Positions 1-64,000 of a stretch of DNA of 64,000 nt are shown here, piece after piece. Source of the DNA: Chloroflexota bacterium (GTDB lineage: Bacteria; Chloroflexota; UBA11872; VXNJ01); NCBI GenBank assembly GCA_965261345.1, contig OZ253449.1:1696001-1760000 (forward strand). The letters are read 5' to 3'. A model generated the notes under the pieces. It saw only the letters and a list, made by a program, of their open reading frames with translations, ran no database searches and was not told the origin of the DNA. The translations under genes and the position numbers were made by a program. The number at the start of each line of letters is the position of its first letter. Within the stretch, counting starts at the first letter, position 1.

Positions 1-225
1 GATGATCTTGTCGTCAACATCGGTAAAGTTCTGCGCGTGGGCGACCTCGTGCCCGAGGAATTCGAGCCAGCGGCGCAAGACGTCAACCATTACAAACACC
101 CGGGCGTGCCCAATATGAGGCTTGTCCTTCGGGGTCATCCCGCAGGCGTATAGCGATACGCTCTTGCCCTGGCCGCCGACCGTAATCAGCTTGCGGGTGG
201 CCGTATCGCGGATCCTCAGGCCCAG
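1..225 (-). CDS. cysS: Cysteinyl-tRNA synthetase, N-terminal part (runs off the window); probable CTG start
   Basis: Manual translation: LGLRIRDTATRKLITVGGQGKSVSLYACGMTPKDKPHIGHAR...QNFTDVDDKII, with HIGH and NFTDVDDKII motifs. In-frame TAG just upstream; follows ispD-ispF as in the usual gene order. Confidence 0.93.
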   Translation of the reverse strand, partial: MGLRIRDTATRKLITVGGQGKSVSLYACGMTPKDKPHIGHARVFVMVDVLRRWLEFLGHEVAHAQNFTDVDDKII

Positions 226-336
226 TGGGTGATCCTAGTTCTCATGGCGTCAAATCCAGGATGGGGCCCAAGTCGCAGTGTCTTGGACGCCCGGAAATTT
301 TAAATGGGATCGGCCGGCCACCCGTCCAGAACCGGC

Positions 337-825
337 CTAGCGGCCCATCTTGGAGAGCAGGACCACGCAGTTGGCGGCGATCGCCTGCGAACTCCCAATC
401 GGCCCCAATCCCTCGGCGGTCTTGGCCTTTACGCTGAACCGGACCGGGGTGACACTGGTGATTCCGCCGATTCGCGACGACATCATGTACAGACGCGGCG
501 CGATTTTGGGGGTTTCGAGATGGATCGTCATGTCAGCGTGCTCGATCCGCCAGCCGAGTTTGCGCACGCTGTTGTGGACCTCCCAAAGCAGGTCGGCCGA
601 ATTGGCGCCGGCCCAGGCGTCGTCGGTATCGGGAAATACCCGTCCGATGTCGCCCATCTGGGTCGCCCCCAGGAGAGCGTCGATTAGCGCGTGCAGTCCG
701 ACGTCGGCGTCGGAATGACCGACCGCCGTAAACGGCGCGTCGATGTCGATCCCGCAGATCCGCAACGGACCGCCGGGGGCCAGGCGATGGATGTCGTATC
801 CCTGTCCGATACGTTTTTGGGTCAC
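337..825 (-). CDS. ispF: 2-C-methyl-D-erythritol 2,4-cyclodiphosphate synthase
   Basis: RIGQGYDIH, GHSDADV, DALLGA, GDIG and KAKTAEGLG motifs; GTG start. Confidence 0.95.
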   Translation of the reverse strand: MTQKRIGQGYDIHRLAPGGPLRICGIDIDAPFTAVGHSDADVGLHALIDALLGATQMGDIGRVFPDTDDAWAGANSADLLWEVHNSVRKLGWRIEHADMTIHLETPKIAPRLYMMSSRIGGITSVTPVRFSVKAKTAEGLGPIGSSQAIAANCVVLLSKMGR

Positions 826-836
826 GGTTTGGCTCC

Positions 837-1553
837 TTAGCCCGAGCGTTTGGCGTGTTGGTGGTCGGGGTGAATCGCCCGGGCCTGGGCAAGATCGCCC
901 TGGCTGGTGATTTTCAGATTAGTCTCTGCGCCTTCGTATACCGCAACCGGGTGGCCGCAATGTCGCAGCAGCGAGGCCTCGTCGGTGAAGCGGTCAAGTT
1001 CGCCCCGCAGACGGCGATGGCACTGGAGCAGCAGCTGGCGTTTGGCGATCTGCGGCGTTTGCGCCAGGTAGCTGCGCGCCCGATCCGGTGATTGGACTAT
1101 CCGGCCGCCGCCATCTACGATCTGGACCGTGTCGGTGGCCCGGAGGGCGGCGATTACGGCTCCATGCCGGGACGCCGCCGCCAGGCCGTCGTCGATTAGT
1201 CGTGGGGTTAGAAATGGCCGGGCCGCGTCGTGGACGAGCGCCCACTCCCAATCGCCCGCGGCCGCCTCGAGGCCGGACAACGTCGAGATTGAGCGGCAGT
1301 CCCCGCCCTTGCAGGGAGGCAGCAGCTTGTCGCTGCCCGACCGATCAGCGATTTGGCCCAGCCAGGCAAGATTGTCCGGCGAGCCGACTATCTGGATCGC
1401 GCTAACTGCCGGGCTGGCGATCAATGCCGCCAGCGCCAGGTCGGCCACCGCGCGGCCGGCAATTTCCTCGCGCAGCTTGTCGGCCCCGAAACGCCGGGAA
1501 GCGCCGCCGGCCAACAGGACCGCCAGGCAACTTTCGGCCGATCGATTGCCCAT
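837..1553 (-). CDS. ispD: 2-C-methyl-D-erythritol 4-phosphate cytidylyltransferase
   Basis: LLAGGASRRFGADK, LVHDAARP, AQTPQ, FTDEASL and NLKIT motifs. Start trimmed to ATG 1553 because the longer ORF overlaps clpC. Confidence 0.93.
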   Translation of the reverse strand: MGNRSAESCLAVLLAGGASRRFGADKLREEIAGRAVADLALAALIASPAVSAIQIVGSPDNLAWLGQIADRSGSDKLLPPCKGGDCRSISTLSGLEAAAGDWEWALVHDAARPFLTPRLIDDGLAAASRHGAVIAALRATDTVQIVDGGGRIVQSPDRARSYLAQTPQIAKRQLLLQCHRRLRGELDRFTDEASLLRHCGHPVAVYEGAETNLKITSQGDLAQARAIHPDHQHAKRSG

Positions 1554-1593
1554 CGTCAATCGGCCAGCCCGGCCGGATCGCCGCGATCGCCGG

Positions 1594-4059
1594 CTAGGCC
1601 TCGATCGGTTGCAGGACGTTGGTGGCCAATTCGTCGCCGGCGCGATCAACGACGACTTTGGCGCCGCTAACCAATTCGCCGGCCAACAGGGTTTCGGCCA
1701 ACGGGTCCTCGAGCAATTGTTGGATGATGCGCCGCAGCGGACGCGCCCCAAAATCCGGATCGTAGCCGCGTTCGGCCAATAGCCCCAGGGCCGCGACAGA
1801 GAGATCGAGCTCGACTTCGAGCTCGCGCAATCGGGCACGAAGGTGTTCGAGCTCAAGATCGACGATGCGATCGATATCAGCTCGTCCGAGCGAGCGGAAC
1901 ACGACCGAGGCATCGATCCGGTTTAGAAATTCGGGCCTGAAGGCCTTGCGCAACTCACTGGTTACCTTGGACTTCATTTCGCGATAGAAATCTTCTTCGG
2001 CCGCCGCCTCGACCGCTCCGGAAAAACCCAGTCCGCCGGCGCGCTTGATCTGCTTGGCCCCGATGTTGGAGGTCATGATCAAAACCGTGTTGCGGAAGTC
2101 GACGGTGCGGCCCTTGGAATCGGTCAGGCGACCGTCTTCCATCAACTGCAGCAGGACGTTGAAAACGTCGGGGTGGGCCTTTTCGATCTCATCGAGCAGG
2201 ATCACCGAATAGGGTCGCCGCCGGGCGGCCTCGGTCAATTGACCGGCATCTTCATAACCGATGTAGCCGGGTGGGGCCCCGACCAAGCGCGATACGGAAT
2301 GCCGCTCCATGTATTCGGACATGTCGATCCGAATTAGGGCTTCCTGGCTGCCGAACAGGAATTCGGCCAGGGCCCGCGCCAGCAGGGTCTTGCCCACGCC
2401 GGTCGGTCCCATGAATATGAAACTGCCGATCGGGCGCTTCGGGTCCTTGAGGCCCGCCCGTGCCCGTCGAACCGCCTTGGACAGGGTGGCGATAGCCTCA
2501 TCCTGGGAAATTACCGTGCGGTGCAATTCGTCTTCCATATGCAGCAGCCGCTTGGACTCCTCCTCGGCGATCCGGTGGACCGGGATTCCGGTCCAAACCG
2601 AGACGACCTGGGCCACGTCCTCTTCGAGCACCTGGGGGATCTCGCGGGCCCGGGTATCGAGCCATTGGGCTTCCATCGCCTCGGCCTTGGCCCGCATTGT
2701 CCGCTCCTGCTCGCGCAGTTCGTCGGCTTCGTCGAACTCCGATCGGGAGATTGCCGCGTCCTTGCGGCGGACCAGCTCTTCGACTTGTTTTTGCATATTG
2801 CGAAGGGCCAGCGAGGTCGATCCCGCGCGGATGTTGACCCGCGCCGCGGCCTCATCGATCACGTCGATCGCCTTGTCCGGCAGGAAGCGGTCGGTCACAT
2901 AGCGGCCGGCCATCTCCGAGGCCGAAACGACCGCCTCGTCGGTGATCTTGACGCTGTGGTGTTCCTCGTAGCGCGATCGCACGCCGAGCAGGATTGCGGT
3001 CGTCTCTTCAATCGTCGACTCGCGCACTCGGACCTGCTGAAAGCGCCGCTCCAGGGCCGCGTCGCGTTCAACGTATTTGCGAAATTCGTCGGCGGTGGTG
3101 GCCCCGATGCACTGTAGTTCGCCCCGGGAAAGCGCCGGTTTGAGAATATTGGCGGCATCGATCGCCCCCTCGGCGGCACCGGCCCCGACCAGGGTGTGCA
3201 ACTCGTCGATGAATATCACGCAGTCGTTGGAACTGCGGATCTCCTCGATAACCTTCTTGAGCCGCTCCTCGAACTCGCCGCGGTATTTGGTGCCGGCCAC
3301 CAGCAACCCGATGTCGAGGGTAAGCAGGCGGCGGTCCTTGAGGCTCTCTGGTATGTCGCCGGCCACGATCTTCTGGGCCAGGCCCTCCACGATCGCGGTC
3401 TTGCCTACTCCGGGGTCGCCGACCAGCGCCGGGTTGTTCTTGGTACGTCGCGAAAGGATGTGAATCACCCGGTCAATCTCGTTTTCGCGGCCGATGACCG
3501 GATCGAGCTCGTCGCGCCGGGCGGCGGCAGTCAGGTCGATCCCCAGTGAATCGAGGGTAGGTGTCGCCGAGGTCTTGCGGCGGGCGGCGCGTCCGCGGCG
3601 CTTGGGCTCCATCGCCCCCTGCGAGACCACTCGCACGACCTGGGCACGAACTTTTTCCAGGTTCACGCCCAAACTCTCCAGTACTCCGGCGGCAATACCC
3701 TCGCCCTCGCGCACCAATCCCAATAGCAGGTGCTCGGTACCGATGTAGTTGTGGCCCAGGCGTCTGGCTTCCTCGACCGCCAGCTCGATTACGCGTTTGG
3801 CGCGTGGAGTCAGGTTGATGTCGGCAATGACCACTTTTTCGCCACGGCCGATGATAAATTCAACCGCCGAGCGCACCTTATTTAGTTCGACTCCCAGGTT
3901 CCCCAGCGCCTTGGCGGCGATGCCGTCGCCCTCGCGCAAAAGCCCCAGCAACAGATGCTCGGTGCCGATGTAGGTGTGGTTGAAGCGGGTGGCCTCGTCT
4001 TGGGCGTAGACGAGCACCTTTTTGGCGCGTTCGGTGAACTTGTCTAATCGCTCGTTCAC
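1594..4059 (-). CDS. clpC: ATP-dependent Clp protease ATP-binding subunit ClpC
   Basis: Two Clp N repeats ([11 protein letters not shown]), NBD1 [14 protein letters not shown], short coiled coil, NBD2 [17 protein letters not shown], ClpP-docking LGF loop, GARPLRR. Confidence 0.96.
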
Positions 4060-4190
4060 GTTACAACCCCAATCAGCTTCGGTTACCCAATTTTGACCAA
4101 TGATCGGCCAGAAATCGCCATTAAGCCAACTCTATTGCCATTGCCGGAGCTAATCCGCGCTCCGCTTGCCCTAAATTCGACTCCGGCGGT

Positions 4191-5414
4191 TTAGTCGGGA
4201 GCCGAGTATTCGGCAGTGCCAACGATCGTTCCGCCGGCGCCGTCAGCGCGCTCTGGAGGGGTGACATCGGGGGTTGCAGAGGCTTCGGACGGGAGCAGGC
4301 GAATCCGCCGCCGCCGGGTTTCGATATTTAATATCTTGAATTTTCGAACGTCGGCCTCACGGAAACCCACCATCGCCCCGTCGTCAACGTCGGCAACATG
4401 GGCCAGTCCCTCGATGCCGTCGGCCAACCGTACGAACACGCCGAAGGTGGCTAGGTTGGTCACCGTGCCGTCGACGACCTGCTCGACCGCAAAGCGGGTT
4501 TCGATATCTTTCCAGGGATCGGACTTGGTGCGGCGGATGCTGAGCGCGATTTTCTTGTCGACGCGGTCTAACGCCAGGATGTAGACATCTATTTCCTCGC
4601 CCGGCTTTAGCACCTCGGCGGGATCATTGACTCGACTCCAGGCCAACTCCGATATGTGGGCCAGACCGTCGGCGCCGCCGAGGTCTATGAATGCGCCAAA
4701 GGTCGCCAGATTGGACACCCGGCCCTTGACCACCTGTCCGACCTTGAAGCGATCCAGCAGGGCGTCACGTCGCTTGGCCCGGGCCTCGCGTTCGGCCGCA
4801 CGCTCGGAGAGGATCAAGCGGTTACGGCGCTTATCCATTTCGATGATCTTGACGCGAATCGTGCGACCCACCAGCGAGGAGAGCAACTCGATGAGCTCAT
4901 CGCGCTGATCGCGCGGGATCGAGGGGCCAAGCGAGGTCAGCTGTGACATCGGCACGAATCCGCGTGGGCCGATATCTACCAGCACTCCACCCTTGTTGAA
5001 TTCGGTCACCTTGGTTTCAACCACGGTGCCTTCCTCGTAGATTTTCTCAGTCTGCCGCCAGAGTTTTTCCTGGAAGGCCCGGCGGATCGATAGCATCGCC
5101 GCGGCATCGCCCTCGGGCTGCAGCACGAAGACGTCGATCTCATCGCCGATTGACAGATCGAGGCGATCGTCCATGTAGTGGGGGTCGAACAGCTCACGAC
5201 CGACCACCACGCCTTCGGATTTGAGGCCGACATCGATCATTACTTCTTCGCCGGAGATTCGCATAACCCGGCCAGTGACCAATTCGCCGCGCGAAACCAG
5301 CTTTACTTCATGGACCCCGTGGTCGAGCAGATCGCCCATGCCGGAGAGTGTTTCGTAGTCGGTGTCCGGCGCAATCTCGCGTATGTGACGCCTGATTGCA
5401 GTTGGCGTCGCCAA
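4191..5414 (-). CDS. rpsA: 30S ribosomal protein S1 (four S1 domains)
   Basis: Repeated S1 motifs (IDVGLKSEG, NKGGVLVD, FGAFIDLGGADGLAHISEL, FGVFVRLADGIEGLAH); TTG start. Confidence 0.85.
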   Translation of the reverse strand: MATPTAIRRHIREIAPDTDYETLSGMGDLLDHGVHEVKLVSRGELVTGRVMRISGEEVMIDVGLKSEGVVVGRELFDPHYMDDRLDLSIGDEIDVFVLQPEGDAAAMLSIRRAFQEKLWRQTEKIYEEGTVVETKVTEFNKGGVLVDIGPRGFVPMSQLTSLGPSIPRDQRDELIELLSSLVGRTIRVKIIEMDKRRNRLILSERAAEREARAKRRDALLDRFKVGQVVKGRVSNLATFGAFIDLGGADGLAHISELAWSRVNDPAEVLKPGEEIDVYILALDRVDKKIALSIRRTKSDPWKDIETRFAVEQVVDGTVTNLATFGVFVRLADGIEGLAHVADVDDGAMVGFREADVRKFKILNIETRRRRIRLLPSEASATPDVTPPERADGAGGTIVGTAEYSAPD

Positions 5415-5510
5415 GTGTGGGTAGTCCTATGGGTCGGTCGGTTTTTGCTAATTCGATCCAGAATCAAAGACCGCCCCCAAAAACCTGTAAAGAGGCGGCG
5501 TTCGAACCGG

Positions 5511-5516
5511 ATTATA
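5511..5516 (-). promoter_or_regulatory. Putative sigma70 -10 box for rpsA
   Basis: Perfect TATAAT on the minus strand about 100 nt upstream of rpsA; no clear -35. Confidence 0.5.
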
Positions 5517-5558
5517 GGTGAGCCTGCCGGCAATTTCCGGACCGTCCGGTCCGGCGGC

Positions 5559-7490
5559 CTAGAGGTGCCGAATGCGTTCTTCGACCGCGGTCCTTATGAT
5601 GTTGGGCAACGCCGCAACATCTTCGATCACCGCCCCGGCGCAGGATGCCAGCGGCTTGTCGTTGTAGGTGGGCTGGTAGGCCAACTGGAATTCCGACTTG
5701 ACCACTCCGACACCGAAGGCCAGGACCTTGTAGCGCTGGTCGGGCCGGCCGGCCCGGTTGTTGCGGTGCATGTCGATGAGGGCGCGCCGGAGGAGTGCCG
5801 GGTCGGAGCTGATTCCGTCGGTTACCACGAAGATGCTCTTTAGGCCCGGTTGCGAGCGCGAGCGCTCCAGGGCGGCCGCTAGGGCGCCGGAATCGTCGGT
5901 GTCCTTGTGATCTAGGTCGTAGAGGCGTTTGAATATTTCCGAGTGATCGCGGGGTTCGTAGGGTGCTGCCCGCCCCGAGAGCTGCCGCGGCCATTTGCAG
6001 TCCGCAAAGGCCCAAAGCGGTGTTATCTGCGAGGAGAAGGCGATCACCTCGAACGGGATCCGCAGGCGTTCATGGATTTCGATGAAAAGGATCGCCGAAT
6101 CGGCTAGGCGGTCGAATTTGCGGGTGGGGTAACCCTTCTGCACCATCGAACCCGAGATGTCGAGCAGGATCAAGCTGGCAAAGTCGCGCTGGCGGTCATT
6201 GCGCGGTACTCGCAGGCCCTTGAGGAATGCGTTCAACGGGTCGGTCAACAGGCGCTCGGGCCGCTGCAGGTCGATATTGCCGGTCTCGCCCGACCGGCGC
6301 TTGCGAGGACGACGTTGGGCGTCGGTGTCGCCCTGCCGACGACGGTCCATGATCTGTTCCAACCCCGGCCGGCGACCGTCGCCTTTGATGGTGGTCTCGA
6401 TCCCTGGGCGCAGGCGCTCGACCGCCGCCAGGTAGTCGAAATTCTCGTAATCGACGCGGTCGTTTTCCTCGCCGCGGCGCAGCGCATCAACCATATCGCT
6501 GGCCCAGCGCGGGTTGCTTCTGGCGTTGCGGTCGAGCATCCGGCGCCGGACCGAGCGGGCCGAGATCGCCCGGCGCTGCTGGACCCGCTGCTGGGCGCGT
6601 TTGACCGCCTGCGACCCGCCGGCGCCCTCGCGCAACTGAATGGTCTCTTCGCCGATCTCACCCTCGCCGACCTCGGCGTTGGCCCGGGCGGCCTGGGCGT
6701 CGGCCTCGTTGGCGGCCGCGTTGGGTTGACCGGCGTCCTCGCCGGCCGGCCGGTCGGTCTGTTGCGAGAGCGCCTCCCATTCCCCGATCAGGCCGGCATA
6801 CACTGCCGCGGTGCGTCCGGAGAGGCGTTTTAGCAAACCCTCCAGGTCGTCGGCGCCGGCCGCCCGCTCGAGATCACGGCGGGTCTGGTCCAGCGCATCC
6901 TGGACCAGTTGCGGAGTAAACGGGGTCTGGGTGTTGCCGGGCCAACGCCGGTTGGCCCAGTTCGCCGTCAATGCGTCGAGGAAGAGGTGGTGGGCTGGAC
7001 GCAGGAACCCGCTGCTGTCGGTGGGGGCGGCGACATCGGAACGCGGATCCAGGTCGGGCAGCAGGCGGTATAGCTCGACAAAGTAGGGTTCGGCTCCCGG
7101 ACGGTTTTGGAGGTAGCGGTCGTTGACGCGCAAATCGTTGACCGCGCTAACTAGCAGGCGCATCGAGTCGGCCGAATAGCCGTGGCGACGCTGGCCCCGC
7201 AGCCATTGTTCGATCCTCCGCCGCCCGGCCGCGCCGGTGTGGAATGCCTCGGCCACAAGGTGGCACATCCCGCCGATCAATCGCCGATCCGGCCAGATCC
7301 GGGTCAGCTGTTCGGGGTAGGTGATCAGCTGATGATCGGGGAGATAGCCCCACCATTGCCCGGGCAGGACGGCAATTCGCCGATCGCCGATGATTAGCCG
7401 GGTTGCCAGTTCCAGTTCACCCGGATCGAGGCCGGCCGACTTGGCCGGCTGCGATCCGGTTACGGCCGCGAGATGTTCAGGCGATACCAT
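5559..7490 (-). CDS. vWA/MIDAS-domain protein (CobT/NorD-like architecture), probable partner of the upstream AAA+ protein
   Basis: C-terminal ILLDISGSM (DxSxS), downstream T (DTDDSGAL) and VVTDG. N-terminal AVNDLRVN...PG segment and a low-complexity linker. ATG 7490 overlaps the upstream stop. Confidence 0.85.
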   Translation of the reverse strand: MVSPEHLAAVTGSQPAKSAGLDPGELELATRLIIGDRRIAVLPGQWWGYLPDHQLITYPEQLTRIWPDRRLIGGMCHLVAEAFHTGAAGRRRIEQWLRGQRRHGYSADSMRLLVSAVNDLRVNDRYLQNRPGAEPYFVELYRLLPDLDPRSDVAAPTDSSGFLRPAHHLFLDALTANWANRRWPGNTQTPFTPQLVQDALDQTRRDLERAAGADDLEGLLKRLSGRTAAVYAGLIGEWEALSQQTDRPAGEDAGQPNAAANEADAQAARANAEVGEGEIGEETIQLREGAGGSQAVKRAQQRVQQRRAISARSVRRRMLDRNARSNPRWASDMVDALRRGEENDRVDYENFDYLAAVERLRPGIETTIKGDGRRPGLEQIMDRRRQGDTDAQRRPRKRRSGETGNIDLQRPERLLTDPLNAFLKGLRVPRNDRQRDFASLILLDISGSMVQKGYPTRKFDRLADSAILFIEIHERLRIPFEVIAFSSQITPLWAFADCKWPRQLSGRAAPYEPRDHSEIFKRLYDLDHKDTDDSGALAAALERSRSQPGLKSIFVVTDGISSDPALLRRALIDMHRNNRAGRPDQRYKVLAFGVGVVKSEFQLAYQPTYNDKPLASCAGAVIEDVAALPNIIRTAVEERIRHL

Positions 7491-9801
7491 AGTTGGCCAG
7501 CACCGGCTCGAGCACCCGCAGCATCTCCGGCGAGGCGCCCTCGAGGACCCCGCGCCGGTACCAGCCGCAGAGTTGTTCGCGGTCATCGGACCCCTGGGCC
7601 AGCATGACCAGCTCGGCGGTCGTTAGCGCGGTGCGCTCGGCCACCGCCGAGGCCAGGTCGGGCGGGATATTTCCAAAACCCTCGCCTCCGGCTTCGTCCA
7701 GCTCGCCGGCCAGCAGGCGGCGCGCGACGCCAACCAACTGGCAGATTCCGGTCAGCAAGTCCCGGTCGGCGGTCGGCCCGGATACTTCGCCAAGGATCGC
7801 CAGCTCCTCGTCGGGTGGAGGGTACTCCATGGCGATGACCGCCCCGAAGCGGTTTTCGACCCCCTCGTTGAGCGGTTTTACGCCCGGCCCGTCGGGGGCC
7901 GCGGTGGCGACCAGGCGAAAGTGCGGATGGGCGCGAAACTGCGACCCATCGGGCAGCGTGACCAGCCCGGCCTTGTCAAACAGCCCATTAATGATCGAGT
8001 GCACGTCGGGATAGGCCAGGTTGTATTCATTGATGATTACGAAATATCCGGCCTGTACCGCCTCCATGAACGCCTGAACGTTCCAGCGGGTTTGGCCGCC
8101 GCGCATCTGCCGAACCGCGGTCAGGTCGCTCTTGTCGGTCTCGCCGGTAAACGAAAACTCGACCACCGGCAGCTCCCACTGCAACGCCAGGGTCCGCGCA
8201 AGTGCCGATTTGCCGCAGCCCGATGGACCGCGCAGCATGACCGGCCAGCCCAGCAGCACCGCGCTCTGGGCGAGCTGCACGGCGCGATGGGTGGACGCGG
8301 TCAGGCAGGGCAGCGTACTCAAGGAGGTTGGCAGGCTGCCCAAGGCCTGCGGTAGATTGATGTCGAACTGGGCCCGGAGCTGGCTGCGAACCAGATCCAG
8401 CTGGGTGCGCTGGGTAAGTCGCCGGCCGTTGTGATCGAAGGCCGTCAGCGCCGGGGCCCTGCCCGGGCTGGCCGATATGAGCGCCCTGGTCCCGTCGGAG
8501 AGCAGGAGCTCTTCGCCACCTGACGGATCGGCGGCAACCGATTCAGCGGGCAATGGATAGTCCAGCGCGGGCACTGGCCGCGCGGTACCGGGCGGCGGCG
8601 GATCGTCGACTAACAGGGTCCCCGCCAGCCTGGCCGGCGGTTGCTCGGCGGCCTTGAGATTGCCCAGCAGTTTGCTGGCGATCGTTACCACTTCCCCGGC
8701 AATGTCGGGCGGGGCGATCGTTAGCACCGCTAGGCCGCCGATCTGCGCCAGCGGCAAACCGGTCAGATGCCCGATCGCCAGCCAATGCAGCAGCGCCCGG
8801 GTGGAGATTCGATCGCGCATCCGCCCACCGTGTTCACGGTGATGGCGCAGTCGATCGGCCACCGCCACCAATCGCTCGGCGGCAATCCGATTGGCGCTGA
8901 CGCCGGCCGCGCCCAGCAACCCGATCCGGTCAAATTCAACCAGCAGCGAGTCGATTTCCTGGTCCGGCGGCAGAAAACCCATCGTCATATCGCCCAGTCC
9001 GACCCCGAAGCGTCGCCGCAGCGGGCGACCCAGTTCGGAAGTGCCGATGTAATTGGGGTTGGCGGTGGCGATGATCCCAAAATCCTGGTGCAGGGCGATT
9101 TCGACGTTGCCCATGCGGGTGGAAGAGAGCAGTAGGCGACCGGTGTCCATTGCCGAGGTGATCGCACTCATCAGGTCGGCCGGGAGCATGTTCAGTTCGT
9201 TGATCAGCAGCTTCTTGCCGTAAAGCATGGCCTCGGCGGCCGGTCCCAGCTGAGCCTGGGTTGACTGCCGCCCCTGCGCATCGATCCTCACCTCGGTGCG
9301 GTGGAAGAAATCGGTCAGGGTCGAATCGCCGGAAAAATTCAATTCGGTAATCGGGAGGTTGGCGGCAAAACAATAGGTCTTGGCCAGGGTCGTTTTGCCG
9401 CAGCCGGTAGGCCCGGAGATGAGGATCATTGAACCCAGCCGCGGATTGTTGTCAATTTGCGCGATCCGCTCCAGCATGTCTGCCATGCCGGCGGTCAGGT
9501 GGGCGAAGATTTCATGTCGGCGCGGCACGCTTTGCGCGAAATCGTCGGCTTCGGCCGGCCGGAAATGGTTGGCGTCGATATTCATGTTGGCGCGGGCGAT
9601 TTGGCTGGCGCGCGGGTAGCGACGGCCCTTAATTTCGTAGCAGTCGTGGGTAACAATCAGCTCCGGTCCCAGTTTGATGGTTTCGCCGGCGGGGATTTGG
9701 GCGGAGTCGTCCGCGGGGGCTGAACCCGGATGGGTACCGGCCGGGGCGGATGGTTCGGGTATGAGCCGGCGGATCAGGTCTAACAAGTTCGCATTTGCCA
9801 C
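7477..9801 (-). CDS. AAA+ ATPase with two tandem MoxR/AAA_5 (midasin-like) modules
   Basis: Module 1: GPTGCGKT, LLINELN, FGIIATANP, RRRF, STRALLHW. Module 2: GPSGCGKS, IINEYNLA, HPHFRLVAT, ENRF. GTG start. Confidence 0.88.
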   Translation of the reverse strand: MANANLLDLIRRLIPEPSAPAGTHPGSAPADDSAQIPAGETIKLGPELIVTHDCYEIKGRRYPRASQIARANMNIDANHFRPAEADDFAQSVPRRHEIFAHLTAGMADMLERIAQIDNNPRLGSMILISGPTGCGKTTLAKTYCFAANLPITELNFSGDSTLTDFFHRTEVRIDAQGRQSTQAQLGPAAEAMLYGKKLLINELNMLPADLMSAITSAMDTGRLLLSSTRMGNVEIALHQDFGIIATANPNYIGTSELGRPLRRRFGVGLGDMTMGFLPPDQEIDSLLVEFDRIGLLGAAGVSANRIAAERLVAVADRLRHHREHGGRMRDRISTRALLHWLAIGHLTGLPLAQIGGLAVLTIAPPDIAGEVVTIASKLLGNLKAAEQPPARLAGTLLVDDPPPPGTARPVPALDYPLPAESVAADPSGGEELLLSDGTRALISASPGRAPALTAFDHNGRRLTQRTQLDLVRSQLRAQFDINLPQALGSLPTSLSTLPCLTASTHRAVQLAQSAVLLGWPVMLRGPSGCGKSALARTLALQWELPVVEFSFTGETDKSDLTAVRQMRGGQTRWNVQAFMEAVQAGYFVIINEYNLAYPDVHSIINGLFDKAGLVTLPDGSQFRAHPHFRLVATAAPDGPGVKPLNEGVENRFGAVIAMEYPPPDEELAILGEVSGPTADRDLLTGICQLVGVARRLLAGELDEAGGEGFGNIPPDLASAVAERTALTTAELVMLAQGSDDREQLCGWYRRGVLEGASPEMLRVLEPVLANYGIA

Positions 9802-9889
9802 TTGGCCGATGTGTCAATGCCTAGGTTATTTGAATCGGTCTCCCATGCATCCGCAATTGGGAGTCCATATCGCCCTGAGTTTGAATAGC

Positions 9890-9918
9890 GTTATATACCT
9901 TGGTTTACATTGTGTCTA
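9890..9918 (-). promoter_or_regulatory. Putative sigma70 promoter for the AAA-vWA unit
   Basis: Minus strand TAGACA-N17-TATAAC. Confidence 0.55.
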
Positions 9919-9931
9919 AGTAACGTAATAT
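9904..9931 (+). promoter_or_regulatory. Putative sigma70 promoter for lexA
   Basis: TTTACA-N16-TAATAT; overlaps the divergent promoter. Confidence 0.5.
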
Positions 9932-9966
9932 ATTTGTAAAGCTTATTCATTCGAATTCGTTAATAC

Positions 9967-9982
9967 TTTGAACTATTTCAAA
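9967..9982. promoter_or_regulatory. Inverted repeat TTTGAA-N4-TTCAAA, candidate LexA operator
   Basis: Perfect 6-bp arms ending 20 nt before the lexA ATG; LexA is normally autoregulatory. Confidence 0.45.
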
Positions 9983-10002
9983 CACGGATTGAGCAGGTAG
10001 AT

Positions 10003-10635
10003 ATGGCGCGATCGCTCACCGCCAAGCAGCGTCAGGTATTGGACGTGATCAGAACGTTCCAGGTCGAAAAGGGCTACAGTCCCAGCGTTCGGCAAATCGG
10101 GGAGAGCATCGGACTCTCGGCCGCCTCGGTTCAAGCCCATCTGGTGGCCCTGGACCGCAAGGGTTACCTGAATCGCACCGGTGAGGCGCACGGCCTAACC
10201 ACGCTTGAAAACCCGGACGAGCGGCTCCCGGTACGAGTTGCCCAGATCATCGGTTCGATTGCCGCCGGATCCCCGATCGAGGCGGTCACCGATTACGAGG
10301 GGTATTTGCCGCTGCCAGAAGAGATCACCCCCGACGACCCCGGCAATTTCTACGCCCTAAAGGTCCGCGGCGATTCGATGGTTGAGGATCACATCCTCGA
10401 TGGCGACTATGTGATCGTGCGCGCCCAGACCACTGCCAACGACGGCGACGTGGTGGTCGCGATTCTCGATGACGAGGCCGCGACCCTGAAACGCTTCTAC
10501 CGATTCGGGCCGTCCGGCTACCGCCTACAGCCGGCCAATTCGCAGATGGAGCCCATTTACACCAACCGGCTCGAAATCCGCGGCCTGGTGTTGGGGGTCT
10601 ACCGCGGGCACCTCAAGCGCGTGCCCCCGTCCTAG
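10003..10635 (+). CDS. lexA: SOS repressor LexA
   Basis: wHTH (LTAKQ..., YSPSVRQIG), IAAG cleavage site, catalytic Ser in VRGDSM and catalytic Lys in ATLKR. Confidence 0.95.
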   Translation: MARSLTAKQRQVLDVIRTFQVEKGYSPSVRQIGESIGLSAASVQAHLVALDRKGYLNRTGEAHGLTTLENPDERLPVRVAQIIGSIAAGSPIEAVTDYEGYLPLPEEITPDDPGNFYALKVRGDSMVEDHILDGDYVIVRAQTTANDGDVVVAILDDEAATLKRFYRFGPSGYRLQPANSQMEPIYTNRLEIRGLVLGVYRGHLKRVPPS

Positions 10636-10660
10636 CGCCCCGGCCGCCGGCGGGCGGCGG

Positions 10661-11023
10661 TCAGATGCGCTCGTAGCGATCCAGGTCCATTACGAAAACG
10701 GTGGCGCCGCCGACCTGGACCTCAACCGGGTATGGGATGTAGAACTCTCCCGGTTCCATGATCGGGGGGATCGGGTTGACGTGCTGGGTGCGGGTCTGGC
10801 AGTTGGCGCGCACGATCCGCAACAGTTCACTGAGGCGGTGTTCGGGAGCCCCGATCAGAAATGACACGTTGCCCTGGCGCAGAAATCCGCCGGCGGTGTT
10901 GATCCGGGTAAGACCGAACTGATGTTCGAGCAGATCGTCGGCCAGCGAATTTGCGTCCTCGTCCTGGACGATCGCAATTACCAGCTTGTGTTGCTCCGGA
11001 GCGCCAGATTGGCTAGCGGTCAC
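10661..11023 (-). CDS. darA: PII-like cyclic-di-AMP receptor DarA/PstA (YaaQ)
   Basis: KLVIAIVQDED, TAGGFLRQGN and VGGATVFV motifs; directly downstream of tmk as in Bacillus. Confidence 0.9.
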   Translation of the reverse strand: MTASQSGAPEQHKLVIAIVQDEDANSLADDLLEHQFGLTRINTAGGFLRQGNVSFLIGAPEHRLSELLRIVRANCQTRTQHVNPIPPIMEPGEFYIPYPVEVQVGGATVFVMDLDRYERI

Positions 11024-11069
11024 TTATCCCCCTAAATTCGCCCACCGGGCGGCGGAGTCGGTCAGCGGG

Positions 11070-11771
11070 TTAGAGAAGCTGGGATTGGCTGCGCCCGGCC
11101 GAAGCGGTTTGTCGCCGTTCCAGCAGGGCCTTAACCCGCGCCCAGATTCTAGGCAAGAGCTCGGATGCCTCTGATCCTCCGTCGAGCACTTCCCAGCGGT
11201 TTGGGGCGCCGGCGGCCAGCGCTAGGTACAGCCCGCGCACGCGATCCAGGAAGGCCGCCCCGCGCATTTCCATGCTCGAGAGGTGGCCGTTGCCCGGCTG
11301 CATGCCGGCCTTGCGCGAAAGGCCGACGGACGCGGGCACGTCGAGCAAGATCACAAGGTCGGGCACCAGGCCGGCGGTGGCAAAGTGATTGAGGCGAATC
11401 AGTTCGTCCATGTCAACTCCGGTTCCAGAACCCTGGTAGGCCACGGTGGAATCGGCGAAACGGTCGCAGACCACCACCGTCCCAGCATCCAGCGCCGGGC
11501 GGATTCGTTTTTCGACCAGGTGCGCCCGGGCGGCGTTGAATAGCAGGGCCTCAACCCGCGACGAGGTGGCATCGTGCAGATTGGCCTTTTCCCAGGTATC
11601 GCGCAGCCCTTCGGCAAATTCAGTTCCGCCGGGCTCCCGCACCCACAGGTTGGCCACTCCCTCCGCTTCAAGCATCCTGCAGAGGGTCTGCGAGAGCAGG
11701 GTCTTGCCGGATCCGTCGATCCCCTCGAAGGCGACCAGCAGACCCAGTTGGCGGGTGTGGCGTGGCGGCAT
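11070..11771 (-). CDS. tmk: Thymidylate kinase
   Basis: FEGIDGSGKT, REPGGT, CDRFADSTVAYQG and PDLVILLD motifs. Confidence 0.95.
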   Translation of the reverse strand: MPPRHTRQLGLLVAFEGIDGSGKTLLSQTLCRMLEAEGVANLWVREPGGTEFAEGLRDTWEKANLHDATSSRVEALLFNAARAHLVEKRIRPALDAGTVVVCDRFADSTVAYQGSGTGVDMDELIRLNHFATAGLVPDLVILLDVPASVGLSRKAGMQPGNGHLSSMEMRGAAFLDRVRGLYLALAAGAPNRWEVLDGGSEASELLPRIWARVKALLERRQTASAGRSQSQLL

Positions 11772-11816
11772 CAGCAGGACCGCCGGGCCGGCCGCATTCG
11801 GTTCACACCTGCCCCG

Positions 11817-13319
11817 TTAAGCGGTATTCGAGCCGGTGGCCGGGTCGGCCGATCCGTGCTCGGGGGTTGGAAAACGCAGCGCCTCGAAGGCATGCGCCAG
11901 CCCCTGGCGCACCCGCTCAAGGGCGGTTCCCTCAAGGACAAATACCGGCAGATCCAGATCGATCGCTCGGTCCAGGGCGGCGTCACGGTGGAAGTAGCTA
12001 GAGCGCGTGGCAATCAACAGCTCGGCCCGGTCCAGGTCACGCACCGGAGTCACGTCGATCCCCAGAGCGCGCGCGGCTTTGCGGATTTTGCCGGCCGAAA
12101 TCCCGTGCAGGTAGGGGCGCAAAGGGTCCGGATCCAGGGTGGCCTGCGCGATTGCGCGATCGGGCGGCTGGGCCAGGCGGGCCTGGTCAGAGCGGGATGG
12201 GCGCAGGGTGCGGCGATCAATTTGGACCTGGCCGCCGGCGAGGGTGCGCAATTCGGCGGCCACCGGTTCGCCGGCCAGGATGGCGTCGGCGGCGATCGCC
12301 AAATGGGTGTGCACCAGCAGTTGATTGCGCTGGGCGATTTCAATTAGGACATCAAAAGTGGGGGCCGCACGGCGCTCCAGCACCGCTTTCCGCGATCTCC
12401 GGCGCCGGGCCTCGCGATCGCCCAGGATCACATTTTCAATCCCGCCGACGAGCCCGTTCAGGGTCGGGTTGGTAATCAGGTTGTGCAGGCTGTTCCCATG
12501 CGCGGTGGCGATCAGTTGGATCCCTCGCTCGGCGATCGTACGGGCTGCCCGGGCCTCCTCGATCGTGCCGATCTCGTCGATGATGAGGACCTCCGGGGTG
12601 TGGTTCTCGACCGCTTCGATCATCACCTGGTGCTGCAACTCGGGCGAGGCGACCTGCATCCGGCGAGCCCGACCAATCCCCGGATGCGGGATGTCGCCGT
12701 CGCCGGCGATTTCGTTGGATGTATCCACCACCAGGACCCGGCGCCCCAAACCGGACGAGAGTTCGCGTGCGATCTCGCGCAACAAGGTTGTTTTGCCGAC
12801 CCCGGGGCGGCCGACCAAAAGCACCGAACTGCGTGCATCGATTACGTCGCGCACCAGGGCGACCTGCCCGTATATTGCCCGCCCGCGGCGCAGGGTCAGG
12901 CCCACGACCTCTCCGGCGCGGTTGCGGATCGCCGAAATCCGATGCAGGGTGCCCAGCAGCCCGGCGCGATTGTCGGCGTCGAATTGCCCGATTCGACGCA
13001 CTGCCGATTGCAGGGTTGCCGCGTCTACCTGCCAGCTGCCCAATTCGATGTCGCCCCAGGGAAAGCGGGCCAGCGGGCGGCGGCCGATATCGAGAACGAT
13101 CTCAACTAGGGCGTCGGCCTCGCGTTGGGCCCGCACCGGTTTGGCAATGGCTTCCGGGAGCACCGCCAGCAACGCTTCAAATTCGGCGCGGTCGGTCTCA
13201 GCGTAGTGCAAACTCGCGCCGCTTGGCGTGCCCAATTCATCAGCGCGGCCTGCGCGCTCGGCCTGGGGAGCTGGTTCGGTGCCGATCGAAATTAGCGACC
13301 CTGGGTGGTTAGCGTTCAA
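11817..13319 (-). CDS. Ycf45/SpoIIIAA-family ATPase
   Basis: LHRISAIRNR, GRPGVGKTT, VDTSNEIAGDGD, EAVENHTPE, IIDEIG and ATAHG motifs; exact start uncertain. Confidence 0.88.
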   Translation of the reverse strand: MNANHPGSLISIGTEPAPQAERAGRADELGTPSGASLHYAETDRAEFEALLAVLPEAIAKPVRAQREADALVEIVLDIGRRPLARFPWGDIELGSWQVDAATLQSAVRRIGQFDADNRAGLLGTLHRISAIRNRAGEVVGLTLRRGRAIYGQVALVRDVIDARSSVLLVGRPGVGKTTLLREIARELSSGLGRRVLVVDTSNEIAGDGDIPHPGIGRARRMQVASPELQHQVMIEAVENHTPEVLIIDEIGTIEEARAARTIAERGIQLIATAHGNSLHNLITNPTLNGLVGGIENVILGDREARRRRSRKAVLERRAAPTFDVLIEIAQRNQLLVHTHLAIAADAILAGEPVAAELRTLAGGQVQIDRRTLRPSRSDQARLAQPPDRAIAQATLDPDPLRPYLHGISAGKIRKAARALGIDVTPVRDLDRAELLIATRSSYFHRDAALDRAIDLDLPVFVLEGTALERVRQGLAHAFEALRFPTPEHGSADPATGSNTA

Positions 13320-13905
13320 TGGCGATTTTATTTAGGAAGTGACGGTGAATCCGCAGATCCGCGGTCAGCTCGGGGTGAAAGCAGGTCCCCAGCAGGTTCC
13401 CCTGTTCGACCGCAACGACCCCGGCCGGAATTTGCGAGAGCACTGCTACGCGGTCGCTGTGCCCGGTAATCAGCGGCGCCCGGATGAACACGCCGGGGAA
13501 CGGCTCATCACCAATTGCAGGGATGGTCAGATCCTGCTCGAAGCTGTCGATCTGGGAGCCGAAGGCGTTCCGGGCGACGGTAATTTCCAGCAGCGAGAGG
13601 ATCGGCTGGCAGCGGCCGCAATCCGAACTGAGGAAGATCAACCCGGCACAGGTTCCCCATATCGACCGCCCGGCGGCGGCAAAGTCAGCGATGGCATCGA
13701 TGAACCCGTAGCGGCGGGCCAGCTTTCCAAGGGTCGTGCTCTCCCCGCCGGGGATTATGAGGCCGTCCAGCCCGGCAAGCTGCTCGGGCAGGCGAACCGC
13801 CTGGGAACAGATGTCCAGACGCCTTAGCGCGGCCAAGTGCTCGGCGAAATCACCCTGGATCGCCAGCACGCCAACCAGCGGCCGGGGCCGGCCCGATTCA
13901 GCCAA
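13309..13905 (-). CDS. pdxT: PLP synthase glutaminase subunit
   Basis: GVLAIQGDF, PGGEST, WGTCAG, RNAFG and FHPEL motifs. Confidence 0.96.
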   Translation of the reverse strand: MAESGRPRPLVGVLAIQGDFAEHLAALRRLDICSQAVRLPEQLAGLDGLIIPGGESTTLGKLARRYGFIDAIADFAAAGRSIWGTCAGLIFLSSDCGRCQPILSLLEITVARNAFGSQIDSFEQDLTIPAIGDEPFPGVFIRAPLITGHSDRVAVLSQIPAGVVAVEQGNLLGTCFHPELTADLRIHRHFLNKIAIER

Positions 13906-13910
13906 GCCGC

Positions 13911-14897
13911 TTAGTGTCCGCGGTCGGCCAATCGCTCGGCGGCGGCTAACGAATCGGCCGCGATTCCAGACATCGCAATGTCAATCCCGCGCGCGGCCTC
14001 GGCCACTAGGTCGAATCGTTCATAGTGCAGGGTGGCCTCCACGATCGAACGGGCCAGTTTGCGCGCAAACGGCGCCCAGGCCTCAAAATTTGCCGGGTCG
14101 GCGATATCCAAACCGGCACCGCGGATGGCGATCGCCTTCTCCTTAGCGGCCTTAAAAATCCCCGAGCCGACGAATATTCCCTCGGCTCCCAGGTGCATCA
14201 TCAGGGCCGCATCGGCCGGGCTGGCGATCCCGCCGGCGGCAAAGTTGACGACCGGCAACCGGCCGGAACGGCTAACTTCCACGACCAATTCGTAGGGGGC
14301 TTCCAGTTTTTTGGATGCCGCCATCAATTCGTCGCCGCCGAGGGTGGAAAGCCAGCGGATCTGGCCCTGCACGGTGCGCATGTGACGGACCGCCTCGACC
14401 ACGTCGCCGGTGCCGGCCTCGCCCTTGGTGCGAATCATCGCCGCACCCTCGCCGATCCGCCTAAGCGCCTGGCCCAGGTCCAGGGCCCCGCAGACGAACG
14501 GGATTTTGAAATCATGTTTGTCAACATGGTTGGCGCTGTCGGCGACCGAGAGGACCTCGGACTCGTCGATGTAGTCAAGCCCCAGCGCCTCGATGATCCG
14601 GGCTTCGACAAAATGACCGATCCGACACTTGGCCATGACCGGGATGGATACCGAATTTTTGATGTCGACGAGTACGTCGACCGGCGACATCCGGGCCACT
14701 CCGCCCTGCGCCCGGATATCGGCCGGGACCCGTTCTAAGGCCATCACCGAGACCGCCCCGGCCTCCTCGGCGATTTCCGCCTCGGCTGCCGTGGTCACAT
14801 CCATGATCACACCACCCTTGAGCATCCGCGCCAGGCCGGTCTTGGCGTTCCAGGTCCCGGTCTGTCCGTTTGCCTTAACGCTCAAAGCTGTGTCCAA
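13911..14897 (-). CDS. pdxS: PLP synthase lyase subunit
   Basis: [40 protein letters not shown] and NFAAGG motifs. Confidence 0.97.
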
Positions 14898-14906
14898 TTG
14901 ATCCTT

Positions 14907-14920
14907 GACCTGATCAGGTC
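14907..14920. promoter_or_regulatory. 14-bp palindrome GACCTGATCAGGTC next to the pdxS ribosome-binding site
   Basis: Perfect palindrome whose stem can extend over the AAGG Shine-Dalgarno on the minus strand. Confidence 0.5.
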
Positions 14921-14964
14921 TAAGGGAGATTTATTGCCGATTGGCGATTTTAGGACCGCCGCGG

Positions 14965-15483
14965 TCAGTCGTCACCGAGGTCGTCCAGATCGAGTTGGCC
15001 GATGAAGTCGGCAAACGGTTTGAGGCTCTCCTCGGTAACCGGCTCCTCCTGGGGGTCGGCCGATTCGGCTTCGGGTTCCAGCCCGGCCTGGTCGAGCACC
15101 GTCTGGGCGCAGTAGATCGGGACATCGGCCCGCACCGCCAGGGCGATTGCATCCGAGGGTCGCCCGTCGATGATCTTGTGCTCTTCCTCGCGGGCCAGCA
15201 CGATGTCGGCGTAGAAGACCTGATCACTCAATTCGCGGATGACGACTTTCTCCACATGCCAGCCGAGATCCTCGATCGTCTGCCACAGCAGGTCGTGGGT
15301 AAGCGGACGCATCGGAGCATCCTCTTTCAGGTTTACCAGCTTGATGGCGATGGCGTCGGCTTCGTGCCCGCCGATGGTAATGGGCAGGTAGCGGCGGCGG
15401 TCCTTTTGGCGCAACCAGATCGTCCGGGACGGGTTTACGAGGTTTAGCCGAACGCTGTCGACAACCATTTCAACTTCATTCAT
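14965..15483 (-). CDS. Bifunctional nuclease family protein (DUF151)
   Basis: LPITIGGHEA, RPLTHDL and DGRPSDAIALA motifs; acidic tail. Confidence 0.9.
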   Translation of the reverse strand: MNEVEMVVDSVRLNLVNPSRTIWLRQKDRRRYLPITIGGHEADAIAIKLVNLKEDAPMRPLTHDLLWQTIEDLGWHVEKVVIRELSDQVFYADIVLAREEEHKIIDGRPSDAIALAVRADVPIYCAQTVLDQAGLEPEAESADPQEEPVTEESLKPFADFIGQLDLDDLGDD

Positions 15484-16696
15484 CCAAACCGAAGGCCGTG
15501 TGCAGGACCCTGGCTCCTTCCACTAAATACTCCTCCCCAATCAGACAGGTTACCCGAATTTCACTGGTTGTAATTCCGCAAATGTTAATCCCGGCCGCGG
15601 CCAGCGCGCCAAACATCCGGGCGGCCACTCCTGGGGTGGAAACCATCCCGGTGCCCACCACCGACAGCTTGCCAATTGCCGGGTCGGCGGTGACTGTGCT
15701 GGCATCGATCGTCCGCGCCGCTTTTTCGGTTGCGGCGTGAGCCGCGTCAAGGTCGGCGCGCTGGACCGTAAACGATATGTCGGTTAGTCCGCGATGCGAA
15801 ACGTTCTGGACGATTACATCGACACTGATGCCGGCCTCGGCCAGCGGGGCAAATATCGAGTGGGCTAACCCCGGGCGGTCGGGCACGCCGGCGACCGTAA
15901 TCTGGGCCACGCCGGCGTCATCGACGACCGCACGGGCGCCGGCCCCGGTCTCGATGTCGATCTGATCGGCGTTCATGATCCACGTTCCCGGATTGGAATT
16001 AAAACTCGAACGTACCTCTATTTGGACCCCGTTGCGGCCGGCCACCTCGATCGAACGCGGGTGCATGACCCCGGCCCCGAGTACCGCCATCTCCAGAATT
16101 TCTTCATAGCTGATTCGATCGATCTTAGATGCCCTGGGAACAACCCGCGGATTGGCCGAATAGATGCCGTCGACATCGGTGTAGATGCGGCAGTGATCGG
16201 CTCCCAGCGCGGTTGCCAGCGCGACCGCGGTGGTGTCGGAGGCCCCGCGGCCCAGGGTGGTGACCTGACCGTCGGCCGACGCCCCTTGAAAACCGGCCAC
16301 GATCGGGGTTCGTCCGTCATCCAGGGCGGTACGCAATCTGGCCGGGGCGATGTGCTGGATCCGGGCCCGCCCGTGGAGATGGTCGGTTACGATCCCGGCC
16401 GCCTGTCCGGTCAGAGCCACCGCGGGGTGGCCGCGGGCGTTGAGCGCGGCCGAGAGCAGCGCACAGGACACGACCTCGCCGGTGGAGAGCAGCAGGTCGA
16501 GGTCGCGCCCCGCCACATCGGCTCCCAGTTGACGGGCCAGCGAAAGCAGGGCATCGGTTGTTTTACCCATCGCCGAGGCCGCAATTACCGGCCGCCACCG
16601 CTCGGCGGCGGCGTGGATGATCTCAATGACGGCGGCGATCCGGCCGGGATCGGCCAGGGAGCTGCCGCCAAATTTCATTACCAGGATTGGGGTCAT
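15476..16696 (-). CDS. lysC: Aspartate kinase
   Basis: VMKFGGSS, SAMGKTTD, TTLGRGASD, YTDVDG and two ACT domains; start set to ATG 16696. Confidence 0.95.
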   Translation of the reverse strand: MTPILVMKFGGSSLADPGRIAAVIEIIHAAAERWRPVIAASAMGKTTDALLSLARQLGADVAGRDLDLLLSTGEVVSCALLSAALNARGHPAVALTGQAAGIVTDHLHGRARIQHIAPARLRTALDDGRTPIVAGFQGASADGQVTTLGRGASDTTAVALATALGADHCRIYTDVDGIYSANPRVVPRASKIDRISYEEILEMAVLGAGVMHPRSIEVAGRNGVQIEVRSSFNSNPGTWIMNADQIDIETGAGARAVVDDAGVAQITVAGVPDRPGLAHSIFAPLAEAGISVDVIVQNVSHRGLTDISFTVQRADLDAAHAATEKAARTIDASTVTADPAIGKLSVVGTGMVSTPGVAARMFGALAAAGINICGITTSEIRVTCLIGEEYLVEGARVLHTAFGLDE

Positions 16697-16789
16697 TGCC
16701 GTTCGGTCGCGTAACTTTGATGGTGCCAGAAACAATTGCTCGCCGATTATCCTGGCGCATTCGGCTGGGATTGTTGGCACAATGGATTT

Positions 16790-17485
16790 ATGAACGCATC
16801 AACTAGATCACGCGGCCCGAGCTCGACGCCGACGGTTGAGGACTACCTCCTGGCGATCGCCAGCTTTGACTACGAACACATGCCGGTCATCGCCGCCCGC
16901 CTGGCCGAACGACTCAAGGTCTCGGCCCCGACCGTATCGGCGACCATCAAGCGGATGGTTCGCGACGGTTGGGTAAGCATCGCCGACGGCCACCGGATCG
17001 AGCTGACCGACCGCGGACGCGTTCGCTCGGAGCGGATCGTGCGCCGGCACCGCCTCATCGAACGTTGGTTGGAAGACCAGCTCGGGCTCGAATGGTCGGC
17101 CCTGCACGAGGAGGCAGACCGGCTAGAACATTCAGTCTCAGATCGGCTCGAGCAGCGAATTTCCGAAGCCCTCGGACACCCCGAGACCTGTCCGCACGGC
17201 AATCCGATCCCGGGCAATGTGCGCACCTGGACCCGCGAAGGCCTATCCCAGCTCAGCCAGGTCGCCGTGGGCGGCACCGTCGTGGTCCGCCGCATCTCGG
17301 AGTTGATCGAGGAGGAGACTCAACTACTCTCCTTCATCCAGACCTCGGGCTTAACTCCGGGCAGCACGGTCCGGGTGGCCGGTCGCTTTGCCAGCGGTGT
17401 AATGGACGTAAACGTCGGCGGCCGTTACGTCCAAGTCGACCGGCGGGTCGGCGACAGTGTTTGGGTCTTGCCGAACCGCAAATAA
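16790..17485 (+). CDS. DtxR/MntR-family metal-dependent repressor with FeoA-like C-terminal domain
   Basis: EDYL, VSAPTVS, RRHRLIE, EEADRLEH and CPHGNPIP motifs. Confidence 0.92.
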   Translation: MNASTRSRGPSSTPTVEDYLLAIASFDYEHMPVIAARLAERLKVSAPTVSATIKRMVRDGWVSIADGHRIELTDRGRVRSERIVRRHRLIERWLEDQLGLEWSALHEEADRLEHSVSDRLEQRISEALGHPETCPHGNPIPGNVRTWTREGLSQLSQVAVGGTVVVRRISELIEEETQLLSFIQTSGLTPGSTVRVAGRFASGVMDVNVGGRYVQVDRRVGDSVWVLPNRK

Positions 17486-17528
17486 TCGGACCCGGCCGCC
17501 AAATCTTTAGTCGGCCGCTGGTGATTCG

Positions 17529-18617
17529 GTGAATCCGATCGGCCTGCTGGGTTTAACTCGCGGTTTTCTCCTCGAATTTTTGCGCGACCGGACCGCGCTT
17601 TACTTCAGTTTGATATTCCCGCCGATCTTTACGTTGGTAATCGCGGTAATCATCAGCGCCTTTGCCGGTTCGAGCACCTTTTCGCTGGGCCTGGTGCGCC
17701 AGGACGATTCGGCCTCGGCCCGGGCGGTGAGCCAGGCCCTGCAGATCTCGCCGTCATTCGTGGTTTCCGAGGGCGATCTGGATGCCGAAATGGCGGCCCT
17801 GCGGCTGGGCAAACGCCAGCTGGTGCTAGACATTGCGCCCGGCTACGGGTCTAAATTGAGCGAGCGTGGGCAGGTGGCAATTGAGGTGTACTTTGATGAC
17901 GGCGACCCGGCGACGCGTCAGGTCGCGGTGCCCGCCCTGGCCCAGATCCTTAACTCGGTCGACCGTAGGCTGGCTGGCAGCCTGCCGCGGGTTGAGCTTT
18001 CGGCCATTCCGCTCTCAACTCGCAAGCTGGAAACCATCGATTTCGTTGGGCCCGGGATCATCGCCTTCTCGATCATGCAGCTCGGGGTTTTTTCGGCGGT
18101 CGCCATGGTTGCCCGCCGTGAGAAGCAGATCCTCAAAAGGGTGGCCGCTACCCCGGCCACCAAGGCCATGGTGCTGGCTTCCAACATCGCCGTGCGAGTG
18201 GTCATCAGCGCGGTCCAGACCACCAGCCAGATATTGATTCTGGTCTTGGGCTTTGGCCTCGATTTTGCCAACCCGCTGCCGATTGCCGCAGTTCTGCTGC
18301 TGGGCACGCTGGTTTTTGTGGGGCTGGGCTTTTCGATTGCCTCGTTTGCTCCCACCGCCGAAGCAATGCTGCCGATCGTGCAGCTGATCTCGTTACCGAT
18401 GTTCGTCCTGGCCGGTGTGTTCTTTCCGCTTGACGAATTTCCGCGCCCGCTGCAGTGGCTAGCGACCCTGCTCCCGCTTACCTACCTGGCGGATGCGGTT
18501 CGGCAATTGATGATCGACACCGCCGGCCGGTACCCAATGGGGCTAAACCTGGGCATGCTCCTCGCCTGGATCGGCGCCGGGTATGCGATCGCGGTGTGGC
18601 GCTTCCGCTGGGAATAG
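17529..18617 (+). CDS. ABC-2 type exporter permease (paralog 1)
   Basis: N-terminal TM, extracytoplasmic domain and multi-TM C-terminus (GVFFP, PLTY). Confidence 0.88.
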   Translation: MNPIGLLGLTRGFLLEFLRDRTALYFSLIFPPIFTLVIAVIISAFAGSSTFSLGLVRQDDSASARAVSQALQISPSFVVSEGDLDAEMAALRLGKRQLVLDIAPGYGSKLSERGQVAIEVYFDDGDPATRQVAVPALAQILNSVDRRLAGSLPRVELSAIPLSTRKLETIDFVGPGIIAFSIMQLGVFSAVAMVARREKQILKRVAATPATKAMVLASNIAVRVVISAVQTTSQILILVLGFGLDFANPLPIAAVLLLGTLVFVGLGFSIASFAPTAEAMLPIVQLISLPMFVLAGVFFPLDEFPRPLQWLATLLPLTYLADAVRQLMIDTAGRYPMGLNLGMLLAWIGAGYAIAVWRFRWE

Positions 18618-18774
18618 TCGCGGGCCTGCGGGCCCCTTAACCACCCTTGTCAAAACGCCGCTGCGGCGTTGCCCGAACGCTGCCACCGGCCGACTAATTC
18701 GGATAATGGATTCGTCCGCAAAGACAAGATCGACCGTCCTTACGTAAGGTCGGGGATTTCTAAGGCACACGAAT

Positions 18775-19692
18775 ATGGCACCAATTGTTCAGGTCGAGGA
18801 TCTGCGCAAGCATTACGGTGACATAAAAGCAGTCGACGGCGTCTCGTTTGAGGTTGCCGCCGGTGAGGTTTTCGGAATGCTCGGGCCCAACGGGGCCGGC
18901 AAGAGCACGACCGTGGAAATCCTGGAGGGACTGCGCGAACGCGATTCCGGTTCGGTCTCGGTAATGGGCATGGACCCGTCAACTGAAAAGTCGGCGCTTA
19001 GTCAGCAGATTGGTATTCAGCTGCAGTCCTCGGCGCTTTTCCCCAAGCTCTCGGCCCGCGAACATCTGAAGATGTTCGGGTCGCTATACAAGCGGTCGCG
19101 CGATGTTGACGAGCTGCTCGAATTGGTCGGCCTAACCGAGCGCCAGAAGGCCTACAGCGAGAACCTCTCGGGCGGCCAGCAACAGCGGTTGGCGGTGGCG
19201 CTGGCTCTGCTGTCGGACCCCAAGCTGGTGTTTCTAGATGAACCCACCACCGGTCTTGACCCGCAGGCCCGGCGGCGTCTCTGGGACGTCGTGGTGGAGA
19301 TGAAATCGCGCGGCACGACCGTGATCCTTACCTCCCACTACATGGATGAGGCCGAAATCCTAGCCGATCGGCTGGTGATCGTCGACAACGGCAAAATCAT
19401 TGCCTCCGACTCCCCGGAAGGCCTGATCCGCGCCAATTTCGCCGGCGCGACGCTCACTTTTACCACCTCGCCCCACCTGGATGATTCCGACCTCGGGCAA
19501 TTGCCCTCGGTTGACGAGGTGATCGCGCTCAACGGTGAATATGAGTTGGCGGTGGCCGATGCGTCGACGGCGATCCCGGAGCTGTTTGCCCTGGCCGGGC
19601 AGAAGGGCGTCGTGCTAGATGACCTTCAAGTTCGCCGACCCAATCTCGAGGACGTGTTCCTAAAACTGACCGGCCGAAGGATCCGCGATTGA
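18775..19692 (+). CDS. ABC exporter ATP-binding protein
   Basis: GPNGAGKS, LSGGQ, LDEPTTGLD, SHYMDEA and LEDVF motifs. Confidence 0.93.
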   Translation: MAPIVQVEDLRKHYGDIKAVDGVSFEVAAGEVFGMLGPNGAGKSTTVEILEGLRERDSGSVSVMGMDPSTEKSALSQQIGIQLQSSALFPKLSAREHLKMFGSLYKRSRDVDELLELVGLTERQKAYSENLSGGQQQRLAVALALLSDPKLVFLDEPTTGLDPQARRRLWDVVVEMKSRGTTVILTSHYMDEAEILADRLVIVDNGKIIASDSPEGLIRANFAGATLTFTTSPHLDDSDLGQLPSVDEVIALNGEYELAVADASTAIPELFALAGQKGVVLDDLQVRRPNLEDVFLKLTGRRIRD

Positions 19693-20777
19693 ATTTCGCC
19701 GGAATGGGCGGCCTGCTCTGGGGCGTCTCGCTGGAATTCTTGCGCGACCGCACGGCCTTGTTTTTCACGTTCATATTTCCGCCAATATTTACGGTCGTGA
19801 TCGCATTTATCATCGGGGCCTTTTCGGGACCGACCGAATACGATATCGGGCTGGTACTAGCCGACGACTCACCCGCTGCGCAGGCGATCTCGGGAGCGCT
19901 CGAGGGCTACGAGGCCTTCAATCTCACCCGGGGCGACTTTGAGTCGGAACGGCAGGCGCTCGAGGACGGGGACCGCAGCGCGGTACTGGTAATTCCTAGA
20001 GGCTACGGTCAGGCTCTGGCCGAATCGCAATCGGCCCAGGTAGAAGTTATCTACGACAACCTCGATCAGAACGCCGCGCTGTTTGTCATCCCGACCCTGA
20101 CCGCGATCGTCGACGGTGTCGATCGGGCCATGACCGGCGCGCTGCCGCGTGTGACGGTCGCAACCACCGGGGTCTCTTTGCGGGATCTGGACACGATCGA
20201 CTTCGTCGGCCCGGGCATCCTGGCTTTTTCGATCATGCAGCTGGGAGTGTTCTCGGCCATCACCCTGGTTGCCCGCCGCGAAAAAAAGGTCCTAAAGCGG
20301 GTGGGCGCAACCCCGGCCACAAGGTCCATGGTGCTCCTGGCCAACATCGGCATGCGGGTGGTCATCGCCTTGATCCAGTCGGCGTTGCAGATTGCGATCC
20401 TGGTGTTCGGCTTCGGCCTGGACTTCTTCAATCCATTGGCGGTCATCGGCGTGCTATTGCTGGGGACGTTGGTGTTTGTGGGCCTGGGCTTTACCGCCTC
20501 CTCGTTTGCCCGCACCGAAGAAGCGATGCTCCCGATCGTGCAGTTGATTTCACTTCCGATGTTTGTTCTGGCCGGGGTTTTCTTTCCCCTCGACATCTTT
20601 CCCGAGGTCCTCCAGTGGGTGGCCCACGCCCTTCCGCTGACCTACCTGGCGGACGCGGTTCGCCAGCTAATGATCGATACTGGCGGGCGTTTCCCGCTGT
20701 GGATGGACTTGACCGTGATGGTCGCCTGGGTCGTCGTCGGCTTCACCATTGCGGTCTGGCGATTCCGCTGGGAGTAA
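19689..20777 (+). CDS. ABC-2 type exporter permease (paralog 2)
   Basis: Same length as 17529-18617 with long identical stretches; TTGA overlap with the ATPase stop. Confidence 0.88.
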   Translation: MNFAGMGGLLWGVSLEFLRDRTALFFTFIFPPIFTVVIAFIIGAFSGPTEYDIGLVLADDSPAAQAISGALEGYEAFNLTRGDFESERQALEDGDRSAVLVIPRGYGQALAESQSAQVEVIYDNLDQNAALFVIPTLTAIVDGVDRAMTGALPRVTVATTGVSLRDLDTIDFVGPGILAFSIMQLGVFSAITLVARREKKVLKRVGATPATRSMVLLANIGMRVVIALIQSALQIAILVFGFGLDFFNPLAVIGVLLLGTLVFVGLGFTASSFARTEEAMLPIVQLISLPMFVLAGVFFPLDIFPEVLQWVAHALPLTYLADAVRQLMIDTGGRFPLWMDLTVMVAWVVVGFTIAVWRFRWE

Positions 20778-20899
20778 GCACCGTTTCGGGCAGCCCCAGT
20801 CGTCCCGGCGCGCGTGGCTTCCTTAGTGCTGATGTGCCCAAGTACGGATTGCCACCGGCTCGCCGGTTGGTCGGCGTGGTAAACGGGCCTGGCTAACCA

Positions 20900-22459
20900 A
20901 TGACTGCCCCGCCACGACTAAAACGCAGTTTTTCCGACCGCTGGCTCATGCTCTTGGTCTTTTGCGGCGGAATGTCGACCCTGGGGATCGAGCTGACCGC
21001 CTCACGCTTGCTGGCGCCGTTTTTTGGGAACAGCCTTTTCATCTGGGCGAATGTAATCGGATTGACCCTGCTCTATCTTTCGGCTGGGTATTTCCTGGGT
21101 GGCCGCCTGGCCGACCGGCGTCCCGACGATCGACTGCTGATCAAAATCGTGGCGGTGGCGGCGGTCTTTGTCGCGATCGTGCCGTTTATTGCCCGGCCGA
21201 TCCTGAGTCTTTCGGCTGCCGGACTGGCCGGTCTTTCGGCTGGAGTCTTCCTGGGATCGCTATTTGGGGTGCTGGTGTTGTTGGCGGTACCAATCACCCT
21301 GCTCGGATTCGTTTCGCCCTTTGCCATTCGCTTGGCGTCGCGGAGGGTTGAATCGGCCGGGCAAGTCGCCGGCCGGGTGTACGCCATCGGAACCGTCGGA
21401 TCGATCATCGGGGCCTTCCTGCCGGTACTGCTGCTGGTCCCCAACATCGGTACCCGCAATACATTTCTTTTCTTTGCCATCCTGCTCCTGGTGCTGGCGC
21501 TTTTATCGCTGCGATCATGGGCAGTTGCCGGGTTGCTGGCGTTGGCGATTGCACTGACCGTGTGGGGCAATCTTGACGTTGACCCGATCAAGCCGGCCGA
21601 AACCGGTGAGCTGCTATTTGAGGATGAATCACTCTTTAACTACATTCAGGTGGTCGAAGCTCCGGGCGGGCCGCGGCGGCTGGTGCTCAACAACGAAGAA
21701 CGGTTGGCCACCCATTCGGTCTACTGGCCCGACCGGACTCCGCAACCGCTCTCGGGTGGACCCTGGGATTACTTTCTGCTGGCACCCTATTTCCGAAGCG
21801 CCAACGCCGGGCAGGTCGAGGAGGTCTTGGTGGTGGGACTTGGGGCCGGAACCGCCCCCAAGCTCTACGTCGAGAACTTTGACGCGGAGCTGGCAATCGA
21901 CGGGGTCGAGATCGATCCGGGAGTAATCGCCGCCGGCGAGGAATTTTTCGCAATGAACGAAAGTGCGCTCAACGCGGTGGCCGAGGATGGACGTGTTTTT
22001 CTAAATCAATCAGACCGCATCTACGACGTGGTAATGCTGGACGCCTATCGTCCGCCCTATATTCCCTTCCATCTGACCACGCGTGAGTTCTATCAGGAAA
22101 TATCCGAAAAACTCGCCGACGATGGCGTGGTCGTGTCCAACGTTGGGCGCGGGCCGGGCCGCGATACCGAACTGCTCGACCTGATGGCCAGGACCCTGCG
22201 CTCGGTCTTTCCGACCGTGATCGCAACCTTGCCTTCGACGACTTCGAATGCGATTGTCTACGCGCTAAAACAACCGATCCCGATCGAGGCGATCAGGGCC
22301 AATCTGGCGGCGGCAAGCAATCCGTTGATCGTAGAGATTGCCGGCCGCGAGAGCCATTGGTATTTGGTCGAGAGTGTCGAGGGCGCCTTCACCGACGACC
22401 TGGCTCCGGTCGAGCAGGTCGTCAACCAGCTAATAATCGATTACGCAACCGGCAGCTAG
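20900..22459 (+). CDS. Fused membrane (MFS-like)/spermidine synthase-like SAM-dependent protein
   Basis: N-terminal TMs (RLLAPFFGNS, YAIGTVGSIIG) plus VVGLGAG, VEIDP, EDGR, DAY and FTDD motifs. Confidence 0.88.
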   Translation: MTAPPRLKRSFSDRWLMLLVFCGGMSTLGIELTASRLLAPFFGNSLFIWANVIGLTLLYLSAGYFLGGRLADRRPDDRLLIKIVAVAAVFVAIVPFIARPILSLSAAGLAGLSAGVFLGSLFGVLVLLAVPITLLGFVSPFAIRLASRRVESAGQVAGRVYAIGTVGSIIGAFLPVLLLVPNIGTRNTFLFFAILLLVLALLSLRSWAVAGLLALAIALTVWGNLDVDPIKPAETGELLFEDESLFNYIQVVEAPGGPRRLVLNNEERLATHSVYWPDRTPQPLSGGPWDYFLLAPYFRSANAGQVEEVLVVGLGAGTAPKLYVENFDAELAIDGVEIDPGVIAAGEEFFAMNESALNAVAEDGRVFLNQSDRIYDVVMLDAYRPPYIPFHLTTREFYQEISEKLADDGVVVSNVGRGPGRDTELLDLMARTLRSVFPTVIATLPSTTSNAIVYALKQPIPIEAIRANLAAASNPLIVEIAGRESHWYLVESVEGAFTDDLAPVEQVVNQLIIDYATGS

Positions 22460-22500
22460 CCGCGGTTAAACCGGTCTGCGGCCAGATCGCGGGCGCCCGC

Positions 22501-24099
22501 TTAAAGGCCGATCGCGATTCCGTGCCAACGTGGATCGCTGGCTCCGCCCAATGTTCCGGTGGCGGGGTCACGGCCGATCGCCAGCCCGCGAGATCCGGCC
22601 CCGAAGAGGCCTGCCGAAGTGGCCGCGTGACCCAGCTGGGCCAATTGCGGTGCCAGCGGCCGGCCGAAACGTTCCTCAACAAAAACTTGCCCGGAGATCT
22701 CGTCGTGCCCAAATCGCGGGGCCTCCAGGCTCGTTTGCAGCGACATCCCGTAGCGCAGATGGTTCTCAATCAACTGGGCGTTGGTCTGAACCTGGTAGTG
22801 CCCGCCGGCGGTTGATCCGAACGCGATCGGCGCATCCTCGTCGGTGACCATCCAGGTCATTAGGGTATGAGCCGGACGAGCGCCGCCGCGCAGGTGGTTG
22901 GGGCTGGTGCGATCCAGTGAGAACCCGGTCATGCGGTTGTTCATTAGCACCCCGGTGCCCGGGATCATCTCGCGGCAGCCAAACGCCGCAAAGATGCTCT
23001 GGATGTAGGCAACGCAGTTGCCGTCACGGTCGGCCGCCGCCAGGCAGGTCGTGTCGGTGCCGCTGGGGGAGCCCGGCGGGCCCTGCTGCCAGGCGCGCCC
23101 GCGATCGATCGCCGCCGCCGCCGCCCGCAGCCGGTCCGGGCGCAGGAATTCGGTTGGCTCCAGGCCGCGATGGTCAGGATCGCCCAGGAACTTATGACGC
23201 AGCGCAAATGCTCGTTTCTTGGCTTCGATGGCCAGGTGAATCCGCGCCGGATCGGCAAAATCGAGCTCTCCGGCGCCGGCGTATTCGGCGATCTTGAGCG
23301 CCGCCAGGGTCACATAGCCCTGACTAACCGGTGGCTGCGCCAGCACCCGACGACCCAGATAGTCGACCTGCAACGGGATGTGGCGCTCGCACGCGATCTG
23401 GTCCAGATCGCTGGCCCGATGCGGCCGCCCACTGCTTCTTGCGTGGCGATCCAAGGCTGCCGCGAATGAACCGGAATAGAGTCCGGTCGAGTCACCGGCG
23501 GCGGCGATTTCTTCCAGGGTGCGGGCCAGGTCCGCCTGCCGGAGAATCTGCCCGTTCCCGATCGGCCCTCCGCCCGGCAGAAACACCTCGGCGCTGGCTT
23601 CAAATCGCGCCAGTTCGGCGCGCTGCTCGCGGGCGTGCGTGGCCAGGAAACTCGATGCCGGGACACCCTCGCGGGCATAGTCGATCGCCGGCTGGAGCAG
23701 CGAACGCCAGGACAATCGGCAGTACTGACGATGCAGGCTCTCCCAGGCCTTCACCGCCCCGGGAAGGGTCGCCGCGGCCAACCCGTTGGGATCGATCCGG
23801 GCGCCAAAATCCTCGGGCCGGGCCGCCAACGGCGCCGGTCCCGACGCGTTCAGGGCGAATGGTTTGTGATCGCGCGGAACAACAATCGCGAACGAATCGC
23901 CGCCGATCGAGTTCATCGCCGGTTCGACCACCGCGATCGCCGCGGCCATGGCCACCACCGCGTCGAAGGCGTTGCCACCGCCGGCCAGGATCCGCAGGCC
24001 GGTGGCCGCCGCCAGCGGATGGCCGGCGGCCACCATCCCGGCAGCCGATACCGCGTCCCCCCGCGATGAGCAGTCGAATGCGGGTGTTGATATATTCAT
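22501..24099 (-). CDS. ggt: Gamma-glutamyltransferase family Ntn-hydrolase
   Basis: GGNAFDA, VVEP..IGGD, PGAV, nucleophile region DTTCLAAAD, NNRMTGF and DPR motifs. Confidence 0.9.
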   Translation of the reverse strand: MNISTPAFDCSSRGDAVSAAGMVAAGHPLAAATGLRILAGGGNAFDAVVAMAAAIAVVEPAMNSIGGDSFAIVVPRDHKPFALNASGPAPLAARPEDFGARIDPNGLAAATLPGAVKAWESLHRQYCRLSWRSLLQPAIDYAREGVPASSFLATHAREQRAELARFEASAEVFLPGGGPIGNGQILRQADLARTLEEIAAAGDSTGLYSGSFAAALDRHARSSGRPHRASDLDQIACERHIPLQVDYLGRRVLAQPPVSQGYVTLAALKIAEYAGAGELDFADPARIHLAIEAKKRAFALRHKFLGDPDHRGLEPTEFLRPDRLRAAAAAIDRGRAWQQGPPGSPSGTDTTCLAAADRDGNCVAYIQSIFAAFGCREMIPGTGVLMNNRMTGFSLDRTSPNHLRGGARPAHTLMTWMVTDEDAPIAFGSTAGGHYQVQTNAQLIENHLRYGMSLQTSLEAPRFGHDEISGQVFVEERFGRPLAPQLAQLGHAATSAGLFGAGSRGLAIGRDPATGTLGGASDPRWHGIAIGL

Positions 24100-24139
24100 G
24101 GACGAATTATTGCCCTGCAAAAAATCTGGCGGTGCAGGT

Positions 24140-25033
24140 TTGCTCGAACGCTTAGGCGCCCTGCCCGGTCCGCCCTACCCGCTGGTTTTAGATACCGACC
24201 TGGGTGATGATGTCGATGACGTATTCGCCATTGCGCTGGCGGCTAAATCGCCCGCAATCGATTTGCAGGCGGTCATTACCGCCCACGGTGATACGGCCTG
24301 GCGGGCACGCCTGGCGCGGCGGGTGCTCGACGAATGCGGTCGCGCCGATGTCCCTGTCTATGCCGGAGCGCGACCAAATTGTTCCAGACTCCATTTAGCC
24401 ACCTCGCAGGAATCGGCGCACGGTTACGCTCCCGCGGTTGCCCGAATAGAGAGCGGCGACGGGGAATCCGTGCTAAGCGAAATTACCGCCCGCCAGCCGG
24501 GCCGGATCACGGTGTGCGCGGTGGGGCCGTTGACCAATCTGGCGCACGCGCTCGCCGACGACCCGGGATTTGCTCAAAATGCCGCCGCCATGTTGGTCAT
24601 GGGTGGCCAGTTCCCGGCCGAACCCAAAGGGGAATACAACTTCAACTGCGATCCGGAAGCGGCCCGTACAGTGCTCGAATCGGGGGCCGACATATTCCTG
24701 GGATTGGTTGGCCCGACCGCTACGGCGCGGATCGGTACGGTCGAACGCGACGCGCTGTTGGCCGCCGGGTCGCCGCTTGGCAAGAGTCTGGCCGGGATGC
24801 TCGACCTCTATCTAAATAGCCGCGGCCGCACGCTTACGCCGATGTATGACGGTGCCACCCTGGGGGCCTTGATCTGGCCCGAGTTGTACGACTGGCAGCG
24901 GTCGGCCATCGCAGCGGATGTTAGCGGCGGCCGGATTCAGCTTGAAGCGGGGGCTTTGCCGCTGCAGCTGCTTTGCGGTCTCCGGGCGCCGGAGTTTTGC
25001 GAGCGCATGATGGCAACGATACTCTCAAATTGA
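24140..25033 (+). CDS. Inosine/uridine-preferring nucleoside hydrolase family protein
   Basis: DTDLGDDVDD, VGPLTNLA, MGG and EYNFNCDPEAA motifs; start either TTG 24140 or ATG 24098. Confidence 0.88.
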   Translation: MLERLGALPGPPYPLVLDTDLGDDVDDVFAIALAAKSPAIDLQAVITAHGDTAWRARLARRVLDECGRADVPVYAGARPNCSRLHLATSQESAHGYAPAVARIESGDGESVLSEITARQPGRITVCAVGPLTNLAHALADDPGFAQNAAAMLVMGGQFPAEPKGEYNFNCDPEAARTVLESGADIFLGLVGPTATARIGTVERDALLAAGSPLGKSLAGMLDLYLNSRGRTLTPMYDGATLGALIWPELYDWQRSAIAADVSGGRIQLEAGALPLQLLCGLRAPEFCERMMATILSN

Positions 25034-25091
25034 CCGGAATCTGGAGTCAGCCGACCCGATCTTCTATACGGTCAGACCATAGGACCGCTTG

Positions 25092-25997
25092 ATGAACGAA
25101 TCCGCCCCGGCGATTGAGATCGCCTCGCTGACTAAGTACTACGGGTCGGTTAAGGCGCTTGATTCAATCAACCTGGACGTTGCGCGCGGCGAAATCTTTG
25201 GATTTTTGGGGCCGAACGGGGCCGGAAAGTCCACGGCGATCCGGGTGCTGTTGGACCTGATTCGGCCGTCTGCCGGATCGGCGCGGGTCTTTGGCTACGA
25301 TTCGCGCGCCAACTCGATCCAGATCCGGGCGCTGACCGGGTACGTTCCCGGCGAGGTGAGCCTTTACGAACAGCTGACCGGCACCGGCATGCTCTCCCTA
25401 CTCGAGTCGCTTTCGGGATCCAATGCCAGCTGCCGGGGTGAGCTGCTAGATCGCCTTGAGTTAGATCCCCGGACCAGGATCGCCAAGTTTTCGCGCGGCA
25501 TGAAACAGAAACTGGCCCTGATCGGGGCGCTGCAGACCGACCCTCCGCTTTTGGTGCTCGATGAACCGTCAACCGGTCTAGATCCGCTTATCCAGCAGGC
25601 CCTGCACGATTACCTCGGCGAGGCCGCCGCCCGCGGGGTCACGATATTTTTCTCCTCACACGTTCTCTCCGAAGTGGAAGAACTCTGCGATCGGGTGGCC
25701 TTCATTCGCGAAGGCCAAATCGTGACAACCGACCGGGTTGCGGAATTACGGAAGCGCCTGGTCAAACCGGTAAGCGTACAGTTTGCTGATCCGGTTGGTC
25801 CCGACCAGTTTGCCGGCCTGCCCGGCGTTCAGGCCAGTTTGGTCGGTGACCGGCAGTTGAGCTTTGCAGTTACCACCGGGATGGATGGACTGATCAAGGC
25901 CCTGGCCGGCCACGCGGTGGTCGACCTGGTGTCGGTGCCACCATCGCTGGAAGATACTTTTTTGAACCTATATGAAGCCGATCGGACGGAGGGTTAA
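25092..25997 (+). CDS. ABC transporter ATP-binding protein
   Basis: GPNGAGKS, FSRGMKQK, LDEPSTGLD and SSHVLSEVE motifs. Confidence 0.92.
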   Translation: MNESAPAIEIASLTKYYGSVKALDSINLDVARGEIFGFLGPNGAGKSTAIRVLLDLIRPSAGSARVFGYDSRANSIQIRALTGYVPGEVSLYEQLTGTGMLSLLESLSGSNASCRGELLDRLELDPRTRIAKFSRGMKQKLALIGALQTDPPLLVLDEPSTGLDPLIQQALHDYLGEAAARGVTIFFSSHVLSEVEELCDRVAFIREGQIVTTDRVAELRKRLVKPVSVQFADPVGPDQFAGLPGVQASLVGDRQLSFAVTTGMDGLIKALAGHAVVDLVSVPPSLEDTFLNLYEADRTEG

Positions 25998-26000
25998 AGG

Positions 26001-26876
26001 GTGAGCAGTGCGCCAATGGTGATTCCCGTCGCCGGTCAACCGAAGGCGGCTCCCGGGTGGTCTGCCGCCCGCGGCATCCTCTTGTCCTCGATGCGATCCC
26101 GCCGCACCGGAACCTTCTGGTTTGCCCTGGCCGGCGGGCTGATCGCACTGGGAATCGGCCTGATCTACGAAACGATCATCGAGGCCATCGACTTGGCTTC
26201 CTACCTAAATGAATTTCCGCCGGAAATGCTCGCCGCGTTCGGGATGTCATCAAACATCCTGGGGTCCACGGAAATTTCCTATGCCGGGTTCATGTCGTTT
26301 GAGTTCTATCCCTGGTTCGGGCTCGCCCTGGTCGTGTACGCGCTGGTTGCTTCGGGTTCGCAAGTGGCCGGTGAGGTGGAGAGCGGGACCATGGACATGG
26401 TCATGTGCAATCCCGTACCGCGCTGGGTTTACGCGCTGGCCAAATACCTGGGGCTGCTGGTCCCGCTGTTGCTAATCGGACTCACCTGCGCGGTGTTTTC
26501 GGTAGTTGGCGGCCTGATCCAGGGTCTGGAACTCTCGGTCGCCCGGTTCCTCTATCTCGGAGTGATCATGGGCTTGCTCGGCGGTGCGGTTGCCAGCCTG
26601 GGAATCATGTTCTCGGTAATAACTCTCTCATCACAGCGCTCCCAACTGATCCTGGCGGTTATCGTGATCGCCCAGTACCTGATGGACATCGTCTCCAAGA
26701 TTTCAGCCGACTGGGAATTCCTGGGGCCCTATTCACTTTTCTACCACTACGACTCCGCCAACATCCTGGAGAGCTTCGGGTGGAGCTGGTCGCCGCTGGT
26801 GATCTTCGCCCTGGTTGCGATTGCCGGCCTGGTGGCTGCAATAGCGCTATTTGAACGGCGCGATCTGGCGGCCTAG
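26001..26876 (+). CDS. ABC-2 type permease
   Basis: About six TMs, GEVESGTMD motif and C-terminal FERRDL. Confidence 0.85.
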   Translation: MSSAPMVIPVAGQPKAAPGWSAARGILLSSMRSRRTGTFWFALAGGLIALGIGLIYETIIEAIDLASYLNEFPPEMLAAFGMSSNILGSTEISYAGFMSFEFYPWFGLALVVYALVASGSQVAGEVESGTMDMVMCNPVPRWVYALAKYLGLLVPLLLIGLTCAVFSVVGGLIQGLELSVARFLYLGVIMGLLGGAVASLGIMFSVITLSSQRSQLILAVIVIAQYLMDIVSKISADWEFLGPYSLFYHYDSANILESFGWSWSPLVIFALVAIAGLVAAIALFERRDLAA

Positions 26877-26894
26877 GTCCGGTCCGCCGGGGTC

Positions 26895-28010
26895 CTAGCG
26901 GGCCACGTGCATCGGCATGATCACCTGGCAGTAGCTTGCATCGCCTTCTGACCCAAACAGCCCGGGATTGGTCGATCCAGCCAACTTGATCTCGATCGCG
27001 TCGGAATCGACCAGGGCGACTATCTCGGTGAGGAATTTTGAGTTGAAGGCGATGGTGGAGCTTTCGCCCTCGATGCTGGCGGCGATGCGCTCCTCGTGGT
27101 TTCCTACGTCGGCCGAATTGGCCGAAATCAGCAGTGCTTCAGCCTCTTCGGTTTCCAGCTCGATTACCCGAGTGCCGGTTCGGGCAAATATCGCCGCCAG
27201 CCGGGTCGCCGTTTCCAGGGTGTTCCGGCCCACCACTACCCGGGTGGTATGTTCCTGCGGAATTAACGATTCGAAATTGGGGAATTGTTCCTCGATCAGG
27301 TTGGAGATCAGGCAGACGCTGCCAACTAGGAACTGAATGTGCGAGCGCTCCTCGGCAATCGCGATCGCAACCTCGCCCTGGTGGGCGCCGAGCACCCGTG
27401 ACAGCTCCTGCAGCGAGCCTTGCGGGACTACGACCTCGACCGCTTCGCTCACCCCGGTATCGCAGGCCAGCCGCTTGACCGCCAGGCGGTACCCGTCGGC
27501 GGCGGCAAGGACGAGTTCGTCGGGCCGGATGGCGATGCAGACTCCGGCCAGCACCGGGCGCGAATTGTCACCGCAGCAGCTCACCGTCAGGTCGATCATT
27601 CGTTTGAGCAAGGCCGGATCCACGGTCAGGATCGGCGCGTTGGCAACCGTTGGCAGCGGTGGAAAGTCGGCGGCGTCGATTCCCTTGAATGCGGACTCGG
27701 AACGTTCGGCGGTAATTTTCAGCTCCAACCGCTCGGCATCGGTGGCCAGGTCAACCGGGCCAGCCGGAAGCGAACTCACGTATTCGACCAACAGCCGCGC
27801 CGGCACGGTGATCGAACCCGGCGAGTCGACCTGGCAGGGGATCGATTGGGTTACCGCCATCTCGGTGTTGGTCCCAGACAGTTGCAGCGAACCCTCGGTG
27901 GCGGTCAGCAACACGTTGGCCAGCACCGGCAGCGCGGGTCGCCCGGCGACCGCGCGCGAGACCGTGCTCAGCGCCCCGGCTAGCAAGTCCTGCGCGCAAT
28001 TTATTTTCAA
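26895..28010 (-). CDS. dnaN: DNA polymerase III beta sliding clamp
   Basis: LPVLANVL, SRPVLAGV, AADGYRLA, FPNF, FNSKFL and VIMPM motifs. Confidence 0.96.
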   Translation of the reverse strand: MKINCAQDLLAGALSTVSRAVAGRPALPVLANVLLTATEGSLQLSGTNTEMAVTQSIPCQVDSPGSITVPARLLVEYVSSLPAGPVDLATDAERLELKITAERSESAFKGIDAADFPPLPTVANAPILTVDPALLKRMIDLTVSCCGDNSRPVLAGVCIAIRPDELVLAAADGYRLAVKRLACDTGVSEAVEVVVPQGSLQELSRVLGAHQGEVAIAIAEERSHIQFLVGSVCLISNLIEEQFPNFESLIPQEHTTRVVVGRNTLETATRLAAIFARTGTRVIELETEEAEALLISANSADVGNHEERIAASIEGESSTIAFNSKFLTEIVALVDSDAIEIKLAGSTNPGLFGSEGDASYCQVIMPMHVAR

Positions 28011-28149
28011 AACCTGCCCCTAATTACTTTTTTAGCGATTGCAATTATTACCTCGGGGCCAACCGGCAGCCGTGGCGGCGCTTTGCGCGCGCTGCAAAAA
28101 TCGCAAGCGCCCATACAATCTCATTCGCCCCTTAAAGCAGCACGGAATA

Positions 28150-28755
28150 ATGTCTAGAACCGCTTTAAGCTCCAACCCGCTATCAGCGTTGCGGATCCTG
28201 CTGGCCGAAGATGAAACCATCATTCGGCTCGATCTGCGCGAGCGATTAGAGAACTTCGGTCATCGGATAGTCGCCGATGTCGCCGATGGTCAGACCGCGG
28301 TCAATCTTGCCCGCGAGATGCGCCCTGATGTCGTGGTCATGGACATAAAAATGCCCTTTCTGGACGGGATCTCGGCCGCCGCCCAACTGACCCGCGACGC
28401 GGTGGCCCCGGTGGTGCTGGTGACCGCCTTCTCCGACCGTGAGTTGGTTGACCAGGCGATCGGAGCCGGGGTGATGGCCTACGTGCTAAAACCGATCCGC
28501 GATAGCGACCTGATGCCGGCGATCGGCGTCGCGGTATCCCGCTTCCGGGAGTATCGACTGCTCACCAAGGAAGTTGACGATCTAAACGAACGGTTGGAAA
28601 CGCGCAAGCTGATCGAGCGCGCCAAGGGGTTGCTGATGAGCAAACACTCAATCGCCGAGCAGGACGCCTTTCAGCGCATACAGCGGCTGAGCATGGACCG
28701 GCGCATCCCGATGAAACAGGTGGCCAAGGCGTTACTTTTGGCTGAAAACCTCTAG
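28150..28755 (+). CDS. ANTAR-domain response regulator (PdtaR/NasT-like)
   Basis: Receiver domain (AEDE, MDIKMP, KP) plus ANTAR signature RKLIERAKGLLM...SMDRR. Confidence 0.92.
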   Translation: MSRTALSSNPLSALRILLAEDETIIRLDLRERLENFGHRIVADVADGQTAVNLAREMRPDVVVMDIKMPFLDGISAAAQLTRDAVAPVVLVTAFSDRELVDQAIGAGVMAYVLKPIRDSDLMPAIGVAVSRFREYRLLTKEVDDLNERLETRKLIERAKGLLMSKHSIAEQDAFQRIQRLSMDRRIPMKQVAKALLLAENL

Positions 28756-28800
28756 CCCGCCGCCAACCGCGTTACCTTCGGTGCAGATCGGGTTGAGCGC

Positions 28801-31461
28801 TTGCGCGGGATAAGGCGCGCCGTTTACCTGGCCGAACGGCGACCGGGCTACCTGGCACTGGTGGCCGTCGTACTTGCCACCGCCCTCTTTTATCGCCGTT
28901 TCCTGTTTGAGGGGCTGGTACCTGGAAGCTACGACTTCCAAAATTACGCCTTCGCCCATCTCGCCCACCTTTTTGCCGCCCTCGGCGAGGGACGTCTGCC
29001 CCTTTGGGATCCCTATCGGCTACTCGGGGTCCCTTTTCTGGCCAATCCACAGACGGCGGTCTTTTATCCAGTGAACCTGGCCCTTGCCTGGGCCCAGCCG
29101 ATCTACGCGCTCACCGCCGGCGTTGTCATCTCCAGCCTGGTCGCCGGGTTGGGGATGCTCGTTTTCGTTCGGATCGGACTGCGCACCGGCTGGATCGGCG
29201 CACTGGTGGCGGCATTGGCATTTACCTTCGGCGGATATATGGCCGCCCGCGTCGGCCTGCCAAATCAGTTGGCGGTAATTTGCTGGTTGCCCTGGATCAT
29301 GCTGTGCGTTGATCGGTTGCTGGCTCGTCCAAACCTCATGCTGGGAGCGATTATGGCTGTCCTGCTGGCGCTGCAATACCTGGCCGGGCATTTCCAAGTC
29401 CAGTACATCGCGCTGGCAACGGTCGGTCTGTATCTGCTGGCGCGGTTATTTAGGATCACTGTGGTCTCGGGTTCCGAGGCGTTGCCGGGGCTGTTGCGGT
29501 CGCTGCTCACCCTGGCCGTTGCGGTGGCTTTGAGCGTCGGCCTGGCCGCGGTGCAGCTGCTGCCTACCCTGACCCTGCACTCGCTCTCGCTCCGTCAGGA
29601 GGGTTTGCCCATCTGGCATCAGAATGCCTTTGCCCTACCCAAAGAGGCGATCGGCTCGGCCTTGCTGCCAAGTTTTACCGAGCGTGGACCGAGCGAGGAA
29701 TACCTGGCCTACGTGGGGATCGCGGCGATCTGGCTGGCGGGCCTGGCCCTGCTATCTAAGGACCGTCGATTCGCGGCGTTTGCCTTTTTGGGTCTGGCGA
29801 TCCTTGGAATCTGGATTTCGCTGGGATTGGCCGCACCATTGTTTTCGGTGTTATCGGACTACCTCCCTGGATTCAACCAGTTTCGGGTTCCCTCCCGTTG
29901 GCTACTGCTGACAACGTTTGCCCTGGCCGCTCTGGCCGGATTGGGGGCCGATCATGTCAGCCGGCTGACCCGGGCCAACTGGTTTGCGACCGCCGGTCGC
30001 TCATTGGCGCTCACCGGTGCCGCTGGGGTGGTGCTGGCGCTTACCAGTTGGGGATTGGGCTGGGTCTCAGCCCTGCAACTGACGGCCTGGCTTACCGCCG
30101 CCGCCGCGGCGTTCCTGCTGCTCTCCTATGTCGCGCCGGGCCGCACCCGCTGGCGGGTACTGCTCCCGGGGTTCCTGTTCATTGAACTGCTCTTGGCCCA
30201 GCACGCCCTCGACATGAACGTTCTGGCCAGTCCCGCGCAGGCTTATCTGGAACCCGGTCCGGTCGTTGCCCGGTTGGCCAGCGGCCCCGCCGCACCGCGG
30301 GTCCTCTCCGTCGCCGACACTTTTTATGACATCCACCGGGAGCGCATTTATTCGGAGGTCCAGCAACCCTTCGGGCACTACGGCCGATCGGTGCTGGACG
30401 CCTATCAGTCGGCGATCAAATATCGCGATTCGCTCTCACCCAATCAATCCAGTGCGCTAAGAATTTCCAGTCCCGACGGTTACGATGGCGGCCTGCTGCC
30501 GCTCAAGGGTTATGTGGCTTTCCGGGATCGACTGTTGCCGGCCCGGCCCGGCAGCGAGGATTCCCGCCTCCAGCACGAATTCGTCATCCGCGAGCAGTTT
30601 CCGAGCGTCGACCTGCTGCGCGCTTTCGGGGCCTCGATCGTAATTGCCGACGACTGGTCGGACCTGCAATCAGCTAGCGGCCTGCGCCTAAATAATGACA
30701 CCACCACCCATCTGCCAACTGGAGGGCGCCTGGTCTTGACCCTCGATCCGCCGGTTGCCACCGATGCCGTCGCGCTGGCCTTGACCTCAAAGTCGCCGGG
30801 TCCGGTGGTCAACCTAACGGCCACCCTGCCGGATGGGACGGCCATTGCGCTCGGCCACCGCCCGGCAGGCGACGGGAAGATCCAGGAAATCCGGCTGAGC
30901 GCGCCGGTAACGATGGGAGTCCTGCGCATCGATGCGCATGCGCCGATCGAACTGTTGGGGGTGACGCTGATTTCCGGCGATCGCCGCCGGGCTATCCCGT
31001 TGGCCGGAATCACAGCCGACCCATCCGGCCGAGCCTTGGGGCCAGCCTTCGATCTGGAAGAGATCGGATCGGTGAGGATCTACCGGATGCGTGATCCGGC
31101 CAATCTGGTGGAGTTGCGCCAAGCGTCCGACGGAACGGTTCGAACCAACAACATCGCAATCACCTCGGCCAGGCCAGAGCGGGTCGAGATCGCAGTTGAT
31201 CCCGCCGCCGCCGGGCTACTGGTCCTGCGCCAGAGTTACTACCCCAACTGGGAGGCCAGAATCGATGGTGTTGCGACCAGTGTTCAAATGGCCGATGGAC
31301 TCTACCTGGCAGTGCCCGTGTCGGCGGGATCAAACACGATCGTGTTTGAGTATTTCGAACCGGGACTGTTAACTGGGGCCCTCATCAGTGCCCTGGCGGC
31401 CGCCGCGGTAGTGGCAATGGCGGTCACCGCCTGGGTCCGATCCGGGTCGGGACCGAAGTAG
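28801..31461 (+). CDS. YfhO-family polytopic membrane protein (putative GT-C glycosyltransferase)
   Basis: PLWDPY..GVPFLANPQ..FYP, AGHFQ, FRVPSRW and C-terminal YYPNWEA..DG motifs. Confidence 0.85.
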   Translation: MRGIRRAVYLAERRPGYLALVAVVLATALFYRRFLFEGLVPGSYDFQNYAFAHLAHLFAALGEGRLPLWDPYRLLGVPFLANPQTAVFYPVNLALAWAQPIYALTAGVVISSLVAGLGMLVFVRIGLRTGWIGALVAALAFTFGGYMAARVGLPNQLAVICWLPWIMLCVDRLLARPNLMLGAIMAVLLALQYLAGHFQVQYIALATVGLYLLARLFRITVVSGSEALPGLLRSLLTLAVAVALSVGLAAVQLLPTLTLHSLSLRQEGLPIWHQNAFALPKEAIGSALLPSFTERGPSEEYLAYVGIAAIWLAGLALLSKDRRFAAFAFLGLAILGIWISLGLAAPLFSVLSDYLPGFNQFRVPSRWLLLTTFALAALAGLGADHVSRLTRANWFATAGRSLALTGAAGVVLALTSWGLGWVSALQLTAWLTAAAAAFLLLSYVAPGRTRWRVLLPGFLFIELLLAQHALDMNVLASPAQAYLEPGPVVARLASGPAAPRVLSVADTFYDIHRERIYSEVQQPFGHYGRSVLDAYQSAIKYRDSLSPNQSSALRISSPDGYDGGLLPLKGYVAFRDRLLPARPGSEDSRLQHEFVIREQFPSVDLLRAFGASIVIADDWSDLQSASGLRLNNDTTTHLPTGGRLVLTLDPPVATDAVALALTSKSPGPVVNLTATLPDGTAIALGHRPAGDGKIQEIRLSAPVTMGVLRIDAHAPIELLGVTLISGDRRRAIPLAGITADPSGRALGPAFDLEEIGSVRIYRMRDPANLVELRQASDGTVRTNNIAITSARPERVEIAVDPAAAGLLVLRQSYYPNWEARIDGVATSVQMADGLYLAVPVSAGSNTIVFEYFEPGLLTGALISALAAAAVVAMAVTAWVRSGSGPK

Positions 31462-31467
31462 GCTGCG

Positions 31468-32676
31468 ATGCGCGTCGGGTTGCTGGCCCCGGGCCCGATC
31501 AGGCCCGGCGGAACCACCACCGCCCGGGTGCTCCCGATGGCCCGCGCCCTGGCGGTGGCCGGGCATTCGGTTGACGTGCATCTTCCCGGCCCAAGCGTCG
31601 AATCGGGCGGCGACCCTAATGTCAATCCCAGGCTGCTGGGTTTCGCCGCGCCGTGGATATTTGGCTGGCCGCTTATCGGCGCCCTGGTGCTGGCGATCGG
31701 TGGCGGTTGGCGACTTTGGCGAGGCCATTACGACGCGGTCCACGTGTTTAAGCCGACCGGGGGCACCGGGATGGCGGCGGCCCTGTTATGGCTGTTGCGA
31801 TCCGACCCGGTGGTCGTGCTAGACACCGATGCCTGTGAAGGGTCGTCGGCCCTGTCACCGCTGGAATTTCATTCCGCGCTTTGGCGTTACTGGGCCGATT
31901 TTCAGGAGCGGGTTTTCCTGCGCACCAACGATGCGGTAACCACCGCCAGCGCCTATCTGTTAGATCGCCTCGCGGCCGGCCGTCCCAAGGTCCGGATTCC
32001 CAACTTCTGCGATCCGATGCGCCATCGCCAGGTCCAACGCGAGCAGTTGCGGGTCGCCGGCAGGGCGGCCTTAGACATCCCTGCGGAGAGCCCGGTGATT
32101 CTCATTTACACGCGATTTGCAGAGTTTCCGGTCGACTCCTACGCCGATCTGATTGCGGCGATTCTCGATCAGATTCCCACTTGCATGGTGCTGGTCCTAG
32201 GCGACGGTCTGCGGCACGAGGACGATCGACTGCGTTTGGTTCTATCCGGTCGCGGTCTGGGCGGACGAGTCCTGCAGCTGGGCTGGGTCGAAGGGCATTG
32301 GTTGTCGCCGGTCCTAGCCAGTTGCGACGTCGCCTGCATGCCGGCCCTGGCAACGGAGGCAAACGCTGCGGCCTGCCCGGCCCGATTCGTAGACCTCCTG
32401 GTGGCCGGCCTGCCGATAGTGGCCCACGATGTCGGCGAAGCCGGGACCTACGTGATGCCGGGGCGCAACGGTCGGCTGTTACCGGCTGGCAGCGATCCTC
32501 AGCGACTGGCCGGGGCGGTCGCGCAACTGCTCGCCGATCCGCGCGAACGCGACGTGATGTACTATTCGCGGACGCGGATAGAGGGCGATTTGGCGCCCCG
32601 CCGGGCGGCATTGGCGCTGGAGGGGATCTACGCCCAGGCCAAAGCCCGCCGGGTTGGAGCCCTGCCCGATTCTTAA
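31468..32676 (+). CDS. GT4 family glycosyltransferase
   Basis: GT-B C-terminal pattern AGLPIVAHDVGE...NGRL; partly degenerate. Confidence 0.75.
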   Translation: MRVGLLAPGPIRPGGTTTARVLPMARALAVAGHSVDVHLPGPSVESGGDPNVNPRLLGFAAPWIFGWPLIGALVLAIGGGWRLWRGHYDAVHVFKPTGGTGMAAALLWLLRSDPVVVLDTDACEGSSALSPLEFHSALWRYWADFQERVFLRTNDAVTTASAYLLDRLAAGRPKVRIPNFCDPMRHRQVQREQLRVAGRAALDIPAESPVILIYTRFAEFPVDSYADLIAAILDQIPTCMVLVLGDGLRHEDDRLRLVLSGRGLGGRVLQLGWVEGHWLSPVLASCDVACMPALATEANAAACPARFVDLLVAGLPIVAHDVGEAGTYVMPGRNGRLLPAGSDPQRLAGAVAQLLADPRERDVMYYSRTRIEGDLAPRRAALALEGIYAQAKARRVGALPDS

Positions 32677-32748
32677 CCGGGATCGGTACCAACTGGCATG
32701 ATCTCCCCTACCGCCCGGGGGTGGACCGACCGTCCCGCGGGTGGTGGG

Positions 32749-34056
32749 TCAAACGGCGGTTTGACCGGTCGGCGCCTCAGGCCCTGGGGACTCGGTTGCA
32801 GCGCCCGCTATCTCCGGCTCGGCAGCGGGAGAGGGCTGCGGTGTCGGGGTCGGTTTGGTCGTTACCGTCACCGTAACGACGCTGGGTTCGATCGATAGCA
32901 CTTCGACCCGGGCCGGGGCGCTGACCATTGGCGTGAGGATGTATACACCTTCCGAGGGTGCCGGGCCCAGTTCGACGCGGGTTGAAACATCGCGCGGGGT
33001 CAGCCCGAACACCGCCACACTCAAGCCTTCCAGTACGAGATTGGCCACCGGTGGCGAGATTTGGGCCAGATACTGTGGCGGCAGGTCGAGTTCGATCACA
33101 TCGGCCAGGGCGACCGCCGAAACGATCGGGTCGACGTCCACAGTCACCCGGAAGCGTTGCTCCGGGTTGACCAGCTGGACCCCTTCCGGGGGCACCAATC
33201 CGGCCTCGGTGACCGCGGTCTGGCGTTGGCCGCGGATTATTACGGTCTCGGTAAAGACCGATTCGATCTGTGCCACTGCGTCGGGCAGCCCCGAAATCTC
33301 GGTGGTGGCCGGTACAACGTCGGTGGCCACGACCGCGAATCCGGGTAACGGACTTCCCAACGTGGCGATTGCCACGGGCACTGATTTGATGATTGTCGAT
33401 TGCGAAACCGGAGCGCTAACCGAGTAGAGGCTGGGCTCAAATTCAAGATTGGGAATTTCCCGGCCCTGCACGTCAAGCGCCCGCGGGACCAACTGCACCG
33501 CCTGCGCTTGATCGATTCCGCTGGCGATAAGTTGCACCTGCACCCGGTCGATTGCCGCAACCGCCGGCTCGGGCCCGGTGATCTGGGTCAGCGGAGGTTC
33601 GACCCTAATCCGATCAAGGTCAATGGAAAAACCGGCGGCCGGAGGGTTGTCGATAACCAACTCAACCGGTCGCGTCCGGGTCACAATGGCAGTTAGCGAA
33701 ATCGGCACGCTGGCCGGACGTACGTCAACCACCTCGACCGAATCGGCGGCGGTCACAATCAAATTGACTGCGATCAGGTGGTTGCCCGGACCGAGTTCGT
33801 CCATGTGCAATTGGGCGGTCAAGTTGCGCACCGTGACCTGGTCAAGGTCGTCTCGCAGTCCCTGCAGGACCACGTCGACCGGGAGCGGATCCAGGGTGGG
33901 TATCAGATTGGGGCCGAGGCCGACTAGATCGACTGGTATGTTGGACACGGCGAAGTTGGTAATCCGCGGATTCTGCTCGAGGGTGACGCCGATCCAGACC
34001 GCGAACCCGAACGCGATTGCCGCCCAAAAACGCCAATTGGCCCCGCCCCGAAACAG
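32749..34056 (-). CDS. cdaR: CdaR/YbbR-like regulator of diadenylate cyclase; probable CTG start
   Basis: Repeated YbbR-like beta modules (VEP..ITGP, VVP..ISG) downstream of cdaA. The frame is open upstream of GTG 33948 and encodes the TM anchor NWRFWAAIAFGFAVWIGV. Confidence 0.8.
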   Translation of the reverse strand: MFRGGANWRFWAAIAFGFAVWIGVTLEQNPRITNFAVSNIPVDLVGLGPNLIPTLDPLPVDVVLQGLRDDLDQVTVRNLTAQLHMDELGPGNHLIAVNLIVTAADSVEVVDVRPASVPISLTAIVTRTRPVELVIDNPPAAGFSIDLDRIRVEPPLTQITGPEPAVAAIDRVQVQLIASGIDQAQAVQLVPRALDVQGREIPNLEFEPSLYSVSAPVSQSTIIKSVPVAIATLGSPLPGFAVVATDVVPATTEISGLPDAVAQIESVFTETVIIRGQRQTAVTEAGLVPPEGVQLVNPEQRFRVTVDVDPIVSAVALADVIELDLPPQYLAQISPPVANLVLEGLSVAVFGLTPRDVSTRVELGPAPSEGVYILTPMVSAPARVEVLSIEPSVVTVTVTTKPTPTPQPSPAAEPEIAGAATESPGPEAPTGQTAV

Positions 34057-34093
34057 GCGTCGGGCACGCCAACGCGCCCGTCTCGACGATCGC

Positions 34094-34933
34094 CTACCGC
34101 TGATTGCGGACCAGCCAGGAAGGTCTGTGGATCCAGCGCCGCCGGCGCTGGATCCGGGAGGGCGCCAGTATGGCCTGCAGGCGTCGGCGCAGTTGTTCTT
34201 CGGTTAAATGTTGGGCTAATTTGCCGTCCGCGGCCAACGCGATTCCGCCGGTTTCCTCGGAAACCACCACCGCGACGGCGTCGGTGACCTCGGTGATCCC
34301 CAGGGCGGCGCGATGCCGAGATCCAAGATGGCGGGCGCTGGTTGACTCGGCGGTCATCGGCAAAATTGAACCGGCCGACAGGACGGTGCGGCCGCGGATG
34401 ATTACCGCCAGGTCGTGCAGTTCCGAATTGGGAAAGAATATCGACAGCAAAAGGGCGGCCGATAGCCGTCCGCCGATCTCGGTGCCGGTGCCGGCATAGT
34501 CGGCCAGTCCGACGTCGCGTTCAATCACTACTAGGCCACCCCACGAACGGCGCGAAAGCTCGGATGCGGTCCGCGTTATCGCGGCGATCGTCTGCTCGTC
34601 CTCCCACGCGCCAAAATGCCAGGCAAACCCCAATGTGGTGCTGGATCGCCCCAATCGCTCAAGGACCCGCCTGATCTCGGGCGCGAATACCACCGCAACC
34701 ATCAAAATCAACGAAGGCGCGGCATTGGCCAACCAGGTGGTAAGCGGGAACTGGAAGAAAACCCCCATCACGAACAGGAGTAGCACCAGGACCAGCACCC
34801 CGCGCAGCAGGATGTCGGCCAGGGTGTTTTGAAATACCGATAGACCTATGTAGATGACCAGCGAGACAATGACGATCTGCAGTAGTGCGAAAAGATTGAA
34901 TTCGCCCGCCAGATAGGTCACCTGATCGATCAT
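34094..34933 (-). CDS. cdaA: Diadenylate cyclase CdaA/DacA
   Basis: Three N-terminal TMs, PEIRR.LE.LG, LHDLAVII (DGA position), GSRHRAALG and VSEETG. Confidence 0.93.
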   Translation of the reverse strand: MIDQVTYLAGEFNLFALLQIVIVSLVIYIGLSVFQNTLADILLRGVLVLVLLLFVMGVFFQFPLTTWLANAAPSLILMVAVVFAPEIRRVLERLGRSSTTLGFAWHFGAWEDEQTIAAITRTASELSRRSWGGLVVIERDVGLADYAGTGTEIGGRLSAALLLSIFFPNSELHDLAVIIRGRTVLSAGSILPMTAESTSARHLGSRHRAALGITEVTDAVAVVVSEETGGIALAADGKLAQHLTEEQLRRRLQAILAPSRIQRRRRWIHRPSWLVRNQR

Positions 34934-34951
34934 GCCGCCGGTGCGCCCGCC

Positions 34952-35920
34952 CTATCGCGTAAAAACATCCAAACCAGCCAATCCGCTGGGACCGCGAACA
35001 ATGTGCACCAGCAGTGATTTCTGGGCATGCAGACGGTTCTCAGCCTGATCAAACACTACCGATTGCGGGCCGTCGAGTACCGCATTGGTAACTTCCTCGC
35101 CGCGGTGGGCGGGCAAGCAATGCATAAAAATCGCCCCCGGTGCGGCCATCGCCAATACCCCAGTATCAACTTGGTAGGGGGCAAATACCTTGCGTCGGGT
35201 TTCGGTTTCGGCCTCCAGGCCCATCGAAATCCAAGCGTCGGTGTAGACCACCTTACTTCCGGATAGGGCCTCGCCCAGGCATTCCGTAACGTGTACCTTC
35301 CCGCCTGCCGCCCGGGCGGCGTCCACAATCTGGGCGTTGGGCTCATAGCCAGCCGGACACGCCAAGCGCAGGTCAAGGCCGACCAGCGGAGCCGCCTCGA
35401 CCAACGAGTTGGCAACGTTGAAGCCGTCGCCCACGTAAGTTACCGGTAGCCCATCGAGCCGGCCGAACCGTTCCCTCATGGTTTGCAGATCGGCAATGAC
35501 CTGGCACGGATGCGAGCGGTCCGAGAGGCCGTTAATGACTGGAGCCCGGCAGGCAAGCGCCAGCGCCTGCAGGGTCGAATGCTCGATAACCCTGGCCATG
35601 ATTGCATCCACCCACCGCTCCAGGTTGTGGCCAACGTCGGCGATCGATTCGCGCACTCCCATTTGCATGTGCTCCTGGCCCAGGTCAATGCAGACCCCAC
35701 CTAGGTGGGTCATCCCGACCTGAAAGGTAGTCCGAGTTCGCAACGATGGATGCTCAAAGATCAGCGCTAGGGAGCGCGATTCGAGCAGGCGGTGGGGCAC
35801 GTCCGCCCGCTGGGCGCGCTTTAACAGGTCGGCGCCATCGAGCAGCATCTGTAGCTGTTGTGCGCTGATGTCGGCGATGTTGAGGAAATCACTACCTTTT
35901 AGATGTCGCGGTGTAGCCAT
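34952..35920 (-). CDS. argF: Ornithine carbamoyltransferase
   Basis: PSLRTR, HPCQ, YTDAWISMG, HCLPAHRGEE and QAENRLH motifs. Confidence 0.95.
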   Translation of the reverse strand: MATPRHLKGSDFLNIADISAQQLQMLLDGADLLKRAQRADVPHRLLESRSLALIFEHPSLRTRTTFQVGMTHLGGVCIDLGQEHMQMGVRESIADVGHNLERWVDAIMARVIEHSTLQALALACRAPVINGLSDRSHPCQVIADLQTMRERFGRLDGLPVTYVGDGFNVANSLVEAAPLVGLDLRLACPAGYEPNAQIVDAARAAGGKVHVTECLGEALSGSKVVYTDAWISMGLEAETETRRKVFAPYQVDTGVLAMAAPGAIFMHCLPAHRGEEVTNAVLDGPQSVVFDQAENRLHAQKSLLVHIVRGPSGLAGLDVFTR

Positions 35921-36078
35921 TTCCCAAGTTCCATAGTCATCCGGCGCTATTCGCATGTTTGCGGTTTTTATTTTCCAATATTGTTTGCGTAGACAATCTG
36001 CCGCCGCTAGCGGTAGGTCTATTTGAACGCAAAGCGGCCGGGGCCGACCCCACCTTCTAGTAATCGATTGCACTTGCC

Positions 36079-36354
36079 ATGGAATTTAAGGATTTGTTGC
36101 TGCAGATCCCGCCCTGGGTCTATCTCGGGATAACCCTGGCGCTGATGGTTTCGCTGCTCTTCTACGCGCTGCTTGGACATCGCCAGCGCTCGCCGTTGCT
36201 GTACCTGCCGGCCGGATTGGCAGGGTTCTTCGTCGGCAATTGGGCCGGCAACGCCATCGGCTTGGCAACCCTCCAACTCGGTGACATCCAGGCACTGGCG
36301 GCGATCGCCGGATCGCTCCTGATTTTGATCCTGGTGCACCTGATAGTCGCTTGA
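36079..36354 (+). CDS. Small three-TM membrane protein, unknown function
   Basis: 91-aa hydrophobic ORF filling the gap divergent from argF. Confidence 0.7.
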   Translation: MEFKDLLLQIPPWVYLGITLALMVSLLFYALLGHRQRSPLLYLPAGLAGFFVGNWAGNAIGLATLQLGDIQALAAIAGSLLILILVHLIVA

Positions 36355-36455
36355 GTCCCGGTCGGCCGCTGCCGTCGACCTGCTAAACCGCGCCGGTTCC
36401 TGTAACCTTGGCAGGTAGCCGAACATTTCTGGCTAGTTGTGAGTCTTAAAGCGCA

Positions 36456-36566
36456 ATGGGCAAATTCCTCTTCTCGCTTTTGGTCGCGCTGGTCTTCGGT
36501 GCCGCCTACCGGATCCTGCGCGACGACGCCGACGCGCGGCTAGCGGTCATGGTCCGGCCACGCTAA
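36456..36566 (+). CDS. Putative 36-aa single-TM small protein
   Basis: Manual translation MGKFLFSLLVALVFGAAYRILRDDADARLAVMVRPR; GC-rich third positions; below the ORF-track cutoff. Confidence 0.55.
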   Translation: MGKFLFSLLVALVFGAAYRILRDDADARLAVMVRPR

Positions 36567-36643
36567 CCCGCCACGGCGGGATTGGTTCCTGCCGTAGCCT
36601 GAGCGGGCGCGGCTAGGCGGACCCAGTTGGCAAGGCACCCGAT

Positions 36644-39283
36644 TTGACCTATCCGGCCGATGCGGTGCGCGGGCTGTTTCTCGATTTTTTCAGCGAGCGC
36701 GATCACCTGGTCCTACCCAGCTCGTCGCTGGTGCCGACCGGTGATTCGAGCGTGCTCTTCACCTCGGCCGGAATGCAGCAATTTAAGCGCTATTACTCGG
36801 GTGCGGCGGTCCCGCCGCGACGACGACTTGCAACTTCACAGAAGTGCTTTCGGACCTCGGATATCGAATCGGTCGGCGATGCATCGCATCTGACCTTTTT
36901 TGAAATGCTGGGCAACTTTGCATTCGGTGATTACTTCAAACGCGAGTCGATCCTGTGGGCCTACCAGTTGCTAACCGAGAGGGTGGGGCTGGACCCGGAG
37001 CGGATCTGGATCACCTGTTTTGGCGGCGAGGGCAACCTGCCGCGTGACCTTGAGTCCTATCGGATCTGGCGCGATGAGATCGGGATCCCGGAGGAGCGGA
37101 TCGAATTTCATGGCCGCTCCGAAAATTTCTGGGGCCCCACCGGCGACAGCGGCCCCTGCGGCCCCGATACCGAGATTCACTACCGTCTGCGCCCTCCCCC
37201 GGACGGCCTGGCCGAAACCGGCACCACCACCACCGCCGGTGACCGATTCATCGAGCTTTGGAACCTGGTTTTTAATCAATTCGAGCAGGACGCCGAAGGC
37301 CGCCTGCACGATCTGCCAAGCCACGGCGTCGACACCGGTGCCGGTTTCGAGCGTTGGGTCGTGCTCATGCAGGACAAGCGCTCGGTCTACGAGACCGACC
37401 TCTATTTAGACATCGTCAGGGAAGCGACTGCGGTGCTGCGGCCCGACCGGAAAAATCATGACCACGTTCGGGCGCTCCGCACGGTTGCCGAACATGCTCG
37501 GGCGCTAACTTTTTTGATCGCCGACGGTGTGCTTCCCTCCAACGACGGACGCGGCTTCGTGCTTCGCCGATTGCTGCGACGCGCGGTTGGAGCCGCCCGG
37601 GGCATTGGCGCCAGCGAGCCGCTGATGGCCGGGGTGTGCCTGGCCGCGATCGAAACCATGCAGGGGGTCTATCCCGAGGTTGGCGAGCGCTCCGAGCAGA
37701 TTCTGGCAGTGGTGGCCGATGAGGAAGACCGTTTCGCAGCAACCCTGCGGGGGGCGATCGGCTATCTTGATCGGCGGGTAGTCGGTCAAACCAAATCCGG
37801 GCGAATCAACGGTAGTCTGGCGTTTTGGCTCCACGACACGCTGGGTCTGACCATCGAGAACCTAAAGTCCGCCGCCGCCGCCCGAGACCTGACCGTCGAT
37901 GAGGCGGGATTTGAAAAGGCCCTGGCCGAGCGGCAGCAGCGGTCGCGGGAGAGTGCGCGATCGGGCCTGCAGCTGCCGGGCGGATTGCCGTCAAGTCGTT
38001 TTTCGGGTTATCAATCCCTGATTGCCGAGCAGTCTCGGATCGAGGCAATATTTGTCGAGGGCAAGCCGGTCGACGATATCCGGGCGCCGCGCGAGGGCCT
38101 GCTGGTGCTCTCGGCGACCCCCTTCTATGCCGAGGCCGGCGGGCAGGTCGGCGACACCGGCGAAATATTTGACGGATTCGCCCGGGCCGAGGTCGGTGAC
38201 ACGCAGAAAAACCCGGAAGGGACGATTTTCCACAGGGCGGCAATGACCGGTGGCGGCTTTGCGGTGGGCCAATCGGTATCCGCCCGGGTCAATGGCGATC
38301 GGCGCCTTGCGATTTGCCGCAACCATACCGCCACCCATCTGCTCCATTTAGCCCTGCGTCAGGTGCTGGGCGAGCACGCCCGCCAGGCCGGGTCGCTGGT
38401 GGCCGAAGACCATTTGCGATTCGATTTCAAATTCGATGCGGCATTGAGCCCGGACCAACTGAGCACGGTCGAACAGCTGGTCAACGAAGCGGCGCTGGCC
38501 GGTCTGCCGGTTAAGACTCAAATCACCGAGGTCCAGGCGGCGGTCGCCCAGGGGGCCATGGCCCTGTTCGGCGAAACGTACGGTGAAGCGGTGCGGATGG
38601 TCCAGATCGGCCGCGATTCGCTGGAGCTGTGCGGTGGCACCCATCTTGCCAATACCGCCAATCTGGGGCTCTTGCATGTGACCGGGCAGGCTAATGTGGG
38701 CTCGGGATTGCGCCGCATCGAGGCGGTTACCGGCCGGGCTGCGGCCGCACAGCTGCGTCTTGCCAGCGACCGGTTGATGGCGATCGCCAGGCAATTGGAT
38801 GCAAATCCGACCGATCTGCCCGACGCTGCCCGGCGATTGCTTAACGAGCGCACCGAGCTGACTCGGCAGAACCTGCGCTTACGTGAGCTGCGGGCGGCAA
38901 ATATTGCTGAGGCGCTGTTGGCCAGCAAGCCGGAAATGATTGGCTCAACCAGGGTATTGGGCGGCAACGTCGAAACCGATGAACTCACCTCGCTAGCTGA
39001 AATCTCCAGCGCCCTCAAGTCGCGGATGGGCCGCGATTGCGCATTCCTGGTAACCGGGCTCAACGATGGAAGCGCGCAGGTCTTGGCGGCCGCCTCCAGC
39101 GGTGCCGTCAGCGCCGGGGCCGACGCCTCCGCGGCGATCCGTGCAGCAGCGCGGCAACTGGGCGGCGGCGGCGGCGGCAATCGCAGCCAGGCGCGCGGCG
39201 GCGGGCCCAAGCCGGAGGGTACCGCGGCGGCCCTGGTGGCCGGCCTGCAAGTCCTGCGAGAGCAATTGCAGCGATCCGGCTGA
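36644..39283 (+). CDS. alaS: Alanyl-tRNA synthetase
   Basis: FTSAGMQQFK, TFFEMLGNF, ELWNLVF, editing NHTATHLLH/ELCGGTH and Gly-rich DHHA1 end. Confidence 0.98.
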   Translation: MTYPADAVRGLFLDFFSERDHLVLPSSSLVPTGDSSVLFTSAGMQQFKRYYSGAAVPPRRRLATSQKCFRTSDIESVGDASHLTFFEMLGNFAFGDYFKRESILWAYQLLTERVGLDPERIWITCFGGEGNLPRDLESYRIWRDEIGIPEERIEFHGRSENFWGPTGDSGPCGPDTEIHYRLRPPPDGLAETGTTTTAGDRFIELWNLVFNQFEQDAEGRLHDLPSHGVDTGAGFERWVVLMQDKRSVYETDLYLDIVREATAVLRPDRKNHDHVRALRTVAEHARALTFLIADGVLPSNDGRGFVLRRLLRRAVGAARGIGASEPLMAGVCLAAIETMQGVYPEVGERSEQILAVVADEEDRFAATLRGAIGYLDRRVVGQTKSGRINGSLAFWLHDTLGLTIENLKSAAAARDLTVDEAGFEKALAERQQRSRESARSGLQLPGGLPSSRFSGYQSLIAEQSRIEAIFVEGKPVDDIRAPREGLLVLSATPFYAEAGGQVGDTGEIFDGFARAEVGDTQKNPEGTIFHRAAMTGGGFAVGQSVSARVNGDRRLAICRNHTATHLLHLALRQVLGEHARQAGSLVAEDHLRFDFKFDAALSPDQLSTVEQLVNEAALAGLPVKTQITEVQAAVAQGAMALFGETYGEAVRMVQIGRDSLELCGGTHLANTANLGLLHVTGQANVGSGLRRIEAVTGRAAAAQLRLASDRLMAIARQLDANPTDLPDAARRLLNERTELTRQNLRLRELRAANIAEALLASKPEMIGSTRVLGGNVETDELTSLAEISSALKSRMGRDCAFLVTGLNDGSAQVLAAASSGAVSAGADASAAIRAAARQLGGGGGGNRSQARGGGPKPEGTAAALVAGLQVLREQLQRSG

Positions 39284-39294
39284 GCGGTCAGCCA

Positions 39295-40980
39295 ATGACC
39301 CCTAAATCGCAGCCCGATCGAACCTTGCCCCGGGTCCGGTTGGAGATCGCTCCCGATTTGGAAATTGAGGCCGCGCTAGCCAAGATTCGATCCAGTCCGG
39401 GGCCGCATACGCTGGTGATCGGTTCGTGGGGATCGGCCCTGGCCCGACCAGTCGAATTGAAACGCCTGGCGGTGTTGGCGGTCCGCCTGCAACTTGACAT
39501 TGAGATCGAATCGCCTGACCGTCAGGTGATTGAATTGGCCGGGCGAGAGGGGTTCGCCGCCCGCCTAAATACCCCGCCGGGCTTTGCCGCCCTGGGGCCT
39601 TTGTGGCGAACATATGCACTCCTGACGAATCAAGCCGGGCGCTGGGGGCAGTCGCGCTTGACCCTATGGATCGGAGGTCCGATCGCGCTGTTGGCGGTTA
39701 TATCGGCTGGTGTGGCAATGTTTTGGCTGGCGCTTTACCCCAGCGCCCGGGTCGAGCTGGAACTTGAGCAATTCACGCCGGAACTGGAGTTGGTAGCCTA
39801 CGCCAATCCGAGCTTTAGCGCCATCAACCCGCGCCAGAATCTGGTGCCCGGCAGGATCATCTCCAGCGCGGTTAGCGGCTCGATCCCAGTCGTCGGGCGA
39901 GGCGCCCGTGAAGTTGCCAGCAGCCGCGCCGCCGGAGCGGTCCTGGTGGTCAATTTGACCGAGCAGGTCCTGGAGATCCCGCGCGGCACGGTCGTTACCG
40001 GACCGGCTGACCAACGCTTCGTGTTCGACACCTCGTTGGCCCTACCCTCGCAGGCCGACCTGGGGGCACTGCTTGACCCGGCCGACCCGCCAGAGCAGCC
40101 TGTCGAAGACGCGACTCCCACCCCGGTACCCGAGCTGACCCCGGTCCCGAGCTCGCTTGAACTGGCCCTGTTAGGGGTTGAAATATTGCCGGAATATCCA
40201 TTTGGTCGCGCCGTTTCGGAAACGCCGCAGGTGGTCGTTGACCAAGCTGGTATGCGGGTGGGAATCAGGGCCGAAACCGGCGGGCCGGAGGGAAATCTCC
40301 CGGCCGGGTCCGAATTGCGGGCGATCGGCCCCTTCGGCGGACTCGTCCGGATCGCGCAACTGGAGGATTTTGCCGGCGGCAGTCGCGAGGATGAGCGTTT
40401 TGTGACCGATGCCGATCGCCAGGCTGCGCTTGGCGAACTTGTTGCGCGATTGCGGGAAATGGCCCAAGGCAATCTGCTCGAGCAAATCCGCCCCGGCCAA
40501 TATGGCCAGGTTCTGCCCGATTCGCAGCTACGGCCCGAGTTCAACTCAACCTACCTTGCGACCGTTGGCGCAAACGGTGAGACCGAGAGCTCATACCAGG
40601 TCGACCTAACCCTGCAAGCTACGGTTTTTGAACGCGCCGACCTTGAGCAGCTTGCCTTCCTATTGCTGACCGGGGCCGAGACCGGGCGGCCGGTCTATCG
40701 CCTGCTGCCCGGCAGCCTGCGGGTGGGCGAACCGATACTCTCGGCCACTCTGGGCAACACCGTTACCATGCATTTCTCGGCCGGAGCGGGCCTGGAACGG
40801 CAGGTCGACCCAGACGAGGTCCGCGACAATATCGCCGGCAAGGAATATGGCGCGGCCAAATCCTACCTAGACCGGATCGAGGGGGTGTCGGCCTCAGACC
40901 TGCATATCTTCTCGCCGTTGGGGTCGGTCGTAACCTTTCTTACCCCCCGCATCAGCGTTGAAATCCGGCGTGGCCAGTGA
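39295..40980 (+). CDS. Membrane-anchored baseplate J/gp47-like protein
   Basis: Cytoplasmic N-domain, single TM, then AAGAVLVVN..IPRGT, IRAETGGPEGNL and FAGG segments resembling baseplate J. Confidence 0.65.
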   Translation: MTPKSQPDRTLPRVRLEIAPDLEIEAALAKIRSSPGPHTLVIGSWGSALARPVELKRLAVLAVRLQLDIEIESPDRQVIELAGREGFAARLNTPPGFAALGPLWRTYALLTNQAGRWGQSRLTLWIGGPIALLAVISAGVAMFWLALYPSARVELELEQFTPELELVAYANPSFSAINPRQNLVPGRIISSAVSGSIPVVGRGAREVASSRAAGAVLVVNLTEQVLEIPRGTVVTGPADQRFVFDTSLALPSQADLGALLDPADPPEQPVEDATPTPVPELTPVPSSLELALLGVEILPEYPFGRAVSETPQVVVDQAGMRVGIRAETGGPEGNLPAGSELRAIGPFGGLVRIAQLEDFAGGSREDERFVTDADRQAALGELVARLREMAQGNLLEQIRPGQYGQVLPDSQLRPEFNSTYLATVGANGETESSYQVDLTLQATVFERADLEQLAFLLLTGAETGRPVYRLLPGSLRVGEPILSATLGNTVTMHFSAGAGLERQVDPDEVRDNIAGKEYGAAKSYLDRIEGVSASDLHIFSPLGSVVTFLTPRISVEIRRGQ

Positions 40981-41387
40981 ACAGGCAGGGAATGGGACCG
41001 ATCGTGGCCCTCGATATCTCGGGCAACCGGATTGGAATCGCCCGCTGTGATCCTACCGGCACCCTGGTCTCCCCCCAGGGCGTGATCGATCGCCGCACCG
41101 GGAGTGGTGGGCGCTGGGAGCTGGCCAAGGCTCTGGACGAACAGCGGGCTGGGCTACTGCTGATAGGACTGCCGCTGGGGCGGGATGGCGCGACCACCGT
41201 CCAATCCGATCGAATCAGGGCGATGGCCGCCGATCTGTTGGCCGGCCGATCCGAACCGATCGAGTATTTCGATGAGAGCTTTACGACGGCCGAGAGCATT
41301 CATCGATACGGCCGGAATGCTTCCGACGCGCACGCCGCGGTCGTAATGTTGGAACACTTCCTGCTGCGTCGCCGGGATCGCCGGTGA
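40977..41387 (+). CDS. ruvX: YqgF/RuvX RNase H-fold nuclease (pre-16S rRNA processing)
   Basis: ALDISGNRIGIA, IGLP, FDESFTT and DAHAA motifs; alaS-yqgF-mltG context. Confidence 0.88.
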   Translation: MNRQGMGPIVALDISGNRIGIARCDPTGTLVSPQGVIDRRTGSGGRWELAKALDEQRAGLLLIGLPLGRDGATTVQSDRIRAMAADLLAGRSEPIEYFDESFTTAESIHRYGRNASDAHAAVVMLEHFLLRRRDRR

Positions 41388-42424
41388 ATTGGCTGCGTCC
41401 CCTGCAGATCGCCCTGCTTGGCATCATCGCGCTGGTGTTGGCGGTCTACCTGGCCTATTCGGCCGCCAGTCTGCTGGCCCGACCGCCGGCCGCCAGCGCT
41501 GACTATTCCGTACTTTTTACGGTCGAACCGGGAGCATCGGTGGCCGAGATTGGCGGCGAGCTGCGGGAGGAAAGGCTAATCCTCTCCGACCTGGTTTTTC
41601 GTCTGGCGCTGGAGCGGCGCGGTTCGGGAAACAGCCTTCAACCTGGCCAGTACCTTTTAAGGTCGAGCATGTCGATGGATCAGATCATCGATGAACTCCA
41701 GCGCGGCCAGGTGTCCGACCGGGTGGTCCGGGTCATCGAGGGATGGCGGTCGGAACAGATCGCCGACTATCTGGAAGCCGGAGCGGTATTTGAGCGTGAC
41801 GAATTTCTGGACCTCGTTAACTCGGGATCAGCCCAGTTCCAGCATGACTTCCTGCCCGATCCGGGCAGCGGCGCCAGCTTGGAAGGCTACCTGTTTCCCG
41901 ATACCTATTTCGTTGGCGCCCAGACCACCGCGCGCGAGTTCATTGACGGGATGCTAGACCGTTTTGGCCAGATCTACGGACCGCAGGAACGTCAAGGCGC
42001 CGTCGTCCTGGGCCTTAGCGACCACCAGGTGATAACCCTGGCCTCGATAGTGGAGCGCGAAGCCCAGCTCGACGAGGAACGCCCGCTCATTGCCAGCGTT
42101 TATCTGAACCGATTGGCCCAGGGCTGGCCACTGCAGGCAGATCCGACCGTCCAGTACGCGCTCGGCCAGATTGGAGACGGATCCTGGTGGAAAGGCGGCC
42201 TGACGATCTCGGATCTGGGCTTCCGCTCCCCCTACAACTCCTACGTGAATCTGGGCCTGCCGCCGGGACCGATCGCCAACCCTGGGGCGGCCTCGATCCG
42301 CGCGGTGCTGGAACCGGCCCAAACCGAGTTCATGTTTTTTGTCGCCCGTGGTGACGGATCGCACGCCTTTGCCGTAACGGCCGAGGAACATCAGCAAAAT
42401 GTAAACAGGTTTCAGTCAGGCTAA
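41384..42424 (+). CDS. mltG: Endolytic transglycosylase MltG
   Basis: N-terminal TM, LEGYLFPDTY, ASIVEREA, LQADPT and GLPPGPIANPG motifs. Confidence 0.95.
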   Translation: MNWLRPLQIALLGIIALVLAVYLAYSAASLLARPPAASADYSVLFTVEPGASVAEIGGELREERLILSDLVFRLALERRGSGNSLQPGQYLLRSSMSMDQIIDELQRGQVSDRVVRVIEGWRSEQIADYLEAGAVFERDEFLDLVNSGSAQFQHDFLPDPGSGASLEGYLFPDTYFVGAQTTAREFIDGMLDRFGQIYGPQERQGAVVLGLSDHQVITLASIVEREAQLDEERPLIASVYLNRLAQGWPLQADPTVQYALGQIGDGSWWKGGLTISDLGFRSPYNSYVNLGLPPGPIANPGAASIRAVLEPAQTEFMFFVARGDGSHAFAVTAEEHQQNVNRFQSG

Positions 42425-42430
42425 CCCTTA

Positions 42431-43489
42431 ATGCGTACCACCCTCGCGCGCTGCCTCCGGCTCGATGCCGCCCTATCGGGCCGCGGCCTGGATGGCCTGC
42501 TGGTCAGCGCCGCCCCCAACCGTCGTTATCTTTCAGGTTTCACCGGATCGGCCGGTGCCCTGCTTCTCGGCAGTGGCCGGCGCGAACTTTTCACCGACGG
42601 TCGCTACCAGGTTCAATCCCGGCTGGAAGCCGAAGGGTTTCAAGTTCGGATTGGATCCGGCGACCCGGCCCTGGCGGCGGTCGAATACGCCGCCGCCGCC
42701 GGAATGGCGAGGGTGGGTTTTGACGATCTTGAAGTCCCGGTGCGCCGATACCACCGGATGCGGCAAACCAAAGGAATCGAGCTTGAAACCGCCGGTGGGT
42801 TGGTGGAGGAATTGCGGCTGGTAAAGGACGACACGGAAATGGTGGCGCTGCGCCGGGCAATCGCCATAGCCGATGACGTTATGGCCATTGCCGCCGAGAG
42901 CATCCAACCCGGGGTGAGCGAACGCGCGGTCGCGGCGCGGCTTGAAGCCGGATTCCTGGCCGCCGGGGCCGACAAGGTCGGGTTCGATTTAATCGTGGCG
43001 GCCGGGCCGAATTCGGCAAAACCGCACCATTTCCCGTCGGTCTACGAAATTTCTGCCGGTGACGCGGTCGTGGTCGACATGGGCGCGCTCGTTAACGGAT
43101 ACCATTCCGACATTACCCGGACGTTTTGCGCTGGCGAACCCAGCGCCCGCTTCAATGAAATCTACGCTACTGTGCTAGCCGCCAATCGCGCTGGGATCGA
43201 TGCCGCCCGCCCCGGCGCCAGCGGCAAACAGGTCGATGCCGCCGCCCGCGCGGTGATTGCGGCGGCCGGATTTGGCGAGAACTTCGGGCACGGCTTGGGT
43301 CATGGGGTGGGACTTGAAATCCACGAGGCCCCGCGCCTGGCGATGACCTCTGACCATCTCCTGCAAGCGGGCATGGTGCACTCGATCGAACCGGGAATAT
43401 ACTTGCCCGGTTGGGGCGGGATCCGCATCGAGGACCTGATTTTGGTACGGTCCGGCGAACCCGAAATTCTCTCTTCCTATCCCCGCTAA
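42431..43489 (+). CDS. Xaa-Pro aminopeptidase (M24B)
   Basis: YLSGFTGS, YHSDITRT, HGLGHGVGLEIHE, EPGIY and GIRIED motifs. Confidence 0.93.
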   Translation: MRTTLARCLRLDAALSGRGLDGLLVSAAPNRRYLSGFTGSAGALLLGSGRRELFTDGRYQVQSRLEAEGFQVRIGSGDPALAAVEYAAAAGMARVGFDDLEVPVRRYHRMRQTKGIELETAGGLVEELRLVKDDTEMVALRRAIAIADDVMAIAAESIQPGVSERAVAARLEAGFLAAGADKVGFDLIVAAGPNSAKPHHFPSVYEISAGDAVVVDMGALVNGYHSDITRTFCAGEPSARFNEIYATVLAANRAGIDAARPGASGKQVDAAARAVIAAAGFGENFGHGLGHGVGLEIHEAPRLAMTSDHLLQAGMVHSIEPGIYLPGWGGIRIEDLILVRSGEPEILSSYPR

Positions 43490-43510
43490 ATACTCTTTGG
43501 AGCGCTAAGC

Positions 43511-44074
43511 ATGCTATCGGCCAACGAAGTGCGGAACGGCATGATCTTGGACATGGACGGGGACCGAATGCAGGTTATTGAAGCCCGCCACCAGAAGATC
43601 GGCCGCGGCGGGGCCAAGCTGAACGTGCGCCTGCGCAACCTGGCCACCGGATCGACGACCGACCGCTCGTTTCCGGCCACCCGGCGCTTTGCCCGCATCC
43701 GCACCGCGACCCGACCGGTCCAATACTTGTATTCGGATGGGATGGGCTACCACTTCATGGACATGGAGAGCTATGACGAGGTTGTCTTGAGCAAAGAGAT
43801 GCTGGGTCCGAACGTCAACTACCTGGTGCCCGAGCTGATGATCGATCTGACCACCGATGGCGACGCGGTGCTCTCCTTTCAGCTACCGTCCACGGTTCAG
43901 CTCAAAATCGTGGCCTCCGACCCCGGTCACCGCGGCGATACCGCGACCGGGTCGACCAAGCCGGCCCAACTGGAAACCGGCTTGACCGTCCAGGTCCCGC
44001 TATTTATCAGCTCCGGTGAGGTGGTTGTCATATCCACGTCCAGCGGCCAATATGTTGAGCGGGCCCGCAAATGA
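43511..44074 (+). CDS. efp: Elongation factor P
   Basis: HQKIGRGGA tip loop, QYLY, PGHRGDT, KPAQLETG and VPLFI motifs. Confidence 0.95.
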   Translation: MLSANEVRNGMILDMDGDRMQVIEARHQKIGRGGAKLNVRLRNLATGSTTDRSFPATRRFARIRTATRPVQYLYSDGMGYHFMDMESYDEVVLSKEMLGPNVNYLVPELMIDLTTDGDAVLSFQLPSTVQLKIVASDPGHRGDTATGSTKPAQLETGLTVQVPLFISSGEVVVISTSSGQYVERARK

Positions 44075-44511
44075 ACACCCGAGTCCGCCGAGCCGACTGG
44101 AATCGATTGCTCGATGAAGCCCTCCCGGCAATTCTCGAATCAGTCGCCGGAACCGATGTCGAAGAGGTCACGGTCAACTCGTCGCGGGCCTCGATTCGAG
44201 TGCGCCTGCAACCGGAACCGGCAATATCGGTCAACGGCCAGCCGGATCCGCAATCTGAAGATCAACCGGCCTTTACCGCAATCACCGCGCGCAATGTCGG
44301 GGTGTTTCGCCGGGCTGAATCCGGCGACGACGAACCGGCCGCCCGGGTTGGCGAGCCGGTTGAGGCTGGCCAGGCAATCGGATTCGTCGATACGTTAAAT
44401 CATTACCATCCAGTGGAAGCGGCAAAGGCCGGCGAATTGATCGGTTTCTACGTCGAGGATGGCGCCCTGGTCGAATACGGCCAGCAGCTGGCCCGCATCG
44501 ACTCGAGTTAA
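44071..44511 (+). CDS. AccB-like biotin/lipoyl-fold protein lacking the biotinylation lysine
   Basis: Standard efp-accB position; VGEPVEAGQAIGFV...VEDGALVEYGQQL fold, with DTLN in place of EAMK. Confidence 0.75.
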   Translation: MNTRVRRADWNRLLDEALPAILESVAGTDVEEVTVNSSRASIRVRLQPEPAISVNGQPDPQSEDQPAFTAITARNVGVFRRAESGDDEPAARVGEPVEAGQAIGFVDTLNHYHPVEAAKAGELIGFYVEDGALVEYGQQLARIDSS

Positions 44512-45446
44512 CCGCTGTTGGCCCTTCCCGCCCGGCGGAGGTTAATCAGCGCCCGCAGCCGGCCCGCCAATCGTTCGAAATGTTCCTCCCATACGACCAA
44601 GAGTTGGGCGGCGGTAAAGATCGACGAATATGTGCCCACCACGATCCCAATTAGCAGCGCCATTACGAATTCGGCGATCGTAGGCCCTCCCAGCAGCAGC
44701 AGCGCGACCAGTACGAACACCGCCGTAAGCGAGGTATTAAGCGAGCGGTCAAGCGATTGATTTAGCGAATAGTTAACGATTCGAGAGTATTGGGTCCCGC
44801 GATAGCGCGACTGGTTCTCGCGAATCCGATCAAATACCACGATCGTGTCGTGGACTGAAAAACCGGCAACCGTGAGGGCGGCGGTAACGAACATCGAATC
44901 GACCTGCACGCCAGCCGTCTGGCCCAGGATCGTGAAGGCCCCGAGCAGGATCAGGACGTCGTGGACCAGGGTTACGACCGCGACGAGCCCGTAGCGGAAC
45001 GAATTGGCGATGCTGCGAAAACTCCAGGTCAGGTAGAGCAAGATCGCCAGCGAGGCCCCGGCTACTGCCAGCACCGCGTTGCGGGTCAGCTCCTCGCCCA
45101 CCACCGGCCCGACGAAGTCGAATGAGATCAGGTCGAATTCCGGGTAGGCCTCCGCCAGGGTCGCCTCCAACCGGTCCTTCTGCTCCGGATCCAGCTCGGC
45201 GGTGCGGATCAGATAGGTCGAGCCATCCGAGGCCTGCACCTTAGCTCCCGGTATCCGGACCGCCTGCAGCCGCGCCTCGACCGCCGTACGTTGATCGTGG
45301 ACTCCGAGTTCGACCCGTGCCAGGCTGCCGGAGGTAAAGTCGATCCCCAGACTGATGCCGATTGTCAGCAGCAGCAGCAGTGCACCCGCCATCAGCAGGG
45401 CCGAGAAGCCCAGCAGGTACCGGCGCGGACCGATCAGTGGAAACAT
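44508..45446 (-). CDS. secF: Protein translocase subunit SecF
   Basis: LGIDFTSG, VGPVVGEEL, HDV, DTIVVFDRIREN and GTYSSIF motifs. Confidence 0.96.
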   Translation of the reverse strand: MFPLIGPRRYLLGFSALLMAGALLLLLTIGISLGIDFTSGSLARVELGVHDQRTAVEARLQAVRIPGAKVQASDGSTYLIRTAELDPEQKDRLEATLAEAYPEFDLISFDFVGPVVGEELTRNAVLAVAGASLAILLYLTWSFRSIANSFRYGLVAVVTLVHDVLILLGAFTILGQTAGVQVDSMFVTAALTVAGFSVHDTIVVFDRIRENQSRYRGTQYSRIVNYSLNQSLDRSLNTSLTAVFVLVALLLLGGPTIAEFVMALLIGIVVGTYSSIFTAAQLLVVWEEHFERLAGRLRALINLRRAGRANSG

Positions 45447-45450
45447 CTCC

Positions 45451-46767
45451 CTAGCCGCGCCGAATTGGTCGGGCCACTTTGACCCCGAATAGCCGGGCCG
45501 GATCCCAGGCGCGGGCCCGGACCAGCAGCAGCAGGATGGTGCGCGATACCGAAATTGCCGAAAACATCGAAATGAGGACCCCGATCCCCAGCGTGAGCGC
45601 GAAACCCTTCACCAGCCCGCTGCCAAAGTACCAGAGCACCGTGCAGGTAATTAGAGTGGCGATGTTGGAGTCGCGGATTGAGGACCAGGCCCGGCGGAAG
45701 CCGATGTGAATTGCGCGATTAAGCGAAACCCCGTTGCGCAGTTCCTCGCGGCTGCGCTCGAAGATGAGGATGTTGGCGTCAACGGCCATCCCGATCGAAA
45801 GGATAAAACCGGCAATTCCAGCCAGAGTCAGGGTGACCGGGATCAGCTTGAAAACTGCAAACACCAGCAGTGCGTAGATGACCAGCGCAAGCGTCGCAAC
45901 CACTCCGGGCAGGCGGTAATAGGCAACCATAAATACCGCCACCATGACGAACCCGATCAATCCGGCGCGGATGCTCTTTTCGAGCGATTCGGCTCCCAAG
46001 GTCGGCCCCACCGAAATGTTGCGAATCACCTTCAGCGGAACCGGCAGGGCGCCGTAGCGCAGCTGGATGACCACGTTGCGGGCTTCCTCGATGCTGTCGA
46101 ACCCCTCGATCGTGCCGCTGCCGTCAATGCGCCCGTTAATCACCGCCGAGTTGATTACCACGCCGTCGACCAGGATCGAGAGAAACTGCCCGATGTTGGC
46201 GCCGGTGTAGTCGGCAAATGACTCGGTGCCCGACGAATTTAGATCGAAGTTGACCAGCCCGTTTCCGATCTGATCGTAAGCCAGGTCGGCCCCGGCCAGA
46301 TCGGACCCGGTAATTACGACCTCGAACGGGCTTTCGGCCGGCTCGACCGTGGTTCCCAACTCCAGGAATTGTCCGCCGGTGCCGATGATATCCAGACGCC
46401 CGGTCTGCCGAAATAGGGCGATCGCCTCGTCGGGATCCTCGATCCCCGGCAGTTCCACGATCACCCGGTCGGATCCTTCGAGCTGGACCTGCGGCTCGGC
46501 CACTCCGAGGGCGTTGACCCGGTTCTCCAGAATCTGGCGGACCGCCTCCATCGCACCTTCGTCAACCGTCTGTCCATCGGCCGGGTCGGCCTGGAAGGCC
46601 ACGTGCAGTCCACCCTGTAAATCTAGGCCCTGGCGGAATTCAAGTCTGCCCAGATCCCGGCCGCCAATCTCGATGCCAAGACCCGGTGTGTCGGGCACGT
46701 CGATATAGATCGCGACCGCCACCAGCGCGAGGATGCTGGCCGCAAGTACTAATAGACGCCTGCGCAA
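45451..46767 (-). CDS. secD: Protein translocase subunit SecD
   Basis: GLDLQGG, RVNALGVAEP, GALP, IGMAVDANILIFER and KGFA motifs. Confidence 0.96.
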   Translation of the reverse strand: MRRRLLVLAASILALVAVAIYIDVPDTPGLGIEIGGRDLGRLEFRQGLDLQGGLHVAFQADPADGQTVDEGAMEAVRQILENRVNALGVAEPQVQLEGSDRVIVELPGIEDPDEAIALFRQTGRLDIIGTGGQFLELGTTVEPAESPFEVVITGSDLAGADLAYDQIGNGLVNFDLNSSGTESFADYTGANIGQFLSILVDGVVINSAVINGRIDGSGTIEGFDSIEEARNVVIQLRYGALPVPLKVIRNISVGPTLGAESLEKSIRAGLIGFVMVAVFMVAYYRLPGVVATLALVIYALLVFAVFKLIPVTLTLAGIAGFILSIGMAVDANILIFERSREELRNGVSLNRAIHIGFRRAWSSIRDSNIATLITCTVLWYFGSGLVKGFALTLGIGVLISMFSAISVSRTILLLLVRARAWDPARLFGVKVARPIRRG

Positions 46768-46846
46768 TAGGTTTCGCTAGCCGGTTTCCGGGGCCGAGAA
46801 GATTCTGGCCAAGCACAATTGGCCAATGGGCATTATCAGTTAGCGA

Positions 46847-47539
46847 TTGGCAAAGTGGCTAGATTTGGGCTGCCGACCGGGAAGTGCGCGAATTAGCCTG
46901 TTTGCCGACCGCTGCGATGCCGGCACCCGACTGGGGGTCAAGCTACGGCGACAAGGCATCCGATCGGGATTGCTGTTTGGAATCCTGCGCGGCGGACTGG
47001 TTGTAGCGCGGTCGGCCGGTGCTGAACTTGAATTGCCAGCCCACGGATTGGCGGTTCTAAAAATCCGCGCACCGCGGCAGGACGAGCTGGCCATCGGTGC
47101 GGTCACTGCAACCGGTCCGACCTATATCAATCAATCGTCCATTGACCGGCTTCGGGTGAAACGCCAATACCTGGATGCCGAGCTGGCCGATCGCCAACGG
47201 GCGGCCCAAGAGCTGCAGCAGCAATTCGGCGTGCTCGATCCGGGAGCGATCGCGGCCGCTGATTCGGTGGTGGTAATCGACGACGGCTTAGCGACCGGGG
47301 CCACCGCGATCGCGGCCGCGGCCTGCCTTTCCCGGTTGGGCGGGAAGGAATTGATCATCGCCGCCCCGGTTGCCCCTCCGTCGACCGTGCGGCTTCTGCT
47401 GGCGGCGGGGTTTGATCGCGCGGTCTGCCTGCGCACGCCGGCCGATTTCTATGCCGTGGGACAGTTCTATGCGCAGTTTTTGCCGGTGGGACAAGCACAA
47501 TTGAGGGAATTGGCAATCGGGCCAAAACACCTTCCGTAG
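46847..47539 (+). CDS. Phosphoribosyltransferase-family protein
   Basis: FADRCDAG, RGG, ELAIGA, PRPP loop VIDDGLATGAT and AVGQFY motifs; start uncertain. Confidence 0.88.
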   Translation: MAKWLDLGCRPGSARISLFADRCDAGTRLGVKLRRQGIRSGLLFGILRGGLVVARSAGAELELPAHGLAVLKIRAPRQDELAIGAVTATGPTYINQSSIDRLRVKRQYLDAELADRQRAAQELQQQFGVLDPGAIAAADSVVVIDDGLATGATAIAAAACLSRLGGKELIIAAPVAPPSTVRLLLAAGFDRAVCLRTPADFYAVGQFYAQFLPVGQAQLRELAIGPKHLP

Positions 47540-47584
47540 GGGAACCCGCCAGCTCTTGGGCGGCGCAGCAAAGGTAGAGATGGA

Positions 47585-48424
47585 ATGAAATTTGGCAGTG
47601 GCGATCATCGCTTTGAACTGGTGCCCGGTTGGCCGCAGCGCCCTCCCGACCTCAATCTCGGCTGGATCGGCGGGATCGGGGTTACCAGCAGTGGGCGGGC
47701 CTACGTCTACAACCGCGGCGATTACCCGATGGCGGTATTTGACGCCGAATCGGGGGAATTTATCAAGGTGTGGGACGAACCACGGTTCGTGCATGCCCAC
47801 GGGGTCTGGGTCGACGAGGGTGACCGGCTCTGGCTAACCGACCAGAAGGCGCATGTGATCTGGGTGTGTGACGAAGACGGGCAGATCCTCGATCACATTG
47901 GCAACGAGGGTCAAAAAGGTGCCGCCGACGGTGACCCGTTCAACGAGCCCACCGACATCGCCCTGGCCGGTGACCTTGGCTACTTCGTGTCCGACGGTTA
48001 CGGCAACAGTCACATTCACCACATCGCGCCGGACCATTCGCTGGTTACCACCTGGGGCGGGCGCGGTAACGGTCCGGGACAGTTCAACCTGCCGCACTGC
48101 GTCCATTACGACTCGCGCGGACGGGTCTGGGTTGCCGATCGCGAGAACAACCGCATCCAGTTGTTTGACACCGCCGGCAATCACCTGGAAACCTGGACCG
48201 GTTTCCTTCGCCCGGCCGACTTTGTCACCGCCGGCCCCGATCTGGTTTACGTTTGCGAACTGGGCGGAAGGATAGCGGTCCTAGACCTCGATGGCGGCAT
48301 CGTCGAGCGCTTCGATCTGCCCGATCCGCGCGCCCCGCACGGCATTTGGCTGGATAAGGCTGGCAACCTCTACGTGGTCGAGGTGCAGGCCGATAACAAG
48401 CTCTACAAGCTGGCGCGCTGTTAG
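47585..48424 (+). CDS. NHL-repeat beta-propeller (peptidyl-alpha-hydroxyglycine lyase-like)
   Basis: HAHG, FNEPTDIA, VSDGYGN, QFNLPH and VADRENNRIQ motifs. Confidence 0.88.
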   Translation: MKFGSGDHRFELVPGWPQRPPDLNLGWIGGIGVTSSGRAYVYNRGDYPMAVFDAESGEFIKVWDEPRFVHAHGVWVDEGDRLWLTDQKAHVIWVCDEDGQILDHIGNEGQKGAADGDPFNEPTDIALAGDLGYFVSDGYGNSHIHHIAPDHSLVTTWGGRGNGPGQFNLPHCVHYDSRGRVWVADRENNRIQLFDTAGNHLETWTGFLRPADFVTAGPDLVYVCELGGRIAVLDLDGGIVERFDLPDPRAPHGIWLDKAGNLYVVEVQADNKLYKLARC

Positions 48425-49017
48425 GCCGCCGCCGGCCCGGAGATTGATCGGTATAGCCGGCCGAGGCGCGCCTGGGCGGCCACCAGTCCGAGCGGTTCCC
48501 GCCCGGACCCGCGCAGCGCCTTGACCGCCTGAGCCAACTGGCGCCGGCGGGTTTCCCCCTCACAAACGACCAGGATGCTCAGATCAGTCACCGCGCTCAA
48601 GGCGAGGGCATCGGCCGAGTCGGCTAGGTTGCCAGTTAGCAGCACCACGACGCCGGTCTCTCCGGCCCTGGCGATCCAATCACCAAGTTGGCGGCCGGCG
48701 ATGGTGGCCGGAGAAAGCAGGCCGGCATAAATTGGGAGCTCCTGACCGTCGAGAGCTTTCGGCGGTCCCGCGGCTAGGACATGGGCGAGGCTCTCGGCCC
48801 CGCCCGAGAGCGAACCGGCCAATCCGGTTGGCACTGACGCGGCCTCAATGAGCATCGTGCCATGACCGGATTCGGCCAGCGCCCGGCAGAGGTTTAGGGC
48901 TACCGAACCGGCGTCGGCGGCCGGTCCGGGGGCGGCGACCAGGACCACCCCCTGCGCGCTACCCAGGGCCGCCAGCACCCGGGCCCGCAGCTGACTCAGC
49001 TCGAATTGGGCGTCCAT
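48421..49017 (-). CDS. Degenerate CpsD/CapB BY-kinase homolog
   Basis: CpsD-like layout (LRARV, VALNL..ALAESG, DALALS..D..ILVV..GET) beside a CpsC-like gene; Walker A GK absent. Confidence 0.65.
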   Translation of the reverse strand: MDAQFELSQLRARVLAALGSAQGVVLVAAPGPAADAGSVALNLCRALAESGHGTMLIEAASVPTGLAGSLSGGAESLAHVLAAGPPKALDGQELPIYAGLLSPATIAGRQLGDWIARAGETGVVVLLTGNLADSADALALSAVTDLSILVVCEGETRRRQLAQAVKALRGSGREPLGLVAAQARLGRLYRSISGPAAA

Positions 49018-49020
49018 GCT

Positions 49021-49701
49021 TTAAGCGGTGTCCAGCCGGGCCAGCAGCGGCAACTCGCCGCGGTCGGGAAGGCGATCAAGGTAGAGCCGATCACGCCGCG
49101 CCGCTCCCACGATGGCAACCAGGAGCGATCCCAGAAATGCGATCGCGGTGACCAATCCGACCGCGATCGCCTCGGCCAGGGCGGCCTCCAGATCAAGCCG
49201 CGAATCCAGGTCGATAACTGCCAGATGGGCGATTTCGGCAATCGCCGGCAGCAGGATGTGAGCGTCGCTGCCGAGTGCCTCGGCCGCGGCCTGGGCGGCC
49301 AGCCGGGCGGTCTGCTGGTCATGGGACCGCGCGTAAAAAGTGAGTCCGCGATGGGTGCGTTCAGCGCTAAGCAATGCACCAAACGATTCAGCGTCGAGGT
49401 GTATGTCGTACTCACTGACAATGCGGTCACTGGCCAGCCGGGCAAAGGATGATCCGATCACCAGCTGCTCGAGATCATCCATTAGGTAATCGATCGCCAC
49501 GGTGCGCGAGATTTCGACATCGTAGGCAGGTGCCTGCGCGCCGTCGGGGACCTTGAAGCTGACCAGGATCTGGGCCCGGCCAATGTAGTCGGGTGGGTTC
49601 AGCATCGCCCAGGCCAGACTAATAGCCAAGGCGGCAAGGGTGACCAACCCGACGGCCAGGCGATTGCGCCGAAGAATTGCCAGCAGGCTGTCAGCGTACA
49701 C
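49021..49701 (-). CDS. Wzz/CpsC-like polysaccharide chain-length determinant
   Basis: Two TMs flanking an extracellular loop (PPDY.G.AQI); GTG start overlapping the upstream stop. Confidence 0.7.
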   Translation of the reverse strand: MYADSLLAILRRNRLAVGLVTLAALAISLAWAMLNPPDYIGRAQILVSFKVPDGAQAPAYDVEISRTVAIDYLMDDLEQLVIGSSFARLASDRIVSEYDIHLDAESFGALLSAERTHRGLTFYARSHDQQTARLAAQAAAEALGSDAHILLPAIAEIAHLAVIDLDSRLDLEAALAEAIAVGLVTAIAFLGSLLVAIVGAARRDRLYLDRLPDRGELPLLARLDTA

Positions 49702-50860
49702 GATTGACCTTAGGTTGTTTGGTTGGGGCGCGACCGAGATCGTGCGACCAGGTCCCCAAATTATTGATGTAGGCGGAGAGTTCGCTGGCAAATCGCGCCA
49801 CTGAAAACTTTTGCGCGTGGTCAACCAGGGTGCCTGGATCAAACGACCCGGCATCGAATTTCTCCAGCGTGGCAATCAGCGAGGGCGCCGTGGGCTGGTC
49901 GAAAAAGACGCCGGTGCGATCCGGCAGCACCGTTTCCAGGGCGCCCCCGCCGGCGAAGGCGATCACCGGCCGACCGGCCGCCTGGGCCTCGACCGGTACG
50001 AGGCCGAAGTCCTCTTCACCGGGAAAGATCACCGCCCGGCAGCGGGCCAGCTCATGGGCAAGACGCTGCTCGCTGACCCGCCCTGCAAATTCAATCGTGG
50101 GACCGGAAATGGATCGCAGATCTGGTTCGGCCCGCCCGGCGCCCAGAATTTTGAGTCTGAGTTTGAGCGCGTTGCAGGCGCGGATCGCCACGTCTATCCG
50201 TTTGTAGGGCGCAAGTCGGGAAACGAGCAGCAGGTGATCGCCGATTTCGGCCGCCGGGGCCGGTGCGAACTGCTCGGTGCGCACTGGTGGATAGATGATG
50301 TCGGAGCGGCGCCCGTAGTACCGCCTGATGCGCTCGGCCACGCACCTGGAGATGGCAATGAAATAATCGGTTCGATCGGCCATCATCTTGTCCAATCGAC
50401 GCAGACCCTCCAATCCCAGGCGGACCGCACCATCAAGGGCCCTGGGATAGTCGCGCTCGGCGGCCAGGTAGCGTTGCGAATCCCAAAGATAACGCGGCGG
50501 GGTCAGGCAGTAACAGACGTGAGTGGTATTGCCATTGGTGGGGATCCAGCGACAGAATCCCGAGGCGTTGGAAATGATTACATCGGCGTCGCTTATCCAC
50601 CAGCGGGCAAAAGTGGCCGCATAAGCTGGCAAATAGCGGCGGTGGTGGCTAAATACCGCCGGCAGGACCTGCATCAATGAGGTGCGCACGTCCAGCGACG
50701 CAAATTCTTCGTCAAGGGCGTCCGGGTCAAATATCGACGTGTAGATTGGCGAATCGGGCCACAATCGGGCCATTTCAAGCAGCGCCCGCTCGGCCCCACC
50801 CATCTGGTTTAGCCAGTCGTGGACCAGGGCAACCCGGGGCCGGTGGTTGGATCGGGCCAT
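49691..50860 (-). CDS. GT4 glycosyltransferase (WbaZ-like)
   Basis: VHDWLNQMGGAER, RLAPYKR and EEDFGLVPVEAQAAG motifs. Confidence 0.9.
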   Translation of the reverse strand: MARSNHRPRVALVHDWLNQMGGAERALLEMARLWPDSPIYTSIFDPDALDEEFASLDVRTSLMQVLPAVFSHHRRYLPAYAATFARWWISDADVIISNASGFCRWIPTNGNTTHVCYCLTPPRYLWDSQRYLAAERDYPRALDGAVRLGLEGLRRLDKMMADRTDYFIAISRCVAERIRRYYGRRSDIIYPPVRTEQFAPAPAAEIGDHLLLVSRLAPYKRIDVAIRACNALKLRLKILGAGRAEPDLRSISGPTIEFAGRVSEQRLAHELARCRAVIFPGEEDFGLVPVEAQAAGRPVIAFAGGGALETVLPDRTGVFFDQPTAPSLIATLEKFDAGSFDPGTLVDHAQKFSVARFASELSAYINNLGTWSHDLGRAPTKQPKVNRVR

Positions 50861-52254
50861 CAGTAGGCCCCCTCCCCTTTGAGCACCGCCGGAATCGTGC
50901 GCAGCAGGATTTTGAGGTCGAGACCCGGCGACCAGTGTCCTACGTAATAGGTGTCGAGCATGATCATTTCCTCAAAGCCCAAGTTCGAGCGTCCGCTGAC
51001 CTGCCAGAGTCCGGTAATCCCTGGTGCGGCCAGCAGACGGTTGAAGGCAAATTCATCGTATGCGAGCACTTCGTCGGGGATCTGCGCGCGCGGCCCCACC
51101 AGGCTCATCTCCCCCCGCAACACGTTAAGCAGTTGCGGCAGTTCGTCCAGCGAGGTCTTGCGCAGCCAGCGCCCGACCCGGGTGACCCGCGGATCGTGGC
51201 GTGGTTTGAAGAGAGCCTGATTGCGAGCCTCGGGGAATACGTCGTAACGCGCCTGCGGGGCTCCCTGGACCATCGAACGGAACTTTAGCATCCGGAACAT
51301 CTCCCGACCGCGACCCACCCGCTGCTGTCCAAAGAGCGCCGGGCCGGCCGAGTCGAGCCGTATGGCGATCGCGGTCGCGGCCAGGACTGGGCTAAGCAGC
51401 ACCAGTGCGGTCGCGGCCAGGGCGATATCTAGACCGCGCTTTAGGGCCGCGTTGAATCCGGTTATCTGGTTCCGCGATATCGTAAGCAACGGAATTCCGG
51501 CCACCGCTTCGGTCCTGACCTGCCCCGCCTGGAGGGCCAACAAGTCGGGTACCAGGGTGAATCTGAGCACGCGTCGACGGCAAATTTCGATCAGTTCGTT
51601 AACGTGCGAACTATCTTCCAGCGGTAGGGCGATTACCAAACGATCGGCCGCATGGGCATCCAACACGGCCTCGATCGATGCCAGCCCGCCGAGCCGGTCA
51701 AAGCGGCCGAAATTGCGCGGATTATCTTCGGAATGATCGACGAAACCGACCATTACCATGCCGGCGCCGGCGTTTCCGCGGATCTGCTGCATGAGCATCT
51801 TGGCCAGGGTTCCGCGCCCGATCACGATCACCCGCTCGCAACCGATGCCGCGTCGAAAGCGGGATACGTACCAGCGGTGCACCAGCAGTCGCAGCAGCGC
51901 CACGATCAGCACCGTGGCCACCCCGAGATAGGCGAACATGAGTCGCGACGAAGGAGGGAAGGCCTCGCGCACCAGGTAGGAGGCAACGATCACCGCCGCC
52001 TCTGCCAGCAATCCGGCCAGGATGATCTTGCCGATCTGGTCCAACCAGGAACTTAGCGCCGCCCGGCGGTAGAGACCAAAGGCTGCCAGCGCGGCCAGCA
52101 TGGCACCTCCGAATACGAGCCCGACGAGGCCGAAATCGATTAGCGGAACATACAACCCGGGGGAAATCGCCCCGCCGAGTTCCAACTCGTAGCGCAGGCC
52201 GAAAGCCAGTAGCCAGGCTATCGCCACCGCGGACAGGTCCAGTCCCGGCAGCAT
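50860..52254 (-). CDS. Priming undecaprenyl-phosphate sugar phosphotransferase (WcaJ/CpsE-like)
   Basis: Four TMs, Rossmann-like domain, [24 protein letters not shown] and [12 protein letters not shown]; start uncertain (ATG 52254 or CTG 52332). Confidence 0.9.
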
Positions 52255-52328
52255 CTTCTGGCGCCGCAGCAGACGGCGCTCAATATGGGCCGGCCCGCGG
52301 CCACCGTCGGTGCCCGGTGACGTCGGAA

Positions 52329-53474
52329 TCAGGTCTCCAGGGCCCGTTGGTAGGCCAACAGCGCCCCCTGCGCGGTTTTCTGCCAGGTAAAGCGCCGGGC
52401 CTGGAGTGGGCCCTGTGCTCGTAGGGTTGCGGCGGTCGACGGGTCGTTGCAAATCTGGACTAGGGCGGCGGTAATTGAATCAATGTTATTGGGGTCAAAT
52501 AGGATTCCGGCGTTGCCCAAAACCTCGGGCAGGGACGAGGAATTGGCCGCCGCAACCGGGGTCCCGCAGGCTAAGGCTTCCAAGACCGGCAGTCCGAACC
52601 CCTCGTAGATGGACGGATAGACGAACGCTTCGGCGGCCGAATACCACATCTGCTTTTCATGTTCGGCAACATACCCCGGGACGATGACCCGATCGGCGAC
52701 GCCGGCGTTACGGGCAAGCGCGCTCAGATCGATATCGCCCCATCCGCGGCCGCCGGCGAGCACCAGCCAACCCGGGTAGCCCTGCCGGCGCATCCGGGCA
52801 AAGGCCGAAATCAGGCGGGCCAGGTTCTTGCGCGGTTCGATGGTTCCCAGGAACAGCAGGAAACGCTCAGGCAGCTCCCGATCGCGCCTAAAACGGGCCA
52901 GTTCCGCCGGGTCGCTAACTTCCGCGAGGCCGTCCGCCAATCCCGGATAGGCAACTATTAGGCGCTCGTTGCCGATTCCAAAATGGGTGGCGACGTCCTT
53001 CCCGGTGGCCCGTGAGTCGACCAGGATTGCCGATGCCCGCCTGGCCGACCGGGCGCACGCGACTCTCAGGTAGGCGCGGCGTCTCCAGGGATGGGCATGC
53101 GGCGTGGCGATAAACGAAAGATCGTGGATGGTAAGTACCTGCCGACAGCGAGATAGCTGCGGGGAGACGTTGAGCAGACCGTGCAGGATCTGGACGCCGG
53201 CTCTATTTGCCGCCAGTGGCAGACCGGTTTGCTCCCATCCGATCCGCAGCCAGGGTTGGCTGCCGGGAAAAGGCGAGCGGATGAGTCTGGCTGAGCCGAG
53301 TTCGGGCAGGATCCGGGCGTCAAAGTCGGTGTTGCAGAAAACGACGTAATCATGTTCATCCGAATGCCCGCCGAGCAGTTGGGCGATCAGATTGCGGGCA
53401 TAGACGCTGACGCCGGCGTTGCGGTAGCCTTCGTTCGAATGCATGCAGGTGGCGTCGAGCCCGATTACTGCCAA
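52329..53474 (-). CDS. GT4 glycosyltransferase (MtfB/WbpY-like)
   Basis: TIHDL, GTIEPRKN, PSIYEGFGLPVLEA and SSLPEV motifs. Confidence 0.9.
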   Translation of the reverse strand: MAVIGLDATCMHSNEGYRNAGVSVYARNLIAQLLGGHSDEHDYVVFCNTDFDARILPELGSARLIRSPFPGSQPWLRIGWEQTGLPLAANRAGVQILHGLLNVSPQLSRCRQVLTIHDLSFIATPHAHPWRRRAYLRVACARSARRASAILVDSRATGKDVATHFGIGNERLIVAYPGLADGLAEVSDPAELARFRRDRELPERFLLFLGTIEPRKNLARLISAFARMRRQGYPGWLVLAGGRGWGDIDLSALARNAGVADRVIVPGYVAEHEKQMWYSAAEAFVYPSIYEGFGLPVLEALACGTPVAAANSSSLPEVLGNAGILFDPNNIDSITAALVQICNDPSTAATLRAQGPLQARRFTWQKTAQGALLAYQRALET

Positions 53475-53526
53475 TGGCGAACGCGGTTGGCTCGGACCCG
53501 GGCCAATGGGTTTGCGGGAATGGCAA

Positions 53527-53555
53527 AGAGGCTGGGGTTATTGGCCCCAGCCTCT
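53527..53555 (-). terminator. Putative intrinsic terminator after the sugar ABC ATPase
   Basis: 11-bp stem AGAGGCTGGGG/CCCCAGCCTCT with only a short T run on the minus strand. Confidence 0.55.
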
Positions 53556-53584
53556 GTTAAGAGCGTTGGTTAACGCCTATCTGC

Positions 53585-54712
<1,128 letters not shown>

Positions 54713-54938
54713 AAGCGATCAACACCCTTTCTGTCCGACGCATTAGCCGTCGGACCTTGTTGGATCGGAAACGCCCAGGGCAGACTACCGATCCGGCAAA
54801 ACCAGAACTGTTCGGCAAAAACCGTGCCTTGCCAGCAGAGGCGATTACTCACCCCTTAGCAATTAGCTTAAACCAGCAAGGATCTGGACCGGGCCCACAA
54901 ACCAATCCCGGCCCGGCCGATGCTTGCCTCGGTTCGCT

Positions 54939-55775
54939 TCAGCCGGTCACCGCCCCGGCGGTCAAACCGGCCGCCATCCGGCGTTGCACCAGCAACGCAA
55001 ATATCATCACCGGCAGCACCACCATGGTCCCGGCGGCATGCAGTTCGCCCCAGGAGACCTGCTCGACCCCGACGAAGTTGAAGACGCTGATCGGGGCGGT
55101 ACGGGCGGTGGCGCCGGCCAGTGAGAAGGCGAATAGAAATTCGTTCCAGGAAAAAATAAGCAGCAGGATGGCGGTGGCGGCAATTCCCGGGGCGGCCAAC
55201 GGGAGGACGATCCGCACGATCAATTGCGCCCTGGTGCAGCCGTCGACTAAGGCGGCCTCTTCCAGTTCCAACGGAATTTCGGCGATGAATTCGCGCAGCA
55301 TCCATACCGCGATCGAAAGATTGAGTTGCACGTAGACCAGGATCAGGCCGTGCAATGTGTCCATGAGCCCAAAGCGGGTCCAGAGGAAAAAGAATGGCAG
55401 CAGCATCGCGATTGGGGGGATCGCTCGCGGCAGCAGCAGAAACAGGCTAAATGCCCGCTTGCCACGGAAGTTGTAACGGGCCAGCACGTAACCGGCCGGG
55501 ATCGAGACCACCAGGGCGACGATCACCGAACCGATTGAGACAATGATCGAATTGACGAAAAACCGGGTAAACGGCTGCTGGGTGCCGGCGATGACATGGC
55601 CGTAGTGTTCAAACGTGGGGGCGAAGTTGATCAACTTGGGAACCAGCGTGAACGCGTCGGTCTGGTGTTTGATCGAGGTAATTAGCACCAGGTACATCGG
55701 CAGAACCGCCCATACGAACACGACCAGCAGGCCAAAGTAGACCAGGCCATCGACGATTCGGCGTCGGGTTCGCAT
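54939..55775 (-). CDS. Carbohydrate ABC permease (MalG-like)
   Basis: ELEEAALVDG and WNEF motifs. Confidence 0.92.
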   Translation of the reverse strand: MRTRRRIVDGLVYFGLLVVFVWAVLPMYLVLITSIKHQTDAFTLVPKLINFAPTFEHYGHVIAGTQQPFTRFFVNSIIVSIGSVIVALVVSIPAGYVLARYNFRGKRAFSLFLLLPRAIPPIAMLLPFFFLWTRFGLMDTLHGLILVYVQLNLSIAVWMLREFIAEIPLELEEAALVDGCTRAQLIVRIVLPLAAPGIAATAILLLIFSWNEFLFAFSLAGATARTAPISVFNFVGVEQVSWGELHAAGTMVVLPVMIFALLVQRRMAAGLTAGAVTG

Positions 55776-55795
55776 CTAACCGTTAGATTTCATGG

Positions 55796-56686
55796 TCAGT
55801 AGCCCGCCCCGCGGCTGGCGCTCAGGGCTCGCGTGAATGCGGCGATGATGACGATCGAAAACATCGTCATCGCCAGTCCGGTGGCTGCCGCACCGCCGAA
55901 GTTCGAATACGAAAACATCGTCTCGTAGATGTAGATCGGCAGGGTCATCGTAACCCGTCCGGGTCCGCCCTGGGTCATTACGTAGATCATGTCGAAGGTG
56001 CGGAACGCATCGAGCATGCGCAGCATACCTGCAACCAGCAGCACCGGCATGATCATCGGCAGGACCACGAAGCGGAACCTTTGCCAGGCGTTGGCGCCGT
56101 CGATGTGCGAGGCCTCCAGCGGTTCGACCGGGACCGAGAGCAGGCCGGCGAAAATGATGATCGTAACAAACGGGGTCCAGTGCCAGATATCGACTAGCAC
56201 CACCCCTAGGATGGCCATATTCACGTCGCTTAGGATTGCCACCCGGCCCAGGCCGAAAGTGTCAAACAGAAAGCCGGCCAGGCCCCAGTTGGGGTCGTAT
56301 ATGAGGGTCTTGAAGGTGAGGGCCGAGACCACCGGGGTCATGACCATCGGCAAAAGCAGGGCCACCCGGAAAAAACTGCTGCCGCGCAATCGGCGGGTGA
56401 GCATGATGGCGATCAGCAGGCCCAGCAGCATCTGGGCGGTCACCGAACCGAAGGTAAATGTTGCCGAACGGACCACCGCGTTCGTGAAGTTGGCGTCGCC
56501 GAGCAGAAAGTCGAAATTGCTGAGCCCGATCCAACGCGGATCCTCGATCCCGCCGCGCCAAAAAGCAAACGCCAGGAAGAGATTTAGCAGCATCGGGGAA
56601 ACTGTTAGCACGATCAGCACCAACAGGGCTGGTGAGAGTCCGATGCCAAGCGATATAGACCGTCCGCCGATCTTGGGCAGAGCCAT
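55796..56686 (-). CDS. Carbohydrate ABC permease (MalF-like)
   Basis: WHWTPF, EASHIDGA and TQGGPG motifs. Confidence 0.92.
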   Translation of the reverse strand: MALPKIGGRSISLGIGLSPALLVLIVLTVSPMLLNLFLAFAFWRGGIEDPRWIGLSNFDFLLGDANFTNAVVRSATFTFGSVTAQMLLGLLIAIMLTRRLRGSSFFRVALLLPMVMTPVVSALTFKTLIYDPNWGLAGFLFDTFGLGRVAILSDVNMAILGVVLVDIWHWTPFVTIIIFAGLLSVPVEPLEASHIDGANAWQRFRFVVLPMIMPVLLVAGMLRMLDAFRTFDMIYVMTQGGPGRVTMTLPIYIYETMFSYSNFGGAAATGLAMTMFSIVIIAAFTRALSASRGAGY

Positions 56687-56768
56687 GGGTACTAGGCGAT
56701 TCCGGCCGGCGGCGCGCTAGCGGGCACCCAGATTTCCCAAGTCCAAGCGGCGCAATTTTTGAAGCGCG

Positions 56769-56796
56769 GCGCCCGACCGCGATCGCGGTCGGGCGC
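56769..56796. repeat. Perfect 28-bp palindrome between the solute-binding protein and permease genes
   Basis: GCGCCCGACCGCGATCGCGGTCGGGCGC is its own reverse complement. Confidence 0.85.
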
Positions 56797-56811
56797 TATT
56801 GCCAAGGCGAT

Positions 56812-58299
56812 TTATGAGTAGTAACCAGCACCCTCTAGTAGGTTGGTTACCGCGGCGGCCGAGGCCGCGCTGCCATCTTCGACCGATTTCTCGCCGGCGA
56901 TCATCGAGGACACCTCGATTCCCTGGATCCGCAGGATGTCCTGCGCCTCGGGGATCGGGCGCCCGTTGACCGAAGTTACCAGGTAATCGGGCCGGGCGGT
57001 GGAGATGCCGTGTCCAAAGACGACCGGCCACTGGCCGAAGTTCTTGGAATTGACAACGTCCTGCCAGACCTTCTGCTGGGTCACCCAGTTGCGAGCAGTT
57101 ACCCAGCGCAGCAGGGCAAAGCGCAGGGCGGTCAGCTTGGAGCTGGCCCATTGCATGTAGAGCCAGGCCGGATCCTTGCGTTCGGAGAAGTTGTTCATGC
57201 AGACCGTCCAGGTCCAGAACCCATGTTCGCCCTTCTCACCCGGATTGACGCCCGGCAGGTAGGTCACTCCGACCTTGCCCACGATCGAGGACGTATCGGG
57301 GTTTTCAAATGCCGGGGTGAACCCGAAGGTATCGGGCAACATGCCCGAGATCCCACCGGAGAAGTCTTCGAGGACATCCCGCCAGATCTTGGTTGAAGAC
57401 CCCGGCGGACCGTACTTGGTTACCAGGTCGACGTACTTCTGGGTTCCGGCAATGCTCTCGGGCGAATCGACGATGGATTCCCAGCTATCGCTGAGGTAAC
57501 CGCCGCCATAGGTATACGGAAATGCCGGGTACATGATCTGCAGGAACCCGCCGCGCAGCGAGATCCCGTAGAAATTGTTATCCGGATCGTTGAGCCTGGC
57601 CGCCGTTTCCTCCAGCTCGTCCATGGTGGTCGGCAGGTCGGTGATTCCCTTTTCCTCGAAAATGTCGGCTCGGTAGAAAGTGCCGTGCGAGACTGCGTCG
57701 AACGGGAGCGCGCCAATTTCGCTGCCCGCGGTTACCGCCCCGCGGACTGAGGGGTGAACATCTTCCCAGTCATACCACTCAATGTCGGTGTAGGCGGGGT
57801 CGTTGAGGTATCCGCTCAGATCCTGGATCAGACCGCCGTCCAGCCAACGCGGGATGTTGAAGGCGGCCGACCAGAACAGGTCGTAGTTGGTCGAACGCGA
57901 GGTGAGTTCAAGGTTGGTCTTGTCAAACAGCTGGGTCTCGCCGAGCAGCTCGTAATTTAGCTTGATCCCGGTTAGCTCCTCAAACTCCTCGGAAAGGCCC
58001 TGCTGCCAGGCGGTGACAAATCCGTTGACGCCAAGAATGTTGATCTGCGATCCCGCATATCGCGTCCAGTCAAGCGATGCCGCCTCGTAGGAGACGTCAG
58101 CCGAACCCTCGACCGCCCGGGCGGCCTCGACCTCGACTAGCTGGGTGACAATCTTTTCAACTTCAATCGTCGTTACTTTTTCAACCTCGACGGTAACGAT
58201 CTTTTCGACGGTTTCGCCGCAGGCGGCCAGGATCGCGGCCGCGCCAGCAGCGAGCCCGGCACCAAGAAATCGTCGTCGGCTAATTGCTGACCTGTCCAC
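56812..58299 (-). CDS. Carbohydrate ABC solute-binding lipoprotein with Tat signal
   Basis: SRRRFLG twin-arginine motif, LAAC lipobox, and YRADIFE, PTTMDEL and AWLYMQW motifs. Confidence 0.9.
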   Translation of the reverse strand: MDRSAISRRRFLGAGLAAGAAAILAACGETVEKIVTVEVEKVTTIEVEKIVTQLVEVEAARAVEGSADVSYEAASLDWTRYAGSQINILGVNGFVTAWQQGLSEEFEELTGIKLNYELLGETQLFDKTNLELTSRSTNYDLFWSAAFNIPRWLDGGLIQDLSGYLNDPAYTDIEWYDWEDVHPSVRGAVTAGSEIGALPFDAVSHGTFYRADIFEEKGITDLPTTMDELEETAARLNDPDNNFYGISLRGGFLQIMYPAFPYTYGGGYLSDSWESIVDSPESIAGTQKYVDLVTKYGPPGSSTKIWRDVLEDFSGGISGMLPDTFGFTPAFENPDTSSIVGKVGVTYLPGVNPGEKGEHGFWTWTVCMNNFSERKDPAWLYMQWASSKLTALRFALLRWVTARNWVTQQKVWQDVVNSKNFGQWPVVFGHGISTARPDYLVTSVNGRPIPEAQDILRIQGIEVSSMIAGEKSVEDGSAASAAAVTNLLEGAGYYS

Positions 58300-58564
58300 A
58301 CAGAACCCCCATATACGCAGAATTCAAGTAACCCCAGCAGCCATTCTATTTTCAAAAAAGGGGCGAATCGGTCAATTGACGCAGTGCCTGATCGGTAGGC
58401 GGCGGGCAATTTCCGGGCGGCCGGAAAATTGCGTACCGCGACTGCGCCCAAGCTGCCGATCAGCGCGTTACCAATTCGGCGGGCGGGCCGAATAGCCTTA
58501 AATTGACTAGGCCAATCTGGACAACTTTGGCTGATCTTCGGTTGAACATTTGAGGTTCCAGCGC

Positions 58565-59011
58565 ATGGTTGATCACTTCCTGGTGGAAGCTGGCAAACTG
58601 GGCGGCGGCGGCCACCCGGAGCGCGGCGGTGAGTTGGCCGAGCAACTGGCCGGGCTAAGGCTACTAGGTTACGGGGCGGTGCTAACCCTGACCCAGCAGC
58701 CGCTTGATCCCGCGGCGCTGGCCGCGGCCGGACTTACGGGCCTGCATTTACCGATTGTCAATTCGGCCGCACCTACACGCGGCCAGGTCGACCAAGCCGT
58801 CCAATTCGTTAGCGGGTGCAACCGCCGTAACAAGGCGGTATTCGTGCATTGTTTTGCCGGATACGGCAGGACCGGAGTGGTGTTGGCGGCGATATTGATC
58901 GGCAATGGAAACACAGTTGCCGATGCCGTGGCGCGGGTTCGCAACCTTCGGCCCGGATCGATCGAATCGGCCGCGCAGATGGAGTTTCTGGTTTCGCTAG
59001 CGGCGTCCTAA
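58565..59011 (+). CDS. Dual-specificity/protein tyrosine phosphatase family protein
   Basis: CX5R loop VHCFAGYGRTG and RPGSIE..Q motif. Confidence 0.88.
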   Translation: MVDHFLVEAGKLGGGGHPERGGELAEQLAGLRLLGYGAVLTLTQQPLDPAALAAAGLTGLHLPIVNSAAPTRGQVDQAVQFVSGCNRRNKAVFVHCFAGYGRTGVVLAAILIGNGNTVADAVARVRNLRPGSIESAAQMEFLVSLAAS

Positions 59012-59214
59012 AGACCGGCCGCCGCGCCACCATTTAACGATCGGTAATTTCCGATCGATTCTGGCGTGAACGGCGTTTTGGTCCCCGCGGGAAGCTCGCG
59101 GCCCGGCCGCCTCCGGCCGGCCGTTTCAAATCGGTGGCCGAACTTGCCGCCGGTTGCTGGCAACCGCGAGAACCGAGCAGCAGCCGCGGCGCGTCGGGTT
59201 CGCGCGGGCGCTGG

Positions 59215-60033
59215 TTATTTGGCCACGAAGATCGGATGCTCGATCGGCAAATCGTTCTGCCGCGACCACTCGTGCCACGAGCCGAAGTAGTTGCGGAAAT
59301 TGGAATAGCCAGCGCGCTGCAGCCCGACGTAGCCGCAGGCCGAACGAGCTCCGCCATTGCAATAGACGATCACTTCCTTGTCTCGGCTGATCTCCCGATG
59401 GGAAAATTCGGCCGCGATTTCGCGTTCGGTGCGCATTCGGCCGTCGGGACCGATCAGCATCTCCCAGTTCATCCAGATTGCGCCCGGTATGTGGCCGTGG
59501 CGGGGATTGTCCCGCGAATCGGTTCCGTCGTATTCGTCGATCGTGCGCATGTCTATGACCTGCGTTGCGCCGCTTTTTATCCGCTCGCGGATGTAATCGG
59601 CAGTGGCCAGAACCTGCTGGCGCGGATTGGGCGAGAGATTTCCGCCGCCGGGCAGCGGCCGGTGTTCGACCTCAATCAGCTTGCCGAAATCTGCCCAATT
59701 TCGGTATCCGCCATCAAGAATGAAGGCCCGGCGGTGCCCCAAATAGTCGAGCATCCAATAGGCCCGGCAGGCGGCATAACCGGTAAACGCCTGATAGAGC
59801 ACCACGGTCGTGTCGTTGTCAACGCCGGCCGATCGAAACATTTCAACCAAAGTGCGAGTCGCAGTGACGCGTTGCTCTTCGTTTCGGATTATGGGGTGGT
59901 AGGCGCTCACGTTTAGGTTGACCGCATCGGGGACGTGGCCGCGGGCATAATCCTCGGGCGAACGCAGGTCCAGGATCGCCAACTTGCGATCGGTTTCCAT
60001 CCAAATAGTCAATTCATCAGGTTGACATAACAT
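59215..60033 (-). CDS. Tandem-rhodanese sulfurtransferase
   Basis: LDLRS..Y..GHVP, LDGG, GHIPGA, active loop YCNGGARS and YFGSWHEW; start trimmed to ATG 60033. Confidence 0.92.
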   Translation of the reverse strand: MLCQPDELTIWMETDRKLAILDLRSPEDYARGHVPDAVNLNVSAYHPIIRNEEQRVTATRTLVEMFRSAGVDNDTTVVLYQAFTGYAACRAYWMLDYLGHRRAFILDGGYRNWADFGKLIEVEHRPLPGGGNLSPNPRQQVLATADYIRERIKSGATQVIDMRTIDEYDGTDSRDNPRHGHIPGAIWMNWEMLIGPDGRMRTEREIAAEFSHREISRDKEVIVYCNGGARSACGYVGLQRAGYSNFRNYFGSWHEWSRQNDLPIEHPIFVAK

Positions 60034-60117
60034 TAGTTTGCCGACATCCAGAGCGATTAAGGTTAGGGGCCAATGATTAGCGCAACATTGTATGAACGTG
60101 GCCCCCTCCGGTAGGCT

Positions 60118-60834
60118 TTGAATCTGATCGCCGATGACCGCCCCGCGGTCCTTGCCGCAGTCTGCCTGGATGGATTTGGCACCCTTTTCCACCTGGGCGA
60201 TGGATCGCCCGCCCGGGCCGTGGCGCGACGGCTGGGCGAGCTTGGATATTCCGGCGGAGTTGAGCCGGTGGCCGCCGGACTGCGGCTGGAGTATCCGTAC
60301 TACCGCGCCCGCCACAAATTCGTCGCCACCCCGCGGCAGCTGGAGTTGCTGCAGGCCGAATGCGGCCAGATCGTAATCGATCAGTTGGGCCCATCCGGTG
60401 CCGGCTTGGCCGCGCCGGCGGTTGGCCGGGCGATCGCTCAAGCATTTCCGCCGAGGCTTTATCCGGAATCGATTGCGGCCATAAGCAGGATCAAAGCGGC
60501 CGGTTTGGAGGTCGGTGTGGTTTCCAATTTCAGCTACCTGTTGATCGCAACGTTGCGGCAATTGGGGATCGCCGAAATGTTTGATTTCGTGGTTGTGTCA
60601 GCGCTTTGCAATTTCGCCAAACCCGACCCCCAGATCTTTGCGATTGCCGCCCGCAAGGCCGGTTGCCAACAATCGCGGATGGCTCACATTGGGAATTCCC
60701 ACGCAGAGGATTACCTAGGCGCCCGGGCCGCCGGGTTCTCGGCGGTCCTGCTGGAACGTTCCGGGCCAGAACACGTCGGCGAGCAGATTGCCAGCGCCGG
60801 CGACCTGCTCTCGGCGCTAGATCTTTTGCTCTAG
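60118..60834 (+). CDS. HAD-superfamily hydrolase (subfamily IA)
   Basis: LDGFGTL, VSN, KPDPQIF and HIGNS..EDY.GA..AG motifs. Confidence 0.85.
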   Translation: MNLIADDRPAVLAAVCLDGFGTLFHLGDGSPARAVARRLGELGYSGGVEPVAAGLRLEYPYYRARHKFVATPRQLELLQAECGQIVIDQLGPSGAGLAAPAVGRAIAQAFPPRLYPESIAAISRIKAAGLEVGVVSNFSYLLIATLRQLGIAEMFDFVVVSALCNFAKPDPQIFAIAARKAGCQQSRMAHIGNSHAEDYLGARAAGFSAVLLERSGPEHVGEQIASAGDLLSALDLLL

Positions 60835-60875
60835 GTTCAAGCCGCCCGCCCCAGCCCCGCCGGGACCCTGGGGGT

Positions 60876-61325
60876 TTAGCCCGGAATCGAATTTAGGGTT
60901 TCGATCAGGCGAAGGCCGGCCTCGGCCGCCTGATAGCCGCGGTTGGTCTCATCGCCGCGGGTGCGTTCGCGAGCCTGTTGTTCGTTTTCAAGGGTCAGCA
61001 CGCCGAAGATCACCGGAACTCCGCTGTCGAGCCCGGCCTGCATTATTCCGCGCGCGCACTCACCGGCCACGTAGTCAAAGTGCGGAGTGTCCGAGCGAAT
61101 AATGCAGCCCAGCGAGATCACCGCAGCGTAGCGGCCCGAGGCCGCCAACGTCTTGGCCAGCAGCGGTAGTTCGAACGCCCCCGGAGCGTAAAAAACGGCG
61201 GTATCGGCCAATTCCGGTCCCGACCGCCAATTTTCAATTGCCGCCAGCGCCCCCGCTAGCAACTCCTCAGTAAATTGCCGGTGGTAGGCAGAAACTGCGA
61301 TCGCGATCCCCGCCGGCGTTCTCAT
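60876..61325 (-). CDS. ribH: 6,7-dimethyl-8-ribityllumazine synthase
   Basis: PGAFELP, GCIIRSDTPHFDYV and PVIFGVLT motifs. Confidence 0.95.
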   Translation of the reverse strand: MRTPAGIAIAVSAYHRQFTEELLAGALAAIENWRSGPELADTAVFYAPGAFELPLLAKTLAASGRYAAVISLGCIIRSDTPHFDYVAGECARGIMQAGLDSGVPVIFGVLTLENEQQARERTRGDETNRGYQAAEAGLRLIETLNSIPG

Positions 61326-61326
61326 C

Positions 61327-62532
61327 CTAGGGTGACTGGGTCAGGTGGAGGTCGTGCCCCAGGCGGTTTTTCTTGGTGGCCATATACACCGCATTGTGTT
61401 CGTTGGGTTCTATCTGCAACGGGACCTGCTCAACGATCTCCAATCCGTAGCCGGCGATCTCCGCGCGCTTGCGGGGGTTGTTGGTTAGCAACAGGAGCTT
61501 GGTAACTCCAAGTTCGGCCAGGATCTGGGCGCCGATCCCATAGTCGCGTTCATCGGGCGCAAACCCGAGGGCGATATTGGCATCGACGGTGTCGAGACCG
61601 TCATGCTGCTGGAGCGCATAGGCTTGCAGCTTGTTGGCCAGGCCGATCCCGCGACCCTCCTGGCGCATGTAGAGGATCACCCCGCGGCCTTCGCTGGCTA
61701 CCCGTCGCAGCGCGGTCTTGAGCTGGGGTCCGCAATCGCAGCGCAGCGACTCGAATACGTCTCCGGTCAAGCATTCGTCATGAACCCGGACCAGGGTCGG
61801 TTCGCCCGGCCGGATCTGGCCGATCACCATCGCCAAATGATCGTCGCCGGTGACCGAATCGCGGAACGCGGTTGCCGTAAACGTCCCCCAGGGCGTCTGG
61901 ATCTGGGCCGACGCCAACCGCTCGATGAGCTTTTCGGACTTGCGCCGGTGGGCGATCAGCGAAGTTACCGAAATGATGGGAATCCCGCGCTCAACAGCTA
62001 TTTCGGCGGCCGCCTCGGCGCTCAAATCCAACCCTTGCTCATCGAGCAGTTGTCCGATCAGGGCGACCGGTTCGATTCCGCCTAGGGAGGCCAGATCGGT
62101 GGCCGCTTCCGGCAGTCCCGGGCGCCGCAGCACGCCGCCCTCAAACGCGCGCAGCGGGCGAATCAGGCCTGGTTTATTCAGCTGTCCCGGCCTGGTGCTG
62201 CTCGACCCCAGGGCGCGCACCGTGGCGGCTTGACCAGGGAGTGAGTGCGGGCTGGGTGCAATCAGGTCGACGGTTTCACAGAAGGCAGGGGCCGAACTGA
62301 TGCCCGCCCCCGGGGACAGTTCAAGCGCGATCCCCAGGCGCTCGAGCACAGCGGGCTTGGCGGCTACGAAAACGCCGCCGGAAGCCCGGTTCAGCGCCAG
62401 CAGCTCGGTGGCGGTCACGACCCGCGCGGCGATTGCCAGGTTGGCCGAATGCTCGCCCGGACCCGCCCTGGTGATCATGACCGGGTCGCCGGCGGCGAAG
62501 CGCCGGGCGGCCGCGGTAATGGAATTACCCAA
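61327..62532 (-). CDS. ribBA: RibBA fusion: intact GTP cyclohydrolase II with a degenerate DHBP synthase domain
   Basis: RVHDECLTGD..SLRCDC, QEGRGIGL, DTVDAN and TNNP.K are intact; N-terminal RibB motifs are altered. Confidence 0.9.
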   Translation of the reverse strand: MGNSITAAARRFAAGDPVMITRAGPGEHSANLAIAARVVTATELLALNRASGGVFVAAKPAVLERLGIALELSPGAGISSAPAFCETVDLIAPSPHSLPGQAATVRALGSSSTRPGQLNKPGLIRPLRAFEGGVLRRPGLPEAATDLASLGGIEPVALIGQLLDEQGLDLSAEAAAEIAVERGIPIISVTSLIAHRRKSEKLIERLASAQIQTPWGTFTATAFRDSVTGDDHLAMVIGQIRPGEPTLVRVHDECLTGDVFESLRCDCGPQLKTALRRVASEGRGVILYMRQEGRGIGLANKLQAYALQQHDGLDTVDANIALGFAPDERDYGIGAQILAELGVTKLLLLTNNPRKRAEIAGYGLEIVEQVPLQIEPNEHNAVYMATKKNRLGHDLHLTQSP

Positions 62533-63127
62533 TTTGAACCTCGGTCGAGAAGACTAGGCTGGAAACATATTTGGCCAAAATATCGGTTTCCAAATTGCAT
62601 CGATCTCCGACTGCCAGGCCGCCAAAGGTCGTAACGTGCAGGGTATGCGGGATTAGCGCAATCTTAAATTGACCGGCGTCCACTCCGGCCACCGTAAGAC
62701 TGGCACCGTCCAGGGTGACATAGCCTTTCTCGACGATTTGCCCGGCGTAGCCCACCGGGTTGGCAAATGCGTAGAGAAGTCCGCCGCCGTCGCCCTCAAT
62801 CTTTACCAGCTCAACTGTGCAGTCGACGTGGCCCTGCACGAAATGTCCGCCCAGTCGCCCATTGGCAGGCATCGCCCGCTCCAGATTTACCAGGTTGCTA
62901 TGCGTCAGCTGGCCAAGGTTGGTGCGCCGCAGGGTTTCGGGCACCGCCTCGACTGAAAAATTTCGCTCGCTAAATTCCACCACCGTAAGGCAGGCTCCGT
63001 TTATCGACACGCTGTCGCCGACCGCCAACTGCCCACCAAAACTGGCCCCGATGGTCAGGTGGACCAGACCGGAGCCGGCGCGAACGTCGAGCACCGGGCC
63101 CATTTCCTCAACCAGGCCGGTAAACAT
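62525..63127 (-). CDS. ribE: Riboflavin synthase alpha chain
   Basis: MFTGLVE, NGACLT, NLERA, GGHFVQGHVD and NLETD motifs. Confidence 0.96.
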   Translation of the reverse strand: MFTGLVEEMGPVLDVRAGSGLVHLTIGASFGGQLAVGDSVSINGACLTVVEFSERNFSVEAVPETLRRTNLGQLTHSNLVNLERAMPANGRLGGHFVQGHVDCTVELVKIEGDGGGLLYAFANPVGYAGQIVEKGYVTLDGASLTVAGVDAGQFKIALIPHTLHVTTFGGLAVGDRCNLETDILAKYVSSLVFSTEVQIG

Positions 63128-63135
63128 TGGCGATT

Positions 63136-64000
63136 TTAGGAGTCGTTAATTCGCGTCGGCCGGGCCCTGATCCAGAGATCGTCCCCGGCCCGACCCGATT
63201 GAAGGAATTCGAGATCACCCATTGGCGAATCGCCGATCGGCAATTCGCCGATCGGGTTGGGCGCCAAGGGGTCGCCGACCAGGCGCGGGCACAGAAATAT
63301 CTCGACTTCGTCAATTGCGCCGGCGGCCCAGTACGAGGTGAGCACCGCCTGGCCGCCCTCCAGCAGGACCTGACCGATTCCGAGCTCGCCCAGATGCGCC
63401 AGCGTGCTGCTCACGGACTGGCCGGGGTCGGCGGGTAATTGCTGGACCCGGCAGCCGGCTGCCTCCAGGGCGGCGATTTTTCGGGGATCGGCGCCGATCC
63501 CGGCGATGACCAGGGTCGAGCCGGATTGTCTTAGCATCGCTGCCTGCGGCGTGAGCCGAGCCCGCCGGTCCAATACCACCCGCAACGGCTGCTCCCGCAC
63601 ATGTATTCCGGCTCGAACCGTCAGACGCGGGTCATCGGCCAGCGCGGTTCCTGATCCGATCATTACGGCGTCAACCTCAGAGCGCCGTTGGTGCACCAAG
63701 CGGAGCGATTGCTGCGAGCTCAAATAGCCCGCCCGCCCGCCGGCCAGGGCAATCCGGCCGTCTAGCGACATCGCCCACTTGGCAATAACGTAGGGACGCC
63801 CGGCGGACGCCTGGCGTAGATAGCCTTTGAGTCCGTCGCGGGCAGATTCGCAATCGATATCCGGGAAAACCTCGATTCCGGCCGCCCGCAATTGTTCGAT
63901 TCCGTCGCCGACCAGCGGGTTGGGGTCACGGCAGGCGAAGAAGCAGCGGGCGATGCCGGAGGCAATGATGGCCTCGGTGCAGGGCGGCGTTTGACCATGG
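63136..64000 (-). CDS. ribD: Bifunctional deaminase/reductase RibD (5' end outside the window)
   Basis: The frame stays open to the window edge (HGQTPPCTEAII...DPNP); KWAMSLDG, DDPRLT and LLEGG motifs. Confidence 0.95.
   Translation of the reverse strand, partial: HGQTPPCTEAIIASGIARCFFACRDPNPLVGDGIEQLRAAGIEVFPDIDCESARDGLKGYLRQASAGRPYVIAKWAMSLDGRIALAGGRAGYLSSQQSLRLVHQRRSEVDAVMIGSGTALADDPRLTVRAGIHVREQPLRVVLDRRARLTPQAAMLRQSGSTLVIAGIGADPRKIAALEAAGCRVQQLPADPGQSVSSTLAHLGELGIGQVLLEGGQAVLTSYWAAGAIDEVEIFLCPRLVGDPLAPNPIGELPIGDSPMGDLEFLQSGRAGDDLWIRARPTRINDS

Follow-up and report, generated by a model that had tools for sequence, protein, structure and literature searches.

A conserved gene pair of a tandem AAA_5 ATPase and a VWA/MIDAS adaptor in some Chloroflexota, an unusual variant of MoxR/NorQ-type chaperones

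Some members of the Chloroflexota carry a conserved two-gene machine that varies the known MoxR/NorQ chaperone type in an unusual way, comprising an ATPase with two AAA_5 modules fused in tandem and a separately encoded adaptor with a VWA/MIDAS domain. The pair described here lies in a stretch of 64,000 nucleotides (assembly GCA_965261345.1, contig OZ253449.1, positions 1,696,001 to 1,760,000), hereafter called the window. Gene pairing, domain content, motif pattern and family distribution are established directly. The explanation that we favour, and consider reasonably probable, is that of a self-contained protein-remodelling machine of the MoxR class, belonging to the AAA_5 branch that also holds CbbQ, NorQ, CobS and midasin. 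An initial annotation of this DNA had singled out the combination of a tandem AAA_5 protein and a separate MIDAS protein; it proves to be conserved and is not assigned to any characterised family, and full-text literature searches for the tandem ATPase arrangement found no paper.

Gene pairing and distribution

In all 24 loci examined, which represent eight families, the gene for the ATPase lies next to that for the adaptor. Strong matches to the pair occur in 33 of 41 relatives, and a sample of 301 Chloroflexota genomes yielded it in 38. It is single-copy and inherited in a clade-coherent manner; its surroundings are housekeeping genes of similar GC content, and no third gene common to all contexts examined was found. 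Genus g7, from the same family as the window genome, has the system in 0/6 genomes, so the system is dispensable there.

An assembly artefact, named in the initial annotation as the alternative to a real fusion, falls away: the fusion recurs in many genomes, with an uninterrupted tandem frame in most relatives. Contigs of a second study (runs X3 and X5) also cover the stretch, although as pieces that overlap or abut and never as a single contig; in run X5 one base is missed at each of two junctions between contigs (8611 and 9034), and no inserted or deleted letters relative to the contigs of these runs were reported. The tandem fusion is genuine.

The tandem ATPase

According to the open reading frame list and translation, the ATPase gene (P0001; 7477..9801, minus strand) encodes 774 amino acids between a GTG start and a TGA stop, and every motif pair that had been quoted for its two complete AAA modules is present in the translation. 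Pfam AAA_5 matches it with 120.2 bits (cut-off 22) over two stretches, the best being residues 126-265, while a module HMM built for this analysis places the module envelopes at residues 100-290 and 494-674. In hhalign, the two halves align as homologues with a probability of 99.8% (E 7.7e-28, 253 columns, 26% identity). Scoring of 8000 candidates yielded 82 homologues at E<=0.001.

In the AF2 model of the whole ATPase (pTM 0.81), residues 1-30 are predicted to be disordered (pLDDT <50). A small beta domain precedes module 1 (residues ~41-95; 9517..9681, minus strand), with predicted strands at 48-50, 54-57 and 60-63 and a mean pLDDT of 91-93 over residues 41-60. Module 1 and its lid (residues ~98-400; 8602..9510, minus strand) were delimited by motif columns, the module HMM and AF2 secondary structure. 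The inter-module region (residues ~401-494; 8320..8601, minus strand), delimited by the conservation string and AF2 secondary structure, consists, in order, of a poorly conserved Pro-rich stretch, a beta element of three strands at 430-455 and a helix at 465-479. Module 2 and its lid (residues ~495-774; 7480..8319, minus strand) follow from motif columns, the module HMM and hhalign.

Motif columns were counted over 71 family sequences. Module 1 displays Walker A GPTGCGKT, Walker B LLINE (Asn201-Glu202), sensor-1 Asn248, Arg finger Arg264 and sensor-2 S-T-Arg335, with K136, E202, N248, R264 and R335 each present in 71/71. Walker A of module 2, GPSGCGKS, is intact (K531, 71/71), and Asn591 of its Walker B IINE and its Arg finger, Arg651, are likewise found in every sequence (71/71 each). 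The sensor-1 position of module 2 is taken by Y, F, S, A, Q or R, with Asn in 0/71; it has no invariant sensor-2 Arg, the nearest Arg (R723) being present in 47/71, and the stretch matching the S-T-R of module 1 is a variable, low-confidence loop. Its post-sensor-1 loop, residues 638-652 including the Arg finger, is invariant except at position 647 in a 33-sequence alignment and nearly invariant across the 71 sequences, position 647 being Gly in 51 and Ala in 20. Residues of the H2-insert and post-sensor-1 elements are invariant in both modules; in NorQ, these elements are the contact points for NorD (PMC13036017). Judged by its motifs, module 2 looks like a regulatory and docking module. In both modules, Asn-Glu replaces the Asp-Glu of Walker B (71/71), a substitution private to the tandem group among the AAA_5 proteins compared; the loss of the Asp might mean low or absent ATPase activity, even in module 1.

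The VWA/MIDAS adaptor

The adaptor gene (5559..7490, minus strand) encodes 643 amino acids from an ATG start. A longer open reading frame spans 5559-7586(-), and the start is most likely the ATG at 7490 rather than 7586. This ATG overlaps the TGA of the ATPase gene by 14 nt, and the charged linker and full MIDAS previously read in this overlapping gene were both confirmed. Homologues number 78 at E<=0.001, and those of full length (96-100% coverage) mostly have 635-682 amino acids.

The N-terminal folded domain (residues ~20-245; 6756..7433, minus strand) is predicted by AF2 to be mostly helical with a small sheet, with block-mean pLDDT values of ~85-96 that fall to 54-60 around residues 141-160; it has no Pfam family and no significant PDB sequence match. 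The charged linker (residues ~247-344; 6459..6752, minus strand), rich in A/E/Q/R/G, is predicted to be disordered (pLDDT <50) and leads into a helical and basic segment (residues ~345-436; 6183..6458, minus strand), which includes RRPRKRR and contains 24 invariant columns, 15 of them within 384-436. The VWA domain (residues 437-643; 5562..6182, minus strand) has a complete MIDAS and a conserved C-terminal R-I-R tail, and the MIDAS residues D444, S446, S448 (D444-x-S446-x-S448), T531 and D558 do not vary across 36 sequences. Pfam VWA_2 scores 25.2-25.4 bits on the window adaptor, just below the cut-off of 27, and matches 36/36 family members at E<=1.

The best PDB fold matches of the VWA domain are the NorD VWA domain 9qhd_G (E 1.7e-08) and the Rea1 MIDAS domain 6qt8 (E 2.8e-07), and Foldseek aligns the whole adaptor with phage CobT-like VWA proteins over ~700-800 columns (E down to 1.3e-15). 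The finger of NorD comprises residues 403-448 of 638 (PMC13036017); the similarly placed pre-VWA segment of the adaptor may be a 'finger' that enters the ATPase pore. In sequence, the adaptor resembles neither NorD nor CobT nor any chain in the PDB to a significant degree, so the analogy of finger and tail is one of position and conservation only.

Genomic neighbourhood

The pair is divergent from lexA (10003-10635, plus strand), as annotated initially, and is followed downstream by genes for a four-domain S1 protein and ClpC. The AT-rich region of 201 bp between ATPase and lexA (9802..10002, no strand assigned) contains, in an alignment of four genus members, blocks conserved within the genus at ~9822-9833 and 9925-9960, presumed to be promoters and operators. 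One promoter-like site on the plus strand (9904-9931) is not above chance, and the region has no GAAC-N4-GTTC box. The genome has the 10-mer GCGTTATATA at two sites only, one of them upstream of recA and the other in this region, and the 10-mer is not conserved in genus relatives. No terminator-like site was found between the pair and S1, nor were mobile-element genes identified among the scanned neighbours.

S1 and ClpC follow the pair in 8/8 loci of family f1 and in 0/16 loci of other families. Divergent lexA is confined to the window's genus (the window and 3/3 other genus loci); lexA lies 3-5 kb from the pair in 5/8 f2 loci and is absent from 5/5 f1 loci outside the genus and from 8/8 loci of four further families. 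In the f10 locus, mutL and the pair converge, as they do in L060, one of the two f41 loci. The f41 loci L060 and L061 alone share their layout, and of these two only L060 had this neighbour scanned. The linkage with lexA, clpC and rpsA is only genus- or family-deep: the proposed lexA/rpsA synteny held for lexA in the genus and for S1 and ClpC in f1, but not in other families, which leaves the suggested stress link shallow.

Module phylogeny

Modules 1 and 2 are mutual closest relatives in the best tree (95/79), where they group with an archaeal multi-module lineage (86/83) and not with midasin. On this phylogeny, the tandem modules form their own lineage inside the CbbQ/NorQ/midasin assemblage; the grouping with a characterised family that would have spoken against novelty did not occur. 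Midasin is the top PDB sequence match of the ATPase (E 5e-42), with a score summed over modules, whereas the per-module scores are 41.5 and 65.9 bits for CbbQ/NorQ versus 30.4 and 50.8 for midasin. An exclusive clade of tandem and eukaryotic midasin modules is rejected (p-AU 0.002), although this group was defined only once the tree was known and omits the archaeal protein P0174, which nests with midasin; a constraint uniting tandem, midasin and P0174 is not rejected (p-AU 0.21).

Six-module AAA_5 and VWA proteins are already present in archaea. Their odd modules form one cluster and their even modules another, and the even modules of midasin also cluster, a pattern that implies a triplicated two-module unit. 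Modules 1 and 2, by the tree, came from a duplication of their own. The 'intermediate architecture' suggested in the initial annotation fits a grade of organisation and not a line of descent, given this separate duplication and the existence of the archaeal proteins.

Proposed mechanism and alternative explanations

In the favoured explanation, an old internal duplication in the ATPase gave each chain two AAA+ modules. Module 1, in which every hydrolysis motif is kept, would be the site of hydrolysis, and module 2 would bind nucleotide through its Walker A motif and offer an Arg finger to its neighbour, in a regulatory or docking role. Three chains would most probably assemble into a ring of six modules, whose sites are active and inactive in turn. 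The adaptor appears to be built like NorD, CbbO and CobT, with a putatively client-binding N-domain, a flexible charged linker, a basic segment, a VWA domain with MIDAS, and a tail. If NorQD is a guide, the VWA domain would be held on the ring by the finger, lying in the pore, and by the tail, while the MIDAS ion and the N-domain would give the client two points of attachment. Turnover of ATP in module 1 might then twist or stretch the linker, and the client be remodelled or opened for cofactor insertion. The machine is, in short, probably a trimer-of-tandems ring of alternating active and docking sites that drives a NorD/CobT-like adaptor.

The best fold matches of the ATPase model are dynein and Rea1 rings over ~700-850 columns (TMq 0.32-0.48), with modest TM-scores and an rmsd of 13-20 A. 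When an ATPase fragment (residues 98-774) was modelled with an additional module 1 (98-400), the predicted complex scored 0.35, against 0.00 for the best of three controls. This is weak support; on the predictor's own calibration, such a result is wrong in more cases than it is right if the proposed contact was not already likely. Runs agreed in at least 91% of contacts, with a partner pLDDT of at least 73. The mark applied was reached by 58/80 solved complexes and 2/110 mismatched pairs, and passes at <=0.60 comprised only 7 of the 80 solved complexes and both passing mismatches. The three-copy pseudo-hexamer put forward initially gains this much, and the ring of three is still something that we infer.

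Side-by-side and stacked contacts cannot be separated by that prediction, and a hexamer of two stacked rings, as in the type II proteins ClpB, Hsp104 and p97, in which six chains form a module 1 ring and a module 2 ring and act as a threading unfoldase, would agree with two AAA+ modules per chain, the type II hallmark, and with ClpC two genes downstream in f1. We regard this as unlikely. In known type II proteins, D1 and D2 belong to different clades, whereas modules 1 and 2 are sisters of one clade; the solved multi-module AAA_5 proteins, midasin and dynein, hold their modules in one ring and are the best whole-chain fold matches, the top 50 of which include no stacked double-ring protein of the ClpB or p97 type. 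The obligatory VWA partner also suits the finger-in-pore mode of single-ring MoxR ATPases. A direct surviving intermediate toward eukaryotic midasin/dynein, being the specific sister, or else the ancestor, of the chain with six modules, could draw on the top PDB match, the unrejected clade with P0174 and the odd/even clustering, yet it is very unlikely: the midasin score is a sum that CbbQ/NorQ equal or exceed per module, the sister modules group with another archaeal lineage, the exclusive midasin clade is rejected (as a post hoc group without P0174), and no group but the tandem one has the Asn-Glu Walker B.

A remodeller linked to SOS or stress, sharing its regulation with lexA and partnering ClpC and S1, finds some encouragement in the divergent lexA, its proximity in f2, the convergent mutL genes, the 10-mer shared with recA and the terminator-free gap before S1; the restriction of the lexA and S1/ClpC linkages to genus or family, the missing box and the lack of conservation of the 10-mer in genus relatives make it distinctly unlikely. 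The chances appear slim for a MoxR-vWA system of anti-phage defence or conflict (compare the ternary ones of Kaur et al. 2020). Such systems use MoxR and vWA cores (PMC7159879); the nearest multi-module relatives, P0172 and P0176, carry beta-propellers as MoxR-vWA-beta-propeller systems do, and phages encode similarly built adaptors. PADLOC, however, gave short P-loop matches only for the ATPase and none for the adaptor, the contexts examined yielded no third effector or sensor gene, and the single-copy, clade-coherent pair sits among core genes, with no mobile-element genes identified in the scanned neighbours. Extremely improbable is a CobS/CobT motor of an aerobic-type cobaltochelatase, or of a related metal chelatase with a CobN/ChlH-type subunit. 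The full-length alignment with phage CobT-like proteins, weak CobT_C matches in 8/36 adaptor family members (best E 0.028), a weak NCBIfam CobS match and an Atlas lead to a cluster with PF06213 in 15% of its members hint at such a role; against it, the CobS score of 34.7 bits is far under the cut-off of 558.55, no cob genes lie near the pair, as initially noted, and CobN/Mg-chelatase (PF02514), not found in the window's genome, occurs in 2/41 relatives versus 33/41 for the tandem system. A CobN-dependent role is largely refuted.

Comparison with known systems

A close parallel to the pair is NorQ-NorD/CbbQ-CbbO, which shares the AAA_5-type ATPase with H2-insert and pre-sensor-1 hairpins and a partner of ~630-645 amino acids with N-domain, linker, finger and VWA domain with MIDAS. 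CbbQ (65.9 bits) and NorQ (65.5 bits) are the best single-module sequence matches, both to module 2; NorD 9qhd_G is the adaptor's best PDB fold match; and NorQ on plasmids adjoins a VWA protein of 588-645 amino acids. NorQ and CbbQ differ as single-module homohexamers of ~265-380 amino acids with canonical Asp-Glu, whereas two unequal Asn-Glu modules are fused here, and identity is at most ~30%. NorQD is flanked by client genes (nor/cox-type oxidase subunits), whereas the tandem pair has no linked client gene; Rubisco was not found in the window's genome. CobS is also an AAA_5-type ATPase, separated from the tandem protein by its score, and no CobN was found in that genome. Phage CobT-like proteins match the overall build of the adaptor, but a phage-plasmid 'CobT' aligned with the adaptor profile over only 42 VWA columns in hhalign.

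Midasin (Rea1/MDN1) likewise concatenates AAA_5 modules in one chain and places a long charged linker between its client-binding end and its MIDAS; MIDAS domains 6qt8 and 8ql1 are among the adaptor's best fold matches, and the Rea1 ring 6hyp aligns with the whole-chain ATPase model (TMq 0.41). It is eukaryotic, however, and unites six modules, linker and MIDAS in one chain of ~4,700-4,900 amino acids, with Asp-Glu in modules 2-5, whereas the tandem protein has two Asn-Glu modules, which do not pair with particular midasin modules, and its MIDAS on a separate protein. The archaeal six-module AAA_5, beta-propeller and VWA proteins, such as that of Methanosalsum zhilinae (WP_013897510.1, 3261 amino acids), differ in holding all these parts in one chain, with canonical Asp-Glu in most modules, and their internal duplications are independent of the split between modules 1 and 2. 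They are nonetheless prokaryotic, combine AAA_5 with VWA, come nearest in the module tree among multi-module proteins, and bear in their alternating modules the mark of a two-module founding unit.

Organization of the gene pair

The ORF list places a 774-residue ATPase with two AAA_5 modules (P0001) at 7477-9801 on the reverse strand, and head to tail with it, on the same strand, an ORF for an adaptor protein that carries a VWA domain with a MIDAS and spans at its longest 5559-7586. The sequence makes the ATG at 7490 the most likely start of the adaptor, which would give a protein of 643 aa, its homologues being mostly 635-682 aa in length; this ATG lies within a 14-nt overlap with the end of the ATPase gene, counted to its stop. 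Pfam AAA_5 (PF07728) matches P0001 over two stretches at 120.2 bits, against a cut-off of 22, and thus places it in the family; the genome-level matches of the individual modules are 64.8 and 63.6 bits. A hidden Markov model built from the family itself sets the module envelopes at residues 100-290 and 494-674, and the half containing module 1 (M1) aligns with the half containing module 2 (M2) over 253 columns that run from the helix preceding Walker A up to and including the lid (hhalign probability 99.8%, E 7.7e-28). In the adaptor, the MIDAS residues (D-x-S-x-S, T and D) do not vary among 36 sequences. Pfam, the module model, hhalign and conservation therefore bear out the tandem AAA_5 ATPase and separate MIDAS protein described in the initial annotation, and all of the paired motifs quoted there are found in the P0001 translation. 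The neighbours had likewise been named correctly: lexA, at 10003-10635, is divergent, and ClpC and an S1 protein of four domains are encoded downstream.

Other core genes also flank the pair in the window, and its GC content is similar to that of its surroundings. Contigs from a second study, which overlap or abut one another, together cover the stretch, and no insertion or deletion of letters was reported in them. No terminator-like site was found in the window between the pair and the S1 gene.

Further observations concern other genes. The longest IspD ORF (837-1913) overlaps the ClpC ORF (1594-4059, reverse strand) by about 320 nt; since its Pfam match begins only at residue 131, IspD probably has its true start at a more downstream position. 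Between tmk and pdxT, the reverse strand at 11817-13319 encodes a 500-aa protein in which a SpoIIIAA-like P-loop ATPase region is joined to a C-terminal phosphotyrosine-phosphatase-like domain. Elsewhere in the same genome (G000:C1:945338-951025, reverse strand), a single open frame of 1938 aa contains two complete matches to the UvrA family (1102.5 and 1252 bits), which suggests a fused double UvrA.

Distribution and genomic context

A strong match (E <= 1e-111) is present in 33 of 41 related genomes; the remaining eight comprise a genome of the window's genus that is 80% complete, one of the 15 genomes of genus g8 and all six genomes of genus g7. In three genomes the ATPase match is split in two, the parts being in adjacent frames or on different contigs. 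Irregular forms were noted in G009, where the tandem ATPase lies in two adjacent frames with a break near residue 545 (L024, 7789-10040), in G010, where it breaks near residue 660, and in G021, where about 100 aa are inserted between the modules; any of these forms may reflect a frameshift, an error of sequencing or genuine variation. Across Chloroflexota, 38 of 301 sampled genomes are positive (including G251, an unpublished genome), representing 13 of 171 genera and bunched in a few families. The homologues come from Chloroflexota metagenome bins and are named 'MoxR family ATPase', 'AAA family ATPase' or 'VWA domain-containing protein' at source.

The ATPase and adaptor genes are adjacent at every locus inspected (16/16 in a first set and 8/8 in a second), so that the gene coupling by which MoxR-class pairs are recognized, that of an ATPase with a VWA protein whose MIDAS is intact, is found here. 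No further gene is constant across these 24 loci. The S1 and ClpC genes follow the pair at all eight loci of the window's family (f1) and at none of the 16 others. Divergent placement of lexA next to the pair is confined to the window's genus; at five of the eight loci of a second family (f2) the gene is found 3-5 kb away on the same strand, and it is absent from the remaining loci examined. The f2 loci have a GT4 glycosyltransferase gene upstream and, in most cases, a 306-aa ORF downstream, while the neighbours in other loci include an enzyme with a TIM barrel, a protein with a molybdopterin domain, a BNR protein or a mutL gene in convergent orientation. Given that no third gene is constant, we consider the pair autonomous and its stress-gene neighbourhood shallow: the stress link proposed in the initial annotation from lexA, S1 and ClpC is unsupported beyond the family level by the context counts over the 24 loci.

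Two recurrent neighbours may be recorded for their own sake. In genus g8 the conserved 306-aa ORF lies directly 3' of the adaptor gene (L015, 12840-13760; counterparts at L016, L019, L020, L027 and L028) and has no Pfam match; at L020 it occurs in two copies with a VWA fragment between them. In two other families a convergent mutL follows the adaptor gene immediately (L059, 13360-15180; L060, 13370-15226). Together with the proximity of lexA in two further families, this makes DNA-repair genes a recurrent presence near the pair.

A search for SOS-type sequence sites was negative. The LexA box GAAC-N4-GTTC has three matches in the window, a number not above chance, and none in the lexA/ATPase intergenic region, and a genome-wide search of other palindromes did not find an SOS-like pattern. 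The 2.39-Mb genome contains just two copies of the 10-mer GCGTTATATA, one in the lexA/ATPase intergenic region (window 9888-9897) and one upstream of recA, within a 19-nt palindrome (genome position 1538987). We dropped it as a regulatory link between recA and the pair because it is not conserved in relatives of the same genus.

An asymmetric ATPase with an unusual Walker B

Motif counts over 71 full-length family members reveal two unequal modules. In M1, Walker A (GPTGCGKT), Walker B (hhhhN201-E202), the sensor-1 residue N248, the arginine finger R264 and the sensor-2 motif S-T-R335 are each present in 71/71. In M2, Walker A has the form GP[TSP]GxGKS with K531 in every member, and the arginine finger R651 is equally invariant, but the sensor-1 position is occupied by Y, F, S, A, Q or R and never by N (0/71). 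The stretch of M2 aligned to the S-T-R of M1 is a variable, low-confidence loop, with the nearest arginine (R723) in 47/71. A placement of sensor-2 at 'TTAEL' in M2 is unsupported by the hhalign alignment of the two halves, and for this reason our claim is confined to M2 having no invariant sensor-2 arginine. Two other parts of the ATPase are all but invariant, namely M2's post-sensor-1 loop, GPGVKPLNE[G/A]VENRF, and the H2-insert residues of both modules.

The canonical Walker B of AAA+ proteins is hhhhDE. Here, Asn201 and Asn591 replace the Asp in all 71 members, and Asn591 is followed by Glu (50) or Asp (21). Asp-Glu is found in all NorQ, CobS-like and MoxR modules compared, in the modules of a Thermoproteota six-module protein (P0174) and in midasin modules 2-5. 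Outside the tandem group, the modules lacking it are midasin modules 1 and 6 and modules 4 and 6 of a six-module protein from Methanosalsum zhilinae (P0172). Among the modules compared, Asn for Asp is private to the tandem group, in which two distant tandems, P0170 and P0181, are included. Full-text searches outside the subscription journals turned up no publication that describes a tandem AAA_5/MoxR ATPase from bacteria or a Walker B with Asn-Glu. The asymmetric degeneration of M2 and the private Asn-Glu Walker B are new, and an invariant Asn in Walker B poses a question for the Mg2+-ATP chemistry of a P-loop motor.

Relationship to midasin and other multi-module proteins

Midasin is the best PDB sequence match of P0001 (E 5e-42), a whole-chain score that is summed over modules. 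Taken singly, the best midasin module gives 30.4 bits with M1 and 50.8 with M2, against 41.5 and 65.9 for CbbQ; NorQ gives 65.5 bits with M2 and, with M1, 20.5 bits, outside the better matches. A library-wide profile search returned few family representatives at 50% identity; next in order were the two distant tandems, followed by giant proteins with many modules, among them P0172 (WP_013897510.1; 3261 aa), in which six AAA_5 modules are combined with a beta-propeller and a C-terminal VWA domain. A search from M2 for shorter proteins gave 31 matches, mostly fragments of the tandem family and many of them partial or on short contigs, along with one distant protein of 362 aa.

The initial annotation had proposed a phylogeny of the individual modules against midasin. 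In the tree that we built (IQ-TREE, LG+C20; 65 modules, 183 columns, one too-short module of the window's own genome being left out), M1 groups with the distant tandems' first modules (100/99) and M2 with their second modules (96/88), and M1 and M2 are sisters (95/79), forming a lineage of their own outside the group in which the eukaryotic midasin modules join P0174 (86/94). The M1 and M2 group joins one archaeal multi-module lineage (86/83); NorQ is a separate, long-branched clade, and the tree places neither it nor the CobS-like proteins with resolution. An approximately unbiased (AU) test rejects an exclusive clade of the tandems and eukaryotic midasin (p 0.002), a group that was named post hoc and omits P0174, which nests with midasin; a clade of the tandems, midasin and P0174 is not rejected (p 0.21). 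Tree and tests together indicate that the tandem family is its own lineage with its own duplication. The term 'mini-midasin', under which the pair had been introduced, is apt for a grade of organization but probably not as a statement of descent.

In both P0172 and P0174 (4005 aa), modules 1/3/5 and modules 2/4/6 each form a well-supported clade, which makes the six-module chain look like a two-module unit present three times over. Clustering is likewise seen for midasin modules 2, 4 and 6. These sequence relationships point to two-module founding units in the archaeal and midasin lines as well, and a two-module grade of this kind exists in bacteria. A separate case is P0176, a 2600-aa metagenome protein in which four near-identical AAA_5 modules (terminal branches 0-0.011) alternate with WD40 beta-propellers; it looks like a recent internal amplification.

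A proposed ring and its adaptor

MoxR-class ATPases with VWA partners serve in metal insertion and enzyme activation (Rubisco, NO reductase, cobaltochelatase) by a mechanism that is only now being resolved. For NorQD, a published study (PMC13036017) describes a NorD finger (residues 403-448 of 638), just before the VWA domain, that reaches into the pore and touches the H2 inserts, a NorD C-terminus seated on a post-sensor-1 loop, and a twisting of the VWA domain against the N-domain upon ATP turnover, which stretches the linker.

The adaptor has the same order of parts as NorD. Its model comprises a confident N-domain (approximately residues 20-245), a linker predicted to be disordered (247-344) and then a helical piece, a basic stretch of low model confidence but high conservation, and the VWA domain (437-643). 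The most conserved stretch outside the VWA domain is at the position of the NorD finger, and a C-terminal R-I-R tail is conserved. In the AlphaFold2 model of the ATPase (mean pLDDT 79.5, pTM 0.81), a small beta element precedes each module, and both modules carry hairpins at the H2-insert and pre-sensor-1 positions. On the basis of the part order, finger-position conservation and tail of the adaptor, and of the H2 inserts and M2 loop of the ATPase, we propose a NorQD-like ring. Three tandem chains would assemble with live (M1) and docking (M2) positions alternating, the H2 inserts and the M2 post-sensor-1 loop would form the receiving side for the adaptor, and the ring would drive this NorD/CobT-like protein to act on a client.

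Complex prediction with residues 98-774 and a second module 1 scored 0.35 against 0.00 for the best of three controls, the interface being no part of the output; the runs show at least 91% contact agreement and a partner pLDDT of at least 73. In calibration, the mark is reached by 58 of 80 complexes of solved structure and by 2 of 110 mismatched pairs, and at <=0.60 by only 7 of the 80 solved complexes and by both passing mismatches. The modelling gives weak support to a contact between tandem chains, as a six-module ring would require. The complete reading, a 'trimer of covalent dimers' in which a six-site AAA_5 ring strictly alternates catalytic M1 with non-catalytic docking M2, carries an otherwise unreported Asn-Glu Walker B and is a living two-module stage of six-module rings, is put forward tentatively, and we lean somewhat against its holding in every part. 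A dimer fused by nature, live at one site and degenerate at the other, would fix the order of sites around a ring; such an order has otherwise been engineered by linking subunits, the linked Msp1 dimers being a reported example.

Comparison with known systems

At fold level only, the adaptor shares the CobT-like and NorD-like layout of N-domain, flexible linker and C-terminal VWA domain with a MIDAS. Among PDB folds it matches best the NorD VWA domain and the Rea1/MDN1 MIDAS domains, and among viral models Foldseek aligns it over its whole length to CobT-like proteins of phages. Searching the PDB with its sequence and with its profile gave nothing significant, and hhalign of its profile with one NorD and one phage-plasmid 'CobT' recovered VWA pieces only. 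For the ATPase, whole-chain Foldseek matches are the dynein and Rea1 rings (approximately 700-850 columns, TMq 0.32-0.48), with no stacked double-ring AAA+ protein in the top 50.

Likeness to CobT invites the reading of the pair as a cobaltochelatase motor, which we rejected: the ATPase reaches 34.7 bits with the CobS model TIGR01650, whose cut-off is 558.55, and a CobN/ChlH-type protein (PF02514) was not found in the window's own genome and is present in only 2 of 41 relatives. Nor was a Rubisco large subunit found in this genome. The CbbQ/NorQ/GvpN subfamily model is not reached (GvpN equivalog TIGR02640, 70.6 bits against a cut-off of 266.8), CbbQ_C (PF08406) appears only in the precomputed domains of some homologues, and the search with PF00741 (GvpA), having no match in any control genome, is uninformative on gas vesicles. 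Assignment to a known defence system was also rejected, the PADLOC matches of the ATPase being local and P-loop-sized (best mad8, residues 113-158) and those of the adaptor nil.

Two architectural differences separate the pair from its nearest counterparts. Members of the MoxR class normally carry a single module per chain and form homohexamers, whereas the tandem ATPase has two modules per chain; midasin unites six modules, linker and MIDAS in one chain, whereas here there are two modules and the MIDAS resides on a separate 643-aa protein. The pair is an uncharacterised tandem-AAA_5 and MIDAS system.
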